Source of the DNA: Escherichia coli | Lineage (GTDB): Bacteria > Pseudomonadota > Gammaproteobacteria > Enterobacterales > Enterobacteriaceae | Reading direction: 5' to 3' (one strand) | NCBI RefSeq assembly: GCF_016903815.1 | Contig: NZ_CP069973.1 | DNA length: 64,000 bases | In this document: positions 1-64,000 of the stretch, piece by piece | Position numbering within the stretch: the first letter of the stretch is position 1 | Layout: every line of letters starts with the position of its first letter | Notes under the pieces: generated by a model | Seen by the model: only the letters and a program-made list of their open reading frames with translations | What the model was told of the DNA's origin: nothing | The model's database searches: none | Position numbers and translations under genes: made by a program

Positions 1-248
1 ATCACAAAGCTGTTAAGCAACATCCGCCAGAAAGGCGCACTATTCGTGCCTACCCCGTTCACCCAGATGTTGTGGATGTTTTCCAGCAGATGTGGGCCGG
101 GGATGAGCGTCATCGGCGTGGCGTAGACGGCCTGTTTATCCAGCGTCGCCGCGACAAACGCCACGTACAGCGGGAAGAGGATCACCGCGATCCCGAGGAT
201 CAGCATGGTATGGCTGAATATTGTCAGCCACGGACGGTTCTCAATCAT
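1..248 (-). CDS. ugpE: sn-glycerol-3-phosphate ABC transporter permease UgpE, N-terminal part (gene continues beyond window start)
   Basis: Minus-strand ATG at 246-248 overlapping ugpA stop; translation [31 protein letters not shown]... read directly from sequence; synteny with ugpA/ugpB. Confidence 0.85.
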
Positions 249-1132
249 TGGTAACGCACCTTGCTTTCAACATAGCGGAACTGCACCACCGTCAGCACGA
301 TGACGAGGAACATCAACACTACCGACTGCGCGGCAGACGAAGCCAGATCCAGTCCGGTAAAGCCTTCGCGGTAGATCTTATAAATCAGCGTCGTGGTGGC
401 CTGAACCGGCCCGCCGGACGTGGCGGCGTCGATCACCGGGAAGGTGTCGAAGAAGGCGTATACCAGGTTCACCACCAGCAGGAAGAAACTCACCGGAGCG
501 ATAAGCGGCAGCGCAATCTTAAAGAAGCGGCGAATCGGCCCTGCACCGTCGATGGCTGCGGCTTCGATCAACGAACGGGGAATGGATTGCAGCGCAGCAT
601 AGAAGAACAGGAAGTTGTAGCTAATTTGCTTCCACACCGAGGCAAACACCACCAGGAACATCGCCTGACCGCTGTTTTGTGCGTGGTTCCAGTCATAGCC
701 GAACTCAGCGAGAAAATGGGTGATCAGCCCGCGACCGGGGTTAAACAGGAAGATCCATAATACGGCGGCAACGGCGGGAGCCACAGCATACGGTAGCAGC
801 ATTAAGGTTTGATAGAAACGGCTGCCGCGCACGATGTACTCCACCAGCGCTGCGAAGAACAGCGATACCAGCAAACCGCTGACGGTGACAAAGGTGCTGA
901 ATTTTATCGTCGTCCAGAAGGAGTCGAGATAGTAGCTGTCATGAAACAACGTGACGAAGTTATCCAGGCCGACAAACTGGCTGGAGAAACCAAACGGATC
1001 GACGCTTTGTAGCGAGTACCACAACGCTTCGCCCGCAGGCCAGATAAAAAAGATAACGGTGATGATGAGCTGCGGCGCGACCAGCAAATAAGGCAGCCAG
1101 CGCGAGCGAAACACCGGACGGGATGATGACAT
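245..1132 (-). CDS. ugpA: sn-glycerol-3-phosphate ABC transporter permease UgpA
   Basis: 295-aa track ORF; polytopic permease sequence; position between ugpB and ugpE. Confidence 0.93.
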
Positions 1133-1152
1133 TACGGTTAATTCCTGAACTG

Positions 1153-1222
1153 TGCCGGATGCGCTTCGCTTATCCGGCCTACACGCGATGCCAGGTCAGA
1201 TAAGCGAAACGCATCCGACATT
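1153..1222. repeat. REP-like palindromic units in ugpB-ugpA intergenic spacer
   Basis: gccggatgcg...cttatccggcctaca motif typical of enterobacterial REP elements. Confidence 0.55.
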
Positions 1223-1229
1223 ACACTGA

Positions 1230-2546
1230 TTAAGACTTCGTCGATTTCTCAAAGCGGCGCAGCAACTGATTTCCACGCTCAACGGCGGTATCCAGCGCCT
1301 GCTGTGGCGTCTTCTTACCGGTCCACACGCTCTCCAGCTCTTCATCCACAATCACGCGGATTTGCGGCATGTTGCCCAGACGCAGCCCTTTGGTGAACGG
1401 CAACGGCGGCTTGTTCAGCATCTGACGCGTCGCGGTATCCGCCCCTGGGTTTTTCTCATAAAAGCCCTGCTCACGCGTCAGGTCATAGGCCGCTTTGGTG
1501 ATTGGCAGATAACCGGTTTTCTGATGCCACTCAGCAGCGTTTTCTGGTTTCGCGAGGAAGTCGAGGAACTTCGCCACACCCGTATAAGTTTCTTTATCTT
1601 TGCCTTGCATCACCCACAGGCTGGCTCCACCGATAATGGCATTTTGCGGTGCATCTTTCGCATCGGCGTCGTAAGGCATCATGCCTACGCCGTAGTTAAA
1701 TTTGGCGTACTCGCGAATGTTGGCAAGAGAACCGGAAGAGGCAGTGGTCATCGCGCAATCACCGTTATAGAACTTCTCAGTGGATTCATCCTTACGCCCG
1801 ACGTAGCTGAAATCGCCCTTCTTGTTCATCTCTTCGAGCATAGTGATGTGTTTCACCTGCTCCGGCTTGTTGAACTCCAGCACCGCGTCTGTGCCGTCAA
1901 AGCCGTTGTTTTTGCTGGCAAACGGCAGACCGTTCCAGGCGCTAAAGTTTTCCAGTTGGATCCAGCCCTGCCAGCCGCTGGCGTAGCCGCACTTCATACC
2001 GGAGGCTTTCAGTTTCGCGGCATAGTCCGCCAGATCCTGCCAGGTTTTCGGCGGCTGTTCCGGGTCTAAACCGGCTTTCTTGAAGGCGTCTTTGTTGTAA
2101 TAGAGAACGGGAGTCGAGCTGTTGAACGGCTGGGAGAGTAAGTGGCCGGTTTTGCTGTCGGAGTAGTAACCTGAAACCGTCGGCACAAACTGCGACTCAT
2201 CGAACTGAATCCCCGCCTCTTTAAACACGTCATATACTGGTTTAATGGCTTTCGACGCCATCATGGTGGCGGTGCCAACTTCATAAACCTGCAAAATAGC
2301 AGGCGCGTTGCCGGTACGAAATGCGGCAATCCCCGCGCTTAAATTCTGTTCGTAGTTGCCTTTATAGGTCGGTACAATTTTGTAATCCGGGTTTTCGGCG
2401 TTAAAACGTTGGGCCAGAGAATCCACCTCTTTACCCAGTTCCCCTTCCATAGAATGCCAGAACGGAATGGTCGTCACTGCCTGTGCATTCCCCATTAACG
2501 CCAGTCCGAGCGCCAGTGCTGAAGCTGTATAATGTAACGGTTTCAT
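1230..2546 (-). CDS. ugpB: periplasmic sn-glycerol-3-phosphate binding protein UgpB
   Basis: 438-aa track ORF with N-terminal signal peptide; recognised UgpB sequence. Confidence 0.95.
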
Positions 2547-2783
2547 CGTTTATCTCTCTTGTTGTACCGAATGCGCGAATTCACGCGTTTTATGCTCGCG
2601 GGGTAACATGACATGCTCGAATTACAGAAAAATAACTTTTTTGTTACATTTGTAAGATAGTAAGGTGTCAGAAAGATGACAAGGCGGTGACGGTACGGGT
2701 GAGGGAAAATGGGAGATGGGGCACGGATAAGCGGGAAAAATAGAAGGTCTGAATCAAACTCTACAGATTGCTCATCGTTTCAT

Positions 2784-2882
<99 letters not shown>

Positions 2883-2943
2883 AATTTTACATTTGTAACC
2901 TGTCTCAAAGGAGTCTTTTGACTCCTTATCAATCAACGTGTTA

Positions 2944-3657
2944 TTACCCGCCTAAATACGCACTTCTCACCGCTTCGTTTGCCAGCAGCGCATCGCCGGT
3001 ATCGGAGAGCACCACATGACCGTTTTCCAGCACGTAGCCGCGATCAGCGAGCTTTAGCGCCTGGTTGGCGTTCTGCTCGACGAGGAAGATGGTCATCCCC
3101 TGCTCGCGCAGTTGTTCGATGGTGTCGAAAATTTGCTGGATGATAATCGGTGCCAGCCCGAGCGATGGCTCATCAAGCAGTAGCAAACGCGGGTTACTCA
3201 TCAAAGCGCGACCAATCGCCAGCATCTGCTGTTCACCGCCAGACATAGTGCCCGCTCGCTGAACACGGCGCTCATGGAGACGCGGAAACAGTTCATAGAC
3301 CCACTTTATGCGCTCCTGGAACTGGTCGCGTTCGGCAAAAAAGCCGCCCATCGCCAGGTTCTCTTCCACCGTCATCCGCGAGAAAACACGACGCCCTTCC
3401 GGGACAATCGCCACCGCTTCGCGCATGATTTTCGCCGTCTGCCAGTCGGTAATGTCTTTATCATCAAACACAATTCGCCCGCCGGTGGCGCGCGGGTCGC
3501 CGCATAATGTGCCGAGCAAGGTGGTTTTCCCCGCGCCGTTCGCGCCAATGAGGGTGACAATCTCGCCCTCATTGATATGCAGGCTCACCTCATGCAGCGC
3601 CTGGATTTTGCCGTAGTGGGCGCTGACTTTGTCAAAGGACAACATGACTTTTTCCAT
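2944..3657 (-). CDS. livF: branched-chain amino acid ABC transporter ATPase LivF
   Basis: Track ORF 2944..3669; start trimmed to MEKVMLSFDKV (237 aa); Walker A GANGAGKTT. Confidence 0.93.
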   Translation of the reverse strand: MEKVMLSFDKVSAHYGKIQALHEVSLHINEGEIVTLIGANGAGKTTLLGTLCGDPRATGGRIVFDDKDITDWQTAKIMREAVAIVPEGRRVFSRMTVEENLAMGGFFAERDQFQERIKWVYELFPRLHERRVQRAGTMSGGEQQMLAIGRALMSNPRLLLLDEPSLGLAPIIIQQIFDTIEQLREQGMTIFLVEQNANQALKLADRGYVLENGHVVLSDTGDALLANEAVRSAYLGG

Positions 3658-3658
3658 C

Positions 3659-4426
3659 TTATGCCTCACCTAAATAGGCACGGATCACGTCCGGGTTATT
3701 ACGGATCTGCTCCGGCGTACCGTTTGCCAGCGGCGTCCCCTGGTTGACCACGTAAATTCGGTCTGAAATCCCCATCACCAGCTTCATATCGTGTTCAATC
3801 AACAAGATAGTGGTGTTGTGATGGTTACGCAGTTCGGCAATCAGCTCATCCAGCTCTTTCGTCTCTTTTGGGTTAAGACCCGCCGCCGGTTCATCGAGCA
3901 TTAAAATCTCCGGCTGCGTCACCATACAGCGGGCAATCTCCAGACGGCGCTGGTCACCATAGGCCAGGTTACTCGCCTGACGGTTGGCGTGTTCCAGCAA
4001 ACCAATGCGCTCAAGCCAGGTGGCGGCGCGGTCGAGTGCTTCACTCTGGGCGCGACGGAAAGAGGGGGTTTTCAACAGGCCGGAGAACAGCCCGGTTTTC
4101 AGTTGCTGATGCTGCGCCACCAGCAGGTTTTCAATCACCGTCATTTCACGGAACAGACGCACATGCTGGAAGGTGCGCACCACGCCCATGCGGGCGATTT
4201 GCTGCCCCGGTAAACCTTCCAGGTGCTGATCGCGCAGTAAAATGGTACCGCCGGTGGGTTTGTAGAATCCGGTCAGGCAGTTGAAGACCGTGGTTTTTCC
4301 GGCACCGTTAGGGCCGATTAACGAGACGATCTCCTGCGGGTACAATTCGAGATTGACGTTGTTCACCGCCAGCAGGCCGCCGAAGCGCATCATCAGGCCG
4401 TTAACGGATAATAATGGCTGACTCAT
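3659..4426 (-). CDS. livG: branched-chain amino acid ABC transporter ATPase LivG
   Basis: 255-aa track ORF; Walker [10 protein letters not shown]; liv operon synteny. Confidence 0.95.
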
Positions 4427-5700
4427 GCCTGCTCTCCTTTCGCTGCGCCGTTTTTCAGCTTCAGTTGCGGGCGCGTCATGGGCAGCAAGCCCTGCGGACG
4501 CCAGATCATCATCAGCACCATCAAACCACCGAGCATTAACATGCTGTATTCGTTGAAATCACGCATCAACTCGCGCGATACCACCAGCAGAACAGCCGCC
4601 AGAATCACTGCAAATTGCGAGCCCATACCGCCGAGCACCACTATCGCCAGTACAAAGGCTGATTCAGCAAAGGTGAAGGATTCCGGGCTGACAAAGCCCT
4701 GACGCGCAGCAAACAGCGTTCCGGCAAAACCGGCAAACGCAGCGCTGATGGTAAAGGCAGTCAGCTTGATACGACGCGGGCTTAAGCCCAGCGAACGACA
4801 AGCGATTTCATCTTCACGCAACGCTTCCCACGCACGCCCCAGCGGCATCCGCAGCAGGCGGTTAATGACAAACAGGCTTAACACCACTAGCAGCAACGCC
4901 ACCAGGTACAGGAAGATAACGCGATCGGAGGGATCGTATTTCAGGCCAAAGAAATTACTGAACGTGTCCCAGCCGCCTTCACGGGCGGTACGGCTGAACT
5001 CGAGTCCGAAGAGCGTCGGTTTCGGGATCTGACTGATACCGTTCGGTCCGCCGGTAATTTCGGTGTTATTGAGCAGCAATATGCGCACAATTTCGCCGAA
5101 ACCGAGGGTAACGATCGCCAGATAGTCACCGCGCAGACGCAACACCGGGAAGCCGAGCAGGAAGCCCGCCGCCGCCGCCATCAACCCGGCAATCGGCAGA
5201 CAGGTCCAGAAGCCCAGACCGTAATAGTGATTGAGCAGCGCAAAAGTGTAAGCGCCGATGGCGTAAAAGCCGCCGTATCCCAGCACCAGCAGACCAGAAA
5301 GACCTACCACCACGTTCAGCCCGAGACCGAGAATAATGTAGATCATGGTCAGGGTGGCGATATCCACCGTCCCACGTGAAACCATAAACGGCCACGCCAC
5401 CGCAAGCACCAGCAGCGCCACGAGAAACAGCTTTTGCTTCACCGTGGAGCCATCAATCGCTGGCAGAATAAACTTCGGCCCGGAAACGCTTTTTAGCCCT
5501 TTCTGGAAAGCCGGTCGCAAAAGCTGGAAGAAAAAGACCACCGCCGTGCCGATAAACACCCATTCCCAACGGACGTCTGAAGCGCTATCGACCACCAGTT
5601 TGGTGCCATCCAGCTCGAGTTGCACGCCCATAAAGACGCCCGCCAGCACAAAGAACATCACAGCAGAGAGCAGCGCCATTGCAATATGCATCGGTTTCAT
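4423..5700 (-). CDS. livM: branched-chain amino acid ABC transporter permease LivM
   Basis: 425-aa track ORF, membrane protein, 4-nt overlap with livG and livH. Confidence 0.95.
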
Positions 5701-6623
5701 ACTTTCTCTACCTCCGGGCGACCCAGAATACCGGTCGGCATCACCAGCAGCACCAGAATCAGCAGGGCGAATGAGACCACATCTTTATATTCCGTACTCA
5801 GATAGGCAGAAGAGAGCGCCTCCGCAATCCCCAGGATCAGGCCGCCAATCATCGCCCCCGGAATGCTGCCAATCCCACCGAGCACCGCTGCGGTAAAGGC
5901 TTTCATCCCGGCCATAAAGCCGATGTAGGGGTTAATGACGCCGTAGAACTGACCGAGCAGCACACCCGCCACCGCCGCCATCGCCGCGCCAATCACAAAG
6001 GTCAGCGCAATCACCCGATCGGTGTTGATGCCAAGCAGGCTCGCCATTTTCAGATCTTCCGCGCAGGCACGGCAGGCGCGCCCCATACGGGAATAACGAA
6101 TGAAAATCGTCAGCGCCAGCATGGCGAGGAAAGTAACAATCCATATCACCGCCTGCATGGTGGTAATAGAGGCAGAGAAGTTTTCGCTATGGCCCACCAC
6201 CCACTGACCGTTAAACAGGCTGGGCAGCGCCACGTCGCGCGAACCTTCGGTCAGGCTAACGTAGTTTTGCAGGAAGATAGACATGCCGATTGCGGAAATA
6301 AGCGCAATCAGGCGCTTAGAGTTACGCACCGGGCGGTAAGCCACCCGTTCGATACTCCAGCCGTAGGCGCTGGCAATGACGATTGCGCCGACGAATCCCG
6401 CCGCCACCAGCAACCAGCCGGTATCAATGCCCAGCATCATCAGTGCAGCGATGATCATAAAGGAGACGTAGCTGCCAATCATGTAAACCTCGCCGTGGGC
6501 GAAGTTGATCATGCCGATAATGCCGTAAACCATGGTGTAGCCGATGGCTATCAGCGCGTAGGTACTGCCCAGCGTGACGCCGTTAAACATCTGCTGCAAG
6601 AAATACAAAAACTGCTCAGACAT
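5697..6623 (-). CDS. livH: branched-chain amino acid ABC transporter permease LivH
   Basis: 308-aa track ORF, membrane protein. Confidence 0.95.
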
Positions 6624-6670
6624 AAGGTAACCTTTCTAAACCCGCCCGTTTTTCACGGGCGGTGGGATGA

Positions 6671-7780
6671 TCACTTGGCTGCCGTGGATGAACCGTCGGC
6701 GTGCCACTGGAAGACACCAAAATCAAATCCCTTAAGATCGCCTTTTTCATCCCAGTTCAGCGGCCCAATCACGGTGTTTGCACCGTTAGCTTTTAAATCT
6801 TTCACCAGCGCCAGCGGCTCATCGCTGCCGGTACGCTCAAGGGCTGTTGCCAGAGATTGCACCGCCGCGTAAGTGATCCAGACATATGGCCCGGACGGAT
6901 CTTTCTTGTCTGCTTTCAGCGCATCAACGATGCCCTGATTTGCCGGATCCTGGTCATAGCGTTTTGGCATAGTGACCAACATGCCTTCGGCAGCATCGCC
7001 AGCAATATTCGACAACGACGCATTACCCACACCTTCCGGCCCCATAAACTGGGTTTTCAGGCCAACGGAACGGGCCTGGCGCAGCATCTGCCCCATTTCC
7101 GGGTAGTAACCGCCGTAGTAAACGAAGTCGATATTTTCTTTTTTCAGGCGGGCGATCAGCGCGGAGAAATCTTTCTCACCCGCGGTAATACCGTCGAAGA
7201 AGACAACGTTGGCGTTAGCCGCTTTCAGCCCGTCCTGCACCGAACGTGCCAGCCCTTCGCCATACTGTTGTTTGTCGTGAATGATGGCGATGCGCTGGGG
7301 CTTCACCGTCTCAAGAATGTATTTTGCCGCCGTTGGCCCCTGGGAAGAGTCCAGCCCGGCAGTGCGCATGATGTGTTGATAACCGCGTTGGGTCAGCTCC
7401 GGGTTGGTCGCTCCCGGCGAGATCATCAGAATACCTTCGTCTTCGTAGATATCTGATGCAGGTTGGGTAGAGGAGGAACACAAGTGCCCAATAACGTATT
7501 TAATGCCGTCGTTAACGATTTTGTTGGCGACCGCAACGGCTTGTTTCGGGTCGCAGGCGTCGTCATATTCCACGCCAACCAGCTTATCGCCTTTAATTCC
7601 CCCTTTGGCATTAATGTCTTTAATCGCCTGACGCGCGCCGTTAAATTCCATATCGCCCCACTGGGCAATCGGGCCGGACATCGCGCCGACAACGGCGACT
7701 TTAATATCGTCAGCCATAGCGGTGTGTGAAATTGCCAGTGCAATCATCCCTGCGATGATAGGTTTCGCATTCCGTTTCAT
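6671..7780 (-). CDS. livK: leucine-specific periplasmic binding protein LivK
   Basis: Track ORF 6671..7834 trimmed to MKRNAK... (369 aa) with signal peptide; paralog of livJ product. Confidence 0.9.
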
Positions 7781-8203
7781 AGTCAAAAATCCCCATTCGT
7801 GATGTTGTGTTGCTTTGTTTTTATGTGTTAACAAATCAGACTGTTCTTTTTTTATACTGCACTGTTTTTGCCTGTCTGATTAAGGGTTTAGCGCAGTATT
7901 TTGTGATAATAGCGATTAAAATCCCTATTTTTCAGTCGATTAAGAACAGATAATATTCTGCATTTATTGATAGATAAACAGAAAAAAGTGCCGTTGTCAG
8001 CATAAAATAACGGCACAAAGGGCGGAATAGTTCACTACCATTCAGGGGATTATGCTGGGTATTTTTCATTCTCTAATGTTTTAACTTTGTAATTATTGCT
8101 GTTAAAAAATTAATCACCTGCCAAAAGAAATAAAAAAGAGAAAGCCTCCGATTAAATTATTTCGCTACACTGGTTCCACTTTTGTGATTTACACGGGTTC
8201 CCC

Positions 8204-8587
8204 ATGAAGCTGACCATCATTCGATTAGAAAACTTTAGCGACCAGGACCGGATTGACCTGCAAAAGATCTGGCCGGAGTATTCCCCTTCCTCTTTACAGG
8301 TTGACGATAACCACCGTATCTACGCCGCGCGTTTTAACGAGCGCCTTCTCGCGGCCGTGCGGGTAACCTTAAGCGGCACGGAGGGCGCACTGGATTCCCT
8401 GCGCGTGCGGGAAGTCACCCGCCGTCGCGGTGTGGGGCAATATCTGCTGGAAGAGGTTTTGCGTAACAATCCTGGCGTTTCATGCTGGTGGATGGCGGAT
8501 GCAGGCATGGAAGATCGCGGCGTGATGACAGCGTTTATGCAGGCTCTGGGATTTACGGCACAACAGGGCGGCTGGGAGAAGCGTTAA
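8204..8587 (+). CDS. panM: PanD maturation factor PanM/PanZ (GNAT-like)
   Basis: 127-aa track ORF recognised as YhhK/PanM; located between livK and livJ. Confidence 0.8.
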   Translation: MKLTIIRLENFSDQDRIDLQKIWPEYSPSSLQVDDNHRIYAARFNERLLAAVRVTLSGTEGALDSLRVREVTRRRGVGQYLLEEVLRNNPGVSCWWMADAGMEDRGVMTAFMQALGFTAQQGGWEKR

Positions 8588-8628
8588 TCGTCAAGTTTGA
8601 TTTCAAAAGTGACGACCAACGAGAAATT

Positions 8629-8728
<100 letters not shown>

Positions 8729-8786
8729 TGAAGCAACGTACTCGATATTAGCAATTTGGCGGCAACCCAAAGTTGCCGATTAATGA

Positions 8787-9890
8787 TTACTTCGCATCGG
8801 TCGCCGTGCCGTTGGCGTGCCAGTCAAATACGCCGAACTCAAAGCCTTTCAGATCGCCTTTCTCATCCCAGGTCAGCGGCCCCATCACCGTATCCACGGA
8901 GTTCGCTTTCAGGTATTTGGCGATTTCAGCCGGATCGTCAGACTGATTCAGACCCGCCTGCAAAGATTGCAGCGCGGCGTAGGTGGTCCAGACGAATGCG
9001 CCGCTTGGGTCCTGTTTTTTCGCTTTGATCGCATCAACAATGGGTTTGTTCGCCGGAACCTGATCGTAGTTCTTCGGCTTGGTCACCAGCAGTCCTTCCG
9101 CTGATTCACCCGCAATGTTAGACAGCGAGACGTTAGCCACGCCTTCCGGCCCCATAAACTGAGTTTTCAGCCCTGCCGCGCGTGCCTGACGCAGGATTTG
9201 CCCCATTTCCGGGTGATAACCGCCGTAGTAAACGAAGTCGATATTCTCTTTTTTCAGACGCGCCACCAGCGTTGAGAAATCTTTTTCCCCAGCGGTGATA
9301 CCATCAAAGAACACCACGTTAGCATTGCCTTTCTTCAGGCCGTCCTGCACCGCACGCGCCAGACCTTCGCCGTACTGCTGTTTGTCGTGGACGATAGCAA
9401 TACGCTGCGGTTTCACTTTCTCAAGAATATATTTCGCCGCCGTCGGCCCCTGGTCGGAGTCCAGGCCGGTAGTGCGCAGGATCAGCTGATAGCCACGGGC
9501 GGTCAGCTCCGGCGCGGTTGCCGCTGGGGTGATCATTAAAATGCCTTCATCTTCATAGATGTCTGACGCTGGCTGCGTTGATGAAGAACAGAGGTGACCA
9601 ATCACATATTTAATGCCGTCGTTAACGACTTTGTTCGCCACCGCAACCGCCTGTTTCGGGTCACAGGCATCGTCATATTTTACGATTTGCAGTTTGTTGC
9701 CTTTAATGCCGCCTTTAGCATTGATATCCGCTACTGCCTGCTCTGCGCCAGTGAACTCCTGGTCACCGTACTGGGCCACCGGACCAGACATCGCGCCCAC
9801 GACCGCGACTTTAATATCTTCTGCCAGAGCCATATTGCTGAATGCCAGCGCGATACATCCTGCCAGTAACGCTTTACCCTTTATATTCAT
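8787..9890 (-). CDS. livJ: Leu/Ile/Val periplasmic binding protein LivJ
   Basis: Track ORF 8787..9947 trimmed to [23 protein letters not shown]... (367 aa). Confidence 0.9.
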
Positions 9891-10108
9891 CCTGAGAATC
9901 CCCATTCTTCTGGTTATTACGTGTGTTGTGGTGTTGTGATTCAGCACTTTATTTCGTTTTATGCATGACTACCCGTGCTTTAGCAGCATACTCTGCTAAA
10001 ACATACCCCATTTTTATGATATTGGAATAGCTATTTTGACAGTTTATTAACAATCTGCGTGGGGATTGGCGTTTTGCCGGAGGGGGAAACTGATTATTGC
10101 AGAGGTCC

Positions 10109-10142
10109 AAAAAACAAAAACCCCGGATTCTCATCCAGGGTT
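10109..10142 (-). terminator. putative intrinsic terminator downstream of rpoH
   Basis: Minus-strand hairpin (plus ccccggattctcatccagggtt) followed by T-rich run on the minus strand. Confidence 0.45.
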
Positions 10143-10161
10143 CTCTGCTGAGTAGCGGAAA

Positions 10162-11016
10162 TTACGCTTCAATGGCAGCGCGAAGTTTTTTCATCGCGTT
10201 CTTTTCCAGCTGGCGCACACGCTCAGCGGAAACACCGTAACGGTCAGCCAGTTCCTGCAACGTGGACTTGTTGTCTTCGTCCAGCCAGCGCGCGCGGATG
10301 ATATCCTGGCTACGCTCGTCCAGACCTTGCATCGCGTCGGTCAGACGGTTTGCCGCCTGCTCTTCCCAGTTATCATCTTCAATGCCGTCAGCAAAGTTAG
10401 ATGATTTATCCTGCAGATAGAGCACCGGAGCCATCGGCTGGCTATCGGAATCGTCGTCGGAAGACAGGTCAAAGGTCATGTCCTGTGCCGCCATACGCGA
10501 CTCCATCTCACGTACGTCTTTGCTGGTTACGCCCAGTTCACGGGCCACCATTTCAACTTCATCCTGGTTAAACCAGCCCAGACGCTGCTTGGTTTTACGC
10601 AGGTTGAAGAACAGTTTGCGCTGCGCTTTGGTGGTCGCAACTTTGACGATACGCCAGTTACGCAGAACGTATTCGTGGATCTCTGCTTTGATCCAGTGGA
10701 CGGCGAAGGAGACCAGGCGCACACCCACTTCCGGGTTAAAACGGCGCACTGCTTTCATCAGGCCGATGTTACCTTCCTGAATCAAATCCGCCTGTGGCAG
10801 GCCATAGCCCGCATAATTACGAGCAATATGAACAACAAACCGCAGGTGAGACAGGATCAGCGTTTTAGCTGCTTCCAGATCGCCATGGTAATGCAGCTTT
10901 TCAGCCAGCGCCCGCTCCTCGTCAGCCGACAACATCGGCCACGCGTTAGCTGCCCGGATGTAGGAATCCAGGTTGCCAACTGGGGCTAAAGCTAAACTTT
11001 GCATTTTGTCAGTCAT
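10162..11016 (-). CDS. rpoH: RNA polymerase heat-shock sigma factor sigma-32
   Basis: 284-aa track [27 protein letters not shown]... recognised as RpoH. Confidence 0.97.
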
Positions 11017-11108
11017 TCAAATCCTCTCAATCGATATCTTCTGGCGCTTCAGTGGTAGCAACAACTGTGCCAGAGCTTAAGAGCAACGAGGTTATCATTC
11101 ACTGTTTT

Positions 11109-11136
11109 ATCAGACAGTGATTTTATCCACAAGTTC
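11109..11136 (-). promoter_or_regulatory. sigma-E dependent rpoH promoter (P3-like)
   Basis: Minus strand reads gaacttgtggataaaatcactgtctgat: -35 GAACTT, 16-nt spacer, -10 TCTGA; matches remembered rpoH P3. Confidence 0.6.
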
Positions 11137-11260
11137 AATGCAACGCTGTGAATAAATTACGCACAAAATGTGACATAGAGATGAAATACCGGGAAGAGAC
11201 AACGGGGTCTCTTTCCCTGCTACGGAACCCATTGCAGGGAAAGAGTATAACACGCTTTTA

Positions 11261-12319
11261 TTATTCAGGCGTAAAGTGGCGTAAATGTTGTACCGTGGCA
11301 AGCCACGCTGCCACCCAGCCAATCATCGAGCATACCAGCAGCAACAGCAGGCATTCATCGAACGATAAGCCATTGATATCAAACTTTGTTCCGAAAACCT
11401 GTGCCACTTCCGCAACCGCCGATGACAAACGCAGTACCAGAATTTCTGACAAAATTAATGACAGCAATGCGCCAGAAAATCCCAGCAGTGCGCCACCGTA
11501 CAGGAACGGGCGCAGGATGAAACCATCCGTCGCACCAATCAGTTTCTGCACGTTAATGGAGTCACGGCGAGCAAAGATGCTCAGACGCACACTGTTGCCG
11601 ATGACGAGAAACACTGCTGCCACCATCAACACGCCGATCATCGCGGAAACGCGCCCGACCAGCCCGGTTAACGCCGCCAGACGGGCAAACCAGCTGTCAT
11701 CCATCCGCACTTCGTCAATGCCGTTGATCTGGGTGATACGATCACGCAGCGTATTCAGTGATTCTGTCCCCTGAAAATCGAGTTTCGGGATCACCACCGC
11801 CACTGCCGGAAGCGGGTTTTCTTCCAGCATATCCAGCGCACCACCAAAACCAGACCAGTTACGGAACTCGCCCAGTGCGTCTTCACGAGAAAGATAATTC
11901 ACTTTCTCTACGCCTTGCTCGGCCTGTAACTGTGCCACCACACCCGCAGCGGCGTCATCATCCAGCGTTTTTTGCAGATAAACAGTGATTTGCGGTGACG
12001 GATAATACTGCGTCGCCGCCTGGTTAACGTTTTTGTACACCATATAACAGACGCTGGGCAGCGTCAGGGAGATGGCGATAACCATCACCGTTAAAAACGT
12101 GGCGAACGGTTTACTTTTCAGATCTTGCAATGCGCCGTGGAAGGCATAGCGCACCTGTTCGTTGAAAACGTTGGTTTTGCGATTTACCGGTTTTGGCGAG
12201 GATTTCGCGCGTTTCGGTGCGTTACGACCGCCGTCGCCAGAGCCACCGACCGATTTACGGAAGCGATCCAGACGCCCGCCAAACTGCCGAATATGATTGA
12301 TTGCATCGCGCTTATTCAT
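11261..12319 (-). CDS. ftsX: cell division ABC transporter permease-like protein FtsX
   Basis: Track ORF 11261..12346 trimmed to [12 protein letters not shown]... (352 aa). Confidence 0.92.
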
Positions 12320-12980
12320 GGCCCACGCCTCCATGCAAGTGACCATCGCTCAGGGTGAGCATGCGATAGGAACGCCGCGAGATCAGGTTGATGTCGTGCG
12401 TTGCCATCAATACGGTTACCCCAACGCGGTTAAACTCTTCAAACAGACGTAAAATCCCTTCTGACAACGCGTCGTCAAGGTTACCAGTCGGTTCATCCGC
12501 CAGCAGTACCGCGGGCTTGTTCACCACCGCGCGGGCAATGCCAACACGCTGTTGTTCACCGCCGGAAAGCTGAATAGGAAAGTTCTTCGCTTTGTCCAGT
12601 AGCCCGACTTTATCCAGTGCCGCCGACACCCGGCGACGAATATCGTCACCGCTGGCACCGGCGATAATCAGCGGGATCGCCACGTTATCGTAGACAGTAC
12701 GGTCCATCAGTAGATGGTGATCCTGGAAAATCATGCCAATCTGGCGGCGCAGAAACGGAACTTCACGGTTTTTCAGACGCGTGATGTCATGGCCGCTAAA
12801 CCAGATTTTCCCGGCGCTGGGCCGCTCAATCCCACAGATCAGCTTCAGGAGGGTACTTTTCCCTGCGCCGGAATGACCGGTCAGAAACGCCATCTCACCC
12901 GGCTGCATATGGAACGTAACGCCCTGCAGCGCCTGTCTCCCACCGAGATAAGCCTTGCTGACATGTTCAAAGCGAATCAT
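12312..12980 (-). CDS. ftsE: cell division ATP-binding protein FtsE
   Basis: 222-aa track ORF, Walker [10 protein letters not shown]. Confidence 0.95.
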
Positions 12981-12982
12981 TG

Positions 12983-14479
12983 TTAATCCTCTCGGGCAAA
13001 AAGTGCCTCTATAAAGTCGTCCGCCTTAAACGGACGCAAATCCTCAATACGTTCGCCGACACCAATGTAGCGGATAGGGATACCAAACTGGTCAGCCACC
13101 GAGAAAATTACCCCGCCTTTCGCCGTGCCGTCCAGTTTCGTTAGCGTGATGCCGGTTAAGCCAACGGCTTCATGGAACAGTTTGGCCTGGCTTACCGCGT
13201 TCTGCCCGGTGCTGGCATCGATAGTCAGCATAACTTCATGCGGCGCTTCAACGTCGAGTTTCTTCATCACGCGGACGATTTTCTTCAACTCTTCCATCAG
13301 GTGCGATTTGTTCTGCAGGCGTCCGGCGGTATCGGCAATCAGGACGTCGATATTACGCGCTTTAGCGGCCTGAATGGCGTCGAAGATAACAGAGGCGGAA
13401 TCCGCACCGGTATGCTGGGCAATCACCGGAATATTGTTGCGCTGACCCCAGACCTGAAGCTGTTCAACCGCTGCCGCACGGAAAGTATCGCCCGCCGCCA
13501 GCATCACCGATTTACCCTGCTGCTCAAACTGACGTGCCAGCTTACCAATCGTCGTGGTTTTACCCACACCGTTGACGCCCACCATCAGGATCACGAACGG
13601 CGTTTTACCTTCAACATTCAGCGGCTCATCGACTTTCGCCAGAATCTCGCCCATCTCTTCTTTCAGCAGGCCATAGAGCGCCTCGGCATCACGAAGCTGC
13701 TTGCGGGATGCGCCTTCAGTCAGATTGGTGATAATTTTACGTGTGGTTTCCACGCCCACATCGGCGATCAACAGCTGTTCTTCCAGCTCTTCAAACAGAT
13801 CATCGTCGATTTTTTTACCGCGGAACAGGCTGATAAATCCGGAACCAAGATTTTCTTTGGTTTTTAACAGGCTGCGTTTCAGGCGCGCGAAGAAACCTTC
13901 TTTGGTCGGTTTTTCCTGCTCCTGAGCGATTTCTTCCACCGGCTGCTCTTCTTCTGCCGGAGGAACCACCATCACCGCCTCTTCTGCCGCTTCGGCAGCC
14001 AGCGCCTGTGCTTCCAGCTCTTCATCGGTGATTTCTTCTTTAGCCGCTTCTTCTTCCGCCGCTTCGACAATCTCTACGGTTTCCGCTTCGGCCTGCCACT
14101 CTTCTGGCGAAACCTCTTCGGCGTTGACGTCTTCCGGCAACGGCAGCTCTTCACGCTCGATAGCTACTGGCTCCGGCGTTTCTTCTACGACCGGTTCCGG
14201 CTGTGCAACAACTTCCGCTTCAGGCTGCGCTTTTTCACTTTCAGCAACCTGTTCAGTGACTTCCACAACGTCGGCAGCAAAAGTTTCCGCCTCGGCTTCA
14301 GTATGCGCCTGCGGCTGCTCTTCAACGGCGTGTTCAGAAGCCTTCGCAGGCTCTTGCGCCGGAACGATTTCTTCTACAACCGGTTGTTCATTCTGAACTT
14401 CTGTCTCTTTTTCCGGGGTCTGCTCTTTTTGACCAAAGCCCAGCCAGGAAAAAAAGCCACGTTTTTTTTCTTTCGCCAT
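12983..14479 (-). CDS. ftsY: signal recognition particle receptor FtsY
   Basis: 498-aa track ORF with acidic N-terminal region and SRP-GTPase domain. Confidence 0.95.
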   Translation of the reverse strand: MAKEKKRGFFSWLGFGQKEQTPEKETEVQNEQPVVEEIVPAQEPAKASEHAVEEQPQAHTEAEAETFAADVVEVTEQVAESEKAQPEAEVVAQPEPVVEETPEPVAIEREELPLPEDVNAEEVSPEEWQAEAETVEIVEAAEEEAAKEEITDEELEAQALAAEAAEEAVMVVPPAEEEQPVEEIAQEQEKPTKEGFFARLKRSLLKTKENLGSGFISLFRGKKIDDDLFEELEEQLLIADVGVETTRKIITNLTEGASRKQLRDAEALYGLLKEEMGEILAKVDEPLNVEGKTPFVILMVGVNGVGKTTTIGKLARQFEQQGKSVMLAAGDTFRAAAVEQLQVWGQRNNIPVIAQHTGADSASVIFDAIQAAKARNIDVLIADTAGRLQNKSHLMEELKKIVRVMKKLDVEAPHEVMLTIDASTGQNAVSQAKLFHEAVGLTGITLTKLDGTAKGGVIFSVADQFGIPIRYIGVGERIEDLRPFKADDFIEALFARED

Positions 14480-14628
14480 TTGCGACTACACTCCTCGCTG
14501 TTGCTTCATGGCACAGCGTTAACGCTATGTACATAGCAGCTAAAAAAATGATGAAATAGTCTATCACTTAACTTAATTCACATCACCGCCTGCAAGTATG
14601 TGTTATCTGGCGGATTGAGCAATTTATC

Positions 14629-15225
14629 ATGAAAAAACCGAATCATTCCGGCAGCGGCCAAATCCGCATTATTGGCGGGCAGTGGCGAGGCCGTAAACTC
14701 CCGGTTCCTGATAGCCCAGGTCTGCGCCCCACCACCGATCGCGTACGCGAAACGTTGTTTAACTGGCTGGCTCCGGTCATTGTTGACGCCCAATGTCTGG
14801 ATTGCTTCGCCGGAAGCGGCGCGCTGGGGCTGGAAGCGTTATCGCGCTACGCTGCGGGGGCCACGTTGATTGAGATGGATCGCGTGGTTTCTCAGCAGTT
14901 AATTAAGAACCTGGCGACACTAAAAGCAGGCAATGCACGCGTGGTGAACAGCAACGCGATGTCATTCCTGGCGCAAAAAGGCACACCGCATAATATCGTG
15001 TTTGTCGATCCACCGTTCCGCCGTGGATTGTTAGAAGAGACGATAAATTTACTGGAAGATAACGGCTGGCTGGCTGACGAAGCCCTGATTTATGTCGAAA
15101 GCGAAGTCGAAAACGGTCTGCCCAACGTTCCGGCGAACTGGTCATTACATCGGGAAAAAGTGGCGGGTCAGGTGGCTTATCGGCTATATCAACGCGAAGC
15201 ACAAGGAGAAAGTGATGCTGATTAA
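14629..15225 (+). CDS. rsmD: 16S rRNA m2G966 methyltransferase RsmD
   Basis: 198-aa track ORF; divergent from ftsY. Confidence 0.9.
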   Translation: MKKPNHSGSGQIRIIGGQWRGRKLPVPDSPGLRPTTDRVRETLFNWLAPVIVDAQCLDCFAGSGALGLEALSRYAAGATLIEMDRVVSQQLIKNLATLKAGNARVVNSNAMSFLAQKGTPHNIVFVDPPFRRGLLEETINLLEDNGWLADEALIYVESEVENGLPNVPANWSLHREKVAGQVAYRLYQREAQGESDAD

Positions 15226-15484
15226 TATTGGACGTTTGTTAATGCTCTGCGTTTGGGGATTTTTAATCCTCAACCTGGTGCATCCCTTCCCGCGCCCGCT
15301 GAATATTTTCGTTAACGTGGCGCTGATTTTTACCGTGCTGATGCATGGTATGCAGCTGGCGCTATTGAAATCCACTTTACCGAAAGATGGCCCGCAGATG
15401 ACCACCGCCGAAAAGGTGCGGATTTTCCTTTTCGGCGTGTTTGAACTGCTGGTCTGGCAGAAGAAATTTAAAGTTAAAAAATAA
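15215..15484 (+). CDS. yhhL: small inner membrane protein YhhL (DUF1145)
   Basis: ATG at 15215 overlapping rsmD stop; MLINIGRLLMLCVWGF... 89 aa. Confidence 0.8.
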   Translation: MLINIGRLLMLCVWGFLILNLVHPFPRPLNIFVNVALIFTVLMHGMQLALLKSTLPKDGPQMTTAEKVRIFLFGVFELLVWQKKFKVKK

Positions 15485-15486
15485 CC

Positions 15487-15846
15487 TTATTGTTCGCCAA
15501 CAAAGCTAACAAAGCGCGTTCCTTTATAGCTCAGCGTACCTTTATCGCCCACTGTCAGGGCGTGGTACTGCTGGGCGTCGAGGCGAAACGTCTGCTCCAT
15601 TCCTCCGCTTTGCGGTTTGAAGCTTGCCTCATAGCGCATACTGGTGCCTGCCGGAGTCACTTCCTGCTGGCGCGAACGGCGATCGTTAATCGGTTTTTCC
15701 CGCTTGTTGCTCACCACCACCAGCTTTTGCTGGAGCGGTGCCATATCATTATCAGCTTTTTCCCGTCGCTGTTGCATAAAACGAAACGATGCGGCGACGA
15801 TGATTAAGCCAATGATAACAATAAAGAAAAGAGGTGGTTTGCTCAT
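15487..15846 (-). CDS. yhhM: uncharacterised protein YhhM
   Basis: 119-aa track ORF with N-terminal TM helix. Confidence 0.8.
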   Translation of the reverse strand: MSKPPLFFIVIIGLIIVAASFRFMQQRREKADNDMAPLQQKLVVVSNKREKPINDRRSRQQEVTPAGTSMRYEASFKPQSGGMEQTFRLDAQQYHALTVGDKGTLSYKGTRFVSFVGEQ

Positions 15847-15986
15847 CTTTATCCCTCATCGGAAAATGCGGAATTAAGCATACCCTGCCAGTTATGGTGT
15901 TGTCATCCGTCCACCCTCGCCACTAAACTGGAAGCAAGACCGTAGGCATTCCGCCTACGAAAAAATAACGAATTCAAGGAACTAAG

Positions 15987-16613
15987 ATGCTTTGGTCGTT
16001 TATCGCTGTCTGTCTTTCCGCATGGCTATCTGTGGATGCATCGTATCGTGGGCCAACCTGGCAACGCTGGGTGTTTAAACCGTTAACCCTTCTTCTCCTG
16101 TTGTTACTGGCCTGGCAAGCGCCGATGTTCGACGCCATTAGCTATCTGGTGCTGGCGGGGCTGTGCGCCTCACTGCTGGGCGATGCGCTAACCCTGTTGC
16201 CACGTCAACGTCTGATGTACGCCATCGGCGCGTTTTTCCTCTCGCACCTGCTGTACACCATCTATTTCGCCAGTCAGATGACGCTCTCTTTCTTCTGGCC
16301 TCTGCCGTTGGTACTGCTGGTTCTGGGCGCGCTGTTACTGGCGATTATCTGGACGCGTCTGGAAGAGTATCGTTGGCCTATCTGCACGTTTATCGGCATG
16401 ACGCTGGTGATGGTGTGGCTGGCAGGTGAACTGTGGTTCTTCCGTCCGACCGCTCCGGCGCTCTCTGCGTTTGTCGGCGCTTCGTTGCTATTTATCAGTA
16501 ACTTTGTCTGGCTGGGTAGTCACTATCGCCGACGCTTCCGGGCAGATAACGCGATTGCTGCGGCCTGCTACTTTGCCGGTCATTTCCTCATCGTCCGCTC
16601 GCTGTATCTCTGA
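15987..16613 (+). CDS. yhhN: inner membrane protein YhhN
   Basis: 208-aa track ORF, polytopic membrane protein. Confidence 0.85.
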
Positions 16614-16619
16614 TAAAAC

Positions 16620-16651
16620 TTGACTCTGGAGTCGACTCCAGAGTGTATCCT
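16620..16651 (+). promoter_or_regulatory. zntA promoter with ZntR (MerR-family) operator
   Basis: -35 TTGACT (16620-16625), perfect palindrome actctggagtcgactccagagt (16623-16644), 20-bp spacer typical of MerR promoters, -10 tatcct. Confidence 0.8.
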
Positions 16652-16686
16652 TCGGTTAATGAGAAAAAACTTAACCGGAGGATGCC

Positions 16687-18885
16687 ATGTCGACTCCTGA
16701 CAATCACGGCAAGAAAGCCCCTCACTTTGCTGCGTTCAAACCGCTAACCACGGTACAGAACGCCAACGACTGTTGCTGCGACGGCGCATGTTCCAGCACG
16801 CCAACGCTCTCTGAAAACGTCTCCGGCACCCGCTATAGCTGGAAAGTCAGCGGCATGGACTGCGCCGCCTGTGCGCGCAAGGTAGAAAATGCCGTGCGCC
16901 AGCTTGCAGGCGTGAATCAGGTGCAGGTGTTGTTCGCCACCGAAAAACTGGTGGTCGATGCCGACAATGACATCCGTGCCCAGGTTGAATCTGCGGTGCA
17001 AAAAGCGGGCTATTCCCTGCGCGATGAACAGGCCGCCGACGAACCGCAAACATCACGCCTGAAAGAGAATTTGCCGCTGATTACGCTAATCGTGATGATG
17101 GCAATCAGCTGGGGTCTGGAGCAGTTTAATCATCCGTTCGGGCAACTGGCGTTTATCGCGACCACGCTGGTTGGGCTGTACCCGATTGCTCGTCAGGCAT
17201 TACGGCTGATCAAATCCGGCAGCTACTTCGCTATTGAAACCTTAATGAGCGTAGCCGCTATTGGTGCGCTGTTTATTGGCGCAACGGCTGAAGCTGCGAT
17301 GGTGTTGCTGCTGTTTTTGATTGGTGAACGACTGGAAGGCTGGGCCGCCAGCCGCGCGCGTCAGGGCGTTAGCGCGTTAATGGCGCTGAAACCAGAAACC
17401 GCCACGCGCCTGCGTAACGGTGAGCGGGAAGAGGTGGCGATTAACAGCCTGCGCCCTGGCGATGTGATTGAAGTCGCCGCAGGTGGACGTTTGCCTGCCG
17501 ACGGTAAACTGCTCTCACCGTTTGCCAGTTTTGATGAAAGCGCCCTGACCGGCGAATCCATTCCGGTGGAGCGCGCAACGGGCGATAAAGTCCCTGCTGG
17601 TGCCACCAGCGTAGACCGTCTGGTAACGCTGGAAGTGCTGTCAGAACCGGGTGCCAGCGCCATTGACCGGATTCTGAAACTGATCGAAGAAGCCGAAGAG
17701 CGTCGCGCACCCATTGAGCGGTTTATCGACCGTTTCAGCCGTATCTATACGCCCGCGATTATGGCCGTCGCTCTGCTGGTGACGCTGGTGCCACCGCTGC
17801 TGTTTGCCGCCAGCTGGCAGGAGTGGATTTATAAAGGGCTGACGCTGCTGCTGATTGGCTGCCCGTGTGCGTTAGTTATCTCAACGCCTGCGGCGATTAC
17901 CTCCGGGCTGGCAGCAGCAGCGCGTCGTGGGGCGTTAATTAAAGGCGGAGCGGCGCTGGAACAACTGGGTCGTGTTACCCAGGTGGCGTTTGATAAAACC
18001 GGTACGCTGACCGTCGGTAAACCGCGCGTTACCGCGATTCATCCGGCAACGGGTATTAGTGAATCCGAACTGCTGACACTGGCAGCGGCGGTCGAGCAAG
18101 GCGCGACGCATCCACTGGCGCAAGCCATTGTGCGCGAAGCACAGGTTGCTGAACTCGCCATTCCCGCCGCCCAATCACAGCGGGCGCTGGTTGGGTCTGG
18201 CATTGAAGCGCAGGTTAACGGTGAGCGCGTGTTGATATGCGCTGCCGGAAAACATCCGGCTGTTGCATTTGCTGGTTTGATTAATGAACTGGAAAGCGCC
18301 GGGCAAACGGTAGTGCTGGTAGTGCGTAACGATGACGTGCTTGGCGTAATTGCATTGCAGGATACCCTACGCGCCGATGCTGCAACTGCCATCAGTGAAC
18401 TGAACGCGCTGGGAGTTAAAGGAGTGATCCTCACCGGCGATAATCCACGCGCAGCGGCGGCAATCGCCGGGGAACTGGGGCTGGAATTTAAAGCGGGCCT
18501 CTTGCCGGAAGATAAAGTCAAAGCGGTGACCGAGCTGAATCAACATGCGCCGCTGGCGATGGTCGGTGATGGTATTAACGACGCGCCAGCGATGAAAGCT
18601 GCCGCCATCGGGATTGCAATGGGTAGCGGCACAGACGTGGCGCTGGAAACCGCCGATGCAGCATTAACCCATAACCACCTGCGCGGCCTGGTGCAAATGA
18701 TTGAACTGGCACGCGCCACTCACGCCAATATCCGCCAGAACATCACTATTGCGCTGGGGCTGAAGGGCGTTTTCCTCGTCACGACGCTGTTAGGGATGAC
18801 CGGACTGTGGCTGGCAGTGCTGGCAGATACCGGTGCGACGGTGCTGGTGACGGCGAATGCGTTAAGGCTGTTGCGCAGAAAATAA
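16687..18885 (+). CDS. zntA: Zn/Cd/Pb-translocating P-type ATPase ZntA
   Basis: 732-aa track ORF; GMDCAAC metal-binding motif, CPC, DKTGTLT. Confidence 0.97.
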   Translation: MSTPDNHGKKAPHFAAFKPLTTVQNANDCCCDGACSSTPTLSENVSGTRYSWKVSGMDCAACARKVENAVRQLAGVNQVQVLFATEKLVVDADNDIRAQVESAVQKAGYSLRDEQAADEPQTSRLKENLPLITLIVMMAISWGLEQFNHPFGQLAFIATTLVGLYPIARQALRLIKSGSYFAIETLMSVAAIGALFIGATAEAAMVLLLFLIGERLEGWAASRARQGVSALMALKPETATRLRNGEREEVAINSLRPGDVIEVAAGGRLPADGKLLSPFASFDESALTGESIPVERATGDKVPAGATSVDRLVTLEVLSEPGASAIDRILKLIEEAEERRAPIERFIDRFSRIYTPAIMAVALLVTLVPPLLFAASWQEWIYKGLTLLLIGCPCALVISTPAAITSGLAAAARRGALIKGGAALEQLGRVTQVAFDKTGTLTVGKPRVTAIHPATGISESELLTLAAAVEQGATHPLAQAIVREAQVAELAIPAAQSQRALVGSGIEAQVNGERVLICAAGKHPAVAFAGLINELESAGQTVVLVVRNDDVLGVIALQDTLRADAATAISELNALGVKGVILTGDNPRAAAAIAGELGLEFKAGLLPEDKVKAVTELNQHAPLAMVGDGINDAPAMKAAAIGIAMGSGTDVALETADAALTHNHLRGLVQMIELARATHANIRQNITIALGLKGVFLVTTLLGMTGLWLAVLADTGATVLVTANALRLLRRK

Positions 18886-18987
18886 GGCAAACCGATCGCA
18901 ACATTGAGCGCGATCGGTCCCCTCGCTCCTCTGGGGAGAGGGTTAGGGTGAGGGGGAAAAGGCGGCATCGAAGCCAATCTTCCCCCA

Positions 18988-19233
18988 TCAACCGCCTTTA
19001 CGAATCAAATAACGATAAGGCAGTCCATCCGTCTCTTTAGCAACCAGTTCGTGTTCCATAAAGGTACAAAACCCAGGAATATCGCGGGTCGTCGCCGGAT
19101 CGTCAGCAATAATCAGCAACGTTTCACCTGGCTGCATATTGCGCACTGTTTTGCGCACCATCATTACTGGTTCCGGGCAGCGCAGGCCAAGTGCGTCGAG
19201 TGTGTGGTCAGGGCAGGAAAAGAGATCGGTCAT
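18988..19233 (-). CDS. tusA: sulfur carrier protein TusA
   Basis: 81-aa track ORF with CPxP motif (LRCPEPVM). Confidence 0.93.
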
Positions 19234-19453
19234 TTTCTTCTCATCACATAAAAAAACGGCGCTAGTTTACGCCCTGTGAGTCCGTAAGCAAACCAGGTTA
19301 ACGATTGCGTGAAAATCAACCATTGCATTGTCAACGTAAAGCAGTATCATGCGGCGGCTCGAAAAAAGGGTAAGCACGTTATTATGTTAAGGTAACAGAC
19401 GTGTCGTACATATTGGGTTCCCTCACCCCAATGGTTAATCAAAAAGGTACAAT

Positions 19454-20119
19454 ATGAACGTTTTCTCGCAAACTCAACGCTATAAGGCGTTGTTCTGGTT
19501 GTCGTTATTTCATCTGCTGGTGATCACCTCCAGTAACTATCTGGTTCAGCTTCCGGTCTCCATTTTTGGTTTCCATACCACCTGGGGCGCATTTAGCTTT
19601 CCGTTTATTTTCCTTGCTACCGACCTGACCGTGCGTATTTTTGGCGCACCGCTGGCCCGTCGTATCATCTTTGCGGTGATGATCCCGGCGTTGCTGATCT
19701 CCTATGTCATCTCGTCGCTGTTCTATATGGGCTCCTGGCAGGGATTCGGCGCACTCGCTCACTTCAACCTGTTTGTCGCCCGTATCGCCACCGCCAGTTT
19801 CATGGCCTACGCGCTGGGCCAGATCCTCGACGTGCACGTTTTTAACCGCCTGCGTCAGAGTCGCCGCTGGTGGCTGGCACCGACAGCGTCCACACTGTTC
19901 GGTAACGTCAGCGACACACTGGCCTTCTTCTTCATTGCCTTCTGGCGTAGCCCCGATGCCTTTATGGCTGAACACTGGATGGAAATCGCGCTGGTCGATT
20001 ACTGTTTCAAAGTGTTAATCAGTATCGTTTTCTTCCTGCCAATGTATGGCGTATTACTCAATATGCTGTTGAAAAGACTGGCAGATAAATCTGAAATCAA
20101 CGCTTTGCAGGCGAGTTAA
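19454..20119 (+). CDS. yhhQ: queuosine-precursor transporter family inner membrane protein YhhQ
   Basis: 221-aa track ORF, membrane protein. Confidence 0.88.
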   Translation: MNVFSQTQRYKALFWLSLFHLLVITSSNYLVQLPVSIFGFHTTWGAFSFPFIFLATDLTVRIFGAPLARRIIFAVMIPALLISYVISSLFYMGSWQGFGALAHFNLFVARIATASFMAYALGQILDVHVFNRLRQSRRWWLAPTASTLFGNVSDTLAFFFIAFWRSPDAFMAEHWMEIALVDYCFKVLISIVFFLPMYGVLLNMLLKRLADKSEINALQAS

Positions 20120-20191
20120 AGGTTCGTTATCAGAGTTGTGATAAGATGGATGAATGAGCCGTTATGGCCGTTTATCGAAAGGAAGAAGTCA

Positions 20192-20749
20192 ATGCGCAAT
20201 CTGGTTAAATATGTCGGAATTGGCCTGCTGGTTATGGGGCTTGCGGCCTGTGATGATAAAGACACTAACGCTACGGCGCAGGGTTCGGTCGCGGAAAGTA
20301 ACGCTACCGGGAATCCCGTCAACCTGCTTGATGGCAAGTTAAGTTTCTCGCTGCCAGCGGATATGACCGACCAGAGCGGTAAGCTGGGAACGCAGGCCAA
20401 TAACATGCATGTCTGGTCCGACGCCACCGGGCAGAAAGCAGTCATCGTCATCATGGGCGATGACCCGAAAGAAGATCTGGCGGTGCTGGCGAAGCGTCTG
20501 GAAGATCAGCAACGTAGTCGCGATCCGCAGCTGCAAGTGGTAACCAATAAAGCCATTGAGCTGAAAGGTCACAAAATGCAGCAGTTAGACAGCATTATCT
20601 CCGCGAAAGGCCAGACGGCGTACTCTTCCGTTATTCTGGGTAACGTGGGTAATCAACTGCTGACCATGCAAATTACGCTGCCCGCTGACGATCAGCAAAA
20701 AGCGCAGACCACCGCAGAAAACATCATTAATACGCTGGTTATTCAGTAA
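20192..20749 (+). CDS. dcrB: periplasmic lipoprotein DcrB
   Basis: Track ORF 20138..20749 trimmed to [20 protein letters not shown] (lipobox), 185 aa. Confidence 0.85.
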
Positions 20750-20752
20750 GTT

Positions 20753-21970
20753 TTAAGATGATGAGGCGGCCTCAGGGACGTGTTCCGGAGGCCGTTTTTT
20801 TAATCGCCACGTCAGTAATAACGCGATTGCGACCAGTCCCGCCGCCGCCAGATAAATCACCGGTACGCCCGCCCAGCTCATCACCAGCCCAGCCAGTGGT
20901 CCGGTCACGCCAAGCGATAAATCCATAAATACGGTGTAGGTTGCCAGCGCCGCCCCCTGATTTTGCTGTGGAACCGCTTTTACCGCCACTACGCCCAATG
21001 CCGGGAACACTAGCGAAAACCCTGCCCCCGCCAGTAAGACGCCGATTTTCGCCATCCACGGCATAGTCGCCACGCCAACCAATAGCAGGCCGATTATCTC
21101 AACGCTAAAGCAAATCATCGCCACGTTTAAGCCGCCGATACGGTTAATGCCATTAGGGAATAACAAACGCGTACCGACAAACGCACAGCTAAACAGCGTC
21201 AGCGCGAAAGCCGCACCGTCCCAACCTTTAGCGTCATAAAACAGCGTGATAAAGGTGGCAATAACGCCAAATCCGGCGGAAGCCAGTGCCAGCGCCATGC
21301 CGTACAGCCAGACGCGCCCAAGCACCGCGCGAAACGGCAGCGGTTTGCCTTTACTGGCTTTTACCGTCGGACGCGGGATCGCCAACAAAATGGCCACCAG
21401 CGCCACGCCCATGATGATTAACGCTAACGCCTGCAAGCCGCCCCAGTGATAAAACACGACACCTAACGGCGCACCCATCGCCATCGCCCCGTAAGTGACA
21501 ATGCCGTTCCACGAAATCACCCGCCCGATATGCAGCGAACCAACCACGCCAACGCCCCATAGGGTCGATCCCGTTCCGGCAAAACTTTGCCCAATCCCAA
21601 GGATCACGCGCCCCAGGCACAGTAATAACAGGCTGATGACGGGCAGACTGGCGGTTAATCCTGCCGTCAGATACCCCAGACCGCTCAAAAAGCAGCCGCA
21701 TAAACCGAAGACGACAATCTTTTTGGGTCCCAGCAAATCGGCGTAACGTCCGGCATGAGGGCGGCTCAGCAAGGTGGCGAAATATTGCAGGCTGATAACC
21801 AATCCTGCCCAGAAAGCGCTAAAGCCCATCACATCATGGACATAGCCCGGTAATACAGCGAGCGGCAACCCGATGGTGAGGTAGCTGGCGAAGTTAAACA
21901 TGACAATGGAGACAATGCGCAAATTCAGGCGCAATCCGTTTAGCGCGGGTTCGGCTACGGGTTCGGGCAT
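20753..21970 (-). CDS. yhhS: MFS transporter YhhS
   Basis: Track ORF 20753..22012 trimmed to MPEPVAEP... (405 aa). Confidence 0.87.
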   Translation of the reverse strand: MPEPVAEPALNGLRLNLRIVSIVMFNFASYLTIGLPLAVLPGYVHDVMGFSAFWAGLVISLQYFATLLSRPHAGRYADLLGPKKIVVFGLCGCFLSGLGYLTAGLTASLPVISLLLLCLGRVILGIGQSFAGTGSTLWGVGVVGSLHIGRVISWNGIVTYGAMAMGAPLGVVFYHWGGLQALALIIMGVALVAILLAIPRPTVKASKGKPLPFRAVLGRVWLYGMALALASAGFGVIATFITLFYDAKGWDGAAFALTLFSCAFVGTRLLFPNGINRIGGLNVAMICFSVEIIGLLLVGVATMPWMAKIGVLLAGAGFSLVFPALGVVAVKAVPQQNQGAALATYTVFMDLSLGVTGPLAGLVMSWAGVPVIYLAAAGLVAIALLLTWRLKKRPPEHVPEAASSS

Positions 21971-22101
21971 GAGGATCACCACATTTTTACAACAGTGTTT
22001 CATTTTTACCACGTGCTGACGTGAAAATCAGCAGTAAGAATCAGAATATTGCTGGCGTGACTCCCGCTACACTTAATACAAAAAGTCACAAGGAAGCCCC
22101 A

Positions 22102-23151
22102 ATGGAAACCCCTCAACCCGATAAAACGGGCATGCACATTCTGCTCAAGCTGGCCTCGCTGGTAGTGATCCTCGCGGGCATTCACGCAGCGGCAGATATC
22201 ATTGTGCAGCTGTTACTGGCGCTGTTTTTTGCCATCGTCCTCAACCCGCTCGTTACCTGGTTTATTCGTCGGGGAGTACAACGCCCCGTTGCCATTACGA
22301 TTGTGGTGGTGGTGATGCTGATCGCACTCACCGCGCTGGTCGGCGTACTGGCGGCATCGTTTAACGAATTTATCTCTATGCTGCCGAAGTTTAATAAGGA
22401 GCTGACGCGCAAACTTTTTAAATTGCAGGAGATGTTGCCTTTTCTTAATTTGCATATATCGCCGGAGCGAATACTGCAGCGGATGGACTCGGAAAAAGTG
22501 GTTACCTTCACCACGGCGCTAATGACCGGGCTTTCCGGGGCAATGGCGAGCGTGCTTTTGCTGGTGATGACCGTAGTTTTCATGCTGTTTGAAGTGCGCC
22601 ACGTCCCTTACAAAATGCGTTTTGCGCTAAATAACCCACAGATTCACATCGCGGGATTACACCGCGCACTTAAAGGCGTTTCGCATTATCTGGCGTTAAA
22701 GACGTTACTCAGTTTATGGACAGGTGTCATCGTCTGGCTGGGGCTGGAGCTGATGGGGGTGCAGTTTGCGCTGATGTGGGCAGTACTGGCGTTTTTGCTC
22801 AACTACGTGCCCAATATCGGCGCGGTAATTTCCGCCGTACCGCCAATGATTCAGGTGCTGCTGTTTAATGGTATTTACGAATGTATTCTGGTCGGCGCAT
22901 TGTTTTTAGTTGTCCATATGGTCATCGGCAATATTTTAGAACCACGGATGATGGGCCATCGCCTGGGGATGTCCACCATGGTGGTATTTCTTTCATTGTT
23001 AATTTGGGGATGGCTGCTCGGCCCGGTAGGGATGCTACTTTCGGTGCCATTAACCAGCGTGTGTAAAATCTGGATGGAAACCACCAAAGGCGGTAGCAAA
23101 CTGGCGATTTTACTGGGACCAGGCAGACCGAAAAGTCGGTTACCGGGATGA
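22102..23151 (+). CDS. yhhT: AI-2E family transporter YhhT
   Basis: Track ORF 22021..23151 trimmed to METPQPDKTG... (349 aa). Confidence 0.85.
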   Translation: METPQPDKTGMHILLKLASLVVILAGIHAAADIIVQLLLALFFAIVLNPLVTWFIRRGVQRPVAITIVVVVMLIALTALVGVLAASFNEFISMLPKFNKELTRKLFKLQEMLPFLNLHISPERILQRMDSEKVVTFTTALMTGLSGAMASVLLLVMTVVFMLFEVRHVPYKMRFALNNPQIHIAGLHRALKGVSHYLALKTLLSLWTGVIVWLGLELMGVQFALMWAVLAFLLNYVPNIGAVISAVPPMIQVLLFNGIYECILVGALFLVVHMVIGNILEPRMMGHRLGMSTMVVFLSLLIWGWLLGPVGMLLSVPLTSVCKIWMETTKGGSKLAILLGPGRPKSRLPG

Positions 23152-23205
23152 GGCGACAAGTGTTACGATACGCACTTTCATTTTCCATTAAACGTTGGCC
23201 CTGAT

Positions 23206-23793
23206 ATGTATCGGATAGTTCTGGGGAAAGTTTCGACCTTAAGCGCAGCTCCTCTGCCACCGGGTTTACGCGAGCAAGCACCGCAAGGTCCACGACGTGA
23301 ACGCTGGCTGGCGGGGCGTGCATTGCTTTCGCACACGCTTTCCCCGCTACCGGAGATCATCTATGGCGAACAAGGCAAACCGGCATTCGCGCCGGAAACG
23401 CCGCTATGGTTCAACTTAAGCCATAGCGGTGACGATATAGCCCTGCTGTTGAGCGATGAAGGCGAAGTCGGCTGCGATATCGAAGTGATTCGCCCGCGCG
23501 CCAACTGGCGCTGGCTGGCGAACGCCGTGTTCAGCCTCGGGGAACACGCTGAGATGGACGCCGTGCATCCTGATCAGCAACTGGAAATGTTCTGGCGCAT
23601 CTGGACGCGCAAAGAAGCCATCGTTAAACAGCGTGGCGGCAGCGCCTGGCAAATCGTCAGCGTAGACAGCACCTATAACTCCTCGCTGTCAGTCAGCCAT
23701 TGTCAGCTGGAAAATTTAAGCCTGGCGATCTGCACCCCTACCCCCTTTACGCTCACCGCCGACAGTGTGCAATGGATCGATTCAGTTAACTGA
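23206..23793 (+). CDS. acpT: 4'-phosphopantetheinyl transferase AcpT
   Basis: 195-aa track ORF. Confidence 0.85.
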   Translation: MYRIVLGKVSTLSAAPLPPGLREQAPQGPRRERWLAGRALLSHTLSPLPEIIYGEQGKPAFAPETPLWFNLSHSGDDIALLLSDEGEVGCDIEVIRPRANWRWLANAVFSLGEHAEMDAVHPDQQLEMFWRIWTRKEAIVKQRGGSAWQIVSVDSTYNSSLSVSHCQLENLSLAICTPTPFTLTADSVQWIDSVN

Positions 23794-23838
23794 TCCGCCC
23801 ACCCGACTGCCCATCTATTGATCCAGAACAGGTAATCA

Positions 23839-23866
23839 GTATGACGAATACTTAAAATCGTCATAC
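23839..23866. promoter_or_regulatory. NikR operator upstream of nikA
   Basis: Perfect GTATGA-N16-TCATAC palindrome gtatgacgaatacttaaaatcgtcatac read from sequence. Confidence 0.85.
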
Positions 23867-23903
23867 TTATTTCCGCCATCTATTTTAATCCATTGGGGTT
23901 ACC

Positions 23904-25478
23904 ATGTTCTCTACACTCCGCCGCACTCTATTTGCGCTGCTGGCTTGTGCGTCTTTTATCGTCCATGCCGCTGCACCAGATGAAATCACCACCGCCTGGC
24001 CGGTGAATGTCGGGCCACTAAACCCGCACCTTTACACGCCTAACCAGATGTTCGCCCAGAGCATGGTTTATGAACCATTGGTGAAATATCAGGCAGACGG
24101 TTCGGTGATCCCGTGGCTGGCAAAAAGCTGGACTCATTCTGAAGATGGCAAAACCTGGACCTTCACCCTGCGTGATGACGTGAAATTCTCCAACGGCGAA
24201 CCGTTTGATGCAGAGGCGGCGGCAGAAAACTTCCGCGCAGTGCTCGATAACCGTCAACGTCACGCCTGGCTGGAGCTGGCAAACCAGATTGTTGATGTCA
24301 AAGCACTCAGTAAAAACGAGCTGCAAATCACCCTGAAAAGCGCCTACTATCCTTTCCTGCAAGAACTGGCCCTGCCCCGTCCTTTCCGTTTTATCGCACC
24401 CTCGCAGTTTAAAAACCACGAAACCATGAACGGAATTAAAGCGCCGATTGGCACCGGGCCGTGGGTTTTACAGGAATCGAAACTGAATCAGTACGATGTC
24501 TTCGTCCGTAACGAAAACTACTGGGGCGAAAAGCCAGCGATTAAAAAGATCACCTTTAACGTGATCCCGGACCCGACTACCCGCGCGGTGGCGTTTGAAA
24601 CTGGCGATATCGACCTGCTGTACGGAAACGAAGGGTTATTACCGCTCGATACCTTCGCCCGCTTTAGCCAGAACCCGGCTTACCACACCCAACTGTCACA
24701 GCCGATCGAAACCGTGATGCTGGCGCTCAATACCGCCAAAGCCCCCACCAACGAGCTGGCCGTACGTGAAGCTCTTAATTACGCGGTAAACAAAAAATCG
24801 CTGATTGATAACGCGTTGTATGGCACCCAGCAGGTCGCCGACACCCTGTTTGCTCCTTCTGTACCCTACGCCAACCTCGGCCTGAAACCGCGCCAGTACG
24901 ATCCGCAGAAAGCGAAAGCGTTGCTGGAAAAAGCCGGTTGGACGTTGCCTGCGGGCAAAGACATCCGCGAGAAAAATGGTCAGCCGCTGCGCATTGAACT
25001 GTCGTTCATCGGCACCGATGCGTTAAGTAAATCGATGGCGGAAATCATTCAGGCTGATATGCGCCAGGTTGGCGCAGATGTCTCGCTGATTGGCGAAGAA
25101 GAGAGCAGTATCTATGCTCGTCAGCGCGACGGTCGTTTTGGCATGATTTTCCACCGCACCTGGGGCGCGCCATACGATCCACACGCCTTCCTGAGTTCAA
25201 TGCGCGTACCGTCGCACGCTGATTTCCAGGCACAGCAAGGATTAGCCGACAAGCCGCTGATTGATAAAGAGATCGGCGAAGTGCTGGCAACCCATGACGA
25301 AACGCAACGTCAGGCGCTGTATCGCGACATTCTGACCCGTCTGCATGACGAGGCGGTTTATCTGCCTATCAGTTACATCTCGATGATGGTGGTATCAAAA
25401 CCGGAGCTGGGTAACATCCCCTACGCGCCGATCGCCACCGAAATTCCGTTCGAACAGATTAAACCGGTGAAACCTTAA
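23904..25478 (+). CDS. nikA: periplasmic nickel-binding protein NikA
   Basis: 524-aa track ORF with signal peptide. Confidence 0.95.
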
Positions 25479-26418
25479 TGTTGCGTTACGTATTACGCCG
25501 CTTTCTGCTGCTGATCCCGATGGTGCTCGCCGCCTCGGTGATCATTTTTCTGATGCTGCGCCTCGGCACCGGCGACCCGGCGCTTGATTATTTGCGTCTG
25601 TCTAACCTGCCGCCGACGCCGGAGATGCTGGCCTCTACACGCACCATGCTGGGGCTGGATCAGCCGCTGTACGTCCAGTACGGCACCTGGTTGTGGAAGG
25701 CGCTGCATCTTGACTTTGGTATCTCATTCGCCAGCCAACGCCCGGTGCTGGACGATATGCTGAACTTCCTGCCCGCCACGCTGGAACTTGCAGGTGCCGC
25801 GCTGGTATTAATTCTGCTCACTTCCGTGCCGCTCGGTATCTGGGCGGCGCGCCATCGCGACCGTCTGCCGGATTTCGCCGTACGTTTCATCGCGTTTCTC
25901 GGCGTGTCGATGCCTAACTTCTGGCTGGCGTTTTTACTGGTGATGGCGTTTTCGGTGTATCTGCAATGGCTACCCGCGATGGGCTACGGCGGCTGGCAGC
26001 ACATCATTTTGCCTGCGGTTTCCATTGCCTTTATGTCGCTGGCGATTAACGCGCGACTGCTGCGCGCCAGTATGCTGGACGTCGCCGGTCAGCGTCACGT
26101 CACCTGGGCGCGGCTACGCGGCCTGAATGACAAACAGACCGAGCGTCGTCATATTCTGCGCAATGCCTCGCTGCCGATGATCACCGCCGTGGGGATGCAC
26201 ATTGGCGAACTGATTGGCGGGACGATGATTATCGAAAACATCTTTGCCTGGCCGGGCGTCGGGCGCTATGCGGTGTCGGCGATTTTTAACCGTGACTATC
26301 CGGTGATCCAGTGCTTTACGCTGATGATGGTGGTGGTTTTTGTGGTCTGTAATTTGATTGTTGATTTGCTCAACGCCGCGCTGGACCCGCGCATTCGTCG
26401 TCATGAAGGAGCCCACGC

Positions 26419-26422
<4 letters not shown>
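25478..26422 (+). CDS. nikB: nickel ABC transporter permease NikB
   Basis: 314-aa track ORF. Confidence 0.95.
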
Positions 26423-29225
<2,803 letters not shown>

Positions 29226-29427
29226 GCCTATTATTGGGTCCTTTGGTGAACGATCAACAAAGGGCCACTAGCACACCTGATTCCTCTCTAAATACCCTAT
29301 CCGAACCTTCTCTTTTGTAACGTTCTAAATATATTCCTAAAAACCTTCAATTCATTGTGACCACAAGTTTTTCTTCGTTTTTTCGTATGAAGATACTGTC
29401 ATTAAAATAATAGAAAAGGATTTTACG

Positions 29428-32400
29428 ATGAGCGGAAAACCGGCGGCGCGTCAGGGCGACATGACGCAGTATGGCGGTAGCATTGTCCAGGGTTCAGCCG
29501 GGGTGCGCATCGGTGCCCCCACCGGCGTGGCCTGTTCGGTGTGCCCCGGCGGGGTGACGTCCGGCCATCCGGTCAATCCGCTGCTCGGCGCGAAGGTCCT
29601 TCCCGGCGAAACCGACCTTGCCCTGCCCGGCCCGCTGCCGTTCATCCTCTCCCGCACCTACAGCAGTTACCGGACAAAAACGCCCGCGCCGGTGGGGAAC
29701 CTCGGCCCCGGCTGGAAAATGCCTGCGGATATCCGCTTACAGCTGCGCGATAACACACTGATACTCAGTGATAACGGCGGCAGAAGCCTGTATTTTGAGC
29801 ACCTGTTTCCCGGTGAGGACGGTTACAGCCGCAGCGAGTCACTCTGGCTGGTGCGCGGCGGCGTGGCGAAACTGGATGAAGGTCACCGGCTGGCCGCACT
29901 CTGGCAGGCGCTGCCGGAAGAGCTTCGCCTGAGTCCGCATCGTTATCTGGCGACGAACAGTCCGCAGGGGCCGTGGTGGGTACTCGGCTGGTGTGAGCGG
30001 GTGCCGGAGGCGGATGAGGTGCTGCCTGCGCCGCTGCCGCCGTACCGGGTACTGACCGGGCTGGTGGACCGCTTCGGGCGCACACAGACGTTCCACCGTG
30101 AGGCTGGCGGCGAAATCACCGGCGTGACGGATGGTGCCGGGCGTCACTTCCGGCTGGTACTGACCACGCAGGCGCAGCGGGCAGAAGAAGCCCGGCAGCA
30201 GGCCTCTTCCGGCGGGACGGAACCGTCCGCTTTTCCTGATACCCTGCCGGGTTACACCGAATATGGCCGGGACAACGGCATCCGTCTGTCTGCCGTGTGG
30301 CTGACGCACGACCCGGAATACCCGGAGAATTTACCTGCCGCGCCGCTGGTGCGCTATGGCTGGACGCCACGCGGCGAACTGGCGGCGGTGTATGACCGCA
30401 GCAATACACAGGTGCGCAGCTTTACTTACGATGATAAATACCGGGGCCGGATGGTGGCGCACCGTCACACGGGCCGGCCGGAAATCCGTTACCGTTACGA
30501 CAGCGACGGGCGGGTGACAGAACAGCTAAACCCGGCAGGCTTAAGCTACACGTATCAGTATGAGAAAGACCGCATCACCATCACCGACAGTATGGACCGC
30601 CGTGAAGTGCTGCACACGCAGGGCGAAGGCGGGCTGAAGCGGGTGGTGAAAAAGGAACACGCGGACGGCAGCGTCACGCAGAGTCAGTTTGATGCGGTGG
30701 GCAGGCTTAAGGCACAGACGGATGCCGCAGGCCGGACGACTGAGTACAGCCCGGATGTGGTGACGGGACTCATCACGCGCATCACCACACCGGATGGCAG
30801 GGCATCGGCATTTTACTATAACCACCACAACCAGTTAACGTCAGCCACCGGGCCTGACGGGCTGGAAATACGCCGGGAATATGATGAATCCGGCCGTCTG
30901 ATTCAGGAAACCGCACACAACGGCGATATCACCCGCTACCGTTATGATAATCCACACAGTGACTTACCCTGCGCAACGGAAGATGCCACCGGCAGCCGGA
31001 AAACCATGACATGGAGCCGTTACGGTCAGTTGCTGACCGTCACTGACTGTTCCGGTTATGTAACCCGTTATGACCATGACCGTTTTGGTCAGGTGACGGC
31101 GGTGCACCGCGAGGAAGGGCTGAGTCAGTACCGCGCATACGACAGCCGTGGACAGTTAATTGCGGTGAAAGACACGCAGGGCCATGAAACGCGGTATGAA
31201 TACAACGCCGCCGGTGACCTGACCGCCGTCATTGCCCCGGACGGCAGCAGAAACGGGACACAGTACGATGCGTGGGGAAAGGCCATCCGTACCACACAGG
31301 GCGGTCTGACGCGCAGTATGGAATACGATGCTGCCGGACGGGTCATCCGCCTGACCAGTGAAAACGGCAGCCACACCACCTTCCGTTACGATGTACTCGA
31401 CCGGCTGATACAGGAAACCGGCTTTGACGGCCGCACACAGCGTTATCACCACGACCTGACCGGCAAACTTATCCGCAGCGAGGATGAGGGGCTGGTCACC
31501 CACTGGCACTATGACGAAGCAGACCGCATCACACAGCGAACGGTGAATGGTGAAACCGCAGAACAGTGGCGGTACGACGAACGCGGCTGGCTGACACAAA
31601 TCAGCCATCTCAGCGAAGGCCACCGGGTGACGGTGCATTACGGGTATGATGAGAAAGGCCGCCTGACCGGTGAGCGCCAGACGGTGCATCACCCGCAGAC
31701 GGAAGCACTGCTCTGGCAGCATGAAACCAGACACGCTTACAACGCGCAGGGACTGGCGAACCGCTGTATACCGGACAGCCTGCCCGCCGTGGAATGGCTG
31801 ACTTACGGCAGCGGCTGGCTGGCAGGCATGAAACTCGGCGACACACCGCTGGTGGATTTCACCCGCGACCGCCTGCACCGGGAAACGCTGCGCAGCTTCG
31901 GCCGTTATGAACTCACCACCGCTTATACCTCTGCCGGGCAGTTACAGAGCCAGCACCTGAACAGCCTGCAGTATGACCGCGATTACACCTGGAACGACAA
32001 CGGCGAACTCATCCGCATCAGCAGCCCGCGACAGACCCGGAGTTACAGCTACAGCGACTCCGGCAGGCTGACCGGCGTCCACACCACCACCTCAAATCTG
32101 GATATCCGCATCCCGTATGCCACGGACCCGGCAGGCAACCGCCTGCCCGACCCGGAGCTGCACCCGGACATCACCCTCAGCATGTGGCCGGATAACCGTA
32201 TCGCCCGTGACGCGCACTATCTTTACCGGTATGACCGTCACGGCAGACTGACGGAGAAAACCGACCTCATCCCGGAAGGGGTTATCCGCACGGATGATGA
32301 GCGGACTCACCGGTACCATTACGACAGTCAGCACCGGCTGGTGCACTACACGCGGACACAATATGCAGAGCCGCTGGTCGAAAGTCGCTATCTTTACGAC

Positions 32401-33615
32401 CCGCTGGGCCGCAGGGTGGCAAAACGGGTGTGGCGGCGTGAACGGGACCTGACGGGCTGGATGTCGCTGTCACGGAAACCGGAAGTGACCTGGTACGGCT
32501 GGGACGGCGACCGGCTGACCACGATACAGAACGACAGAACCCGCATCCAGACGGTTTATCAGCCGGGGAGCTTCACGCCACTCATCAGGGTCGAAACCGC
32601 CACCGGTGAGCTGGCGAAAACGCAGCGCCGCAGCCTGGCGGATGCGCTTCAGCAGTCCGGCGGCGAAGACGGTGGCAGTGTGGTGTTCCCGCCGGTGCTG
32701 GTGCAGATGCTCGACCGGCTGGAAAGTGAAACCCTGGCTGACCGGGTGAGTGAGGAAAGCCGCCGCTGGCTGGCATCGTGCGGCCTGACGGTGGAGCAGA
32801 TGCAAAACCAGATGGACCCGGTGTACACGCCGGCGCGAAAAATCCACCTGTACCACTGCGACCATCGCGGCCTGCCGCTGGCGCTTGTCAGCACGGAAGG
32901 GGCAACAGAATGGTACGCAGAATACGATGAATGGGGTAACCAGCTGAGTGAGGATAACCCGCACCAGCTGCAGCAGCTCATCCGCCTGCCGGGTCAGCAG
33001 TATGATGAGGAGTCAGGCCTGTATTACAACCGCCACCGCTATTATGACCCGCTGCAGGGGCGGTATATCACTCAGGATCCGATTGGACTGAAGGGGGGAT
33101 GGAATTTTTATCAGTATCCGTTAAATCCGGTTCAGTATATAGATTCAATGGGACTGGCATCTAAATATGGACACTTAAATAATGGCGGATATGGAGCGAG
33201 ACCCAACAAACCGCCTACGCCCGATCCAAGTAAGTTGCCAGACATAGCGAAACAATTAAGACTGCCATATCCTATTGACCAGGCCAGTAGTGCGCCTAAT
33301 GTTTTCAAAACATTCTTCAGAGCATTAAGTCCTTACGATTACACACTGTATTGCAGGAAGTGGGTAAAACCCAATCTGACTTGTACGCCGCAGGATGATC
33401 CCCAGTATCCAGGGATGGAGACAAAGACAGCAAGTGATTACCTGCCACAGACAACTTGGCCAACAACTCAATTACCACCAGGATATACTTGTGCAGAACC
33501 CTATTTATTCCCAGACATTAATAAACCCGATGGGCCAGCAACAGCAGGGATAGATGATTTGGGTGAAATTTTAGCTAAAATGAAACAGAGAACATCGAGA
33601 GGAATAAGAAAATGA
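29428..33615 (+). CDS. rhsB: Rhs family polymorphic toxin (PAAR-like N-terminus, YD-repeat core, variable C-terminal toxin tip)
   Basis: 1395-aa track ORF; YD repeats; conserved core end ...[16 protein letters not shown] (DPIGL at 33076-33090); locus position after nikR. Confidence 0.93.
32701..33143 (+). repeat. Rhs core 3' segment, copy 1 of about 443-bp direct repeat
   Basis: Near-identical to 37551..37993 (same reading frame, a few substitutions). Confidence 0.85.
33091..33615 (+). other. variable C-terminal toxin domain of RhsB (after DPxGL motif), function unknown
   Basis: Sequence after DPIGL is AT-richer and Pro/Tyr/Cys-rich with no recognisable catalytic motif. Confidence 0.7.
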
Positions 33616-34181
33616 AAAGAGCTTTGTTCTTTTTGCTGATGATATTCGTTAGTTTTGGTGTTATAGCTAATTGCGAAACACAAGCTAAAGATCAAGATTG
33701 CTTTACCATTTTCACTAAGGGTACTATTTTTTCCGCGTTTCCTGTCTTAAATAATAAAACCATGTGGAGATGGTATCAGAATGAGGACATAGGTGAGTAT
33801 TATTGGCAAACAGAACTTGGTATATGTAAAAATAACAAATTCACACCAAGCGGGGCGAGACTCTTAATTCGCGTCGGATCACTACGCCTTAATGAAAATC
33901 ATGCAACCAAAGGAACGTTGCAGGAGTTGCTAAATACAGCAGAAAAAACGGCGTTTCTCGGCGATCGGTTTAGAAGTTATATAAGAGCGGGTATCTATCA
34001 AAAAAAGAGCAGTGATCCAGCTCAGTTGTTGGCAGTCCTTGATAATTCAATCATGGTTAAATATTTTAAAGATGAGAAGCCAACTTATGCTCGAATGACA
34101 GCACATCTCCCGAACAAAGATGAGTCTTACGAATGTTTAACAAAAGTACAGCATGAACTGCTTCGTAGTGAAGAAAAATAA
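33612..34181 (+). CDS. putative cognate immunity protein of RhsB toxin tip; has N-terminal signal peptide
   Basis: ATG overlaps rhsB stop (ATGA at 33612-33615); 189 aa; [20 protein letters not shown] signal-like N-terminus. Confidence 0.65.
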
Positions 34182-34202
34182 AATCTCTTCCTGAGAAAAT
34201 AA

Positions 34203-34340
34203 ATTAACTATTCGAAAAAATATGTTCTTAATGGGTATCCAGGAACACCAGAAGGTCGATTTGGAAAAATGGATTCCGATGGTAAGAATATCATATATTC
34301 TGAATGTAATGTTTTACCCACAACTTTTGAGATTCGATAG
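34203..34340 (+). pseudogene. possible relic of a toxin C-terminal tail (open frame without start)
   Basis: 45-codon open frame ...YSKKYVLNGYPGTPEGRFGKMDSDGKNIIYSECNVLPTTFEIR ending 10 nt before the next small ORF start. Confidence 0.3.
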
Positions 34341-34349
34341 GTGTAGAGC

Positions 34350-34697
34350 ATGAGAAACTCACTAATATTACTTATTATGATATTGTTTACAATATCACAC
34401 TCAGTATTTGGAAAAGAAAATTCAGTGGAAATTTTAGTAAATAGTCGTGAAATGGCTTTGGAATTATCATATGTTTATATTAAATATATATACGGGAAAG
34501 AAAAAGCAGAATTTCAGAAACCATATAGTATTACAGATGACAATAATTGTTGGAAAATCGAGGGAAAACAACCGAAGACGTTAGGAGGAAATTTTACAAT
34601 ACTAATAGCGAAAAAAGATGGGCAAGCGTTGGATGTAATACACAAAATAATCCACTGTTCAAACGATTCAAATATTTTACCAAGGTGTGTTTCATAA
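34350..34697 (+). CDS. small secreted NTF2-like putative orphan immunity protein
   Basis: 115-aa track ORF with signal peptide; paralogous to ORF 36296..36562. Confidence 0.6.
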   Translation: MRNSLILLIMILFTISHSVFGKENSVEILVNSREMALELSYVYIKYIYGKEKAEFQKPYSITDDNNCWKIEGKQPKTLGGNFTILIAKKDGQALDVIHKIIHCSNDSNILPRCVS

Positions 34698-35279
34698 CTA
34701 TTTTGTGTACAATATGACTCTACATATCGACGAAAAAACCACTTGATTTGACAGGAACACATTCAAAAAAATTTCTTTTTCATTTCAGGAGCGATTTTCA
34801 TCTGTTACTTGAAGTATCTGTGAGATTAAGTGACTCCCCCTAACGTCGTACTAAATAGTAATTACTGGCCATACCGGGAGCAGTATTCGGCGCTTCCCAC
34901 ATGCAGCAGAATAACCGCATCAGCGAAGATGTATTGTATTTTTACTATCACAATGTGTACGGACGGTTTATGGAAAAGAATGAACATTAGATACGCGATG
35001 CGGCGGCAGATTACACGGTTATCACTACGATAGCCAATACTGGCTGGTGCATTACCGCCGTGAACAATAGGACGCCGTACTGCTGGAAATTTCTTACCTT
35101 TATGACTCCCCGCACCGCCGTATCGGGAAACGGGAAGCAGTCAAGATGAGGCTGATATAATGTGTGGAATGCCTGAGTATTTTTAGAATAGAGGGTAATA
35201 TGTTTGATAGAATATATCTTGGTGATCGACCAATAAAAAAATTGAATTTGATTTATGGAGCAAACAAATTAGAATTCAG

Positions 35280-35564
35280 GTGAATTTAATCTCAAGGATA
35301 GCCTATGGTACAACAGAATGGAATTTTTATAATAATGAAGACTTAGAAAATGGTTATTTAGTATTTACCGATGTTACTTTCTTTAATATAATACCTAATG
35401 GCTCCATTCCAGATGATTATATAGTTTCAATAATAACAGATAAAGTCAATGTTGAATGTTTTGAATCAACTATAGTTGCTGTTGGTCAAATTCGAAACAC
35501 AAATGTTGGTGACATTGATAATATTGGTGAATGTCAAATTCTCATCAGGTATAAAGACCGCTAG
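35280..35564 (+). CDS. hypothetical small protein, possibly 3' part of a split gene
   Basis: 94-aa track ORF starting at GTG that overlaps the TGA of a 27-codon ORF (35200..35283) in a GTGA junction. Confidence 0.35.
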   Translation: MNLISRIAYGTTEWNFYNNEDLENGYLVFTDVTFFNIIPNGSIPDDYIVSIITDKVNVECFESTIVAVGQIRNTNVGDIDNIGECQILIRYKDR

Positions 35565-35848
35565 ATTGAGAATAAACTCAAAGAAAAAATAATTGAATAA
35601 CCATGTCAGTTATAGACATTTTAGATGGAACGAACCAGAGAAGGTCATGCCTCCGAGCTGGGTTATGTGGACACGGAGCTTTAGCGTAGTGAACTCAACG
35701 AAGCAAGCCGGAAACCTGCCAGCCCTTATCAGCACGTAAGGGACAACAGCGTAGTACGCAGAATAATCCTACCCACGTAGTATGGACACAGGCCTAAGCG
35801 AGGTTCTGGTTTTCAAATTTTTCAGGAGTTAGATGATTGGAGGAACAG

Positions 35849-36214
35849 ATGATAAGAATCGCATTTTTAATAACCAATAAATTTCTTGAGATAGATAGTA
35901 CCACTCTTGCTGGATATGATTTTAGCGGGATGAATCTACATCGTGCCACCCTCAATGGTTATTGTCTTGATGGGGCGAAATTTGAAAAAACTCATTTAAG
36001 AAATGTAATGATTCAACATACATCAACTAGAAATGCTGTCTTTCACAATGCGGCTCTGATGAATGCTATTCTGAATAACTCAGATTTCACTGGAAGTGAT
36101 TGTAGTAATTCAAGGTCAATAGGTGAAAATTTTAAAGCAATAGATAATCATGGGAAAGATATAATAAATGGAAAAGGATTGTCTAATGTTTGCAAAATAC
36201 ATGACAACGTATAA
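35849..36214 (+). CDS. pentapeptide-repeat protein (possible immunity/target-protection protein)
   Basis: Track ORF 35837..36214; ATG at 35849 preceded by ggagg; tandem 5-residue periodicity ATLNG YCLDG AKFEK THLRN ... AALMN AILNN SDFTG. Confidence 0.7.
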   Translation: MIRIAFLITNKFLEIDSTTLAGYDFSGMNLHRATLNGYCLDGAKFEKTHLRNVMIQHTSTRNAVFHNAALMNAILNNSDFTGSDCSNSRSIGENFKAIDNHGKDIINGKGLSNVCKIHDNV

Positions 36215-36295
36215 GAAAATATTATTCAGAACCTATGTGATTGTATCTTTGTTTTTACATACAACACATGGGCGCAGTGTAATAATATTATTATA

Positions 36296-36562
36296 ATGCG
36301 CAAGTATGAATGTGAGGGGAAATACACCGTTAGAAATTTGGTAAAAAATAAAGCTATAGCATTGGAATTAGCTGAGATGTATGTTAAAAATCGTTATGGG
36401 CATGATGCCGCAGAAGAAGAAAAACCATACAAAATCATGGAATTACCAACAAGTTGGATTGTTGAAGGCACCATTGAATCAGACCAAATTGCTGGTAGGG
36501 TTTTTATTATAGAAATAGGCAAAAATGACGGGAGAATTCTAAATTTTGGCCACGGAAAATAA
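36296..36562 (+). CDS. NTF2-like putative orphan immunity protein, paralog of 34350..34697 lacking signal peptide
   Basis: 88-aa track ORF; aligns by eye with the 34350 ORF (ALELAEMYVKNRYG.../KPY.I...W..EG...DG..L). Confidence 0.55.
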   Translation: MRKYECEGKYTVRNLVKNKAIALELAEMYVKNRYGHDAAEEEKPYKIMELPTSWIVEGTIESDQIAGRVFIIEIGKNDGRILNFGHGK

Positions 36563-36666
36563 GTATGTAAGGATAAACAAACATCGTGTGTGCTGATGGC
36601 AGAGTAGGTGGAGGACTCCAGACAGTCAAACGATAGAAAAAGATAGTCTTTATGGAGGTTCCTGCA

Positions 36667-37509
36667 ATGTCAAATACATACCAGAAAAGAAAGGCAAGTA
36701 AAGAGTATGGTTTATATAATCAATGTAAGAAACTAAATGATGATGAATTATTTCGCTTACTTGATGATCACAATTCCTTGAAAAGGATTTCATCTGCCAG
36801 AGTATTACAGTTAAGAGGTGGTCAAGACGCTGTTAGATTGGCAATTGAGTTCTGCTCTGATAAAAATTATATCCGTAGAGATATCGGAGCATTTATACTC
36901 GGGCAAATAAAAATTTGCAAAAAATGCAAAGATAATGTGTTTAATATTTTGAACAATATGGCATTGAATGATAAGAGCGCTTGCGTTCGAGCTACGGCAA
37001 TCGAGTCAACGGCTCAGCGATGCAAGAAAAACCCAATTTATTCACCTAAAATAGTAGAACAATCTCAAATTACTGCTTTTGATAAATCGACTAATGTCAG
37101 ACGTGCTACAGCATTTGCTATTTCTGTTATCAATGATAAAGCAACAATTCCACTATTGATTAATCTGTTAAAAGATCCAAATGGAGATGTCAGAAACTGG
37201 GCCGCATTTGCAATAAATATCAATAAATATGATAATAGTGATATTAGGGATTGTTTTGTGGAGATGCTTCAGGATAAAAATGAGGAAGTCCGTATTGAAG
37301 CAATAATCGGACTTTCCTACAGAAAAGATAAAAGGGTTTTATCTGTTTTATGCGATGAGTTAAAAAAAAATACTGTTTATGATGATATCATTGAAGCTGC
37401 GGGTGAATTAGGTGATAAAACGCTACTTCCTGTTTTAGATACTATGTTGTACAAGTTTGATGACAATGAAATTATAACTTCCGCTATTGATAAGCTGAAG
37501 CGTTCATAG
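36667..37509 (+). CDS. HEAT-repeat (PBS-lyase type) protein, YibA-like putative Rhs immunity protein
   Basis: Track ORF 36652..37509; ATG at 36667 has ggagg RBS and gives 280 aa; repeated D.N..VR..AA.AL motifs. Confidence 0.8.
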   Translation: MSNTYQKRKASKEYGLYNQCKKLNDDELFRLLDDHNSLKRISSARVLQLRGGQDAVRLAIEFCSDKNYIRRDIGAFILGQIKICKKCKDNVFNILNNMALNDKSACVRATAIESTAQRCKKNPIYSPKIVEQSQITAFDKSTNVRRATAFAISVINDKATIPLLINLLKDPNGDVRNWAAFAININKYDNSDIRDCFVEMLQDKNEEVRIEAIIGLSYRKDKRVLSVLCDELKKNTVYDDIIEAAGELGDKTLLPVLDTMLYKFDDNEIITSAIDKLKRS

Positions 37510-37550
37510 CGTGAGTTGCCTATGCACAGTGGGGGATTCCCGCCGGCACG

Positions 37551-37993
37551 GTGCAGATGCTCGACCGGCTGGAAAGTGAAATCCTGGCTGACCGGGTGAG
37601 TGAGGAAAGCCGCCGCTGGCTGGCATCGTGCGGCCTGACGGTGAAGCAGATGCAAAACCAGATGGACCCGGTGTACACGCCGGCGCGAAAAATCCACCTG
37701 TACCACTGCGACCATCGCGGCCTGCCGCTGGTGCTTATCAGCACGGAAGGGGCAACAGAATGGTGCGCAGAATACGATGAATGGGGCAACCTGCTGAATG
37801 AAGAGAACCCGCAACAGCTGCAGCAACTCATCCGCCTGCCGGGTCAGCAGTATGATGAGGAGTCCGGCCTGTATTACAACCGCCACCGCTATTATGATCC
37901 GCTGCAGGGGAGGTATATCACTCAGGATTCGATTGGGCTGAAGGGGGGATGGAATTTTTATGAGTATCCGTTGAATCCGGTTCAGTATATAGA
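37551..37993 (+). repeat. Rhs core 3' segment, copy 2 of direct repeat
   Basis: Matches 32701..33143; DPIGL motif altered to DSIGL in this copy. Confidence 0.85.
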
Positions 37994-61131: not shown

Positions 61132-62484
61132 ATGACTAAACACTATGATTACATCGCCATCGGCGGCGGCAGCGGCGGTATCGCCTCCATCAACCGCGCG
61201 GCTATGTACGGTCAGAAATGCGCGCTGATTGAAGCCAAAGAACTGGGCGGCACCTGCGTGAACGTCGGCTGCGTACCGAAGAAAGTGATGTGGCACGCGG
61301 CGCAAATCCGTGAAGCGATCCACATGTACGGTCCGGATTATGGTTTCGATACCACTATAAATAAATTCAACTGGGAAACGTTGATCGCCAGCCGTACCGC
61401 CTATATCGACCGTATTCATACTTCCTATGAAAACGTGCTCGGTAAAAATAACGTTGATGTAATCAAAGGCTTTGCCCGCTTCGTTGATGCCAAAACGCTG
61501 GAGGTAAACGGCGAAACCATCACGGCCGATCATATTCTGATCGCCACCGGCGGTCGTCCGAGCCACCCGGATATTCCAGGCGTGGAATACGGTATTGATT
61601 CTGATGGCTTCTTCGCCCTTCCTGCTTTGCCAGAGCGCGTGGCGGTTGTTGGCGCGGGTTACATCGCCGTTGAGCTGGCGGGCGTGATTAACGGCCTCGG
61701 CGCGAAAACGCATCTGTTTGTGCGTAAACATGCGCCGCTGCGCAGCTTCGACCCGATGATCTCTGAAACGCTGGTCGAAGTGATGAACGCCGAAGGCCCG
61801 CAGTTGCACACCAACGCCATCCCGAAAGCAGTAGTGAAAAATGCTGATGGTAGCCTGACGCTGGAGCTGGAAGATGGGCGCAGTGAAACGGTGGATTGCC
61901 TGATTTGGGCGATTGGTCGCGAGCCTGCCAATGACAACATCAACCTGGAAGCCGCTGGCGTTAAAACTAACGAAAAAGGCTATATCGTCGTCGATAAATA
62001 TCAAAATACCAACGTTGAAGGTATTTACGCGGTGGGCGATAACACGGGTGCAGTGGAACTGACACCGGTAGCAGTTGCAGCGGGTCGCCGTCTCTCTGAA
62101 CGCCTGTTTAATAACAAGCCGGATGAGCATCTCGATTACAGCAACATTCCGACCGTGGTCTTCAGCCATCCGCCGATTGGGACTGTTGGTTTAACGGAAC
62201 CGCAGGCGCGCGAGCAGTACGGCGACGATCAGGTGAAAGTGTATAAATCCTCTTTCACCGCGATGTATACCGCCGTCACCACTCACCGCCAGCCGTGCCG
62301 CATGAAACTGGTATGCGTTGGACCGGAAGAGAAGATTGTCGGAATTCACGGCATTGGTTTTGGTATGGATGAAATGTTGCAGGGCTTCGCGGTGGCGCTG
62401 AAGATGGGGGCGACCAAAAAAGACTTCGACAATACCGTCGCCATTCACCCGACGGCGGCAGAAGAGTTCGTGACCATGCGTTAA
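61132..62484 (+). CDS. gor: glutathione reductase
   Basis: 450-aa track ORF; GGGSGG FAD motif and CVNVGC redox-active disulfide. Confidence 0.97.
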
Positions 62485-62490
62485 ATGTTA

Positions 62491-62521
62491 AAGGGCAAAG
62501 AGTGGTGTGCTCTTTGCCCTT
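62491..62521. terminator. hairpin between convergent gor and dinQ
   Basis: Perfect 12-bp stem aagggcaaagag-tggtgtg-ctctttgccctt. Confidence 0.7.
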
Positions 62522-62537
62522 AGCTACGTTTCCGCTA

Positions 62538-62621
62538 TCAGTTCAGAAGCTGAAGCAGGAAGCGGATCAGTTCCAGCAGCGCAATTAACGCCCCAAGAAC
62601 GATGATTGCTTTATCAATCAC
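62538..62621 (-). CDS. dinQ: DinQ small hydrophobic toxic peptide (27 aa, GTG start)
   Basis: Minus-strand translation (V/M)IDKAIIVLGALIALLELIRFLLQLLN read from sequence; below the 60-aa track cutoff. Confidence 0.8.
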   Translation of the reverse strand: MIDKAIIVLGALIALLELIRFLLQLLN

Positions 62622-62814
62622 CCGTTTTCTCCATGCTATGGAGTGAGAATGCATCCGCTTACTCATCCACTGCCTGTCACGGCGCATGTCTCATTGTTAG
62701 ATAAGAACTCTCTCACTCCGGCCAGAGCATCAGTTAACGGCACCACCCGTACTTCTGACCAGGACTTTGAAAGCGTTTATGCGCATTACCAGAGTGAAAA
62801 TGCCTCAGAGCTAA

Positions 62815-62830
62815 CTGGATAATCATACAG
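62815..62830 (-). promoter_or_regulatory. putative LexA box upstream of dinQ
   Basis: Minus strand tactgtatgattatccagtt fits CTG-N10-CAG consensus. Confidence 0.5.
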
Positions 62831-62892
62831 TACATGCAGGTTATAAAACCAGCACGTCCTTGCAATAGTTTCAGTATGGTATTAGCATTGAT

Positions 62893-62978
62893 GCGTTAGA
62901 TGATGGCATTCTCACTCCAACCAGAGCCACCAACTCAGGGCTGGAAAGTAAAAAACCGACGCGAAGTCGGTTTTTTTA
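62893..62978 (+). ncRNA. agrA: agrA-like small RNA with intrinsic terminator
   Basis: TTGCAA -35 / tatggt -10 upstream; body gttagatgatggcattctcactccaaccagagcc...; terminator aaaaaccgacgcgaagtcggttttttt. Confidence 0.55.
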
Positions 62979-63127
62979 CGTCCGGATTCGGACAAGGCTT
63001 GGTACGGCAGCGACCCGATGAAAGTATATAAATCCTCTTTCACCAACATGTATAGCAAACTGTCCCTTCTCCAGCTGAAGAAATCGCTAATTCTTGCAAT
63101 GTTAGCCACTGGCTAATAGTATTGAAC

Positions 63128-63211
63128 TGTTAGATAAGAGCTCTCTCACTCCAGCCAGAGCCACCAACTCAGGGCTGGAAAGTAAAAAACCGACGCAAAG
63201 TCGGTTTTTTT
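63128..63211 (+). ncRNA. agrB: agrB-like small RNA antisense to the dinQ mRNA leader
   Basis: Body gttagataagagctctctcactccagccagagcc nearly identical to plus strand 62694-62730 (dinQ leader region); own promoter and terminator. Confidence 0.55.
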
Positions 63212-63363
63212 ACGTCCTGATTCAGACCTCCTTTCAAATGAATAGCCAACTCAAAATTCACACCTATTACCTTCCTCTGCACATACACATTCGTTAAACC
63301 ATATATGTTTTTGACTTATCCGCTTCGAAGAGAGACACTACCTGCAACAATCAGGAGCGCAAT

Positions 63364-63717
63364 ATGTCATTTCTGTTACCCATCCAACTGTTCAAAATTC
63401 TTGCTGATGAAACCCGTCTGGGCATCGTTTTACTGCTCAGCGAGCTGGGAGAATTATGCGTCTGCGATCTCTGTACTGCCCTCGATCAGTCGCAGCCCAA
63501 GATATCCCGCCACCTGGCATTGCTGCGTGAAAGTGGGCTATTGCTGGATCGCAAGCAGGGTAAGTGGGTTCATTACCGCTTATCACCGCATATTCCATCA
63601 TGGGCCGCGAAAATTATTGAGCAGGCCTGGCGATGCGAACAGGAAAAGGTTCAGGTGATTGTCCGCAACCTGGCTCGACAAAATTGTTCCGAAGACAGTA
63701 AGAACATTTGTAGTTAA
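63364..63717 (+). CDS. arsR: arsenical resistance operon repressor ArsR
   Basis: 117-aa track ORF with ELCVCDLC metal-binding motif. Confidence 0.95.
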   Translation: MSFLLPIQLFKILADETRLGIVLLLSELGELCVCDLCTALDQSQPKISRHLALLRESGLLLDRKQGKWVHYRLSPHIPSWAAKIIEQAWRCEQEKVQVIVRNLARQNCSEDSKNICS

Positions 63718-63771
63718 AAAATTTATCTAAACACATATGGATTTGCACATGTGTTTTTTCCGGGAGGCATT

Positions 63772-64000
63772 ATGTTACTGGCAGGCGCTATCTTTGTCCT
63801 GACCATCGTATTGGTTATCTGGCAGCCGAAAGGTTTAGGCATCGGCTGGAGTGCAACACTCGGCGCAGTACTGGCGTTAGTTACGGGCGTGGTACATCCG
63901 GGTGATATTCCGGTGGTGTGGAATATCGTCTGGAACGCGACGGCTGCGTTTATTGCCGTTATTATCATCAGCCTGCTGCTGGATGAGTCCGGCTTTTTTG
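63772..64000 (+). CDS. arsB: arsenite efflux permease ArsB, N-terminal part (continues beyond window end)
   Basis: ATG at 63772 with gggagg [39 protein letters not shown]... Confidence 0.9.

What the first reader, a model, noticed from the sequence alone, without database searches (positions are those of the whole stretch)
16620..16651. Textbook metal-sensor operators are intact (ZntR at zntA; NikR at 23839..23866)
Both palindromes are perfect in this sequence, so metal regulation of zntA and nikABCDE is expected to be functional. This is a known feature, noted for completeness.
Basis: partly seen in the sequence, partly recalled or inferred. Interest (0 to 1): 0.15.

Follow-up and report, generated by a model that had tools for sequence, protein, structure and literature searches.

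The report
Known ZntR and NikR operators, intact
These are the well-known binding sites through which E. coli senses zinc (ZntR at the zntA promoter) and nickel (NikR at the nikA promoter); they match the K-12 reference base for base, so the finding is correct but ordinary.

Summary
The window is E. coli chromosome, identical over 28.5 kb to strain 7/2.

- **ZntR site.** 16620-16651 is the zntA promoter: TTGACT, a 20-bp spacer, then TATCCT. It holds the perfect 22-bp palindrome ACTCTGGAGTCGACTCCAGAGT at 16623-16644. This equals the published ZntR consensus and the K-12 sequence.
- **NikR site.** 23839-23866 is GTATGA-N16-TCATAC, the published NikR operator. The perfect repeat actually runs 10-N10-10 (23838-23867). 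It lies 37 nt before nikA and is identical to K-12.
- **Genes.** zntA, nikABCDE and nikR are intact, and NikR is identical to the K-12 protein. zntR lies outside the window but is present in 5425 of 5426 complete E. coli genomes.
- **Conservation.** The two intergenic regions are essentially invariant across about 5400 E. coli genomes. The exact ZntR 22-mer sits in the same promoter frame in 105 species, with a ZntA homolog downstream in 101.

One thing seen in passing may be new. A conserved RNA hairpin pairs the zntA -10 hexamer with the zntA Shine-Dalgarno sequence. It can only form in transcripts arriving from the upstream gene yhhN.

The parts
15987..16613 (+). yhhN, the co-oriented upstream gene. 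Its stop codon ends 6 bp before the zntA -35 hexamer.
   Evidence: RefSeq annotation of the identical strain 7/2 sequence. The protein is identical to K-12. YhhN is co-oriented and directly upstream in 104/105 species loci.
16620..16625 (+). zntA promoter -35 hexamer TTGACT. It overlaps the first 3 nt of the palindrome.
   Evidence: Sequence. PzntA -35 = TTGACT is stated in PMC3431237. TTGACT is invariant in 105/105 species loci.
16623..16644 (.). ZntR operator: the perfect 22-bp palindrome ACTCTGGAGTCGACTCCAGAGT.
   Evidence: It equals the published ZntR consensus (PMC1526738) and is identical to K-12. The exact 22-mer is found in 105 species representatives, with a ZntA homolog downstream in 101.
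16626..16645 (+). [quoted passage not shown]
   Evidence: Counted. A 20-bp spacer for PzntA is given in PMC3431237, PMC7911910 and PMC1526738. One paper says 19 bp (PMC9189660).
16646..16651 (+). zntA promoter -10 hexamer TATCCT.
   Evidence: Sequence. A TAnnnT or CATACT hexamer sits at the same distance in all 105 species loci. The assignment follows the published 20-bp spacer; the transcription start was not verified here.
16646..16689 (+). Side observation: a potential RNA hairpin. Its 5' arm is 16646-16659 (the -10 hexamer plus 8 nt). Its 3' arm is 16672-16685 and covers the Shine-Dalgarno GGAGG.
   Evidence: -17.6 kcal/mol, z = -4.4. Conserved in 77 distinct sequences. 85.9% of cells are paired, against 29-58% in the slid controls.
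16687..18885 (+). zntA, the Zn/Cd/Pb-exporting P1B-type ATPase. It is intact at 732 aa.
   Evidence: NCBIfam NF033775 P_type_ZntA, 1449.5 bits against a cutoff of 1240. There are 11 substitutions relative to K-12 and no stops. The CCCDGAC, GMDC, CPC, DKTGT, TGES and GDGIND motifs are all present.
23818..23831 (+). FNR-like site TTGAT-N4-AACAG. This is an inference; its centre would lie at -41.5 if the start is near 23866.
   Evidence: Sequence. It is invariant between E. coli, Escherichia sp. MOD1-EC7003 and Citrobacter sp. R56. FNR control of nikA comes from my own knowledge and was not tested here.
23839..23866 (.). NikR operator GTATGA-N16-TCATAC. The perfect inverted repeat extends to 23838-23867.
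   Evidence: the 10-N10-10 extent is read from the sequence; the repeat tool reports 17-nt arms at 88%. Published operator in PMC7055735 and PMC4486848. Identical to K-12. The half-sites are invariant while the spacer varies in Citrobacter.
23853..23858 (+). Candidate nikA -10 hexamer TAAAAT, lying inside the operator spacer (an inference).
   Evidence: Read from the sequence. The corresponding Citrobacter hexamer is TAGAAT. The consensus scan finds no full sigma-70 promoter here, as expected for an activator-dependent promoter.
23904..28819 (+). nikABCDE, the nickel ABC importer. All five genes are intact.
   Evidence: Lengths equal K-12, with no internal stops and 0-10 substitutions per protein. 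NikA matches TIGR02294 at 838 bits. RefSeq annotation.
28824..29225 (+). nikR, the nickel-responsive ribbon-helix-helix repressor, 133 aa.
   Evidence: Identical to the K-12 protein. NF002815 at 235 bits and TIGR02793 at 225 bits.

Best explanation
The two sites are the canonical cis-elements of two E. coli metal-homeostasis circuits, unchanged from the reference strain.

(1) PzntA is a MerR-type promoter. The ZntR dimer binds the 22-bp palindrome that fills the over-long 20-bp spacer between TTGACT and TATCCT. Without zinc the hexamers are out of phase and the promoter is weak or repressed. Zn(II)-, Cd(II)- or Pb(II)-bound ZntR kinks and under-winds the spacer, which realigns the -35 and -10 for sigma-70 RNA polymerase and switches on the ZntA efflux ATPase.

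(2) At PnikA, Ni(II)-loaded NikR tetramer places its two ribbon-helix-helix domains in the major grooves of the GTATGA and TCATAC half-sites, two helical turns apart. The operator covers the likely -10 and start site, so it blocks RNA polymerase and shuts off the NikABCDE importer when nickel is sufficient.

Shown here: sequence identity to the characterised sites, the promoter geometry, intact target genes and nikR, and conservation within and between species. Inferred from the literature: metal-dependent binding, DNA distortion and promoter occlusion.
For: - **Identity to K-12.** The 101-bp zntA promoter/leader is 100% identical, and so is the whole acpT-nikA intergenic region.
- **Match to published sites.**
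- **Genomic context.** yhhN-zntA and acpT-nikABCDE-nikR follow the RefSeq annotation of an identical genome segment.
- **Protein families.** ZntA, NikA and NikR all score above curated NCBIfam cutoffs.
- **Conservation in E. coli.** The 79-bp zntA intergenic query is at least 99% identical in 5364/5425 genomes. The 113-bp nikA intergenic query is at least 99% identical in 5193/5425. The flanking 401-501-bp queries are mostly only 95-99% identical.
- **Conservation across genera.** The exact ZntR 22-mer occurs in 105 species representatives of Enterobacteriaceae and Erwiniaceae. In all of them it follows TTG to give TTGACT. A -10-like hexamer lies 20 bp from the -35, and a ZntA homolog lies downstream in 101/105; the other four loci hold too little DNA on that side.
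- **NikR half-sites.** They are invariant while 4 of 16 spacer positions differ in Citrobacter sp. R56.
- **Mechanism.** MerR-family activation by distortion is reviewed in PMC9909328. The NikR-operator structure is summarised in PMC6332059 and PMC4486848.
Against: Nothing contradicts it, but there are limits.
- zntR is not in the window, so ZntR integrity in this particular genome is unknown.
- The transcription start sites of zntA and nikA were not verified here; three attempts to find them in genome-wide start-site data sets failed.
- The generic sigma-70 scan finds no promoter at either site. This is expected, because it only allows 16-18-bp spacers and PnikA depends on an activator.
- One paper gives the PzntA spacer as 19 bp rather than 20 (PMC9189660).
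Confidence: 0.96

Rival explanations
1. The zntA palindrome is primarily an RNA hairpin or terminator for the upstream yhhN transcript rather than a protein operator.
For: The only other perfect 22-bp palindrome in the window is an intrinsic terminator, that of uspA at 55404-55425 followed by TTTGCTTTTT. The yhhN stop codon lies 6 bp before the -35, so there is no room for a separate terminator. In a read-through RNA the palindrome is predicted to fold.
Against: On the + strand no U-tract follows the palindrome, and the scan flags it only on the - strand, where no gene ends. The sequence is an exact match to the experimentally derived ZntR site. Its fixed register with TTGACT and a -10 hexamer in 105 species is what an operator inside a promoter predicts. 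A dual role is not excluded.
Confidence: 0.03
2. The cis sites are intact but regulation is not functional in this strain, because a trans-acting factor is missing or defective. ZntR is the candidate.
For: No ZntR-like coding sequence is in the window; the best tblastn E-value is 3.0. Intact operators alone do not prove function.
Against: zntR matches in 5425 of 5426 complete E. coli genomes, with at least 80% coverage in 5424. nikR is in the window and encodes a protein identical to K-12 NikR. ZntA keeps all its catalytic and metal-binding motifs.
Confidence: 0.03
3. The matches are chance palindromes with no function.
For: Short inverted repeats are common: there are seven perfect 8-N12-8 repeats in the window.
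Against: 0 of 100 shuffles contain the 22-mer even with up to 3 mismatches allowed. Both sites sit at the expected distance upstream of the cognate genes. Both are identical to characterised sites and conserved across genera.
Confidence: 0.005

Closest known systems
E. coli K-12 PzntA / ZntR (Brocklehurst et al. 1999; Outten et al. 1999, as cited in PMC3431237 and PMC9909328)
   Same: The 101 bp from the end of yhhN to codon 5 of zntA are identical: TTGACT, a 20-bp spacer holding the 22-bp palindrome, then TATCCT.
   Different: Nothing differs in cis. The ZntA protein carries 11 substitutions relative to K-12, none in a known motif.
E. coli K-12 nikA operator / NikR (Chivers & Sauer 2000; Schreiter et al. 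2006, as cited in PMC7055735)
   Same: The acpT-nikA intergenic region is identical, including GTATGA-N16-TCATAC. The NikR protein is also identical.
   Different: Only coding changes downstream: NikA has L2F and four others, NikD three and NikE ten.
Tn501/Tn21 PmerT / MerR and E. coli PcopA / CueR (MerR-family metal promoters)
   Same: A dyad operator lies inside an over-long -35/-10 spacer. The -35 TTGACT is the same as in PmerT. Activation is by DNA distortion (PMC3431237; PMC9909328).
   Different: Those promoters have 19-bp spacers and different palindromes. PzntA is the 20-bp exception.
Helicobacter pylori NikR operators
   Same: The same ribbon-helix-helix tetramer family and the same Ni-dependent binding.
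   Different: HpNikR is pleiotropic and acts as both activator and repressor. Its operators are less symmetric. The site here is the simple E. coli type.
IS10 / IS50 'fold-back inhibition' of read-through transcripts
   Same: This applies only to the side observation. Sequence upstream of the element's own start site pairs with the ribosome-binding site, so only externally initiated transcripts are translationally silenced.
   Different: Here the setting is a chromosomal metal-efflux gene, and the anti-Shine-Dalgarno arm is the promoter's own -10 hexamer. No experiment supports the function.

Membership tests
MerR-family metal-responsive promoter (ZntR-PzntA) | [quoted passage not shown] | tested here: met
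   The perfect 11+11 palindrome at 16623-16644 lies inside TTGACT...TATCCT.
MerR-family metal-responsive promoter (ZntR-PzntA) | Over-long spacer of 19-20 bp (20 bp for PzntA) | tested here: met
   20 bp counted. Published values. The same spacing holds in 105 species loci.
MerR-family metal-responsive promoter (ZntR-PzntA) | Operator sequence equals the characterised ZntR site | tested here: met
   Exact match to ACTCTGGAGTCGACTCCAGAGT (PMC1526738) and to K-12.
MerR-family metal-responsive promoter (ZntR-PzntA) | Controls a heavy-metal P1B-type efflux ATPase | tested here: met
   ZntA equivalog hit at 1449.5 bits, with the start codon 35 nt after the -10. ZntA is downstream in 101/105 species.
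MerR-family metal-responsive promoter (ZntR-PzntA) | Cognate ZntR regulator encoded in the same genome | tested here: inconclusive
   Not in the 64-kb window. In K-12 it lies about 168 kb away. It is present in 5425/5426 E. coli genomes.
MerR-family metal-responsive promoter (ZntR-PzntA) | Zn/Cd/Pb-dependent activation by DNA distortion | not testable with these tools
   Needs in vitro transcription, footprinting or reporter assays.
NikR operator (E. coli type) | GTATGA and TCATAC half-sites separated by 16 bp | tested here: met
   23839-23866 matches exactly. Published.
NikR operator (E. coli type) | Located in the nikA promoter, overlapping the core promoter | tested here: inconclusive
   It ends 37 nt before the nikA ATG, and a TAAAAT hexamer lies in its spacer. 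The overlap with the real -10 and start site is inferred, because the start site was not verified.
NikR operator (E. coli type) | NikR (ribbon-helix-helix plus C-terminal Ni-binding domain) encoded at the locus | tested here: met
   nikR at 28824-29225 is identical to K-12. NF002815 scores 235 bits.
NikR operator (E. coli type) | Ni(II)-dependent binding and repression | not testable with these tools
   Needs a gel shift, footprint or reporter assay.

The most novel reading that the evidence does not exclude
The zntA promoter/leader carries a second, undescribed layer of control. The -10 hexamer and the 8 nt after it (16646-16659) are complementary to the zntA Shine-Dalgarno region (16672-16685). 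The -10 hexamer is never part of a PzntA-initiated RNA, so this hairpin can form only in transcripts that read through from yhhN, which ends 6 bp before the -35. It would then silence zntA translation from ZntR-independent read-through, leaving ZntA synthesis dependent on ZntR-activated initiation. This is a fold-back insulator of the IS10 type, built into a MerR promoter.

Support:
- In this window the hairpin scores -17.6 kcal/mol with the 5' arm and -1.1 without it.
- Across 77 distinct sequences from 105 species the medians are -20.0 and -2.2 kcal/mol.
- 85.9% of cells are paired, against 29-58% in slid controls, and 23 cells changed on both sides.
- Pantoea and Erwinia carry non-homologous GC-rich hairpins at the same place. 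These start further downstream and mostly survive in the promoter's own transcript (-13 to -15 kcal/mol), so they do not fit the read-through-only model.
- yhhN is co-oriented and adjacent in 104/105 loci.
- There is no Rfam family and no paper in the held library.

Other possibilities are a 3'-end stabiliser for yhhN mRNA, a DNA-level protein site, or a structure with no function.
Probability: 0.3. Interest if true: 0.45.

Novelty: already known. Interest (0 to 1): 0.08.

Why it matters
The finding itself matters little. It confirms that this E. coli strain carries the reference zinc-efflux and nickel-uptake control elements, which is useful only as a sanity check on annotation. The cross-species data do show how strongly the ZntR operator is constrained: it is invariant in 105 species while the adjacent -10 and leader vary. 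The side observation would matter somewhat more if true. A promoter whose own -10 element doubles as an anti-Shine-Dalgarno sequence would explain how a tightly metal-gated efflux pump is kept off despite having no terminator between it and a co-oriented upstream gene. It would also bear on PzntA-based zinc and cadmium biosensors, which differ in how much upstream sequence they include.

Tried and rejected
- **Sigma-70 and terminator scans.** They found no promoter at either site. The scan only allows 16-18-bp spacers, so this is uninformative for a 20-bp MerR promoter or an activator-dependent promoter. It flagged the ZntR palindrome as terminator-like only on the minus strand, where no gene ends, and I rejected that reading.
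- **Start-site data.** I looked for experimentally mapped zntA starts in supplementary tables of three genome-wide studies: PMC4782308, PMC3415461 and PMC4161252. There were no entries or no files held.
- **Primary structure paper.** The NikR-operator paper PMC1564233 is not held.
- **RNAalifold.** On 71 leader sequences it returned no consensus structure, probably because indels in the MAFFT alignment shift the register. I counted a hand-drawn helix instead. Because that helix was derived from these same sequences, the count is biased towards it.
- **Rfam.** Only sub-threshold microRNA noise appeared at the zntA leader.
- **Fur-box idea.** I asked whether the inner part of the leader inverted repeat in other genera (TAATGA...TCATTA) is a Fur-type box, prompted by a Y. 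pestis paper listing a Fur-like box for yhhN-zntA. The spacing does not fit, and the motif is absent from E. coli, so I did not pursue it.
- **Nearby NikR matches.** The 2-mismatch NikR-pattern hits at 33000 and 37850 are chance matches inside Rhs repeats.

Full report
**Observation.** The sequence at 16620-16651 is TTGACTCTGGAGTCGACTCCAGAGTGTATCCT. The repeat finder reports a perfect 11+11-nt palindrome with no gap at 16623-16644. The sequence at 23839-23866 is GTATGACGAATACTTAAAATCGTCATAC. Its hexamer half-sites GTATGA and TCATAC are perfect, and read directly from the sequence the perfect inverted repeat is longer, AGTATGACGA / TCGTCATACT at 23838-23867; the repeat tool reports a still longer imperfect repeat, 17-nt arms at 88%.

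Neither site is a chance match. The 22-mer occurs once in the window with up to three mismatches allowed, and never in 100 shuffles. The exact NikR pattern occurs once, and the two 2-mismatch hits are at chance level and lie inside Rhs repeats. Only one other perfect 22-bp palindrome exists in the 64 kb, and it is the uspA terminator at 55404-55425. That is a reminder that context, not symmetry alone, identifies an operator.

**What the locus is.** The window is E. coli chromosome. It is 100% identical over 28.5 kb to strain 7/2 (NZ_CP023820.1), and the gene order matches K-12 MG1655 from rsmD to rhsB. The first site lies in the 73-bp gap between yhhN (15987-16613) and zntA (16687-18885). The second lies in the 110-bp gap between acpT (23206-23793) and nikA (23904-25478). 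nikBCDE runs to 28819 and nikR occupies 28824-29225.

All these genes have the K-12 lengths and no internal stops. NikB, NikC, NikR and YhhN are identical to K-12. ZntA has 11 substitutions, none in the CCCDGAC, GMDC, CPC, DKTGT, TGES or GDGIND motifs. ZntA, NikA and NikR all score far above the curated NCBIfam cutoffs.

**Comparison with the published operators.** The 101 bp around the zntA promoter and the whole acpT-nikA intergenic region are identical to K-12, the strain in which both systems were characterised.

[quoted passage not shown] It gives a -35 of TTGACT and a 20-bp spacer for PzntA, the exception among MerR promoters, which otherwise have 19 bp (PMC3431237; PMC7911910). Counting in the window gives TTGACT, 20 bp, TATCCT. 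One recent paper calls the spacer 19 bp (PMC9189660), and I follow the majority. For NikR the literature gives GTATGA-N16-TCATAC (PMC7055735; PMC4486848). Both sites therefore match exactly.

**Conservation within E. coli.** The 79-bp yhhN-zntA intergenic query is at least 99% identical in 5364 of 5425 complete E. coli genomes. The 113-bp acpT-nikA query is at least 99% identical in 5193 of 5425. The surrounding 401-501-bp queries, which include coding sequence, are mostly only 95-99% identical.

**Conservation across genera.** A scan of one genome per species for the exact 22-mer found 105 species. They include Escherichia, Salmonella, Citrobacter, Enterobacter, Klebsiella, Raoultella, Kluyvera, Kosakonia, Lelliottia, Leclercia, Pluralibacter, Franconibacter, Trabulsiella, Yokenella, Pantoea and Erwinia. 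In all 105 the palindrome is preceded by TTG, giving TTGACT. A -10-like hexamer (TATCCT, TATGCT, CATACT and others) sits at the same 20-bp distance. A ZntA homolog lies directly downstream in 101; the other four loci hold too little DNA on that side. The operator is thus invariant while the -10 and the leader vary, as expected for a site contacted along its length by a dimer.

The zntA loci that happened to extend as far as nik gave a small cross-check for NikR. In Citrobacter sp. R56 (NikA 89% identical) the two half-sites and the upstream TTGATCCAGAACA are invariant, while 4 of the 16 spacer positions differ.

**Mechanism.** PzntA works as a MerR-type switch. The 20-bp spacer puts the -35 and -10 out of phase, so basal activity is low. 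ZntR sits on the palindrome between them. With Zn(II), and more weakly Cd(II) or Pb(II), it distorts and under-winds the spacer so that sigma-70 polymerase can engage both hexamers (PMC9909328; PMC9189660).

PnikA works by occlusion. Ni-loaded NikR tetramer inserts the beta-sheets of its two ribbon-helix-helix domains into the major groove at the two half-sites. In the window a TAAAAT hexamer (23853-23858) lies inside the operator spacer. A TTGAT-N4-AACAG element (23818-23831) lies where a class II FNR site would be if transcription starts near 23866. On that reading the operator would cover roughly -27 to +1. These positions are my inference from geometry; I could not find mapped start sites.

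What is shown here is identity, geometry, gene integrity and conservation. Metal-dependent binding is taken from the literature.

**Limits of the 'functional' claim.** nikR is in the window and encodes the K-12 protein, so the nickel circuit is complete in cis and in trans. zntR is not in the window; the best tblastn E-value is 3.0. In K-12 it lies about 168 kb away. It is a core gene, matched in 5425 of 5426 complete genomes, so its presence is very likely but not demonstrated for this genome.

**Something seen in passing.** The stretch from the -10 hexamer to the start codon folds into a 14-bp hairpin, UAUCCUUCGGUUAA / UUAACCGGAGGAUG, at -17.6 kcal/mol with z = -4.4. Its 3' arm contains the Shine-Dalgarno GGAGG, and its 5' arm begins with the -10 hexamer itself. 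A -10 hexamer is never transcribed from its own promoter, so the stem that hides the Shine-Dalgarno sequence can only exist in RNA started upstream. An RNA starting 7 nt after the -10 folds at only -1.1 kcal/mol.

yhhN ends 6 bp before the -35 with no room for a terminator. It is co-oriented and adjacent in 104 of 105 species loci. Among 77 distinct -10-to-ATG segments from the 105 species, the median folding energy is -20.0 kcal/mol with the 5' arm and -2.2 without it. At least 3 of 4 Shine-Dalgarno bases are paired in 73 of 77. On 71 aligned sequences a 17-pair helix has 85.9% of cells paired against 29-58% when slid by 1-3 columns. It has 23 cells changed on both sides against 4-14, and a covariation score of 0.139 against 0.037-0.081; no shuffle reached the observed values. 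Pantoea and Erwinia carry unrelated GC-rich hairpins at the same position, but those start further downstream and mostly survive in the promoter's own transcript (-13 to -15 kcal/mol), so they do not fit the read-through-only model.

Several caveats apply:
- The helix was drawn from these same sequences.
- RNAalifold on the MAFFT alignment gave no consensus structure.
- The species set is biased towards those with the exact operator.
- The E. coli start site is assumed, not verified.

No Rfam family and no paper in the held library covers it. The most attractive reading is translational insulation of zntA from yhhN read-through, analogous to IS10 fold-back inhibition (my own knowledge). I give it about 0.3.

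**Verdict.** The feature is textbook and already known. Interest is low.

Noticed in passing
window 16646-16689: A conserved RNA hairpin pairs the zntA -10 hexamer and the following 8 nt with the zntA Shine-Dalgarno region (-17.6 kcal/mol). It can only form in transcripts coming from upstream (yhhN). It is conserved with some compensatory changes in 77 distinct sequences from 105 species. Pantoea and Erwinia carry non-homologous GC-rich hairpins at the same place. Possibly it insulates zntA translation from read-through.
   Followed up: partly
window 16611-16625: The yhhN stop codon (TGA, 16611-16613) lies only 6 bp before the zntA -35 hexamer, so no terminator separates the two co-oriented genes. 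The same tight arrangement (9-40 nt from the end of the YhhN match to the palindrome) is seen in 102 of 105 species loci.
   Followed up: partly
window 55404-55425: This is the only other perfect 22-bp palindrome in the window, AACGCCCGCATATGCGGGCGTT followed by TTGCTTTTT. It lies just after uspA and is a textbook intrinsic terminator.
   Followed up: yes
window 23818-23831: TTGATCCAGAACAG is an FNR-like half-palindrome 8 bp upstream of the NikR operator. It is invariant between E. coli, Escherichia sp. MOD1-EC7003 and Citrobacter sp. R56. Its centre would be at -41.5 if nikA transcription starts near 23866.
   Followed up: partly
L103:4030-4175 (Escherichia sp. MOD1-EC7003): A roughly 113-bp insertion sits between the NikR operator and the nikA ribosome-binding site and is absent from the window. 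Its sequence (…GACTGAATCCCCAGGCGCTTACTAAAGTAAGTGACTGAGG…AAGTATGACGAGTAT) looks like an ERIC/IRU repeat (from memory). Its end, AGTATGACGA, equals the extended NikR half-site.
   Followed up: no
window 29428-40513: Directly after nikR comes an Rhs element: a core protein of 1395 aa followed by a string of orphan toxin-tip and immunity fragments (NTF2-fold immunity, pentapeptide, partial RHS core). An IS1 copy (39236-39933) and an ISAs1 transposase fragment (40115-40513) follow. This arrangement differs from K-12 rhsB.
   Followed up: no
window 63364-63717 and 52649-54148: Other metal-related genes lie in the same window. arsR, an As(III)-sensing ArsR/SmtB repressor at the start of arsRBC, sits at the far end. 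pitA, a phosphate transporter said (my own knowledge, not checked here) to co-transport divalent metal cations such as Zn, is also present. The ArsR operator upstream of arsR was not examined.
   Followed up: no
window 16687-18885 and 23904-28819: There are coding differences from K-12. ZntA has 11 substitutions, including Q13H in the N-terminal extension and a cluster at 494-529. NikA has L2F in the signal peptide plus four others. NikE has ten. None creates a stop or touches a known motif.
   Followed up: yes

Follow-up and report, generated by a model that had tools for sequence, protein, structure and literature searches.

A putatively exported YbfC-family partner and a predicted envelope-acting Rhs toxin tip at the nikR-rhsB locus of Escherichia coli

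The Rhs gene and its cleavage motifs

The window, i.e. the whole stretch of 64,000 nucleotides that was analysed, covers the nikR-rhsB locus of E. coli. It contains a full-length Rhs ORF, followed by a small partner ORF that overlaps its stop codon (Table 1). The Rhs core is composed of a short PAAR-like N-terminal motif, a DUF6531 domain (Pfam, E = 4.5e-18), a YD-repeat shell (TIGR01643, E = 5.9e-40) and a C-terminal aspartyl-protease plug. The NCBIfam model NF041261 (RHS_core) was matched as a full equivalog over residues 1-1243 with 2616 bits, at a curated cut-off of 2000 bits. Similarity of the N-terminus to the Pfam PAAR_motif was weak (E = 0.13; aa 2-20, model positions 51-69 of 70). Within the first 300 residues, Pfam gave no hit of the transmembrane or prePAAR type. 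No vgrG, eag or T6SS gene adjoined rhs in the window; its neighbours were nikR and orphan immunity genes. Because no T6SS gene is adjacent and the PAAR match is weak, delivery was inferred from relatives and from the literature, in which 'neighbourless' Rhs proteins of E. coli have been described (PMC6730261).

The boundary between core and tip has the form PxxxxDPxGL, followed after 17 residues by a second motif of the DPxGL type in which Ser takes the place of the consensus Pro (DSMGL). In Photorhabdus Rhs1, two DPLGL motifs are likewise located 17 residues apart, and the protein is cut after the second (PMC8636562). By analogy, autocleavage of the window protein is predicted after L1243. 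The first 22 residues past DPIGL still belong to the conserved core, since the RHS_core model ends at aa 1243, and the similarity of the K-12 rhsC main gene to the window stops at position 33144. The released toxin probably starts 22 residues after DPIGL, past DSMGL. The GC content falls stepwise along the core (0.62), the tip (0.43) and the partner gene (0.375), which points to an imported tip and immunity gene. As is typical of a variable tip, its composition differs from that of the core and a small ORF follows.

Table 1. Coordinates of the Rhs gene, its tip and the partner gene in the window.
Feature	Position	Strand	Remarks
Rhs ORF	29428..33615		1395 aa
Rhs core, aa 1-1243	29428..33156	+	NF041261 and DUF6531 matches; GC 0.62
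Block 96.5% identical to K-12 orphan ybfO'-ybfC	32110..34223	+	blastn against NC_000913, 729-738 kb
First DPxGL motif, DPIGL, aa 1217-1221	33076..33090	+	sole occurrence in the Rhs protein
Second motif, DSMGL, aa 1239-1243	33142..33156	+	spacer to DPIGL exactly 17 residues
Pro/Gly-rich linker, aa 1244-1282	33157..33273	+	8 Pro in 39 residues; pI 9.9
Conserved toxin domain, aa 1283-1395, ~113 aa	33274..33612	+	family alignment A4
Codons of the three conserved Cys of the toxin domain	33352-33354, 33382-33384, 33490-33492		
Partner ORF	33612..34181		189 aa
ATGA overlap of partner start and rhs stop	33612..33615	+	sequence AAAATGAAAAG
Predicted Sec signal peptide, 19 aa	33612..33668	+	cleavage between VIA and NC; sequence features, family conservation
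Mature YbfC-family protein, 170 aa	33669..34181 (stop codon included)	+	four conserved Cys; presumed periplasmic immunity protein

Sequence features of the tip and of the partner protein

The tip after DPIGL had been described in the original prediction as a Cys-, Pro- and Tyr-rich stretch of 175 residues with four cysteines. Its length is in fact 174 residues, cysteine occurs three times (at tip positions 88, 98 and 134), and Cys is not enriched (P = 0.3); the ORF with four cysteines is the partner. The enrichment in Pro and Tyr was confirmed, with 24 of 174 residues being Pro (13.8%; binomial P = 8e-7, the frequency in the E. coli proteome being ~4.4%) and 13 of 174 being Tyr (P = 1e-3). One third of the prolines (8/24) are located in a poorly conserved linker, which varies in length and sequence among distant homologues and was modelled by AlphaFold with a pLDDT below 50.

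The toxin domain itself is conserved. Its family is characterized by the motif SPYDY..YC.KW (alignment A4) and by the conserved residues C75, P96, P106, G108, C111, A129 and D133 (numbering from S1245). The domain ends in a cationic amphipathic helix with RK as last residues, and the C-terminus is basic across the family alignment. Histidine is absent from the domain, and none is conserved across the family alignment. No hydrophobic segment was found in the tip (maximum 19-residue Kyte-Doolittle mean 0.14; GRAVY of the domain -0.69). The AlphaFold model of the toxin, based on an alignment of 10 sequences, was unreliable (pLDDT 47), so that no function could be derived from the fold. Tip and partner were compared as single sequences to Pfam, NCBIfam, PADLOC, PHROGs and PDB sequences, and only the tail of the Rhs core was matched; comparison of the family alignments of both proteins to Pfam and PDB gave no match.

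Three kinds of envelope toxin were considered for the tip and rejected: a Cys-His peptidoglycan amidase of the NlpC/P60 or Tae families (no conserved His, no profile match), an HExxH metallopeptidase (motif absent from the tip, no metal-site motif, no profile match), and a classical pore-former or membrane-inserting toxin of the Tse5 or colicin type (no hydrophobic segment). The sequence features argue against these activities; what remains is either an enzyme of non-canonical type working with Cys, Asp or Tyr, or a protein that binds some component of the envelope stoichiometrically.

As the original prediction stated, the partner ORF is coupled to rhs by an ATGA, and it starts with a putative signal peptide, as judged from sequence features and conservation in homologues. 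Two basic residues are followed by an uncharged hydrophobic stretch of 16 residues and a V-I-A site fitting the -3/-1 rule. The mean Kyte-Doolittle hydropathy is 2.95 over 11 residues (2.64 for the signal peptide of NikA), which ranks the protein tied 7th among the 114 window ORFs of at least 100 aa. A signal peptide is kept by all full-length homologues, 22 of them enterobacterial and 6 distant, with identities as low as 21%; the AXA-type site is retained within the family, whereas the sequence of the signal peptides itself is not conserved. The mature protein was predicted to be a soluble beta-sandwich. In the enterobacterial set two cysteines, Cys30 and Cys175, never vary and two others, Cys21 and Cys72, hardly do, in accordance with the expectation for disulfides formed outside the cytoplasm. 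A scan for an internal promoter of the partner gene gave no more sites than shuffled sequence. The protein belongs to the YbfC family, with similarity over the full length and 175 of 189 residues identical to b0704, and the family profile retrieved only such proteins. YbfC had been annotated earlier as a 'putative secreted protein' (PMC6033998).

Instead of being soluble, the partner might be tethered in the same compartment, as a lipoprotein acylated on Cys21 or through an uncleaved inner-membrane signal-anchor, and neutralize the toxin at the membrane surface. The near invariance of Cys21 among the enterobacterial homologues would fit acylation, but Cys72 is present wherever Cys21 is, a pattern that fits a disulfide between the two better than acylation. 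Likewise, IAA, MAS, IGA or ISA precede Cys21 in a lipobox-like manner in Citrobacter, Kluyvera and Salmonella salamae, and IAAC and ISAC do fit the consensus [LVI][ASTVI][GAS]C, whereas in the alleles of the window and of K-12 position -1 is taken by N or D (IAN-C, IAD-C), which does not fit; a lipoprotein reading of the V-I-A-N-C site in the window was rejected on this ground. Four of the six distant members lack this Cys and have kept the AXA site (ASA-M, AIA-N, LYA-E, AFA-E). A tethered partner thus appears improbable, even though the 16-residue hydrophobic stretch lies in the upper length range of cleaved signals and lipoprotein immunity has been reported for an Rhs-related periplasmic toxin (PMC12992299).

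Occurrence of the module in K-12, other E. coli and distant taxa

The DNA of the module is not novel, being shared with K-12 and most E. coli genomes. Downstream of rhsC, K-12 carries the orphan pair ybfO' (b0703, pseudogene) and ybfC (b0704), which agrees with the window module in 171 of 174 tip residues and in 92.6% of the partner residues, shows 96.5% DNA identity over 2.1 kb and has the identical 4-nt overlap. The conserved block spans the end of the Rhs core, the tip and the immunity gene. In K-12 the tip is part of a truncated Rhs fragment at rhsC, whereas in the window it is in frame on a full-length Rhs at nikR-rhsB; the rhsB gene of K-12 bears another tip, with the partner YhhH (PF15631), while the rhsB locus of the window has the ybfO'-type tip. 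Purifying selection acts on both genes, the comparison of the window and K-12 alleles giving pN/pS values of 0.08 (toxin) and 0.27 (partner). Of 5426 complete genomes of E. coli, 3517 (~65%) contain the module, which in most of them bears the annotation of an Rhs fragment together with ybfC. In 284 genomes the tip is in frame on a full-length Rhs (at least 99% identity). No functional study of the ybfC/ybfO pair was found in the literature searched, including that on periplasm-acting Rhs tips.

An exhaustive profile search with the toxin tip yielded only 28 representatives, none of known function, and an Rhs core precedes the tip wherever upstream sequence has been preserved. Five toxin homologues from distant loci, with 34-42% identity, were inspected. 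At all five a YbfC-family ORF (21-32% identity) overlaps or adjoins the 3' end of the toxin gene, and its product has its own signal peptide with an AXA site and two invariant cysteines. The 4-nt ATGA overlap recurs in the distant loci L004, L007 and L008, and both ORFs are intact in the distant taxa. Related modules are located in tssB-hcp-vgrG-rhs islands or beside vgrG-DUF2169-PAAR-like genes.

Compartment of action and possible mechanism

The compartment of an immunity protein is taken in the field as an indicator of the compartment of the toxin's target (PMC6833914). In view of the conserved export signal of the partner, the toxin is most likely directed, from the periplasmic side, against the envelope and not against DNA or RNA. 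The Rhs core is uninformative in this respect, because other alleles bear cytoplasm-acting tips on the same core. Comparison supports the envelope-acting reading with exported immunity, as signal peptides, cysteines and linkage are kept in distant homologues. The module is thus considered, with a probability of about 0.7, to be the toxin-immunity pair of a polymorphic Rhs toxin with a periplasmic or envelope site of action. The original prediction had concluded the same from the exported partner, and the homologues back this. It had also set the tip apart from the usual paradigm of cytoplasmic nucleases, which is fair, but precedents exist (PMC12992299, PMC10684867).

Among known systems, the Rhs2 DNase of Serratia and the ADP-ribosyltransferase Rhs1-Tre23 of Photorhabdus share with the window protein the YD-repeat shell and two DPxGL-type motifs 17 residues apart. 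In these systems, too, the variable tip is low in GC, an immunity gene follows it and orphan modules occur in arrays. Their immunity proteins are cytoplasmic, whereas the window partner has a predicted signal peptide and conserved cysteines. Toxicity of Rhs2 is independent of DsbA of the target; T6SS effectors that require the target cell's DsbA have been documented (PMC5792426). The Serratia pairs Ssp2-Rap2a and Ssp4-Sip4 resemble the window module in that immunity is exported and the effector cysteines could be oxidized by the target's DsbA (PMC5792426). However, Ssp2 and Ssp4 are free-standing cargo effectors and not Rhs tips, and no sequence or profile similarity of these pairs to the window pair was found. 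Similar in layout is SARI_02727/SARI_02726 of Salmonella arizonae, a small relative of an Rhs C-terminus that is toxic in the periplasm, with a partner bearing an export signal (PMC12992299). SARI_02727 resembles the VgrG2b metallopeptidase, whereas the window toxin domain is devoid of histidine, and SARI_02726 is a DUF7480 lipoprotein, whereas the window partner matches no Pfam family. Tse5 (RhsP1) of Pseudomonas aeruginosa is described in two reports as a pore-forming Rhs tip that acts on the envelope rather than on nucleic acids (PMC10684867, PMC9637101). It inserts into the membrane, in contrast to the window tip, which has no hydrophobic segment and is accompanied by a partner predicted to be a soluble beta-sandwich.

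Most characterized Rhs tips are nucleases or other enzymes acting in the cytoplasm (PMC8636562, PMC6730261), and no peptidoglycan- or lipid-degrading signature was detectable in the tip. The toxin could accordingly be a cytoplasm-acting one as well, with the exported partner serving as an accessory factor, or as a periplasmic interceptor before the inner membrane is crossed, and not as classical immunity. This was judged very unlikely in view of the translationally coupled linkage of the two families, which survives deep divergence and is accompanied by no third conserved ORF. Moreover, orphan copies always retain the toxin-partner pair, the toxin cysteines are conserved, and neither a hydrophobic segment in the tip nor, among the N-terminal 300 residues, a Pfam hit of the transmembrane or prePAAR type was found. 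Least probable of all is that the module is an inactive relic, moved by recombination at rhs loci, undelivered and without a present role, as might be supposed from the annotation of the toxin part in K-12 as a pseudogene fragment (ybfO), the fact that K-12 is not known to have a T6SS, the annotation as a fragment in most genomes and the weak PAAR match; this is opposed by the in-frame tip on a 1395-aa Rhs in the window and likewise in the 284 genomes, the low pN/pS of toxin and partner, and the intact ORFs in distant taxa. Strong up-regulation of ybfC and rhsC transcripts, as reported for a set of STEC strains (PMC6033998), argues in the same direction.

For an envelope-acting toxin with exported immunity, the following course may be proposed. 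The C-terminal fragment would be enclosed by the Rhs shell and, presumably through a type VI secretion system, would reach a neighbouring cell. Following delivery, aspartyl autoproteolysis after DSMGL would release a fragment of 152 residues, consisting of the flexible Pro-rich linker and the domain of ~113 residues. The domain would fold in the oxidizing periplasm, its three conserved cysteines probably forming one disulfide and possibly leaving one free thiol, and would act on a target accessible from there. The translationally coupled YbfC-family protein would protect the producer and any cell with an orphan copy. Sec would export this protein, signal peptidase I would cleave it behind VIA and disulfides would stabilize it; as a soluble beta-sandwich it may bind the toxin domain in the periplasm and neutralize it in this way. 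As a tentative and rather unlikely extension, the domain could represent a new kind of T6SS/Rhs toxin, namely a small, disulfide-stabilized, non-enzymatic binder that would poison the cell by occupying an essential envelope component on the periplasmic side, countered by the periplasmic beta-sandwich.

On present evidence, the pair is one more uncharacterized toxin-immunity family within a well-known system, and not a new type of system. Neither of its two proteins can be placed in a described family, although the pair occurs in ~65% of complete genomes of E. coli and in K-12. Action outside the cytoplasm is known for few Rhs tips, and a target there would extend the Rhs repertoire by an envelope-directed activity. 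This could also explain why many strains retain ybfC without the full toxin, plausibly as protection against neighbours. If the toxin were a binder of this kind, two thirds of the sequenced E. coli, K-12 included, would carry an unrecognized envelope-directed weapon or at least the antidote to it, and a vulnerable target in the envelope could be traced through the toxin.

The Rhs locus and the extent of the tip

Core, motifs and module layout all place the Rhs-partner pair among the Rhs polymorphic toxins. It lies at the rhsB locus of the E. coli chromosome, and the sequence surrounding it is identical to strain 7/2 (NZ_CP023820). There, nikABCDE-nikR is followed by an 'RHS element core protein' of 1395 aa and a 'hypothetical protein' of 189 aa. 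A row of orphan immunity genes (two NTF2-fold, DUF6258, pentapeptide repeat, yibA) comes next, then an Rhs fragment, remnants of IS1 and ISAs1 and, last, yhhJ. At the K-12 rhsB locus, rhsB carries another tip and is accompanied by the PF15631 protein YhhH. The GC content is 0.62 in the core, drops to 0.43 in the tip and is lower still (0.375) in the partner gene, which is ATGA-coupled to rhs as proposed.

Features of the rhsB region in the window
Feature	Coordinates	Strand	Remarks
Rhs ORF	29428..33615	+	One DPIGL only, aa 1217-1221
Rhs N-terminus	29428..29560	+	Weak partial Pfam PAAR_motif match, aa 2-20, E = 0.13; then DUF6531
Predicted released fragment (likely)	33157..33612		A1244-K1395, 152 aa
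Overlap ATGA, rhs stop and partner start	33612-33615	+	
Partner ORF	33612..34181		189 aa, YbfC family
Orphan 'NTF2 fold immunity protein' no. 1	34350..34697	+	RefSeq start at ~34425
Second NTF2-fold orphan	36296..36562		
Orphan Rhs C-terminal fragment	37551..38216	+	Own DSIGL...DPFGL motifs, different tip

No T6SS gene, vgrG or eag was found near rhs within the window, its product counting among the 'neighbourless' E. coli Rhs proteins. The orphan Rhs fragment, annotated as incomplete in RefSeq, directly follows yibA, which in K-12 is the gene after rhsA; the IS1 and ISAs1 remnants lie farther downstream.

The original prediction described the tip as 175 residues after DPIGL, with four cysteines and rich in Cys, Pro and Tyr. 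This is confirmed in part: counting gave 174 residues and three cysteines, and it is the partner that has four. Compared with typical E. coli background residue frequencies, Pro (24 residues, 13.8%, P = 8e-7) and Tyr (13 residues, 7.5%, P = 1e-3) were enriched and Cys was not (P = 0.3). The NCBIfam RHS_core model spans aa 1-1243, similarity to the main gene of K-12 rhsC ends at nt 33144, and a second motif, DSMGL, stands exactly 17 residues past DPIGL, so the likely cleavage site was placed after L1243, 22 residues beyond the boundary first assumed. Photorhabdus Rhs1 is described as having two DPLGL motifs at this 17-residue spacing and as being cleaved behind the second (PMC8636562). The first ~39 residues of the predicted fragment are Pro/Gly-rich, hold 8 of the 24 tip prolines and differ in length and sequence among relatives; the last ~113 residues form the conserved domain.

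Predicted export of the partner

A signal peptide had been claimed for the downstream ORF, and the analysis bears this out: the predicted leader has the three Sec regions and a -3/-1 site and is conserved in homologues. Its hydrophobic score is tied seventh among the window's 114 ORFs of at least 100 aa, above NikA. Such a leader was present in all 22 full-length enterobacterial homologues, and six distant family members adjoining distant toxin homologues keep one as well (ending ...SALA/CE, ...NASA/MT, ...NAIA/ND, ...VSALA/CE, ...LILYA/EV and ...NPAFA/ER), their mature parts being only 21-32% identical to the window partner. This comparison is stronger evidence for export than the leader features of the window partner. 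Cys30 and Cys175 are invariant through the whole family, and Cys21 and Cys72 are gained or lost together, a pattern as would be expected for disulfides of an exported protein.

A lipoprotein reading was rejected for the window partner, which has N at position -1 and misfits the lipobox; a soluble periplasmic protein is therefore favoured and is the best reading of the sequence. Some Citrobacter and Kluyvera alleles do fit the lipobox, and lipidation is possible in some relatives. Over residues 17-21 of the aligned partner family, the position preceding Cys21 varies: Citrobacter, Kluyvera and S. salamae have A or S there, which suits a lipobox, whereas the N or D of Escherichia and the T or Y of some Kluyvera and Citrobacter homologues do not. 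The family may switch between lipoprotein and soluble periplasmic forms.

The first NTF2-fold orphan ORF extends upstream of its RefSeq start to an ATG, adding MRNSLILLIMILFTISHSVFG/KEN. This leader resembles a signal peptide and has a hydrophobic score (3.38) that exceeds the YbfC-like partner's; the island may thus encode another exported immunity protein besides that partner. The second NTF2-fold orphan is without such a leader.

The toxin family, its linkage to the partner and the K-12 copy

Neither protein gave a match in Pfam, NCBIfam, PADLOC, PHROGs or PDB sequences, nor did Pfam and PDB searches repeated with family alignments. A toxin profile run exhaustively against 1.84 billion representative proteins yielded just 28 toxin relatives, none with an assigned activity; all those with N-terminal sequence retained sit on an Rhs core ending DPIGL...DPxGL. 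The family alignment contains the motif SPYDY..YC.KW. Three cysteines (Rhs C1309, C1319, C1355) are conserved, as are a number of Pro, Gly and aromatic positions; the C-terminus is basic, an amphipathic cationic helix there carries an invariant Asp, and no histidine is conserved. The tip has no hydrophobic segment (top 19-residue hydropathy 0.14). An AlphaFold model from the shallow alignment was unreliable (pLDDT 47). The conserved residues speak against a Cys-His amidase, an HExxH peptidase and a membrane-spanning pore-former; either an unusual enzyme that relies on Cys, Asp or Tyr or a toxin of the binding type would fit them.

In the five distant toxin loci looked up, where the homologue has 34-42% identity to the window tip, the toxin is each time followed by a YbfC-family ORF of 188-207 aa, with a 4-nt overlap or a few bases apart. 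Orphan copies in K-12 and on Citrobacter-type contigs also keep toxin and partner paired. Such linkage across deep divergence looks like that of a cognate toxin-immunity pair. The Citrobacter-type module (toxin 70% identical) lies directly past tssB-hcp-vgrG and a complete Rhs that bears another tip, and other relatives adjoin vgrG, DUF2169 and a PAAR-like gene; these neighbourhoods connect the family with islands of type VI secretion genes. A second, orphan partner copy was seen at one of the loci examined (positions 3132..5976 of the locus sequence from GCA_024809975.1), where a full-length Rhs with another tip is followed by an orphan family toxin and two tandem YbfC-family genes, each with its own signal peptide. 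This arrangement looks like immunity-gene accumulation.

With K-12 YbfC the partner shares 92.6% identity, the tip matches the end of the K-12 pseudogene ybfO at 171/174 residues, and the shared block 32110..34223 has 96.5% DNA identity. Thus in K-12 the module is an orphan located downstream of rhsC, and in the window it is joined to a complete Rhs at the rhsB locus. Of 5426 complete E. coli genomes, 3517 have the variable part plus partner (33160..34181) at a coverage of at least 80%, nearly all of them in a single copy. Annotation as in the window and an identity of at least 99% were seen for 284 genomes; the K-12-type allele occurs in ~3300, for the most part on Rhs fragments but at times on a full-length Rhs. 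Between window 33091..34181 and positions 8130..9220 of the K-12 locus sequence, three of 174 toxin residues and 14 of 189 partner residues differ. pS is similar (toxin 0.09, partner 0.11); the pN/pS values, 0.08 (toxin) and 0.27 (partner), show purifying selection on both genes. Between these alleles, the immunity protein diverges faster than the toxin to be recognised.

A search of the literature for ybfC, ybfO and the accession numbers found no functional work. One table lists ybfC as a 'putative secreted protein', and strong up-regulation of ybfC and rhsC is reported there for a group of STEC strains (PMC6033998).

Proposed mechanism and standing among Rhs toxins

The compartment of an immunity protein is, by a standard rule in the field, a marker of the target compartment (PMC6833914). 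The proposal that an exported partner implies a toxin acting in the periplasm or on the envelope is supported by the comparison of homologues, as a likely reading. In the best-supported mechanism, the tip would be carried by the Rhs shell, delivered into a neighbour, presumably via a T6SS, and freed by autoproteolysis after DSMGL. It would then fold in the periplasm, perhaps in dependence on DsbA of the target cell, as is the case for Ssp2 and Ssp4 (PMC5792426), and hit something periplasm-accessible. The Sec-exported YbfC-type protein would bind it there and neutralise it.

The remark that this departs from the usual cytoplasmic-nuclease paradigm is fair, but the pair does not break a paradigm. 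Precedents exist: a Salmonella arizonae Rhs-related C-terminal protein shows toxicity in the periplasm and is countered by a lipoprotein immunity protein (PMC12992299), and P. aeruginosa Tse5 is described as a pore-forming Rhs toxin (PMC10684867). Neither has detectable sequence similarity to the window pair, which belongs to a small, mostly uncharacterised set of Rhs tips with exported partners. As DNA the module is known, and the pair is common, present in K-12 and easily tested.

Follow-up and report, generated by a model that had tools for sequence, protein, structure and literature searches.

Remains of two Tox-JAB-2/Imm-NTF2-2 modules at the rhsB locus of Escherichia coli

Downstream of the full-length rhs gene at the Escherichia coli rhsB locus, the segment 34203..36562 is very probably a "graveyard" of two degraded Tox-JAB-2 (DUF4329)/Imm-NTF2-2 modules. 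The first comprises a toxin tail, relic 1, and the immunity gene ORF1; the second comprises relic 2 and ORF2. All coordinates refer to the window, that is, the whole 64,000-nucleotide stretch of DNA that was analyzed (contig NZ_CP069973.1). Homology, breakpoints, the pairing with immunity genes, and lesions were read directly from alignments.

The rhsB locus and its neighboring genes

The window contains the E. coli rhsB locus, running from nikR to yhhJ, and strain 7/2 is 100% identical to it from nikR to yhhJ. The full-length rhs gene (29428..33615, + strand) encodes 1395 aa and is annotated in RefSeq as an RHS element core protein. The rhs core (29000..33129) is 95.7% identical to K-12 rhsB. 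The C-terminal tip of the gene is of the O157 rhsC-locus type and differs from the K-12 tip at rhsB, and DNA comparison showed 29426..35625 to be collinear with the O157:H7 rhsC locus (95.9%). The next gene is of the ybfC type (33612..34181, + strand; 189 aa), bears the annotation "protein YbfC" at the corresponding site of B and O157 strains, and is presumed to be the immunity partner of the current rhs tip; 21 nt separate its stop from relic 1.

Several further remnants lie between the two modules. With the window's own Rhs protein as the tblastn query, a degenerate Rhs core fragment corresponding to approximately residues 919-1000 was located at 34901..35133 (+ strand; E 6e-11), split over two frames by a frameshift and containing an in-frame stop. 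It is separate from both relics. A DUF6258 gene follows (35200..35564, + strand), frameshifted so that the remaining ORF spans only 35280..35564; the gene is intact in the B strain, where it encodes 120 aa. DUF6258 also occurs in a Rahnella poly-immunity array, downstream of a Tox-JAB-2/Imm-NTF2-2 pair, and the copy in the window is probably another orphan immunity gene. An IS3-family element end remnant of ~70 bp (35758..35827), 90-95% identical to IS3-like ends in thousands of records, lies in the zone where the O157-type block gives way to the K-12-type block. It was the only match within 35600..35800, with the remainder of that interval unmatched; a group II intron remnant had been considered for the interval and was dropped, as an Rfam scan of 33000..40500 gave no matches.

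Past this junction are a truncated pentapeptide-repeat gene (35837..36127, + strand; matching pentapeptide families at E 3e-7, and partial in RefSeq with the C-terminus missing) and then module 2. For context, a yibA-type HEAT-repeat gene occupies 36652..37509 (+ strand), and 3' of it an orphan rhs core/tip fragment (37551..38216) is followed by IS1 and an ISAs1 H-repeat remnant. PADLOC gave no matches, and a promoter and terminator scan found no terminators.

Relic 1 and its intact relatives

Relic 1 (34203..34340, + strand) is not annotated in RefSeq. Its frame is preceded by a TAA at 34200-34202 and consists of 45 sense codons (34203..34337) and a TAG stop (34338-34340), with no start codon at the 5' end and an internal ATG at codon 23. 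The earlier note on this DNA had described a start-less frame of 45 codons ending 10 nt upstream of ORF1 and had read it as what remained when an ancestral toxin gene was truncated, leaving its immunity gene. The frame is as described, save that the gap from its stop to the ORF1 ATG is 9 nt, and the proposed ancestry was borne out by matches to the tails of DUF4329 Rhs toxins.

The best of these, at 42 of 45 residues (93% identity), was to the tail of an Rhs-DUF4329 protein in L013/L014, from E. coli drafts. Relic 1 also matched the final residues of an Rhs C-terminus that is uninterrupted on L008/L009 (38/45, 84%, E 3e-26), the L016/L017 tail (37/45, 82% identity), and the tail of Rahnella P0031 (33/45, 73%), which is followed after 18 nt by an intact immunity gene. 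Each matching toxin is followed by an Imm-NTF2-2 gene in the position of ORF1, and the layout of an intact toxin and then Imm-NTF2-2 was seen in L013, L016, L008, L011, and K-12. In L013/L014, no stop interrupts the Rhs frame over at least 756 codons, and after the same 9-nt spacer comes an intact Imm-NTF2-2 gene, that of the 100-aa protein P0007; the intact relatives are known from contig-truncated sequences, and the L013 contig begins inside the rhs gene. The way to these toxins led from immunity-gene homologues to the contigs that carry them, not from a protein search with relic 1. At the DNA level, 34203 is the exact start of homology to each of three sets of intact relatives (six contigs).

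Within the 159-aa toxin domain, relic 1 corresponds to residues 115-159. An alignment of 31 DUF4329 domains places the break directly after the invariant D114, the last catalytic Asp, with the invariant E52, H96, H98, S111, and D114 all upstream of it; relic 1 is therefore without an active site. Furthermore, Leu127, which is invariant in DUF4329 domains, is Pro in relic 1. Two other proposals for this frame were rejected. Extending relic 1 upstream into 34182..34202, which bears a likeness to the L008 DNA coding for FSPAD, was abandoned when 1760 of 5000 shuffles scored as well, and as the similarity is not significant the boundary stays at 34203. A barnase-like RNase tail ("...TFEIR") was set aside on the DUF4329 and JAMM evidence.

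We also weighed whether the 45-codon frame could be a chance open frame, a small independent gene, or a leader peptide, with no toxin ancestry. The region is ~31% GC, for which a stop-free run of 45 codons has a probability of ~3% by composition (a rough estimate), and direct searches with relic 1 returned little. NCBIfam gave only noise, as it did for ORF1 and ORF2, because the family is not modeled there; a word-indexed search of 5.8 billion proteins retrieved only two fragments of 38-39 aa; and the single Pfam match of relic 1 alone was weak (E 0.19). That match, however, covers positions 86-111 of the 116 in the DUF4329 model, the correct C-terminal part, and relic 1 aligns end to end with the last 45 residues in four independent sets of DUF4329 Rhs toxins, which share its position relative to the Imm-NTF2-2 gene. 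An origin outside the toxins is thus scarcely credible. From these alignments, we read relic 1 as the 45-codon 3' end of a Tox-JAB-2/DUF4329 Rhs toxin gene, a catalytically dead remnant.

ORF1 and its decay across lineages

ORF1 (34350..34697, + strand), the Imm-NTF2-2 gene of module 1, encodes 115 aa and matches Pfam PF15631 (E 1.1e-17, model positions 1-67 of 68), with the domain intact to residue 99. A Shine-Dalgarno-like AGGTG motif (34339-34343) overlaps the stop of relic 1 and lies 6 nt before the ATG at 34350. The N-terminus is strongly hydrophobic (ILLIMILFTI; mean Kyte-Doolittle 3.3), and the signal peptide that the earlier note had assigned to this ORF is indeed present. RefSeq starts ORF1 at an internal GTG, by which the signal peptide is left out, and names both ORFs NTF2 fold immunity proteins, with a frameshift flag on one.

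ORF1 is 85% identical to P0007, which is intact at 100 aa and is paired with the L013 toxin. Mapping against six relatives placed a 2-nt (AC) deletion at ~34640, by which the family end ...HTK* becomes HK plus 16 unrelated residues. An AF2 model of ORF1 (pLDDT 88; tail 100-115 of low confidence) predicts one long helix packed on a four-stranded sheet, which would fit the broad cystatin/NTF2-like class and not NTF2 specifically. The label "NTF2-like" given to both small proteins holds as a Pfam family assignment and only loosely as a fold.

Among Imm-NTF2-2 representatives, 103/142 have an N-terminal hydrophobic signal, 114/142 end in H-x-[K/R/E], and a lipobox-like Cys occurs in 27/142. Measured against the family norm of a signal plus an H-x-[K/R/E] end, ORF1 retains only the signal and ORF2 only the end, so both are damaged members. 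The family itself is broad, with 168 representative clusters at E <= 0.001 in an exhaustive search, most of them far below 50% identity.

Of 5426 complete E. coli genomes, 847 carry module 1, which occupies two different rhs loci among them; its immunity gene bears different lesions in different lineages. The B strain copy has ACG in place of the ATG, the O157 copy has a TAA at codon 29, and the L008 copy has a +1 frameshift. In strain 98224, the equivalent of 34360..39179 is absent with IS1 at the junction, leaving relic 1 and the first 10 nt of ORF1. These varied lesions argue for an orphan immunity gene under weak selection at best. Between E. coli copies of relic 1 and ORF1, pN/pS was 0.4-0.7 on only 3-6 substitutions, weak evidence that neither proves neutrality nor excludes weak selection.

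Could ORF1 nevertheless still work as an orphan immunity gene against L013-type toxins of competing E. coli, with relic 1 kept solely for the ORF1 ribosome-binding site and possibly a promoter? Its ATG, AGGTG motif, hydrophobic signal, and Pfam domain up to residue 99 are all intact, the module is spread over the 847 genomes and two rhs loci noted above, and the matching toxin is present in E. coli drafts. There is also a precedent in Serratia, where orphan immunity proteins are reported to protect against non-self Rhs effectors (PMC10539506). Against this, the window allele is without the nearly universal C-terminal H-x-K end, the gene has been knocked out variously in B, O157, and L008 and is absent from 98224, and promoter-like sites were no more frequent than expected by chance (15 versus 12.7). 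Nor was a cognate module 1 toxin body found at >~67% DNA identity among the 5426 complete E. coli genomes, so exposure may be rare; all finds of the toxin subtype came from E. coli drafts, metagenome contigs, or Rahnella. We consider a working ORF1 possible but rather unlikely. It would depart from the graveyard explanation on current function only. Under the graveyard explanation, we infer that ORF1 is at most a weakly selected orphan immunity gene, which could neutralize L013-type toxins of competitors.

Relic 2 and ORF2

The earlier note had seen a toxin relic beside the first of the two ORFs only. This is correct for relic 1, but ORF2 also has a stub. Relic 2 (36128..36214, + strand) consists of the last 28 codons and the stop of a K-12-type RhsB toxin of the Tox-JAB-2/DUF4329 class. 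It is fused in frame to the pentapeptide gene, giving a 125-aa ORF (35837..36214), and is labeled in RefSeq as "pentapeptide repeat-containing protein, missing N-terminus". At the protein level, it is identical to the RhsB tail at 20/28 residues (E 1e-13), and at the DNA level 36128..37013 is 92.3% identical to the K-12 rhsB 3' end, yhhH, and the HEAT-repeat gene. Homology to K-12 begins only at 36128, with no core sequence attached. Both relics start only after the catalytic residues (E / H-T-H / S-x-x-D), so neither can be toxic.

The immunity gene of module 2 is a yhhH-type Imm-NTF2-2 pseudogene (36186..36562, + strand), annotated in RefSeq as a frameshifted NTF2 fold immunity protein, and it overlaps relic 2 as in K-12. 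Alignment to K-12 yhhH revealed a 4-nt deletion between 36247 and 36248. The N-terminal hydrophobic segment is encoded from ~36186, in another frame than ORF2 (36296..36562, + strand; 88 aa), whose ATG is the internal Met40 of the yhhH-type gene. The lack of a signal peptide in ORF2, by which the two ORFs had earlier been distinguished, is therefore a frameshift artefact, because the deletion puts the signal in the other frame. ORF2 matches PF15631 over the complete model (E 4.2e-23, positions 1-68 of 68) and is 90% identical to K-12 YhhH. By sequence comparison, it is a yhhH allele with its export signal cut off by the 4-nt deletion.

ORF1 and ORF2 are homologous, as had been claimed, with 29/76 residues identical (38%, E 1e-14) and matches to PF15631 in both. 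Both are on the + strand with 1.6 kb between them, and both fall in one Pfam family, as would be seen if a single immunity gene had been duplicated in tandem at this locus, the literal sense of the earlier term "paralogous". Local duplication nevertheless sits poorly with an identity of only 38-41% between them, compared with 90% between ORF2 and K-12 YhhH and 85% between ORF1 and P0007. The toxin tails that accompany them also come from different Tox-JAB-2 toxins, with 49% identity between the C-terminal domain of K-12 RhsB and the L008-type toxin. Finally, module 1 belongs to the O157 rhsC-type block and moves with it, whereas the K-12-type rhsB tip resident at this locus is module 2. We regard a duplication as very improbable; since ORF1 and ORF2 match the partners of different toxins, they represent two separately acquired cassettes.

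Comparison with known Rhs systems

C-terminal displacement gives rise to arrays of dissociated Rhs tips (Jackson et al. 2009, PMC2935791), and displaced or orphan tip modules downstream of rhs genes have also been described by Poole et al. (2011, PMC3150448) and Koskiniemi et al. (2014, PMC3967940). Like these, the modules in the window follow a full-length rhs gene on its 3' side in an AT-rich array, as successive cassettes with their own immunity genes and with core fragments and IS remnants between them. Typical orphans, however, keep a stretch of core and the entire toxin domain and can recombine back, whereas the window keeps only the last 45 and 28 codons, lacking both core and catalytic residues, so recombination cannot bring these stubs back into use.

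As to the order of events, we infer that each module would once have been the 3' end of a complete rhs gene together with its immunity gene. Newer tip/immunity cassettes would have recombined onto the rhs core, pushing the older tips downstream, and later deletions would have left no core and very little of either toxin domain. These extra deletion steps must be assumed because the stubs, unlike classical displaced tips, have neither core nor a whole tip.

The pairing of Tox-JAB-2 with Imm-NTF2-2 has been published, with E, H[ST]H, S, and D as the catalytic signature of the toxin and with Imm-NTF2-2 listed as "E. coli only" (Zhang et al. 2012, PMC3482391). Such pairs in K-12 are RhsB-YhhH and RhsD-YbbC, and module 2 is the RhsB-YhhH pair itself (92% DNA identity). 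As in these pairs, ORF1 and ORF2 are Imm-NTF2-2, and DUF4329 domains with E, H-T-H, S, and D have C-terminal ends homologous to both relics; unlike in these pairs, the toxin halves in the window are non-catalytic stubs. The modules are ordinary debris of known Rhs toxin-tip swapping and thus of an already known kind.

Toxin class and significance

The intact L008/L009 toxin domain matched PF14220, DUF4329 (E 6e-32), and the parental Tox-JAB-2/DUF4329 domain was found to agree with a JAB/MPN fold. The relics in the window lack the zinc-site residues of the JAMM/MPN metallopeptidases (JAMM1, AMSH, Rpn11, BRCC36, and CBASS Cap3) and of RadC, and a comparison of the toxin domain with PDB sequences returned only nanobody noise. 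In contrast to the JAMM/MPN enzymes, DUF4329 has no known biochemical activity, and its description in the literature as a putative nuclease or RNase is by analogy only. Four cysteines occur at matching positions in the L013, K-12 RhsB, and RhsD toxins, though not family-wide, and in its modeled fold ORF1 most resembles cystatin and PepSY, which are peptidase-inhibitor domains. Taken together, the exported immunity family, its predicted cystatin/PepSY-like fold, the JAMM fold of the toxins, and the matching cysteines suggest a tentative and still doubtful reading, namely that Tox-JAB-2/DUF4329 Rhs toxins might be periplasmic or envelope metallopeptidases blocked by an exported inhibitor and not cytoplasmic RNases or nucleases, as the literature supposes by analogy, with ORF1 possibly still a functional orphan shield in this lineage.

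As an instance, the locus matters little, being one more case of Rhs tip displacement that leaves orphan immunity genes. It does call for corrections in annotation, since relic 1 is unannotated, relic 2 is mislabeled as pentapeptide-repeat, and ORF1 is started at an internal GTG. It also offers a natural decay series of one immunity gene, through start loss, nonsense, frameshifts, and absence beside IS1. More broadly, DUF4329 is a widespread, uncharacterized toxin class, whose members may work as periplasmic peptidases.

The truncated toxin upstream of ORF1

The start-less frame preceding the immunity gene ORF1 (34350..34697), here termed relic 1 (34203..34340), is real: a TAA at 34200-34202 is followed by 45 sense codons and a TAG at 34338-34340. 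It adjoins ORF1 as the earlier note had described, though the spacer between the relic 1 stop and the ORF1 ATG measured 9 nt, not 10, and an AGGTG motif overlaps the relic 1 stop codon. As the 45 residues gave nothing useful in a word-indexed protein search, intact toxins were reached through the immunity gene, using contigs of moderately diverged ORF1 homologues that also held the preceding gene. Two metagenome contigs, L008 and L009, carry an uninterrupted frame running from the end of an Rhs core through a 159-aa C-terminal domain that matches Pfam DUF4329 (E 6e-32), and relic 1 is identical to the last 45 residues of this toxin at 38/45 positions (E 3e-26). Closer still were two E. coli drafts, L013 and L014, in which an Rhs frame, open over 756 or more codons, has the C-terminal end INYSKKHVLNGYLGTPEGRFGKMDFDGKNIIYSECNVLPTTFEIR, identical to relic 1 at 42/45 positions. 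In both drafts, a 9-nt spacer, as in the window, is followed by an intact 100-aa Imm-NTF2-2 gene, P0007, the product of which is 85% identical to ORF1. The pattern was repeated in the further intact relatives L016 and L017 (37/45) and in Rahnella sp. PD12R (33/45), where the intact immunity gene lies 18 nt downstream of the toxin. The search for relic 1 homologues in toxin C-termini that the earlier note had proposed thus led to DUF4329 Rhs tails, and the 42/45 match, together with P0007 at the matching position, bears out its proposal that an ancestral toxin gene was truncated and its immunity gene left behind.

By itself, relic 1 matches only DUF4329, weakly (E 0.19) and at model positions 86-111 of 116, the correct C-terminal part. 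DNA homology to the intact relatives begins exactly at 34203 in all three sets compared (L008/L009, L013/L014, and L016/L017), and the 21 nt from the ybfC stop to 34203 had no significant similarity. As all rows inspected, out of 847 complete genomes holding the module, share this ybfC/relic 1 junction, we infer that the truncation is old and inherited within the block.

DUF4329 has been described as Tox-JAB-2, with the signature E, H[ST]H, S, D, and Imm-NTF2-2 is given as its immunity partner (Zhang et al. 2012, PMC3482391). Aligning 31 DUF4329 domains gave E52, G55, H96, T97, H98, G99, S111, D114, Y126, L127, T129, and P130 as the invariant residues. Relic 1 starts at residue 115, just past the last catalytic Asp, so all zinc-site residues are gone, and the window, B-strain, and O157 copies all have Pro in place of the invariant Leu127. 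Since what it covers is the last helix and three strands of the toxin-domain fold, relic 1 is a dead stub. Separately, four Cys (L013 C-terminal domain residues 10, 15, 57, and 83; GAC-x3-4-C, ICKD, and CPxG) are common to the L013, K-12 RhsB, and RhsD toxin domains, a pattern confined to E. coli-type DUF4329 toxin domains and not extending to the whole family; judged by sequence, it would fit an extracytoplasmic protein with disulfide bonds.

ORF1, ORF2, and a second toxin tail

The conserved core noted earlier between ORF1 and ORF2 (36296..36562) held up on alignment, with 38% identity over 76 residues (E 1e-14), and both match Pfam Imm-NTF2-2 (E 1e-17 and 4e-23, respectively). RefSeq names both "NTF2 fold immunity protein" and flags ORF2 as frameshifted, which is appropriate. 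An exhaustive HMMER search with the ORF1 domain yielded 168 representative clusters (E-value ≤ 0.001), and the family norm was taken from 142 representatives (P0068-P0209). A strongly hydrophobic segment lies within the first 40 residues in 103 of these 142, a lipobox-like Cys is present in 27, and H-x-[K/R/E] forms the exact C-terminal end in 114. ORF1 retains its ATG, a Shine-Dalgarno-like motif, and an N-terminal signal peptide, the last likewise conserved in P0007, P0068, and the Rahnella protein, all intact homologues; the RefSeq start (WP_223364206.1, 90 aa) is an internal GTG at 34425 that omits it. At the other end, the loss of 2 nt from an (AC)n run at ~34640 converts …VIHTK* to …VIHK plus 16 unrelated residues, which have low confidence in the structure model.

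The region 36128..37013 shares 92% DNA identity with the 3′ end of K-12 rhsB, yhhH, and the downstream HEAT-repeat gene, identifying 36128..36214 (relic 2) as an RhsB tail that codes the last 28 residues of a K-12-type RhsB (NFKAIDNHGKDIINGKGLSNVCKIHDNV against NFKAIDNHGKEITNRKGLPNVCRVHGNM; 20/28 identical, E 1e-13). K-12 RhsB is also a DUF4329 toxin, with 49% identity to the L008-type domain. RefSeq misannotates relic 2 as "pentapeptide repeat-containing protein, missing N-terminus" because a truncated pentapeptide-repeat gene (35837..36127) reads in frame into it. ORF2 is 90% identical to YhhH, and its ATG corresponds to the internal Met40; a YhhH-type N-terminal segment (KKILFR…VIVSLF…) lies upstream in a different frame because 4 nt (TTTG) are deleted between 36247 and 36248. 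A signal peptide in ORF1 only is therefore correct for the ORFs as drawn, but the difference reflects a pseudogenizing frameshift in the yhhH-type gene.

Origin and fate of the array

Over 33600..36700, the sequence is 100% identical to that of many human isolates of E. coli, strain 7/2 among them, and in these genomes the stretch is flanked by nikR and yhhJ, which marks the rhsB locus. Beyond a full-length rhs gene (29428..33615) comes an AT-rich array, with a GC content of 31-40% against 60-65% in the rhs core, made up of small and fragmentary genes together with IS remnants. The window is collinear with the O157:H7 rhsC locus over 29426..35625 (95.9%), a block comprising rhs, ybfC, relic 1, ORF1, a degenerate core fragment, and a DUF6258 gene. 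K-12 rhsB is matched by the rhs core (29000..33129) and by all sequence from 36128 on. The core fragment (34901..35133; ~residues 919-1000) has a frameshift and an in-frame stop and is contiguous with no toxin tip. A frameshift divides the DUF6258 gene (35200..35564) into a segment at 35200 (MFDRIY...) and a second one from 35280; in a B strain the gene is intact (120 aa; L002 7059..7418). It is probably a further orphan immunity gene, as DUF6258 also occurs within a Rahnella poly-immunity array (L011 1847..2173). Where the O157-type and K-12-type blocks meet, the junction zone holds the truncated pentapeptide gene and an IS3-family end remnant of ~70 bp (35758..35827; 90-95% identity to element ends).

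On the simplest account of this arrangement, the rhsB locus would have received an rhsC-type tip block in place of most of its resident RhsB tip, of which the last 28 codons remain, along with yhhH. This would be the same process as the C-terminal displacement of Rhs tips (Jackson et al., PMC2935791), except that here additional deletions would have removed the core and toxin body from the displaced tips. Tip displacement, orphan immunity genes, and the Tox-JAB-2/Imm-NTF2-2 pairing are already described; the earlier note read the feature correctly, and it is ordinary Rhs-locus debris.

The immunity gene is damaged differently in other lineages: the ORF1 start has changed from ATG to ACG in B strains, and codon 29 from TTA to TAA in O157:H7. 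L008 and L009, two independent samples, share a +1 frameshift in the immunity gene (L008 737..997; L009 645..905) with the toxin frame uninterrupted, which would make their module a silent orphan too, unless both carry the same assembly error in a homopolymer run. Among E. coli copies, pN/pS was 0.4-0.7, from only 3-6 substitutions. The overall picture is of weak or absent selection on orphan ORF1. Strain 98224 (L004) retains relic 1 and the first 10 nt of ORF1 but is missing the equivalent of 34360..39179, with IS1 at the junction; the array as a whole is thus dispensable, since this strain does without ORF1, DUF6258, the yhhH allele, yibA, and the orphan rhs fragment.

Sequence features across the family indicate export of Imm-NTF2-2 proteins, and the structure model of ORF1 suggests a resemblance to peptidase-inhibitor folds. 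An exported immunity protein would hint that its partner DUF4329 toxin acts in the periplasm or envelope. If true, this would contrast with the literature, in which DUF4329 is treated, without experimental support, as a putative cytoplasmic RNase/nuclease.

Follow-up and report, generated by a model that had tools for sequence, protein, structure and literature searches.

The stretch of DNA analysed here (referred to as the window) comprises 64,000 nt of Escherichia coli contig NZ_CP069973.1 from assembly GCF_016903815.1. The region of interest is the nikR-rhsB locus, where E. coli strain 7/2 and many other complete genomes match the window with 100% identity. An Rhs core protein of 1395 aa is encoded at 29428..33615. 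Its stop codon forms an ATGA overlap with a 189-aa ORF (33612-34181), which is YbfC-like, has a hydrophobic N-terminus, gives no Pfam hit and probably serves as the immunity gene cognate to the RhsB tip of this locus. This ORF is followed by an NTF2-fold immunity gene, by the split gene described here, by pentapeptide-repeat and NTF2 immunity pseudogene fragments and by yibA, beyond which lie further Rhs fragments, IS1 and ISAs1. The block consisting of the YbfC-like, NTF2 and DUF6258 genes shares 96.8% identity with the orphan array at the rhsC locus of ATCC 8739. The G+C content drops from ~0.6 in the Rhs core to ~0.3 over positions 33500-37400. Such low values are commonly seen in Rhs tips and the immunity genes that accompany them.

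Upstream of the split gene, on the plus strand, the 3’ end of an Rhs toxin tip is retained (35127..35186, detected by tblastn and blastn), which consists of the last 19 codons (ETGSSQDEADIMCGMPEYF) and a TAG stop at 35184-35186. Directly 3’ of the gene, within 35601-35827, lies an Rhs core-like fragment of ~165 nt with 84% similarity as well as the remnant of an IS3 end (~62 nt, 35766-35827). IS3 copies that match this remnant are found on plasmids and in over 1800 genomes. The next two genes (35837-36562) are broken too. The pentapeptide-repeat gene is present in two fragments, and PGAP marks the NTF2-fold immunity gene as frameshifted, with an 88-aa ORF (36296..36562) still matching the whole Imm-NTF2-2 profile (82 bits). 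An Rfam search over 33500-39500 returned no structured RNA or riboswitch at E ≤ 0.1. A search for a promoter of the split gene itself gave promoter-like matches that are not in excess (6 compared to 6.8 in shuffled sequences), and the number of terminators found was zero.

Read from the window, the split gene appears as two overlapping ORFs on the plus strand. ORF1 (35200..35283) starts with ATG and comprises 27 codons up to a TGA at 35281-35283. ORF2 (35280..35564) starts with GTG at 35280-35282 and comprises 94 codons up to a TAG at 35562-35564. The initial annotation had described exactly this pair, a 27-codon ORF with a ribosome binding site (RBS) joined to a 94-codon ORF by a 4 nt GTGA overlap of stop and start, and both the sequence and the ORF list agree with it. 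A Shine-Dalgarno (SD)-like GAGGG is located at 35191-35195, 4 nt before the ATG at 35200. No separate, properly spaced SD was found in the sequence for the GTG of ORF2, and the only ORFs on the minus strand of this region are 23-26 codons long. In the mechanical ORF list, ORF1 begins further upstream, with a GTG at 35164 (39 aa); alignments with other alleles and orthologues identify the ATG at 35200 as the conserved start across the DUF6258 family. PGAP annotates 35280..35564 as a “DUF6258 family protein” (WP_071593670.1) and not as a pseudogene. The RBS region itself contains a homopolymer (35190-35199) that varies in length, being GAGGG in the window and in AST215 and G5-G8 elsewhere. Other alleles read GGGGGG to GGGGGGGG at the SD position, and the length of this G-run alters both the strength of the SD and its spacing to the ATG.

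Both ORFs were compared with the Pfam profile of DUF6258 (PF19772; length 136, gathering threshold 25 bits). ORF2 alone scores 57.9 bits and matches profile positions 33-97 of 136 beginning with its very first residue. A conceptual fusion in which codons 1-14 of ORF1 are joined to the ORF2 frame at a poly-A run scores 90.3 bits and covers positions 9-96, so that ORF2 and the repaired fusion both fall into the family above the threshold. Codons 1-14 of ORF1 (MFDRIYLGDRPIKK) represent the true N-terminus including the conserved motif IYLGDR, while codons 15-27 are an out-of-frame read-through to the TGA. The window copy hence does not hold a complete DUF6258 domain in one frame, as the motif lies in ORF1 and thereby in the other frame. 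Since ORF2 hits the profile from position 33 and ORF1 supplies the missing N-terminus, the two ORFs are not next to each other by chance. NCBIfam has no model that matches either ORF.

The exhaustive family search at E ≤ 0.001 gave 213 clusters when grouped at 50% identity; most are 125-145 aa long, and the matches begin at about query residue 1-4. In a comparison of 17 sequences I5, Y6, L7, G8, D9, R10 and K13 are invariant. In an alignment of 85 sequences Y6 and S32 are invariant, and G8, D9 and R10 are conserved to at least 90%. This conservation, together with the matches from about the first residues onwards, implies that the N-terminus is core to the family and no optional extension. The AF2 model of the intact protein (pLDDT 92.2, pTM 0.86) is all-beta with nine strands. 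Residues 1-27 contain strand 1 (11-18) and half of strand 2 (23-33), and a product comprising residues 28-121 would additionally lack the last two strands (120-124 and 130-132). The best PDB neighbour reported by Foldseek is an uncharacterised protein of N. gonorrhoeae (5v77, TM 0.52/0.63). A sequence search of the PDB returned no solved relative, neither for the immunity protein nor for the toxin tip. Naming a function from structure was dropped, given the empty PDB search and 5v77 as the only Foldseek neighbour. A literature search returned no papers mentioning DUF6258.

The comparison with homologues, proposed in the initial annotation as a means to find out whether a single fused ORF exists elsewhere, gave a clear answer. 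Intact alleles of E. coli (ATCC 8739, NCTC9064, O55:H7 and AST215) as well as the orthologues of E. albertii, Citrobacter and Salmonella are single ORFs of 133 codons starting from the same ATG with the same RBS. In a DNA alignment of the window with four other E. coli copies, ATCC 8739 shows a run of eight A (A8), a single 133-codon ORF, the same ATG and a TAA matching window positions 35598-35600. In the same alignment the tract is A7 in the window, BL21 and O157 and A6 in UID2309220033. The A7 tract at 35235..35241 (plus strand) is the true frameshift site, exhibiting a deletion of 1 nt relative to A8; in the frame of ORF1 it reads A_AAA_AAA. The reading frames lead to the same place: the frame of ORF2 is open from 35226 and that of ORF1 up to 35283, hence the shift must lie within 35226-35283, where the A7 run is located. 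A site table of 16 fetched loci lists A8 in 8 intact alleles, A7 in 7 copies besides the window and A6 in 1. An identical A7 80-mer is present in 233 complete genomes (exact 80-mer matching), thus the A7 state is no assembly error of the window.

The GTG of ORF2 (35280..35282) corresponds to Val codon 28 of the intact gene. This codon is GTT in 13 of the 13 fetched alleles outside the lineage of the window, and GTG was seen solely in the window, in strain 7/2 and in a window-type contig from an ENA metagenome (L015, 1193-1624). The change from GTT to GTG is synonymous, and the very same G creates the TGA of ORF1. By alignment with the intact gene, ORF2 (35280..35564) represents residues 28-121 of the 133-aa protein. 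It ends at a second lesion absent from the initial annotation, a TAG nonsense codon at 35562..35564 on the plus strand where all other alleles have TGG (Trp122), whereby the last 12 residues (WIENKLKEKIIE) are lost. The authentic gene end is the TAA at 35598-35600, as seen by alignment with intact alleles. DNA alignments, translations and Pfam thus outline one putative RhsI immunity pseudogene of the DUF6258 family at 35200..35600 (plus strand), from authentic ATG to authentic TAA, which would give 133 codons if the run were A8 and codon 122 were TGG. It is very probable that ORF1 and ORF2 are two parts of this single 133-codon gene, now a frameshifted pseudogene. The suggestion that the pair might be an immunity gene split by a frameshift was therefore right about a single gene and a frameshift, but the site lies 40 nt upstream of the GTGA in a tract that is A7 here and A8 in intact alleles. 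A frameshift at the GTGA junction itself was rejected, as a fusion made there reaches only 79.1 bits on DUF6258 in the Pfam scan, compared to 90.3 bits at the A-run, and it is in the A-run that the alignments show the indel.

The metagenome contig L015 carries A7 and GTG, still has TGG and shows a further deletion of 5 nt. Hence the TAG arose after the other two changes, and lesions are still accumulating in this lineage. A protein of 143 aa (P0030) considered as a natural fusion of the window type was rejected, since L015 does not translate to P0030 under table 11. This fusion is an artefact, the TGA apparently having been taken as Trp by the gene caller of the source.

The intact gene is most probably the immunity (RhsI) partner of a particular Rhs C-terminal toxin, judging from its position. 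A gap of 13-15 nt separates the end of a full-length Rhs core protein from an intact A8 gene that follows it in NCTC9064, 2014C-3655 (rhsA locus), O55:H7 RM12579 and AST215. This layout, which is typical of rhs-CT/rhsI pairs (PMC3150448), is also found in contig L012, which is not from E. coli. Position directly downstream of the Rhs toxin tip on the same strand, as befits an RhsI protein, was observed at loci L016, L017, L019, L022 and L012. Distant members of DUF6258 are located among Imm15, Barstar-like and ankyrin small genes. The toxin tip is contiguous with the gene in 57 genomes. In the intact tip, DPLGL is followed by ~180 aa that include a PHAHAH motif and end in a hydrophobic C-terminus rich in Cys. 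Full-length Rhs proteins of O55:H7, O121 and further strains carry this tip, and it gives no Pfam hit at E ≤ 1.

In the window, 13 of the 19 residues of the toxin remnant are identical to the Rhs C-terminus of L012 in tblastn. The blastn match to the full-length Rhs of NCTC9064 begins at window position 35129, equivalent to position 4980 of L016, and only the last 58 nt (35129-35186) are kept. The orphan copy of ATCC 8739 has the same breakpoint. As the toxin is deleted except for these 58 nt, the immunity gene is left as a decaying orphan among the other residual modules that follow rhsB. It is well established that rhs loci carry such orphan rhs-CT/rhsI modules (Poole et al. 2011, PMC3150448). 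In common with these, the small ORF studied here follows straight after an Rhs C-terminal toxin tip in some strains, while in others the same module is promoterless, truncated at the 5’ end and placed downstream of another rhs gene, and Rhs fragments, immunity genes and IS remnants are intermingled at the locus. The window differs from those modules in that its toxin part is only 58 nt long and the immunity gene itself is broken by a frameshift and a nonsense codon.

The distribution of tract lengths was determined by exact 80-mer matches in 837 complete E. coli genomes carrying the gene (the counts sum to 819, the remaining genomes differing by other SNPs). On the common background A8 is present in 136, A7 in 414 and A6 in 36 genomes, and a further 233 genomes have A7 on the window’s own background. 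A7 is thus the majority state (~647 of 837 carrier genomes), and this majority could also be read as a maintained state instead of decay. The relation between allele and toxin was sampled at 16 loci. Among five loci with a full-length Rhs protein, four have A8 and one has A7. Where the toxin is broken or orphaned, A8 was seen at three loci (L018, L020, L024) and A7 at one (L021). The single full-length toxin paired with A7 belongs to HCP4S3_I4 (L023; NZ_CM149872.1, 1-1173), in which an annotated full-length Rhs with this tip is followed by the A7 gene, and H144 may be similar. Such a pairing is unexpected if A7 abolishes immunity, barring a sequencing error or immunity from a second copy. HCP4S3_I4 does possess a second copy of the gene, and it is a chromosome-level WGS assembly in which a homopolymer sequencing error is possible. 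The pairing could accordingly be explained by a sequencing error, by rescue through the second copy or by leaky expression. The same pairing possibly occurs in OkiPb01700 (NZ_AP042594.1).

Comparison of the intact E. coli gene with that of Salmonella gave a dN/dS of 0.13-0.14, indicating purifying selection on the intact gene. The A7 alleles bear signs of decay. That of O157 differs from ATCC 8739 by 5 nonsynonymous and 0 synonymous substitutions plus a TGA. The window allele differs from that of AST215 by 9 nonsynonymous and 6 synonymous substitutions plus the TAG, and tract length is the sole difference between BL21 and ATCC 8739.

Three other explanations of the split gene were weighed against a broken gene. 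The first reading offered by the initial annotation, a leader peptide of 27 aa translationally coupled through the UGA/GUG overlap to a functional protein of 94 aa, could draw on a GTGA overlap that is real, on the good RBS of ORF1 and on PGAP, which calls the 94-aa ORF a protein. It is contradicted by the comparison with homologues: the GTG start and the overlapping TGA are specific to the lineage of the window, the 13 alleles outside it having GTT without exception, and residues 1-14 of the supposed leader are the invariant N-terminus of the family. Moreover, of the 9 strands about 3 would be missing from the 94-aa product, whose Pfam match begins only at profile position 33, and 213 of 213 family clusters align from about query residue 1-4. 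We give this two-gene arrangement practically no credence. A phase-variable immunity gene, in which the poly-A tract switches at high frequency between A8 (ON) and A7 or A6 (OFF) so that populations hedge on the cost of an orphan immunity gene, has somewhat more in its favour and is still very improbable. The on/off polymorphism of the tract expected of a contingency locus is present in E. coli (A8 136, A7 414 plus 233 and A6 36 of 837 genomes). The close relatives BL21 (A7) and ATCC 8739 (A8) differ in nothing else, O157:H7 SS17 has A8 while other O157:H7 strains have A7, and a second variable homopolymer (G5-G8) exists in the RBS region, but the variation between close strains may partly be homopolymer sequencing error. 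Reversible switching at high frequency with otherwise intact OFF alleles was not observed: in the lineage of the window 233 of 234 genomes share the identical A7 80-mer, OFF alleles bear additional nonsense and indel lesions that are irreversible, and the tract is missing in other genera. A tract of 7-8 nt is also short for a classical contingency locus.

The third explanation accepts the deletion but assumes that A7 genes still yield some full-frame protein, either by a -1 slip of the ribosome on A_AAA_AAA or by RNA polymerase adding an A, such that immunity is retained at a low level and A7 alleles are tolerated, or even kept. The ORF1 frame reads ATA AAA AAA and thereby places A_AAA_AAA in phase. 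A zero-frame heptamer of the type X_XXY_YYZ is hence present inside the ORF overlap (35235-35241). The A8 protein sequence is restored exactly if the ribosome slips by -1 or the mRNA gains an A, and since both frames are open over 35226-35283, a slip anywhere in this interval would be productive. [quoted passage not shown] If a few per cent of full-frame protein protected against an incoming cognate Rhs toxin, this would explain why A7 is the commonest allele and why one full-length toxin is paired with an A7 gene. The tract is however not conserved, since Salmonella encodes the same residues AIKKIE as GCC ATC AAG AAA ATC GAA without any homopolymer, and in all orthologues the gene is one continuous ORF. 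Downstream of the tract no RNA structure was found (MFE -7 kcal/mol, z = +1.22; 184 of 200 shuffled sequences fold at least as well). Further lesions have occurred in A7 alleles (TAG in the window, TGA in O157, a 5 nt deletion in L015), A6 alleles exist as well, and a slip product of the window would still end at the TAG without its last 12 residues. Four of the five sampled full-length toxins have an A8 partner. Productive transcriptional slippage is documented mainly on runs of 8-9 nt or more and is efficient from ~9 nt (PMC1088944), while the tract here has 7. Leaky -1 slippage at A_AAA_AAA in the range of a few per cent is conceivable, but as a designed feature it is unsupported. We regard retention of low-level immunity by this route as very unlikely, and protection by a few per cent of product against an incoming toxin as equally so, although both are less remote than the phase-variable gene.

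Two known systems help to place the tract. Programmed -1 frameshifting of the dnaX type employs the heptamer A_AAA_AAG together with an upstream SD and a downstream hairpin. The split gene resembles it by its in-phase lysine heptamer A_AAA_AAA and by the string GGTGATC, complementary to the 3’ end of 16S rRNA, 7 nt upstream. It differs in that downstream structure is absent, the SD-like string has a non-optimal spacing and the heptamer is missing from the orthologues. The string GGTGATC (35221-35227) encodes the invariant G-D-R of IYLGDR and also occurs in Salmonella; its conservation would most simply reflect protein constraint. The other system comprises homopolymer frameshift pseudogenes and cases of “savior” slippage (Baranov et al. 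2005, PMC1088944; Atkins et al. 2016, PMC5009743), where a one-base change within a poly-A run breaks up an ORF whose product slippage might in principle bring back, as would be the case here. In contrast to those cases, the run has 7 nt compared to the ~9 nt needed for efficient transcriptional slippage, it is not conserved, and a second lesion unrelated to slippage follows.

The pair of ORFs results from three changes in the single gene. In the first, A8 became A7 (35235-35241), probably by replication slippage, so that the frame shifts after codon 14, a loss seen by comparison with intact alleles. A/T runs are hypermutable through slippage (PMC1088944). The second is the synonymous change of GTT to GTG at codon 28, which is directly visible in the alleles and which in the shifted frame creates TGA and in the true frame GTG, giving rise to the GTGA by accident. 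The third, likewise visible, is the change of TGG to TAG that cuts off the last 12 codons. Ribosomes starting from the conserved RBS and ATG would then produce a junk peptide of 27 residues. Any product initiated at the GTG is presumably non-functional, as the invariant IYLGDR would be missing from it together with three whole strands (the first and the last two) and half of the second.

Taken together, the split ORF itself is an ordinary case of an orphan gene in decay that was frameshifted at a homopolymer, its GTGA overlap is a coincidence, and it matters very little on its own. The 94-aa fragment is annotated as an ordinary RefSeq protein in several hundred E. coli genomes and should be flagged as a frameshifted pseudogene. 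Beyond this annotation, the results allow DUF6258 to be put forward as a family of Rhs immunity proteins whose cognate toxin tip is defined and is itself unclassified in Pfam and in the PDB, which makes the two a testable pair.

What the first reader, a model, noticed from the sequence alone, without database searches (positions are those of the whole stretch)
34829..35800. Two GC-rich non-coding islands inside the AT-rich immunity array
Segments of about 34829-35160 and 35600-35800 are visibly GC-richer than their surroundings and carry stop codons in all six frames. The first is bracketed by two similar motifs (gtgactccccctaacgtcgta and atgactccccgcaccgccgta) about 270 bp apart. I cannot assign them to any RNA or element class; they may be relics of recombined toxin genes or a small structured RNA.
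Basis: seen in the sequence. Interest (0 to 1): 0.42.

Follow-up and report, generated by a model that had tools for sequence, protein, structure and literature searches.

The report
Decayed Rhs gene scraps, IS3 end
The two GC-richer patches are dead leftovers of Rhs toxin genes, one capped by a stub of the insertion sequence IS3, lying between orphan immunity genes downstream of an E. coli rhs gene; this is a well-known, ordinary feature of such loci.

Summary
Island 1 (34829-35160) is 47% GC and island 2 (35600-35800) is 50% GC, against 29-31% GC around them, and both have stops in all six frames. The window is the E. coli rhsB locus (nikR to yhhJ).

- **Island 1** is a frameshifted, stop-riddled relic of an Rhs core, matching residues about 919-1000 (NCBIfam RHS_core E=1.3e-13). 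At about 35129 it joins the last 18 codons of an Rhs toxin tip. That toxin's DUF6258 immunity gene follows and is itself frameshifted.
- **The two "bracketing" motifs**: the second encodes the YD-repeat signature (YDSPHRRIGK). The first (SDSP*RRTK) looks like another by inference.
- **Island 2** has three parts: an unassigned spacer of about 105 bp, a 60-bp piece of the Rhs core 3' end, and a 64-bp solo right end of IS3 that cuts that piece off.

There is no Rfam match, and neither island folds better than shuffled sequence. The same block occurs in about 845 of 5,426 complete E. coli genomes, in BL21 and O157:H7 at the rhsC locus. This is the known "displaced tip / orphan module" architecture of rhs loci. 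Interest is low.

The parts
29428..33615 (+). Full-length rhs gene (context). The GC-rich core (62%) runs to about 33000, followed by an AT-richer toxin tip.
   Evidence: ORF of 1395 aa. Annotated as 'RHS element core protein' in the 100% identical strain 7/2 record, between nikR and yhhJ. GC.
34829..35128 (+). Island 1: pseudogene relic of an Rhs core. It lies in two reading frames broken by stops. 34829-34984 is in one frame and holds the first motif SDSP*RRTK and core residues 919-946. 35008-35133 is in another frame and holds core residues 959-1000, including the second motif YDSPHRRIGK.
   Evidence: tblastn with the window's own Rhs: 57% identity over 42 aa plus 39% over 28 aa, E=9e-12. 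Local alignment score 159 against 40+-6 for shuffles. NCBIfam NF041261 RHS_core E=1.3e-13, profile positions 937-1018 of 1261. Frames.
35129..35186 (+). Tail of a displaced Rhs toxin tip: the last 18 codons plus the stop, fused directly to the core relic. About 400 codons are missing, including the DPxGL boundary and nearly all of the toxin.
   Evidence: 18/18 residues identical to the C-terminus of an intact 1425-aa Rhs in strain AST215 (L004, CDS 781-5058). DNA 35129-35765 is 93.8% identical to L004 5001-5642.
35200..35600 (+). DUF6258 family gene, positioned as the immunity gene of that lost toxin, lying between the two islands. In this window it is frameshifted near codon 13 and has a premature stop at 35562-35564.
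   Evidence: 92.6% identity to the intact 133-aa DUF6258 protein that follows the Rhs gene in L004. The match is split over two frames with an internal stop. PGAP annotates only a 94-aa piece.
35601..35705 (+). Left part of island 2: spacer of 47% GC and unassigned origin, present after the DUF6258 gene in three of the four other loci examined (L002, L004, L006; in O157:H7 L005 the block ends at about 35625).
   Evidence: Collinear at 87-94% identity in L002, L004 and L006. No RHS_core HMM match. Only a weak local similarity to core residues 844-883, score 46 against 31.9+-3.8 for shuffles.
35706..35765 (+). Middle part of island 2: the start of the next orphan Rhs core 3' fragment (...LPALIST*GTTA*YAE, core residues about 1146-1162), with two stops, cut off on its right side.
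   Evidence: 35722-35765 is 84% identical to the main core (L001 6182-6225, which is window 32881-32924), E=2e-7. 35725-35765 is 85% identical to 37734-37774 in the downstream core fragment. In L004, L002 and L006 the same fragment continues into ...EYDEWGN....
35764..35827 (+). Right part of island 2: solo right-end stub of insertion sequence IS3 (terminal inverted repeat plus about 25 inner bases), with no transposase gene.
   Evidence: 61 of 65 bases identical to the outermost 65 bases of an intact IS3, starting exactly at its terminal TGATCC. This segment alone matches up to 13 places per genome and 669 places on plasmids, all under IS3 transposase annotations.
37551..38216 (+). Downstream orphan module with a well-preserved core 3' fragment plus a tip (context). 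It shows what island 2 looked like before truncation.
   Evidence: RHS_core E=1.2e-89, profile positions 1111-1261; Rhs_assc_core E=1.7e-23.

Best explanation
Both islands are debris from repeated replacement of the toxin tip of an rhs gene. Each incoming tip arrives with a piece of GC-rich core, an AT-rich toxin tip and an AT-rich immunity gene, and it pushes the earlier module downstream. The displaced modules are not translated and decay.

Island 1 is what remains of one such core piece (residues about 919-1000, possibly from about 899), now in two frames with stops. An internal deletion joined it to the last 18 codons of its toxin tip. The DUF6258 immunity gene that follows has itself picked up a frameshift and a stop.

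Island 2 is the 5' start of the next module's core piece. An IS3 element inserted into it, and a later deletion removed the rest of IS3 together with the remaining core and the toxin. That left a 64-bp IS3 end butted against a pentapeptide-repeat ORF.

The islands look GC-rich simply because Rhs core (62% GC) and IS3 DNA are richer in GC than the toxin/immunity cassettes (about 30%).

Shown: the homologies, the junctions and the distribution. Inferred: the order of events, and that the islands have no present function.
For: 1. Locus identity. The window is 100% identical to E. coli strain 7/2, in the order nikR - rhs - immunity genes - IS1/ISAs1 - yhhJ.
2. Island 1 is Rhs core. Evidence comes from tblastn (E=9e-12), an alignment score about 19 SD above shuffles, and the RHS_core HMM (E=1.3e-13). 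All seven library relatives that were checked are RHS_core proteins matching the same core region.
3. The junction to the toxin tail and the DUF6258 gene. 35129-35765 is collinear at 90-94% with 'end of intact Rhs - DUF6258 - core fragment' in two other strains.
4. The island 2 core fragment and the IS3 end.
5. The whole block 33000-35765 is collinear at 95% with the rhsC locus of BL21, and as far as 35625 with that of O157:H7. Island 1 is in 845 of 5,426 genomes, single-copy and never on plasmids.
6. No RNA signal. No promoter-like site inside island 1 and no terminator-like site in the array.
7. Published description of exactly this architecture. A GC-poor region downstream of rhs holds fragmentary core and tip sequences, often frameshifted (Jackson et al. 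2009, PMC2935791). Orphan rhs-CT/rhsI modules are described by Poole et al. 2011 (PMC3150448).
Against: - Island 1 is far from any living Rhs core. It is about 48-57% identical in protein and 61.5% in DNA to the core upstream, and at most 55% to any intact-looking representative among 1.84 billion proteins. Jackson et al. report that displaced core fragments are near-identical to the resident core. So island 1 is either much older than typical displaced fragments or came from another lineage.
- The 105 bp at 35601-35705 has no assigned origin.
- Island 1 differs less between strains (1.4-2.0%) than its flanks do (2.3-5.4%). This rests on 4-6 substitutions only, so it is weak, but it is not what pure neutral decay predicts.
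- No expression data could be examined.
Confidence: 0.9

Rival explanations
1. One or both islands encode a small structured RNA, such as an sRNA, a riboswitch-like leader or a 3'UTR-derived RNA of the immunity genes.
For: The islands are GC-richer than their surroundings, lie between genes and have no open frame. Island 1 is slightly better conserved than its flanks.
Against: No Rfam family matches at E<=1 on either strand of 33000-38000. Predicted folding is no more stable than shuffled sequence, with z = +0.30 and +0.47. There are no terminator-like sites in the array and no promoter-like site in island 1. The sequence is fully accounted for by protein-coding homology. In O157:H7 a 5-bp deletion sits in the middle of island 1.
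Confidence: 0.03
2. Island 1 is a small mobile element or its footprint, with the two similar 21-mers as its terminal direct repeats.
For: Two motifs agreeing at 16 of 21 bases lie 272 bp apart near the island's edges.
Against: The island is single-copy: 859 places in 845 genomes, never on plasmids, and an rhs locus in every context examined. The similarity is marginal, since 5.7% of shuffles reach it. The second motif lies inside the core-homologous stretch and translates to the YD-repeat signature; the first reads SDSP*RRTK. The true right boundary of the relic is the deletion junction at about 35129, not the motif.
Confidence: 0.02
3. Island 1 did not decay in place from the resident (clade I-type) core. 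It is a relic of a different, poorly sampled Rhs lineage that arrived with the DUF6258 module by lateral transfer.
For: It is only 61.5% identical in DNA to the resident core. Blastn at word size 11 finds no intermediate E. coli relative. The best library relatives are 41-55% identical. Its GC content is 47% against 62% for the resident core.
Against: It is about equally distant from all RHS_core proteins found. That is what long neutral, AT-biased decay of any core would give. In other strains the same toxin tail and DUF6258 gene are attached to an ordinary full-length RHS core.
Confidence: 0.25
4. The islands are kept as homology patches that let the main rhs gene recombine with downstream orphan modules and switch toxins.
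For: Recombination between a main rhs and an orphan through shared core sequence has been demonstrated in Salmonella (Koskiniemi et al. 2014, PMC3967940, listed).
Against: No toxin is left behind either island to be activated. Island 1 is about 61% identical to the core. Island 2 keeps only 41-44 bp at 84-85% identity, and the longest uninterrupted identical run in its aligned copy is 12 bases (read off the alignment). From established knowledge, not tested here, that is too little for efficient RecA-dependent recombination. The well-preserved core fragment at 37551-38007 (96% identical to intact cores in other strains) is the realistic recombination substrate.
Confidence: 0.03

Closest known systems
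Displaced ('dissociated') Rhs core-fragment/tip/immunity modules, also called orphan rhs-CT/rhsI modules (Jackson et al. 2009, PMC2935791; Poole et al. 2011, PMC3150448; Koskiniemi et al. 2014, PMC3967940)
   Same: They lie downstream of a full-length rhs in a GC-poor array. GC-richer pieces homologous to the Rhs core precede immunity genes. They carry frameshifts and stops, lack translation starts, and the same module is attached to a full-length Rhs in other strains.
   Different: Both pieces have lost the PxxxxDPxGL boundary and the toxin, so they are sub-orphan debris rather than activatable modules. Island 1 is far more diverged from the resident core (about 50% aa identity) than the near-identical fragments described in the literature.
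IS3 (IS3 family insertion sequence of E. coli)
   Same: Window 35764-35827 is 94% identical to the terminal 64-65 bases of the IS3 right end, beginning exactly at the element's tip.
   Different: Only the end survives. There is no transposase gene, no left end and no recognisable target duplication. It cannot move.
Partial core repeats and H-rpt/ISAs1 elements of classical E. coli Rhs elements (Hill laboratory descriptions; from my own knowledge, also cited within PMC2935791)
   Same: The composite structure is the same: GC-rich core, AT-rich extension, downstream ORFs, partial core copies and insertion sequences. ISAs1 and IS1 copies lie further downstream here as well.
   Different: This is not an H-rpt. 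The IS piece in island 2 is IS3, not ISAs1.

Membership tests
Orphan / displaced rhs module | Lies downstream of a full-length rhs gene, on the same strand, in a GC-poor array | tested here: met
   The rhs gene is at 29428-33615 (+) and the islands lie 1.2-2.2 kb downstream. Array GC is 35%.
Orphan / displaced rhs module | Contains sequence homologous to the Rhs core | tested here: met
   Island 1: RHS_core HMM E=1.3e-13 and tblastn E=9e-12. Island 2, 35722-35765: 84% nucleotide identity to the core 3' region, and 35725-35765 is 85% identical to the downstream core fragment. The stretch 35601-35705 has no such homology.
Orphan / displaced rhs module | The core fragment ends in the PxxxxDPxGL motif and continues into a complete toxin tip | tested here: not met
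   Island 1 jumps from core residue about 1000 to the last 18 codons of the tip. Island 2 is cut by IS3 at core residue about 1162, before the motif.
Orphan / displaced rhs module | Followed by a small cognate immunity gene | tested here: inconclusive
   A DUF6258 gene follows island 1 in the same position as behind the intact Rhs of strain AST215. Here it is frameshifted, and its immunity function was not tested. What follows island 2 is a pentapeptide-repeat ORF of unknown relation.
Orphan / displaced rhs module | The core fragment is of the same clade as, and near-identical to, the resident core (Jackson et al. 2009) | tested here: not met
   This holds for island 1: 61.5% nucleotide and about 48-57% aa identity to the resident core. 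Island 2's fragment is 84% identical over 44 bp, which is too short to place in a clade.
IS3 insertion sequence | Terminal inverted repeat beginning TGATCC... | tested here: met
   61 of 65 bases match the right end of an intact IS3. The terminal TG reads TA here.
IS3 insertion sequence | orfA/orfB transposase and a second end | tested here: not met
   Homology stops at 35827, and no transposase is annotated there.
Known structured RNA families (Rfam 15) | Covariance-model match | tested here: not met
   No match at E<=1 on either strand of 33000-38000. Fold z-scores are +0.30 and +0.47.

The most novel reading that the evidence does not exclude
Island 1 may be the only surviving trace of an otherwise unsampled Rhs core lineage that once delivered the DUF6258-linked toxin into E. 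coli. If so, tip capture can cross Rhs clade boundaries, against the same-clade rule proposed by Jackson et al. 2009. Alternatively, its slightly low between-strain divergence may reflect a present role, for example as part of a transcript covering the orphan immunity genes.
Probability: 0.12. Interest if true: 0.3.

Novelty: already known. Interest (0 to 1): 0.08.

Why it matters
It matters little beyond annotation. RefSeq leaves island 1 and most of island 2 unannotated ('none'). Labelling them as an Rhs core pseudogene fragment, a toxin-tip tail and an IS3 end relic would stop them being mistaken for RNA genes or novel elements. They also help reconstruct the history of toxin-tip turnover: the same block sits at rhsB in this strain but at rhsC in BL21 and O157:H7. 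The islands illustrate how far displaced modules can erode while neighbouring immunity genes persist.

Tried and rejected
- **Rfam scan** of 33000-38000 with permissive filters found nothing.
- **RNA folding** of each island against shuffles gave no excess stability.
- **Promoter and terminator scan** found no more than chance, and nothing inside island 1.
- **blastn at word size 11** of island 1 against all complete E. coli genomes, looking for an intermediate or intact ancestor, returned only the same relic at >=95% identity.
- **Word-indexed protein search** with the repaired translation found only a 55-aa ORF called on a variant of the same relic.
- **Full HMMER search** of 1.84 billion representatives found Rhs proteins, but none closer than 55% apart from ORFs called on the relic itself.
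- **Assigning 35601-35705** failed. Translations from three strains gave no RHS_core hit, and there was only a weak local similarity to core residues 844-883.
- **A third upstream motif** at 34715 (TGACTCTACATATCGACGAA, reading YDSTYRRK), and any extension of the relic into 34690-34828, could not be separated from chance.
- **Pfam scan** of the intact toxin tip whose tail survives found no family.
- **Mobile-element reading** of the two motifs was rejected (see rival explanations).

Full report
**1. Where we are**

The stretch 34700-35900 is 100% identical to many complete E. coli chromosomes. In strain 7/2 the annotated order is nikCDE, nikR, a 1395-aa 'RHS element core protein', and then a run of small genes. 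These are a hypothetical protein, an NTF2-fold immunity protein, a DUF6258 protein, a pentapeptide-repeat pseudogene, a frameshifted NTF2-fold immunity protein, yibA and an Rhs core fragment. IS1, an ISAs1 fragment and yhhJ follow. This is the rhsB locus. In the window the full-length rhs is 29428-33615. Its core is 62% GC, and the array downstream (33616-37500) is 35% GC.

**2.

- **GC content.** Island 1 (34829-35160) is 47.3% GC and island 2 (35600-35800) is 50.2% GC. The segments between and beside them are 28.7-34.0% GC.
- **Stops.** Each island has at least two stops in each of the six frames.
- **Motifs.** The two motifs are at 34830 and 35102, 272 bp apart, and agree at 16 of 21 bases. 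A pair that good turns up in 5.7% of shuffles of 34800-35200, so the similarity alone is only marginal.

**3. Island 1**

A frameshift-tolerant comparison with the window's own Rhs protein gives two collinear matches in different frames (joint E=9e-12):

| Window | Rhs core residues | Identity |
|---|---|---|
| 34901-34984 | 919-946 | 39% |
| 35008-35133 | 959-1000 | 57%, one internal stop |

- After joining the frames, the local alignment scores 159 against 40+-6 for shuffled peptides.
- NCBI's curated RHS_core model (NF041261) matches at E=1.3e-13, over profile positions 937-1018 of 1261.
- The second motif translates to Y-D-S-P-H-R-R-I-G-K. It aligns with [12 protein letters not shown] of the core, the hallmark YDxxGR(L/R) of a YD repeat.
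- The first motif is in frame with the 34901 segment and reads S-D-S-P-stop-R-R-T-K. It sits about where the core has [10 protein letters not shown] (residues 897-906). I read it as another YD repeat, but this is inference, because the alignments and the HMM match do not reach it.
- The motifs therefore reflect Rhs repeat structure. They are not element boundaries.

**4. The right edge of island 1**

From 35129 onward the sequence is collinear with two other E. coli loci, at 93.8% with L004 (strain AST215, rhsC locus) and 90.4% with L002 (strain TB06051, rhsB locus). It matches the last 52 bases of a full-length Rhs gene, then a DUF6258 gene, then a spacer, then an Rhs core fragment.

The 18 residues TGSSQDEADIMCGMPEYF, followed by a stop, are identical to the C-terminus of the intact 1425-aa Rhs of L004. 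A core relic ending near residue 1000 is thus fused to the last 18 codons of a toxin tip. About 400 codons are missing, including the PxxxxDPxGL boundary and essentially the whole toxin. That toxin tip has no Pfam family.

The DUF6258 gene (35200-35600) occupies the immunity position. In this window it is split over two frames near codon 13 and has a premature stop, compared with the intact 133-aa protein of L004.

**5. Island 2 has three parts**

- **35601-35705 (47% GC).** This spacer follows the DUF6258 gene in the three related loci that extend this far (L002, L004, L006), but I could not assign it. Translations from three strains do not hit RHS_core. The only signal is a weak local similarity to core residues 844-883, scoring 46 against 31.9+-3.8.
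- **35706-35765.** This is the beginning of the next module's core 3' fragment. It reads ...LPALIST*GTTA*YAE against [17 protein letters not shown] in the core. It is 84% identical in DNA to the main core and 85% identical to the better-preserved downstream fragment at 37734-37774. In L004, L002 and BL21 the same fragment runs on into EYDEWGN..., and in L004 and L002 as far as the DPxGL motif.
- **35764-35827.** Here the fragment stops at ...GCAGAATA and is followed by 64 bases that match, at 61 of 65, the outermost bases of the right end of an intact IS3. The match starts exactly at the IS3 terminal TGATCC. This piece alone explains the up to 13 matches per genome and the 669 plasmid matches of the original query, all under IS3 transposase annotations.

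Homology to IS3 ends at 35827, and no transposase follows. An IS3 insertion therefore happened first. A later deletion removed the rest of IS3, the remainder of the core fragment and whatever toxin lay behind it. The order of these events is inferred.

**6. Not an RNA**

No Rfam family matches either strand of 33000-38000 at E<=1. The islands fold no better than dinucleotide shuffles, with z = +0.30 and +0.47. There are no terminator-like sites in the array, and promoter-like sites are at chance level, with none inside island 1.

**7. Distribution**

- Island 1 occurs once per genome in 845 of 5,426 complete E. coli genomes, never on plasmids, at >=95% identity.
- The upstream NTF2 module co-occurs with it, in 847 genomes.
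- The haplotype with the IS3 stub and the pentapeptide ORF is rarer, at about 270 genomes.
- In BL21 and O157:H7 the same block lies at the rhsC locus (ybfA...ybfD) rather than rhsB. It is 95% identical over 2.6-2.8 kb from window position 33000, to 35765 in BL21 and to 35625 in O157:H7. The block has therefore moved between rhs loci, presumably by recombination through the shared cores. That mechanism is inferred.

**8. How old is island 1?**

- It is only 61.5% identical in DNA to the corresponding part of the resident core. Shuffled sequence gives 54+-3% under the same global alignment.
- Blastn at word size 11 finds no intermediate relative in E. coli.
- A full HMMER pass over 1.84 billion representative proteins finds 40 relatives. 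Apart from short ORFs called on the relic itself, they are 41-63% identical over their matched stretches, at most 55% for matches spanning most of the query.
- All seven relatives that I checked are RHS_core proteins matching the same core region.

Island 1 is thus about equally far from everything. That fits long AT-biased decay, but it does not exclude origin from an unsampled lineage. It does differ from the near-identity between displaced and resident cores reported by Jackson et al..

Island 1 also differs less between strains (1.4-2.0%) than its flanks do (2.3-5.4%). That rests on 4-6 substitutions, so I give it little weight.

**9. Comparison with what is known**

Jackson et al. [quoted passage not shown] They explain these as tips displaced by incoming ones. 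Poole et al. 2011 (PMC3150448) define orphan rhs-CT/rhsI modules, some of which carry in-frame stops in the retained core. Koskiniemi et al. 2014 (PMC3967940) concerns selection of orphan Rhs toxin expression in evolved Salmonella (title and abstract); that activation occurs through recombination between the main rhs and the orphan is from my own knowledge of that paper.

The two islands are eroded examples of that architecture. They fail the stricter definition of an orphan module, because neither has a DPxGL motif or a toxin, so neither could be reactivated.

**10. Verdict**

The islands are pseudogene relics of Rhs core plus a toxin tail and an IS3 end, and they look GC-rich only by contrast with the AT-rich cassettes around them. 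Interest is low. The residual unknowns are the provenance of 35601-35705 and the lineage of island 1.

Noticed in passing
window 35200-35600: The DUF6258 gene between the islands is itself damaged here. Relative to the intact 133-aa version in strain AST215, it has a frameshift in an A-run near codon 13 and a premature TAG at 35562-35564. PGAP calls only a 94-aa piece starting at a GTG.
   Followed up: partly
window 34222-34349: Just upstream of the NTF2-fold immunity gene (34350-34697), one frame reads ...GYPGTPEGRFGKMDSDGKNIIYSECNVLPTTFEIR*. It looks like the tail of yet another lost toxin, with no core fragment in front of it. The segment is found in 847 E. coli genomes, and every record listed (25 sampled across the ranking) shows this orphaned state rather than attachment to an Rhs gene.
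   Followed up: partly
window 36128-36600: This stretch is 88% identical to the 3' end of K-12-type rhsB plus yhhH. The frameshifted NTF2-fold gene at 36296-36562 is therefore a YhhH-like immunity gene preceded by the tail of an RhsB-type toxin. The 'pentapeptide repeat' ORF (35849-36214) runs into that tail.
   Followed up: partly
window 33000-35765 against L005 and L006: The whole block (main toxin tip, YbfC-like gene, NTF2 module, island 1, DUF6258) lies at the rhsC locus (ybfA...ybfD) in BL21 and O157:H7, but at the rhsB locus (nikR...yhhJ) in this window. That implies exchange between rhs loci.
   Followed up: partly
window 34829-35128: Island 1 shows 1.4-2.0% divergence from the O157:H7 and BL21 copies, against 2.3-5.4% for the flanks and 8-9% for the DUF6258 gene. 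The counts are small. It may simply reflect mosaic recombination tracts.
   Followed up: no
window 34713-34736: A third, weaker copy of the motif (TGACTCTACATATCGACGAA, 14 of 20 bases, reading YDSTYRRK) lies 116 bp upstream of island 1 in the AT-rich spacer. In the island's frame, LTGTHS at about 34745-34762 resembles LTGVHT of core residues 881-886. The relic may extend further left, but the scores are at chance level.
   Followed up: partly
window 35601-35705: A spacer of about 105 bp and 47% GC follows the DUF6258 gene in the three related loci that extend this far (L002, L004, L006) and has no assignable homology. It shows only a weak similarity to Rhs core residues 844-883 (z about 3.7).
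   Followed up: partly
window 36652-37509: A full-length yibA-like HEAT-repeat gene (PRK09687, E=5e-140) sits inside this rhsB-locus array. From my own knowledge, yibA belongs to the rhsA locus in K-12, which would be another sign of shuffling between rhs loci.
   Followed up: no
L007 1848-2015 (GCA_002230035.1 contig NLOP01000016.1): In one public assembly, small deletions in island 1 create a 55-aa ORF (P0001, MQQNNRISEDVLYFYYPMCTDGLWKRMNIRYAMRRQLHGYHYDSQYWLVHYRREQ) that gene callers report as a protein. It is an artefact of the relic.
   Followed up: partly

Follow-up and report, generated by a model that had tools for sequence, protein, structure and literature searches.

A decaying orphan Rhs tip module and its core-end repeat downstream of rhsB in Escherichia coli

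Organization of the rhsB locus

The window, by which we mean the whole 64,000-nucleotide stretch of Escherichia coli DNA analyzed here (contig NZ_CP069973.1, RefSeq assembly GCF_016903815.1), carries a full-length rhs gene at the rhsB position: a RefSeq copy of 100% identity places nikABCDE-nikR on one side of the locus and yhhJ-rbbA on the other. The main gene and its immunity gene are followed by stranded immunity genes and toxin fragments, then by a second copy of the end of the Rhs core with a tip and an immunity gene of its own, and lastly by an insertion sequence. The features are the following.

29428-33615, plus strand: full-length main rhs gene, 1395 aa, between nikR and yhhJ (ORF list; RefSeq 'RHS element core protein' WP_048237751.1)
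32701-33143, plus strand: repeat copy 1, formed by the final ~148 codons of the main Rhs core (32676-33143 with its indel-bearing left edge; comparison and blastn)
33076-33090, plus strand: first aspartyl-protease motif of the main gene, DPIGL (translation)
33142-33156, plus strand: boundary motif of the main gene, DSMGL, with predicted autocleavage after Leu (translation)
33157-33615, plus strand: main toxin tip, ybfO type (96.5% nucleotide identity to K-12 ybfO-ybfC)
33612-34181, plus strand: immunity gene cognate to the main tip, encoding a YbfC-like protein of 189 aa whose N terminus resembles a signal sequence (ORF; ybfC in homologous loci)
34350-37509, plus strand: interval between the repeat copies with stranded immunity genes and toxin fragments, comprising the next six features
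34350-34697, plus strand: NTF2 immunity gene
35280-35564, plus strand: DUF6258
35722-35765, plus strand: third core remnant, 44 bp, 84% identical to 32881-32924, now with stop codons
35837-36214, plus strand: pentapeptide-repeat ORF
36296-36562, plus strand: yhhH-like NTF2 immunity gene
36652-37509, plus strand: yibA
37527-37993, plus strand: repeat copy 2, the orphan core fragment, of which 37551-37993 is the gap-free part
37926-37940, plus strand: first aspartyl-protease motif of the orphan, DSIGL, with C to T at 37929 (translation)
37992-38006, plus strand: boundary motif of the orphan, DPFGL, within a canonical PxxxxDPxGL (37977-38006)
38007-38516, plus strand: orphan toxin tip, with a predicted clan-CD (caspase/CPD-like) cysteine protease fold, broken by an in-frame TGA
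38214-38216, plus strand: premature stop TGA, four codons ahead of the predicted catalytic Cys (TGG, Trp, in intact copies)
38530-39008, plus strand: Sel1-repeat lipoprotein immunity gene of the orphan tip, frameshifted (alignment to the intact ST2747 and GF43 genes)
39181-39948, plus strand: complete IS1, 768 bp, with a 9-bp target duplication CCATGTGTT, just downstream of the orphan module

The array between the two core copies is a tip 'graveyard' and fits the anatomy of C-terminal displacement. Its pentapeptide-repeat ORF ends in the last ~25 codons of the K-12 RhsB-type DUF4329 toxin (NFKAIDNHGK..NVC.H.N), and a weaker core match of 42 bp is seen at 35014-35055. On the far side of the orphan module, the IS1 sits inside an IS630 remnant and is absent from strains ST2747 and GF43; an ISAs1 (H-repeat) remnant lies past it, at 40115-40549.

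More than 20 independent complete genomes carry the whole 8.6-kb locus at 100% identity, and 234 cover at least 80% of it. Since the identical locus recurs in this way, an assembly or duplication artefact was rejected.

The end of the Rhs core is present twice

The segments 32701-33143 and 37551-37993 lie on the same strand, 4,850 bp apart. A base-by-base comparison finds 424 of 443 positions identical (95.7%; 19 mismatches, no gaps), a similarity far beyond chance, and the Rhs reading frame runs through both copies ((32701-29428) mod 3 = 0). The same pair was recovered independently by a repeat search and by blastn, which extends it leftward to 32676-33143 versus 37527-37993 (468 columns, 94.7% identity, one 1-base indel). 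A preliminary description of this DNA had called the pair near-identical and in the same frame, proposed a pairwise alignment as the check, and identified the repeated segment as the end of the Rhs core, present again ahead of an orphan tip; the analysis bears out its account of the repeat.

At the right-hand edge, nucleotide homology ends at the second base of the Asp codon of the boundary motif, and past this motif the orphan and main tips are unalignable. In each copy GC content drops from about 0.6 to about 0.4 where the repeat ends; for copy 1 the values are about 0.60-0.68, followed by about 0.44 in the main tip.

The orphan core fragment starts 18 bp past the yibA stop codon. It matches only positions 1111-1261 of the 1261 of the NCBIfam model RHS_core, that is, the last 151, and has neither the N-terminal region nor the greater part of the YD-repeat core. 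PGAP annotates 37539-38009 as a partial RHS pseudogene missing both termini, under a note that reads 'missing N-terminus'. The 3' end of yibA, the 18-bp spacer and the start of the fragment are base-for-base the same as in K-12 rhsA-yibA-yibJ.

Toxin tips and their immunity genes

Neither the main tip nor the orphan tip has a match in Pfam or NCBIfam. Tips of the ybfO type, to which the main tip belongs, occur attached or orphan in 3,507 of 5,426 complete E. coli genomes. The orphan tip is of the yibJ type (38007-38516; K-12 yibJ, L008:6222-6923), a family with a confident predicted fold of the clan-CD cysteine protease kind, an invariant His...Cys pair in that order, and the Pseudomonas aeruginosa T6SS effector Tce1 (DUF4347) as best structural match. 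The predicted dyad residues are His34 and Cys74. From this structural modelling we predict that tips of this family are toxins resembling clan-CD cysteine proteases. The lipoprotein-type signal sequence of the Sel1-repeat immunity protein hints at a periplasmic site of action. The Sel1 gene follows the tip in every context examined, and is annotated 'sel1 repeat family protein' in ST2747 and GF43.

Both genes of the orphan cassette are disrupted in this strain. Besides the TGA in the tip, the immunity gene has lost one base in a poly-C run near 38602-38608, which is C8 here, C9 in ST2747 and interrupted in GF43. The TGA could in principle be read through at a low level, and the poly-C run could slip back into frame, reversibly. 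The core fragment has also diverged: a comparison with seven other copies shows seven changes private to it, of which four are non-synonymous (E>K, A>V, H>Q and P>S) and three synonymous, a sample too small to prove relaxed selection.

A Pro-to-Ser change in the first of two autoprotease motifs

The C-terminal autoprotease of Rhs proteins has two DPxGL-type motifs, in the arrangement DPXGX18DPXG (PMC10684867). The Asp residues of both motifs are catalytic and cleavage follows the second, after the Leu, Trp or Phe of PxxxxDPxG[LWF] (PMC8636562, PMC8765631, PMC10684867). In Pseudomonas protegens RhsA the dyad is D1324/D1346, 22 residues apart (PMC8765631), and its counterpart in Tse5 is D1141/D1164 (PMC8636562, PMC8765631, PMC10684867).

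An Asp pair with the same 22-residue spacing as in RhsA is found at the core end in both copies of the E. coli repeat. The two copies differ in which Asp is followed by Pro: after the first Asp, Pro is present in the main gene (DPIGL) and absent in the orphan (DSIGL), whereas after the second it is present in the orphan (DPFGL) and replaced by Ser in the main gene (DSMGL). At the first motif, the main gene has CCG (33079-33081) and the orphan TCG (37929-37931). The NCBIfam models RHS_core and TIGR03696 both stop at the Leu of the orphan DPFGL, crystallised Rhs core constructs in the PDB end at the equivalent DPLGL, and nucleotide homology ends there too; since all three agree with the literature, the core/toxin boundary is the second motif. 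The Pro/Ser difference noted in the preliminary description is therefore real but misplaced, as that description had located it in the boundary motif: the Ser belongs to the first motif, beside the first catalytic Asp and 22 residues upstream of the boundary, the orphan boundary is canonical, and it is the main gene that has Ser there. Calls of a 'DPxGL motif', by eye or automated, must tell these two autoprotease motifs apart.

The two positions are not equally conserved. The first motif reads DP in 144 of 149 cluster representatives (97%); the five exceptions are all short proteins, in a set where only 4 of the 150 listed exceed 1000 aa, so that it has no power to show whether first-motif deviations are confined to orphan fragments; a listing of homologous proteins, which took in only those of at most 400 aa, is equally unsuited to that question. 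Among 150 representatives the second motif reads DP in 126, DS in 14 (14 of 143, about 10%), DA in two, DF in one and DV in one. The DSMGL of the main gene is not a lesion but is intrinsic to the ybfO-type tip, K-12 ybfO carrying the same boundary motif. Judged from sequence, the Pro of PxxxxDPxGL is not obligatory, since Ser takes its place in a very common tip type (~3,500 of the 5,426 genomes).

The Ser of the orphan represents a derived polymorphism, specific to this lineage and linked to a nonsense mutation, in a fragment that is silent, and it probably arose by neutral drift. It is plausible that such a change would impair autoproteolytic release of a tip, because the Asp beside it is essential (PMC8765631, PMC10684867) and 97% of representatives have the Pro, but the matter is moot here. 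An orphan of the same tip family in Salmonella enterica has an independent Pro-to-Ser change at the same first-motif position (P0122 and P0255, versus P0252, P0253 and P0256). The position is polymorphic in that species, DSIGL being found in Choleraesuis and Paratyphi C cluster members and DPIGL in others; the members of cluster P0122 are Choleraesuis, Paratyphi C, Hvittingfoss and Indiana. We read this parallel as recurrent drift through a CCN>TCN transition, selection being formally possible.

Distribution of the alleles among complete genomes

Of the 5,426 complete E. coli genomes, exactly 235 contain an exact 49-mer spanning DSIGL, in a single copy each, and exactly 235 likewise contain a single exact 51-mer spanning the TGA. 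All 60 sampled DSIGL copies lie under a partial RHS annotation; sampled TGA copies share that annotation, fall outside any annotated feature or, in one genome, lie under 'DUF8616'.

The orphan tip was found in 257 genomes in all. In 23 of them it is attached to a full-length Rhs, and the three inspected (ETEC4071, KE55 and NRZ14408) have it at the rhsC locus, intact. In GF43 an intact orphan tip (by translation) lies directly behind rhsB-yibA, and N3 gives the same two-piece match, in the shorter main-yibA-orphan arrangement. Intact E. coli copies, main or orphan, all have DPIG[L/Q] and TGG. One tip can thus be 'main' in one genome and 'orphan' in another, as is also seen from the rhsB main tip of the present strain, which is the ybfO orphan at rhsC in K-12.

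Recombination between the two copies

In Salmonella LT2, main and orphan rhs sequences recombine over 522 bp of 95% identity, and the exchange follows a duplication, which preserves the main immunity gene (PMC3967940). The E. coli copies share a comparable length, several hundred bp, at about the same identity, and by analogy the ~450-bp repeat is a plausible legitimate substrate for RecA-dependent recombination.

We searched the 5,426 genomes for recombinants with a chimeric query, in which 600 bp of main-specific core were joined to the repeat and tip of the orphan. No rhsB main::orphan fusion was present in these complete genomes, in which rare within-culture recombinants would be invisible. 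The best full-length match (98.1%) is at rhsC, and the query retrieved only rhsC-attached copies together with the shorter arrangements of GF43 and N3.

The distribution of mismatches constrains where crossovers could fall. Runs of perfect identity of at least 25 bp measure 31, 61, 87, 27, 38 and 32 bp and all lie upstream of the Ser codon, the 61- and 87-bp runs at 32733-32793 and 32795-32881, the longest identical run downstream of it being 24 bp; practically every crossover would therefore carry the Ser. The recombinant product would be a 1312-aa Rhs protein with a 69-residue tip stump, and a recombinant of the deletion type would lose the resident immunity gene (33612-34181). A swap would not yield a working toxin, whatever the Pro/Ser change does, because the orphan tip is pseudogenized and the immunity gene belonging to it is out of frame. 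The proposal of the preliminary description, that the repeat could serve to swap toxin tips, holds as regards the repeat itself, whose size and identity match those of the Salmonella LT2 system (PMC3967940), and both tips are seen in the other context elsewhere; against it stand the interrupted tip, the frameshifted immunity gene and the lack of an rhsB recombinant among the 5,426 genomes.

A separate indication of recombination in the core-end region comes from an E. coli K-12 RhsB-type fragment (P0001, 371 aa), in which ~90 core-end residues are duplicated in tandem and in frame (...YYDPLQG twice).

A probable relic of serial C-terminal displacement

We interpret the second copy as the core fragment of a decayed dissociated (orphan) Rhs tip module, a relic of serial C-terminal displacement, and give this reading a probability of about 0.85. 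Under the displacement model proposed for arrays of dissociated tips (PMC2935791), new cassettes of core end, tip and immunity gene would be recombined onto the main gene, and older tips would be pushed downstream, each retaining a piece of core. Recombination between the two repeat copies could take the form of a loop-out of the 4,850 bp or, as in Salmonella, of an unequal exchange after duplication. The anatomy, the lesions, the allele distribution and the lack of fixed recombinants are direct observations; from them we infer the displacement history, a capacity of the repeat to recombine and a neutral origin of the Pro-to-Ser change. The orphan cassette would now be silent DNA in decay: besides the lesions in its two genes and the IS1 just downstream, its core fragment has gathered lineage-specific substitutions, Pro to Ser among them. 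With a stop in the toxin and a frameshift in the antidote gene, the module looks like an ordinary decaying relic rather than a ready spare warhead. The interpretation offered by the preliminary description is consequently supported in part only, its motif having been mis-assigned and the cassette being dead.

Four other readings were weighed. The core fragment might be kept for an internal promoter and start site that would express the orphan toxin/immunity pair within the cell, in the manner of a toxin-antitoxin system. In Salmonella, internal promoters have been described at the end of the rhs core, ahead of both main and orphan toxins, and they are said to exist in E. coli too (PMC7043789), and here a GTG at 37551 opens a 221-codon ORF. 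Yet the toxin and immunity genes are both disrupted in this strain, promoter-like sites are not enriched in 36500-39200 (7 found versus 8.5 +/- 3.0 expected), none of them lies just upstream of the ORF, and a scan of that interval for promoters and terminators gave nothing convincing just upstream of the orphan ORF. We consider this explanation improbable.

Even less probable is a ready silent cassette, which recombination at the repeat would install as a functional new toxin, with a Pro-to-Ser change at the boundary modulating release. A repeat of matching size and identity does exactly this in Salmonella (PMC3967940), the tip looks functional and is main-attached in other strains, and the first-motif Pro, conserved in 144 of 149 representatives, adjoins a catalytic Asp (PMC8765631). 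However, the TGA precedes the predicted catalytic Cys, the Sel1 immunity gene is out of frame, the Ser is outside the boundary motif, no recombinant was found in 5,426 genomes, and a deletion-type swap would remove the resident immunity gene as well. Given the stop codon, such a cassette is largely refuted in this strain.

A bolder reading, to which we attach very little credence, would have a recurrently selected Pro-to-Ser change tune or disable autoproteolysis and, with the slippage-prone poly-C, make the cassette a reversible, phase-variable reserve instead of a dead relic. It draws on the change having arisen independently in E. coli and in orphans, from Salmonella Choleraesuis/Paratyphi C, that belong to the same clan-CD protease tip family.

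Least credible of all is selection of Pro to Ser as a safety catch that disables autoproteolysis of the silent cassette, or as a co-adaptation to a protease-type tip: the same independent and polymorphic Salmonella change speaks for it, whereas every intact copy of the tip, main or orphan, in E. coli and Salmonella has Pro, CCN>TCN is a common transition, the E. coli allele is linked to a nonsense mutation, and selection cannot act on an unexpressed fragment.

Comparison with known systems

The decayed orphan module is an element of a kind already known from K-12 yibJ and ybfO, from Salmonella STM0292 and from the arrays of Jackson et al., and it is annotated in RefSeq. Its significance beyond annotation is small: the locus is a textbook Rhs tip 'graveyard', which shows toxin loci storing and losing cassettes.

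The closest counterpart of the orphan is K-12 rhsA-yibA-yibJ, which has the same junction between yibA and core, the same fragment end (PxxxxDPxGL) and the same tip family (... VWLFSC). In K-12, yibJ is an orphan Rhs tip, known for a long time, that is annotated as a pseudogene and lies at rhsA, whereas the orphan described here lies at rhsB, behind several extra stranded immunity genes. K-12 yibJ retains DPIGL, against DSIGL in the present copy, and its truncation falls elsewhere. The main tip and its immunity gene find their counterpart in K-12 rhsC-ybfB-ybfO-ybfC, being of the ybfO/ybfC type at 96.5% nucleotide identity, DSMGL included, but the K-12 tip is a dissociated copy at rhsC and the present one is attached to a full-length rhsB gene.

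The STM0291/STM0292 pair of Salmonella Typhimurium LT2 has a similar core-end repeat, of 522 bp at 95% identity compared with 443-468 bp at ~95% here. In LT2 the orphan has an intact toxin and an intact immunity gene, and there is selection for recombinants; in the present strain the two genes are broken, so that neither the intact orphan toxin nor the intact orphan immunity gene of LT2-type switching is found. As a rule dissociated tips are silent, and many have degenerated through stops or frameshifts; at E. coli clade I loci they are generally missing downstream (PMC2935791). Contrary to this general absence, the present rhsB locus has a long tip array. In its build this array resembles those reported by Jackson et al. 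in 2009, for example Serratia SMA1610-1616, in which direct high-GC core fragments are each followed by a low-GC non-homologous tip, as they are here.

Follow-up and report, generated by a model that had tools for sequence, protein, structure and literature searches.

The 879-nt intergenic region between gor and arsR in the Escherichia coli sequence analysed here almost certainly contains, as judged from its sequence, the chromosomal type I toxin-antitoxin locus dinQ-agrAB in intact form. The analysed stretch of DNA, hereafter called the window, comprises 64,000 nt of contig NZ_CP069973.1. The intergenic region occupies positions 62485-63363 of the window, where it separates the stop codon of gor (62484) from the start codon of arsR (63364), and the two flanking open reading frames (ORFs) of 450 and 117 aa encode glutathione reductase and ArsR, respectively. 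The dinQ-agrAB locus has already been published and was characterised experimentally in K-12 (Weel-Sneve et al. 2013, PMC3567139; Kristiansen et al. 2016, PMC5066626). Its published anatomy combines a dinQ promoter that contains a LexA operator with two divergent small RNAs and a 27-aa peptide that is translated from a GTG codon. There is nothing new about the window copy, which is ordinary in this strain. The original prediction had taken the region for a known, SOS-regulated type of toxin/antisense RNA locus, and this was borne out by the RefSeq annotation, the NCBIfam model NF041472, the Rfam family RF02891 and the published anatomy. Even the end coordinate that had been assigned to the locus, 63211, is the position to which the annotated 3′ end of K-12 agrB maps.

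The check that had been proposed, an alignment with the described locus, gave 97% column identity to K-12 MG1655 over the intergenic region. The gene order in MG1655 is gor, dinQ (b4613), agrA (b4712), agrB (b4713), arsR, and this placement between gor and arsR is the same in the window, in E. coli strain 7/2 and in K-12. Strain 7/2 has the same 879 nt at 100% identity. Of 5426 complete E. coli genomes, 5422 gave a match to the intergenic region, and the annotation of the ORF in them reads 'damage-inducible type I toxin DinQ'. RefSeq annotates dinQ in both strain 7/2 and K-12, and the ncRNAs agrA and agrB at homologous positions in K-12; in the RefSeq genome of strain 7/2, agrA and agrB are not annotated. 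Automated pipelines thus annotate dinQ-agrAB only in part. Compared with K-12, the position, gene order, strands, DinQ peptide and LexA operator region are identical, and the two AgrB-family RNAs have the same promoters and terminators; the two loci differ by strain-level substitutions only. No feature was found in the window sequence that contradicts the identification. Among type I toxin-antitoxin systems of E. coli the locus is a textbook case, for which transcripts, structure probing and phenotypes have been published. The importance of the identification beyond annotation is small. The coordinates of all features are collected in Table 1.

Table 1. Features at the dinQ-agrAB locus within the window (positions refer to the 64,000-nt stretch)
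Feature	Position	Strand	Details
Hairpin between gor and dinQ	62491..62521	.	AAGGGCAAAGAG / CTCTTTGCCCTT; 12-nt arms, 100% complementary
Full-length (+1) dinQ transcript	62486..62815	-	~330 nt; published numbering mapped, exact 3′ end inferred
dinQ CDS (DinQ V)	62538..62621	-	27 codons + stop, GTG start at 62621; translation, NF041472, RefSeq
GUG start (G195)	62621	-	mapped
Shine-Dalgarno (SD) GGAG	62632-62629	-	published G184-G187
Leader element 4	62634-62629	-	AUGGAG
Leader element 3	62649-62638	-	UUCUCACUCCAU
AgrB target in dinQ leader, G88-A119	62697..62728	-	leader copy of the triplicated element, core 62695-62728
Leader element 2	62722-62710	-	GCCGGAGUGAGAG
dinQ processing site +44	62772	-	mapped from published numbering
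Leader element 1	62800-62788	-	mapped
LexA operator	62813..62832	-	TACTGTATGATTATCCAGTT; core CTG 62815 to CAG 62830; reaches +1
dinQ +1	62815	-	mapped from published numbering
agrA promoter-like hexamers	62860..62888	+	TTGCAA-17-TAGCAT; annotated 5′ end 7 nt downstream
agrA small RNA	62896..62979	+	RF02891, 99.7 bits, E 6.5e-18; K-12 ncRNA agrA at homologous position
agrA terminator hairpin	62950-62976	+	AAAAAACCGACGCGAAGTCGGTTTTTTT; 11-bp hairpin between A-run and T-run
Relic of gor 3′ coding region in agrA-agrB spacer	63002..63054	+	83% identical to 62217-62269
agrB promoter-like hexamers	63094..63122	+	TTGCAA-17-TAGTAT; pattern search
agrB antisense small RNA (antitoxin)	63130..63213	+	RF02891, 108.1 bits, E 9e-20; K-12 ncRNA agrB
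agrB terminator hairpin	63184-63210	+	near-twin of AAAAAACCGACGCGAAGTCGGTTTTTTT; 11-bp hairpin, A-run/T-run flanks

Translation of the 27-codon ORF, which had been read directly from the minus strand and assigned to DinQ, yields VIDKAIIVLGALIALLELIRFLLQLLN. Indeed, this peptide is identical to K-12 DinQ, while the coding sequence carries two synonymous differences. The peptide scored 54 bits against the NCBIfam equivalog NF041472, for which the cut-off is 30. A GGAG motif sits 7 nt upstream of the GTG start codon, and the ORF is nested in a 49-aa ORF on the same strand that begins with ATG (62687..62538). DinQ is a hydrophobic peptide of 27 aa with a single helix. It has been described as residing in the inner membrane and as toxic on over-production (PMC3567139, PMC5066626); on the strength of the identity to K-12, DinQ would be toxic and AgrB protective in the present strain as well. 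We also observed a 59-aa ORF on the plus strand (62643-62822), opposite the dinQ leader, which some E. coli genomes in RefSeq list as a 'hypothetical protein' (e.g. at 973-1146 of locus L005, described below). This ORF is probably an annotation artefact over the 5′ UTR of dinQ.

The candidate LexA box that had been noticed upstream of the ORF, a CTG-N10-CAG motif, turned out to be the published operator. The box (CTGGATAATCATACAG) is located at 62815-62830. When the surrounding 20-mer (62813-62832) was compared with the LexA consensus (TACTG-(TA)5-CAGTA), 15 of the 20 positions matched. This is the best score in the window, and it is tied with that of one AT-rich site without the CTG/CAG arms. 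The operator region is identical to that of K-12, for which a HI of 4.83 was published, and dinQ is both repressed by LexA and induced by DNA damage in K-12 (PMC3567139, PMC5066626). A second, weak LexA operator with a HI of 13.82 has been published for K-12 dinQ. Since no difference from K-12 exists anywhere in the promoter region, this second operator must be present here too. A candidate -10 hexamer, TATGAT (62827-62822), was recognised inside the stronger operator.

Taken singly, such features could conceivably be no more than chance occurrences in an intergenic region, the small ORF and the repeats included. Indeed, ORFs of 27 codons are common, with 37 ORFs of at least 20 aa within 2 kb, and the bare CTG-N10-CAG box occurs 27 times in the 64-kb window, which is not significant by itself. 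An origin by chance is nevertheless so improbable as to be negligible, and it has already been refuted: the Rfam matches have E-values of 1e-18 to 1e-19, the peptide matches an NCBIfam equivalog, the locus is conserved across ~5400 genomes, and experiments on it have been published.

To place the dinQ transcript and its regulatory elements on the window, we used the published landmarks, namely the AgrB target G88-A119, the SD G184-G187 and the start codon G195, all of which fell on the expected bases. All four leader elements, as well as their pairings 1:2 and 3:4, are present in the window sequence. From +29 to +178, the leader is identical to that of K-12. The only substitution inside an element is C28U in element 1, where the pair with G94 is kept as G:U, and a further difference, C179A, lies in the loop of the SD hairpin. 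Downstream of the coding sequence, the arms of the hairpin at 62491-62521 show compensating changes between the two strains, with A/T here and T/A in K-12 (alignment columns 13 and 31). Folding of the +1 RNA reproduced both the 1:2 duplex and the closed SD hairpin. By minimum-free-energy/thermodynamic prediction, the pairing probability of the SD was 0.87 in the +1 fold and 0.72 in the +44 fold, so that no clear opening of the SD was seen in the latter. The published SD switch was thus not reproduced by thermodynamic prediction alone, and it therefore rests on the published K-12 SHAPE data (PMC5066626). At its 3′ end, dinQ has been reported to terminate a few nucleotides beyond the gor stop codon (PMC3567139), and the hairpin at this place is probably a bidirectional terminator shared by the convergent genes gor and dinQ.

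The two small RNA genes are both located beyond the dinQ +1 site, on the opposite strand and upstream, and neither overlaps the toxin mRNA. Both matches to the Rfam family AgrB (RF02891) are full-length and exceed the gathering score of 40 by a wide margin, and they bear out the designation of the two copies as agrA-like and agrB-like. The annotated 5′ ends of K-12 agrA and agrB map to 62896 and 63130. Together, the two genes form a tandem pair of 114 nt each (62880-62993 and 63114-63227) that is 88% identical and spaced by 234 nt; the small RNAs were previously described as 'presumably tandemly duplicated' (PMC3567139). Each copy had been predicted to have its own promoter-like hexamers and a strong terminator. 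Both were recovered for each gene, the terminators as 11-bp hairpins. The pattern TTGCAA-N17-TAGYAT gave just two matches in 64 kb, those of agrA and agrB, versus 0.02 expected. A generic promoter and terminator scan listed neither the promoters nor the terminators of the agr genes. The promoters were missed because their hexamers score 8/12, which is below the threshold; in the case of the terminators, the stem had probably absorbed the runs of A and T. These elements were found instead by a specific pattern search and with the Rfam structure. The fold z-score was -4.95 for AgrB, which adopts the Rfam structure, and -2.27 for AgrA, which does so less well. Relative to K-12, four positions are changed in the antisense part of agrA and one in its terminator loop. 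The confirmation shows that a first reading of the raw sequence could recover a gene of 27 codons along with two genes for small RNAs.

A repeat search identified a 34-nt unit that is present in three plus-strand copies, at 62695-62728 in the dinQ leader, at 62894-62927 (74%) and at 63128-63161 (94%). The original prediction had the leader region from about 62694 to 62760 triplicated. The three copies were indeed found, but the proposed range extends too far in the 3′ direction, as the conserved core measures 34 nt and not ~67 nt. Beyond 62728, the only similarity came from cmscan, whose alignment stayed below threshold (22.7 bits, E 0.66). A longer homology, joining the agrB promoter region to sequence on the upstream side of the leader copy, was also considered (blastn, 63085-63161 versus 62656-62728, 74% over 77 nt). 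It was not relied on, because identity outside the 34-nt core is only ~58%, with gaps.

With the dinQ leader, AgrB can form 32 Watson-Crick pairs and one G:U pair over the 34 nt (duplex energy -62.8 kcal/mol), whereas AgrA can form 25 Watson-Crick and four G:U pairs (-45.4 kcal/mol). The corresponding K-12 RNAs form 33 (AgrB) and 26 (AgrA) Watson-Crick pairs, and the published complementarity in K-12, over ~31 nt, is 30/31 for AgrB and 25/31 for AgrA (PMC3567139). The difference in AgrB is due to an A-to-G change at 63140, which turns one Watson-Crick pair into G:U. Both copies had been put forward as antisense elements. For AgrB this holds, as it is a demonstrated antitoxin in K-12, but AgrA is a degenerate paralogue. 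One could argue that the locus in this strain has two functional antisense RNAs instead of one plus a relic: AgrA keeps its promoter pattern, its terminator and the Rfam structure, its predicted duplex with the leader is the one given above, and in K-12 both small RNAs lowered the level of the primary, inactive dinQ transcript (PMC3567139). We regard this as unlikely. In K-12, AgrA neither changed the SHAPE reactivity at the SD nor blocked translation of the +44 form in vitro (PMC5066626), and deletion of agrA caused no UV sensitivity (PMC3567139, PMC5066626). Moreover, the AgrA of the window is no better matched to the leader than its K-12 counterpart. We therefore favour AgrB as the antitoxin and AgrA as its degenerate paralogue.

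All sequence elements of the published mechanism are conserved in the window, and the mechanism would be expected to apply to this locus. As published for K-12, LexA bound to the operator that overlaps the dinQ promoter, which is identical here, would repress transcription, and DNA damage would relieve this repression. The primary dinQ mRNA would be translationally inert, since pairing of elements 1 and 2 would leave elements 3 and 4 free to form the hairpin that hides the SD. According to the published model, removal of the first 43 nucleotides would then yield the +44 form, in which element 2 would pair with element 3, the SD would be exposed and the 27-aa peptide would be translated from the GUG codon. 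Over-produced DinQ, again as published, would depolarise the membrane, lower ATP, and affect nucleoid compaction and recombination. AgrB, reported to be transcribed constitutively from the other strand at a distance of ~500 bp, would pair through its 5′ ~32 nt with G88-A119, for which the complementarity was seen here, and this would re-close the SD hairpin and lead to cleavage by RNase III. In K-12, neither of these two effects is exerted by AgrA. Going by the K-12 results, AgrA, as a tandem duplicate with weaker complementarity, would probably offer no protection against the toxin in this strain either.

Decay of the locus is common in E. coli. The segment with the dinQ promoter and LexA operator was present in 4610 of the 5426 complete genomes and absent from the other 816 (~15%), which retain dinQ and an agr match; over the whole set, the agr match was kept in 5420 of 5426. 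Single-agr alleles with a LexA box also exist, an example being the chromosomal locus L005. A deletion allele, L003, was found on the chromosome of E. coli Ecol_AZ161 (1638-1972). Here, an AgrB-family gene (91.6 bits) is fused to the leader, 76 nt from the GTG, and neither a LexA box nor a promoter-like site was found in this allele. Its DinQ carries the substitution L15Q, which places a polar residue in the helix, and arsR-arsB are missing. L003 is probably a dead allele. In view of the frequency of such promoter-less alleles, the window copy might likewise be present but decayed and non-functional. This is very improbable, however, as the window has the promoter, the LexA box, the four elements, the SD, the GTG and an unchanged peptide, each of its two agr genes still has a promoter and a terminator, and its leader shows no difference from K-12 between +29 and +178. 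An intact locus thus remains our reading of the window copy.

The origin of the deletion alleles was indicated by two plasmid loci. The locus of pS34_2 (L004, 1984-2071) equals that of pS13F (L006, 977-1251) minus exactly 187 bp. The junction lies inside a direct repeat whose two copies are the target in the toxin leader and the antisense gene's 5′ end, and both divergent promoters are lost. We had considered that the cis-overlapping agr layout of L003 and L004, in which agr is located 76-77 nt from the start codon, might be ancestral. The L006/L004 pair ruled this out: the short layout is a product of repeat-mediated deletion in which both promoters are gone. Of six plasmid loci examined, four have the long, non-overlapping layout. 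The short layout recurs on the chromosome, on pS34_2-type plasmids and on the IncK2/Z plasmid L010, and it arose more than once.

In five other long-layout dinQ/dql loci, the leader target is located 74-79 nt from the start codon and co-varies with the 5′ end of the agr gene, which lends comparative support to antisense pairing. Target and agr 5′ end agreed at 31/32 positions on the IncI plasmid L008 (1010 and 1198), at 28/32 on plasmid L006 (977 and 1164), and at 30/32 in the single-agr chromosomal locus L005 (1021-1052 and 1220-1251). The two sequences are similar within a locus, and they are different between loci. In L005, agrA-like sequence is present in the dinQ leader, suggesting that the repeats have undergone gene conversion.

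Another trace of rearrangement was found in the agrA-agrB spacer, where a 53-nt relic of the gor 3′ coding region was detected by pairwise blastn (E 3e-11). The relic is also present, and more decayed, in K-12, and it finds no mention in the K-12 dinQ papers (PMC3567139, PMC5066626). Its presence suggests that a larger segment, extending into gor, took part in the agr duplication, and that the agr pair arose by duplication of a larger gor′-dinQ-agr unit. Together, these observations lead us to a proposal in which we place about even confidence. The target in the leader and the 5′ end of agr would be direct repeats that flank both divergent promoters and predispose the module to repeat-mediated self-inactivation; this would have happened repeatedly, giving a promoter-less fused allele that is present in ~15% of E. 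coli genomes and that arose on plasmids independently, and the gor relic would reflect the larger gor′-dinQ-agr duplication. The deletion alleles and the co-varying target and antisense repeats are of modest interest for the decay or diversification of type I modules.

The dinQ-agrAB locus resembles tisB/istR-1, an SOS-induced type I toxin-antitoxin of E. coli, in several respects (PMC5066626). Both encode a small inner-membrane toxin that is repressed by LexA, and in both an inert primary mRNA is activated by 5′ processing, at +42 for tisB and +44 for dinQ. In both systems, moreover, the antisense RNA is divergent and non-overlapping, its target is the leader and not the SD as such, and cleavage by RNase III is involved. 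The peptide and RNA sequences of the two systems are unrelated, however. Furthermore, the action described for IstR-1 is the blocking of a standby ribosome site, AgrB re-closes the SD hairpin, and the duplicated antisense gene belongs to dinQ.

The architecture is shared with the dqlA/dqlB-agrB loci, which encode DinQ-like toxins on plasmids and chromosomes of enterobacteria and in which an AgrB-family RNA gene (47.8-70.6 bits) is likewise divergent from a DinQ-like ORF. The loci compared here differ from dinQ-agrAB in that they are plasmid-borne and have a single agr copy, and in their peptides (e.g. MINLLIIVLRAV...), for which ~41% identity was reported. The scan for a LexA box on plasmids covered a single dql intergenic region, that of the deletion allele L004 and not those of the long-layout loci L006-L009, and detected none there. 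For one plasmid dqlB-agrB locus, experiments have established a function as a toxin-antitoxin and plasmid-stability module (PMC12317039). Matches to loci of the dqlB type with AgrB-family RNAs were obtained in 3614 plasmid records; conjugative plasmids of Escherichia, Salmonella, Klebsiella and Enterobacter account for 3212 of these. On the IncI plasmid L008, a Hok/Gef gene is located ~800 bp from the dqlB-like locus.

Follow-up and report, generated by a model that had tools for sequence, protein, structure and literature searches.

Organization of the gor–arsR interval

The window (the whole stretch of DNA analysed, 64,000 nucleotides) ends in the E. coli gor–arsR region, which makes up its final 3 kb. 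The features placed in this region are listed in Table 1. The intergenic region, 879 nt long, has 100% identity to that of E. coli strain 7/2; matches to it were found in 5422 of the 5426 complete E. coli genomes, which carry a dinQ annotation there; in RefSeq the dinQ–arsR interval otherwise carries no annotation except for occasional hypothetical proteins. dinQ, agrA and agrB were described by Weel-Sneve et al. (2013; PMC3567139), who considered the two small RNAs to be 'presumably' tandemly duplicated and agrA to be partly degenerated. In the window, the agrB promoter is in register, at a period of 234 nt, with that of agrA (TTGCAA at 62860-62865). By repeat search, the agr-complementary stretch of the dinQ leader (R0) shares 94% identity with the copy in agrB and 74% with that in agrA. 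Downstream of the small RNA genes, the tail GGAC(A/C)AGG is common to agrA and Citrobacter (GGACCAGGGC), whereas the agrB tail departs after GAC. As judged from these and the outgroup sequences, agrA is the positional orthologue of the single agr gene of Citrobacter, E. albertii and Escherichia sp. E1V33. The segment designated gor' is located between agrA and agrB, as placed with Rfam.

Table 1. Features of the gor–arsR region (positions refer to the window).
Feature	Position	Strand	Basis
gor (glutathione-disulfide reductase), parent gene	61132-62484	+	450-aa ORF; annotated gorA in E. coli genomes, DNA 100% identical
Source segment within gor (CDS nt 1085-1162)	62216-62293	+	Gapless core 62217-62269; extended by multi-allele alignment; BLAST of single pieces gives the same end
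dinQ CDS, 27-aa type I toxin	62538-62621	-	Annotated dinQ at the equivalent site in E. coli genomes; inside a listed ORF
R0, agr-complementary stretch of the dinQ mRNA leader	62695-62728	-	Repeat family; antisense region according to PMC3567139
LexA-box-like TACTGTATGATTATCCAGTT, dinQ promoter	62813-62832	-	Read from the sequence; LexA operator reported here in PMC3567139
agrA sRNA gene	62896-62979	+	Rfam RF02891 (AgrB), 99.7 bits; BLAST of outgroup loci
agrA downstream tail, to the putative duplication junction (…GGACAAGGCTTG, then GTACGGC)	62980-63000	+	Tail comparison with Citrobacter
gor', decayed copy of gor CDS nt 1085-1162	63001-63075	+	Alignments, repeat search, multi-allele comparison
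32-aa ORF opened by the gor' fragment	63018-63116	+	ORF list; judged non-coding
agrB promoter region (-35 TTGCAA, 63094-63099)	63076-63129	+	Sequence; period-234 repeat; promoters described in PMC3567139
agrB sRNA gene, dinQ antitoxin in K-12	63130-63213	+	Rfam RF02891, 108.1 bits
arsR, right-hand neighbour	63364-63717	+	117-aa ORF; annotated arsR
Variable patch of the antisense repeat in R0 (dinQ leader)	62702-62709		
Variable patch of the antisense repeat in agrA	62901-62908		
Variable patch of the antisense repeat in agrB	63135-63142		

Relationship of the agrA–agrB spacer to gor

The initial annotation had reported a fragment resembling the gor coding sequence (63004-63056) between agrA-like and agrB-like copies; the strings that it quoted were located at 63016-63056 and 62230-62270. 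Local alignment of 62200-62760 against 62880-63230 gave as its best result a gapless match of 53 nt (62217-62269 against 63002-63054) with 44 of the 53 positions identical (83%) and a score of 61. Alignment of 62980-63130 with gor in 500 dinucleotide-preserving shuffles gave a mean score of 19.0 (sd 2.4) and a maximum of 30, which places the observed score 17 sd above the shuffled sequences and the similarity above chance. The identical pair was recovered by repeat search, and a 27-mer of gor, allowing up to 3 mismatches, was found at only two sites in the 64 kb, gor and gor' (none expected from shuffles). Both lie on the + strand and in a common reading frame. With this alignment and the Rfam positions of the agr genes, the reported fragment and its place between them were confirmed.

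The extent of gor' was defined by comparison of the alleles of K-12, EC31, CB7453, E69, E. whittamii and SCPM-O-B-8794 (SCPM-8794), each of which retains different gor bases. The homology was thereby extended to gor CDS nt 1085-1162 (62216-62293 aligned with 63001-63075), and 71 of the 78 gor positions are kept in at least one allele, a count inflated by the number of alleles compared. In the K-12-type allele, which carries a 4-bp deletion, CACTGCGATATATACCG (gor CACCGCGATGTATACCG) is retained at a site of divergence in the window allele. The best preserved allele is that of E. whittamii, with 61 of 76 positions identical over gor 62216-62293 (BLAST, 87% over 55 nt, E = 4e-13). In E. coli, gor' is an incomplete copy (nt 1085-1162 of 1353) and is unable to encode the parent protein. 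Searches with a chimeric query of agrA tail and gor revealed no longer gor' in E. coli, the homology ending at gor 62293; the same search also joined the real gor to agrA.

A second piece of gor was found in E. albertii, where the single agr is followed by AGTACGGCGGCAATCAGGT, corresponding to gor nt 1085-1103 (17 of 19 identical), and then, past an internal deletion, by GCGGCGAAAGAATTCATGACCATGCGTTAA, corresponding to nt 1324-1353 including the TAA stop codon (26 of 30). Neither score was reached by any of 500 shuffles. The left junction at gor nt 1085 is common to E. coli, E. whittamii, SCPM-8794 and E. albertii, and a scan of metagenomes for junction alleles from outside E. coli returned one contig, with a layout identical to that of E. 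albertii. From the extent of the E. albertii copy and the common junction it follows that one ancestral event copied the last ~269 nt of gor behind an ancestral agr; a segmental duplication with its start inside gor therefore took place.

Low-complexity, A+T-rich sequence might be suspected of matching gor by chance, since the gapless region is short (53 nt) and its core (GTATATAAATCC) is A/T-rich. This reading is, however, refuted by the shuffles and by the 27-mer search, and also by the independent alleles, which restore further gor bases, and by the separate piece found in the correct order in E. albertii; we give it practically no credence. On the combined sequence evidence, gor' is truly paralogous to the 3' portion of gor and lies in direct orientation.

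Distribution and age of gor'

In Citrobacter youngae and Citrobacter sp. On2M the order is gor, dinQ, one agr and yhjA, with no gor'. Escherichia sp. E1V33 likewise has no gor' and carries gor, dinQ and one agrA-like agr followed by slp/dctR/yhiD/hdeB; the sequence 3' of its agr had no megablast match among E. coli genomes. E. albertii has gor, dinQ, one agr, gor' and then P1-like DNA, and E. whittamii and E. coli have gor, dinQ, agrA, gor', agrB and arsR. The single agr genes of E. albertii and E1V33 are 93-96% identical to agrA as against 88-89% to agrB; that of Citrobacter is similar to both (82% and 84%, respectively).

The bases in gor' are of the Escherichia type (TAC; TCC TCT TTC) and differ from the Citrobacter gor gene, and gor' has diverged from gor by 13-28%. 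As inferred from third-position identities, this divergence fits an origin in the Escherichia stem, which would make the event later than the split from Citrobacter and earlier than the branching of E. albertii. Two deeply diverged gor' alleles occur in E. coli, the window type in 810 genomes, including O157:H7, and the K-12 type in at least 3031. About 15% of E. coli genomes are without gor', which was lost by recombination between repeats.

The gene that follows agr depends on the lineage: in Citrobacter it is yhjA (cytochrome c peroxidase), E1V33 has slp-dctR-yhiD-hdeB, and E. coli has arsRBC; this variation (E1V33, locus L017 7457-9837; C. youngae, L009 134-1528) marks the place as a recurrent site of island insertion or deletion. 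In E. albertii NBRC 107761 (L008 4117-5217) and in a metagenomic contig (L024), the stop codon of the gor relic marks the exact start of foreign DNA. The latter is 82-94% identical to E. coli plasmids of the ~90-kb phage-plasmid type (plasmid locus L019) and contains part of a hypothetical gene and a higB/higA toxin-antitoxin pair. A contig from an uncultured bacterium (L012 506-1876, coverage 1.7) carries a gor gene 72% identical to that of E. coli beside a dinQ/agrA region that is 95-99% identical, and is probably a low-coverage assembly artefact.

Tests for a function of gor'

Nothing indicates a function for gor', which is without evident function and is regarded as a non-functional relic. 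The RNA fold of gor' was no better than that of shuffled sequences (z = +0.95), and Rfam gave nothing above threshold; a hit of the AgrB family (RF02891, gathering threshold 40 bits) overlapping gor' at 62947-63037 on the minus strand reached 24.2 bits (E = 0.18). Promoter and terminator consensus scans of gor' found none. A small-protein gene at 63018-63116 was also considered and rejected, its start context, frame, stop and amino acids being unconserved among relatives.

It is nevertheless conceivable, if very improbable, that gor' encodes a protein of 31-32 aa, serves the agrB promoter as an upstream element or regulatory site, or yields an RNA that works on gor as antisense or decoy. Neither main E. 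coli allele interrupts the ORF, and the two share its stop despite the 4-bp deletion and a 1-bp insertion in K-12, the stretch 63071-63093 beside the agrB -35 hardly varies in E. coli, and PGAP calls a hypothetical protein across gor' in some strains. Against a protein stand the lack of a Shine-Dalgarno sequence, a start codon that differs between the two alleles (ATG or GTG), a frame excursion that alters internal residues between the alleles, and the different frame and stop of E. whittamii and early stop of SCPM-8794. A function is likewise disfavoured by the ~25% difference between the two E. coli alleles within the patch, by the longest perfect match to gor, which measures 18 nt in the window allele and is interrupted by a deletion in the K-12 allele, by the lack of a stable fold and by the absence of gor' from roughly 15% of E. 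coli genomes and from E1V33. The conserved sequence next to the -35 (63076-63099) is agrB promoter and is not derived from gor. Indels and frame changes in gor' are lineage-specific; differences from gor at the first, second and third codon positions number 3/5/3 in the window allele, 2/4/6 in SCPM-8794 and 0/1/7 in E. whittamii, all small numbers.

In some strains, RefSeq hypothetical proteins span agrA together with the gor relic, or else the dinQ leader (L002 1016-1231; L003 765-938; L021 1033-1206). These calls hinge on single-base length differences, for instance in the T-run of the agrA terminator, and look like annotation artefacts.

Origin of gor' and agrB

The segment 63001-63075 is probably a non-functional pseudogene relic of the 3' end of gor, left by a tandem duplication of ~785 bp and a subsequent deletion of ~550 bp. 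In the ancestor of E. coli, E. whittamii and E. albertii, the segment starting at gor nt 1085 would have been copied in direct orientation behind a single agr, the original copy reaching the gor stop codon (about 269 nt). The junction would lie at ...GGACAAGGCTT(G/A)(G/A), followed by TACGGC..., possibly with AGT microhomology. The duplicated unit of ~785 bp would have comprised the gor 3' end, its terminator, dinQ with its leader and promoter, and agr. In the distal copy a deletion of ~550 bp would then have removed gor' nt 1163-1353, the terminator and the second dinQ with its leader and promoter, leaving a gor stub of 75 nt directly upstream of the promoter of the second agr (agrB) and a period of 234 nt. 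In E. albertii, the distal dinQ and agrB would have been replaced by P1-like phage-plasmid DNA with higBA after the gor' stop codon.

This is the most economical model. The order gor…agrA is repeated as gor'…agrB, all on the + strand, and the spacings of 785 nt (gor copies) and 234 nt (agr genes) fit one duplication and one deletion; the Citrobacter outgroup has one agr and no gor'. From this order, orientation and spacing, and from parsimony, we infer that dinQ lay within the duplicated unit and that agrB was born in the same event. The initial annotation had attributed the small RNA copies to tandem duplication of a segment spanning the gor 3' end and the dinQ leader. The gor part of that proposal is upheld by gor', by the direct order and by the extent of the E. 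albertii copy; the inclusion of dinQ and its leader, and with it the birth of the second small RNA, is not, as the spacer holds no remnant of them. Comparison of the spacer 63055-63093 with 62485-62859 against shuffles revealed no trace of the terminator, of dinQ or its leader, or of the dinQ promoter. A match of AGCTGAAG in this spacer was reached by 142 of 500 shuffles and was rejected as chance, as was a possible remnant of the dinQ 3' end (repeat 63060-63080 against 62535-62555, 71%; also 142 of 500 shuffles), where K-12-type alleles align better to gor. Homology of gor' at period 234 with the dinQ promoter region (62768-62820) amounted by eye to about 13 of 53 positions, which is at chance level. 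Between the dinQ leader and the agr genes, similarity was limited to the 34-nt antisense repeat, the flanks being dissimilar, and Rfam gave only 22.7 bits (E = 0.4) on the leader (62697-62782). No second dinQ was found beside the locus in E. coli; dinQ occurred at 5423 places in 5422 genomes and was single-copy in 5421 of the 5422.

Several observations count against the duplication and deletion model. E. albertii has gor' and only one agr, with P1-like higBA DNA from the gor' stop codon onward. The agrB tail departs from the agrA tail before the end of the proposed unit, so that a further rearrangement on the ars side is needed. Of the 8 differences that separate the E. whittamii allele from gor, 7 affect the third codon position; this bias would also be expected if the copy had been imported from a diverged gor that was functional, and stems in part from synonymous change in the live gor.

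The main alternative, which we hold to be unlikely, is that of two separate events or of imported DNA. Here gor' would have been made alone, either by single-crossover integration of a gor 3'-dinQ-agr cassette or by homology-facilitated illegitimate recombination that joined donor DNA with its start inside gor to the resident agr, on the downstream side, and agrB would be a later local duplicate of agrA or the agr of a donor, arriving with ars. Such a course would account for gor' beside one agr in E. albertii, for the third-position differences in E. whittamii (0/1/7) and for an agrB that is contiguous with the ars region and has a tail unlike that of agrA and Citrobacter. It also accords with the character of the interval to the right of agr, a hot spot where foreign DNA is represented in E. 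coli by the ars operon and acid-fitness genes, in E1V33 directly by slp, in E. albertii by P1-like higBA DNA and in Citrobacter by none (yhjA), and with the presence of dinQ-like modules on plasmids (PMC5066626). It requires, however, more events than a single tandem duplication with deletions, no donor lineage was found, and the bases in gor' are of the Escherichia and not the Citrobacter type. Several of the third-position differences are explained by variation in the live gor (GAC/GAT and ACC/ACT among Escherichia). The 3' 269 nt of E. coli gor are slightly nearer to Citrobacter gor than is the rest of the gene (88% as against 83-84%), but this donor signal was rejected, 88% against 84% being inside the window-to-window scatter of 78-91%.

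Pairing of the dinQ leader with the agr copies

Within the 33-nt antisense repeat lies an 8-nt patch of which Escherichia has four or more haplotypes. Every dinQ leader compared has a near-perfect partner in one agr copy (loci L001-L003, L008, L010, L014, L016, L017, L020 and L021). Leaders with the patch AAGAACTC (K-12 and the window) or GTGGGCAT (EC31) match agrB at 31-32 of 33 positions. Those with GACGACTA (E. albertii, E. whittamii, SCPM-8794, CB7453 and E69) or AATGGCAT (EC19, 2013C-3252 and E1V33) match agrA at 30-32 of 33 and, where agrB is present, match it at only 27-29 of 33. That the best-pairing agr differs by lineage suggests that the duplicated antitoxins are alternative specificity alleles, and the assignment of agrB as antitoxin and agrA as degenerate may be specific to K-12-like strains.

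A broader proposal is put forward tentatively, as one that we are somewhat inclined to doubt: the whole gor 3'-dinQ-agr module may have been duplicated in the Escherichia stem and the second toxin deleted, leaving an orphan agrB, with the agr copies now serving as alternative specificity alleles. The leader patch fits agrB in strains like K-12 and the window, and agrA in E. albertii, E. whittamii and many strains of E. coli. If this were true, the textbook antitoxin assignment would be lineage-specific, and specificity would be reshuffled by gene conversion among the three repeats.

Recombination between copies of the 34-nt repeat has produced deletion variants in some strains, some of them with a single hybrid agr (agrA × agrB; L004 and L005). 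In B2-type strains (O25b:H4 ST131 and MS1170; L006 and L007) the repeat of the dinQ leader is fused directly to agrB, so that agrA, gor', the agrB promoter and the LexA-box promoter of dinQ are all missing; dinQ is presumably silent in these strains. A perfect 14-nt inverted match was also noted between 62639-62652 (dinQ mRNA, just 5' of the start codon) and 62906-62919 (5' part of agrA), and probably reflects the internal 'sequence 1:2' pairing of the dinQ leader (Kristiansen et al., 2016; PMC5066626).

Relation to known systems and significance

The agrA/agrB pair (PMC3567139; RF02891) is the same locus as that studied here, and gor' is the spacer between the two genes and part of neither small RNA. 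A gor-derived piece, the extent of the unit and its age are not mentioned in PMC3567139 or in Kristiansen et al. (2016; PMC5066626), and a literature term search found no other paper on a gor-derived segment at the agr locus. The relic, its boundaries and its age thus appear to be previously undescribed. A segmental-duplication scar in a type I toxin-antitoxin locus is of a familiar kind, the class being known for tandem repeats. In the tandemly repeated chromosomal type I loci ldr/rdl, ibs/sib and zorO-orzO/zorP-orzP of E. coli (see also PMC2887945 and PMC11264685), whole modules of toxin and antitoxin lie side by side, their number depends on the strain, and some antitoxin copies are orphans. 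Unlike these, the second copy at dinQ retains only the antitoxin, and the evidence for duplication of the module is a scar of a housekeeping gene and not a second toxin gene.

The layout of the locus also resembles a kind of arrangement found beside mobile elements. Truncated duplicates of the 3' end of host genes occur next to integrated elements, as in the icd 3' pseudo-copy beside prophage e14. Like these, gor' is a 5'-truncated 3'-end copy in the same orientation, shortly downstream of the intact gene and with toxin-antitoxin cargo between the two; unlike these, the gor' locus has no apparent integrase or att core, the E. coli copy stops before the end of the gene, and the dinQ-agr cargo exists in Citrobacter without a gor duplicate. 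In a check for an att scar, ORFs and annotation showed no integrase between gor and arsR; direct gor repeats bound dinQ-agrA, and Citrobacter has dinQ-agr without the repeat.

The importance of gor' is evolutionary and modest, that of an ordinary genomic scar that helps to date and delimit a duplication. It accounts for spurious 'hypothetical protein' calls in the intergenic region and, having two deeply diverged alleles in E. coli, gives a neutral marker. It sets the boundary of the duplicated unit on one side, at gor nt 1085, and provides physical evidence for the origin of the second dinQ antitoxin RNA, until now only presumed by the original authors. For type I systems, it would mean that trans-acting antitoxins can persist when a duplicated toxin module decays.
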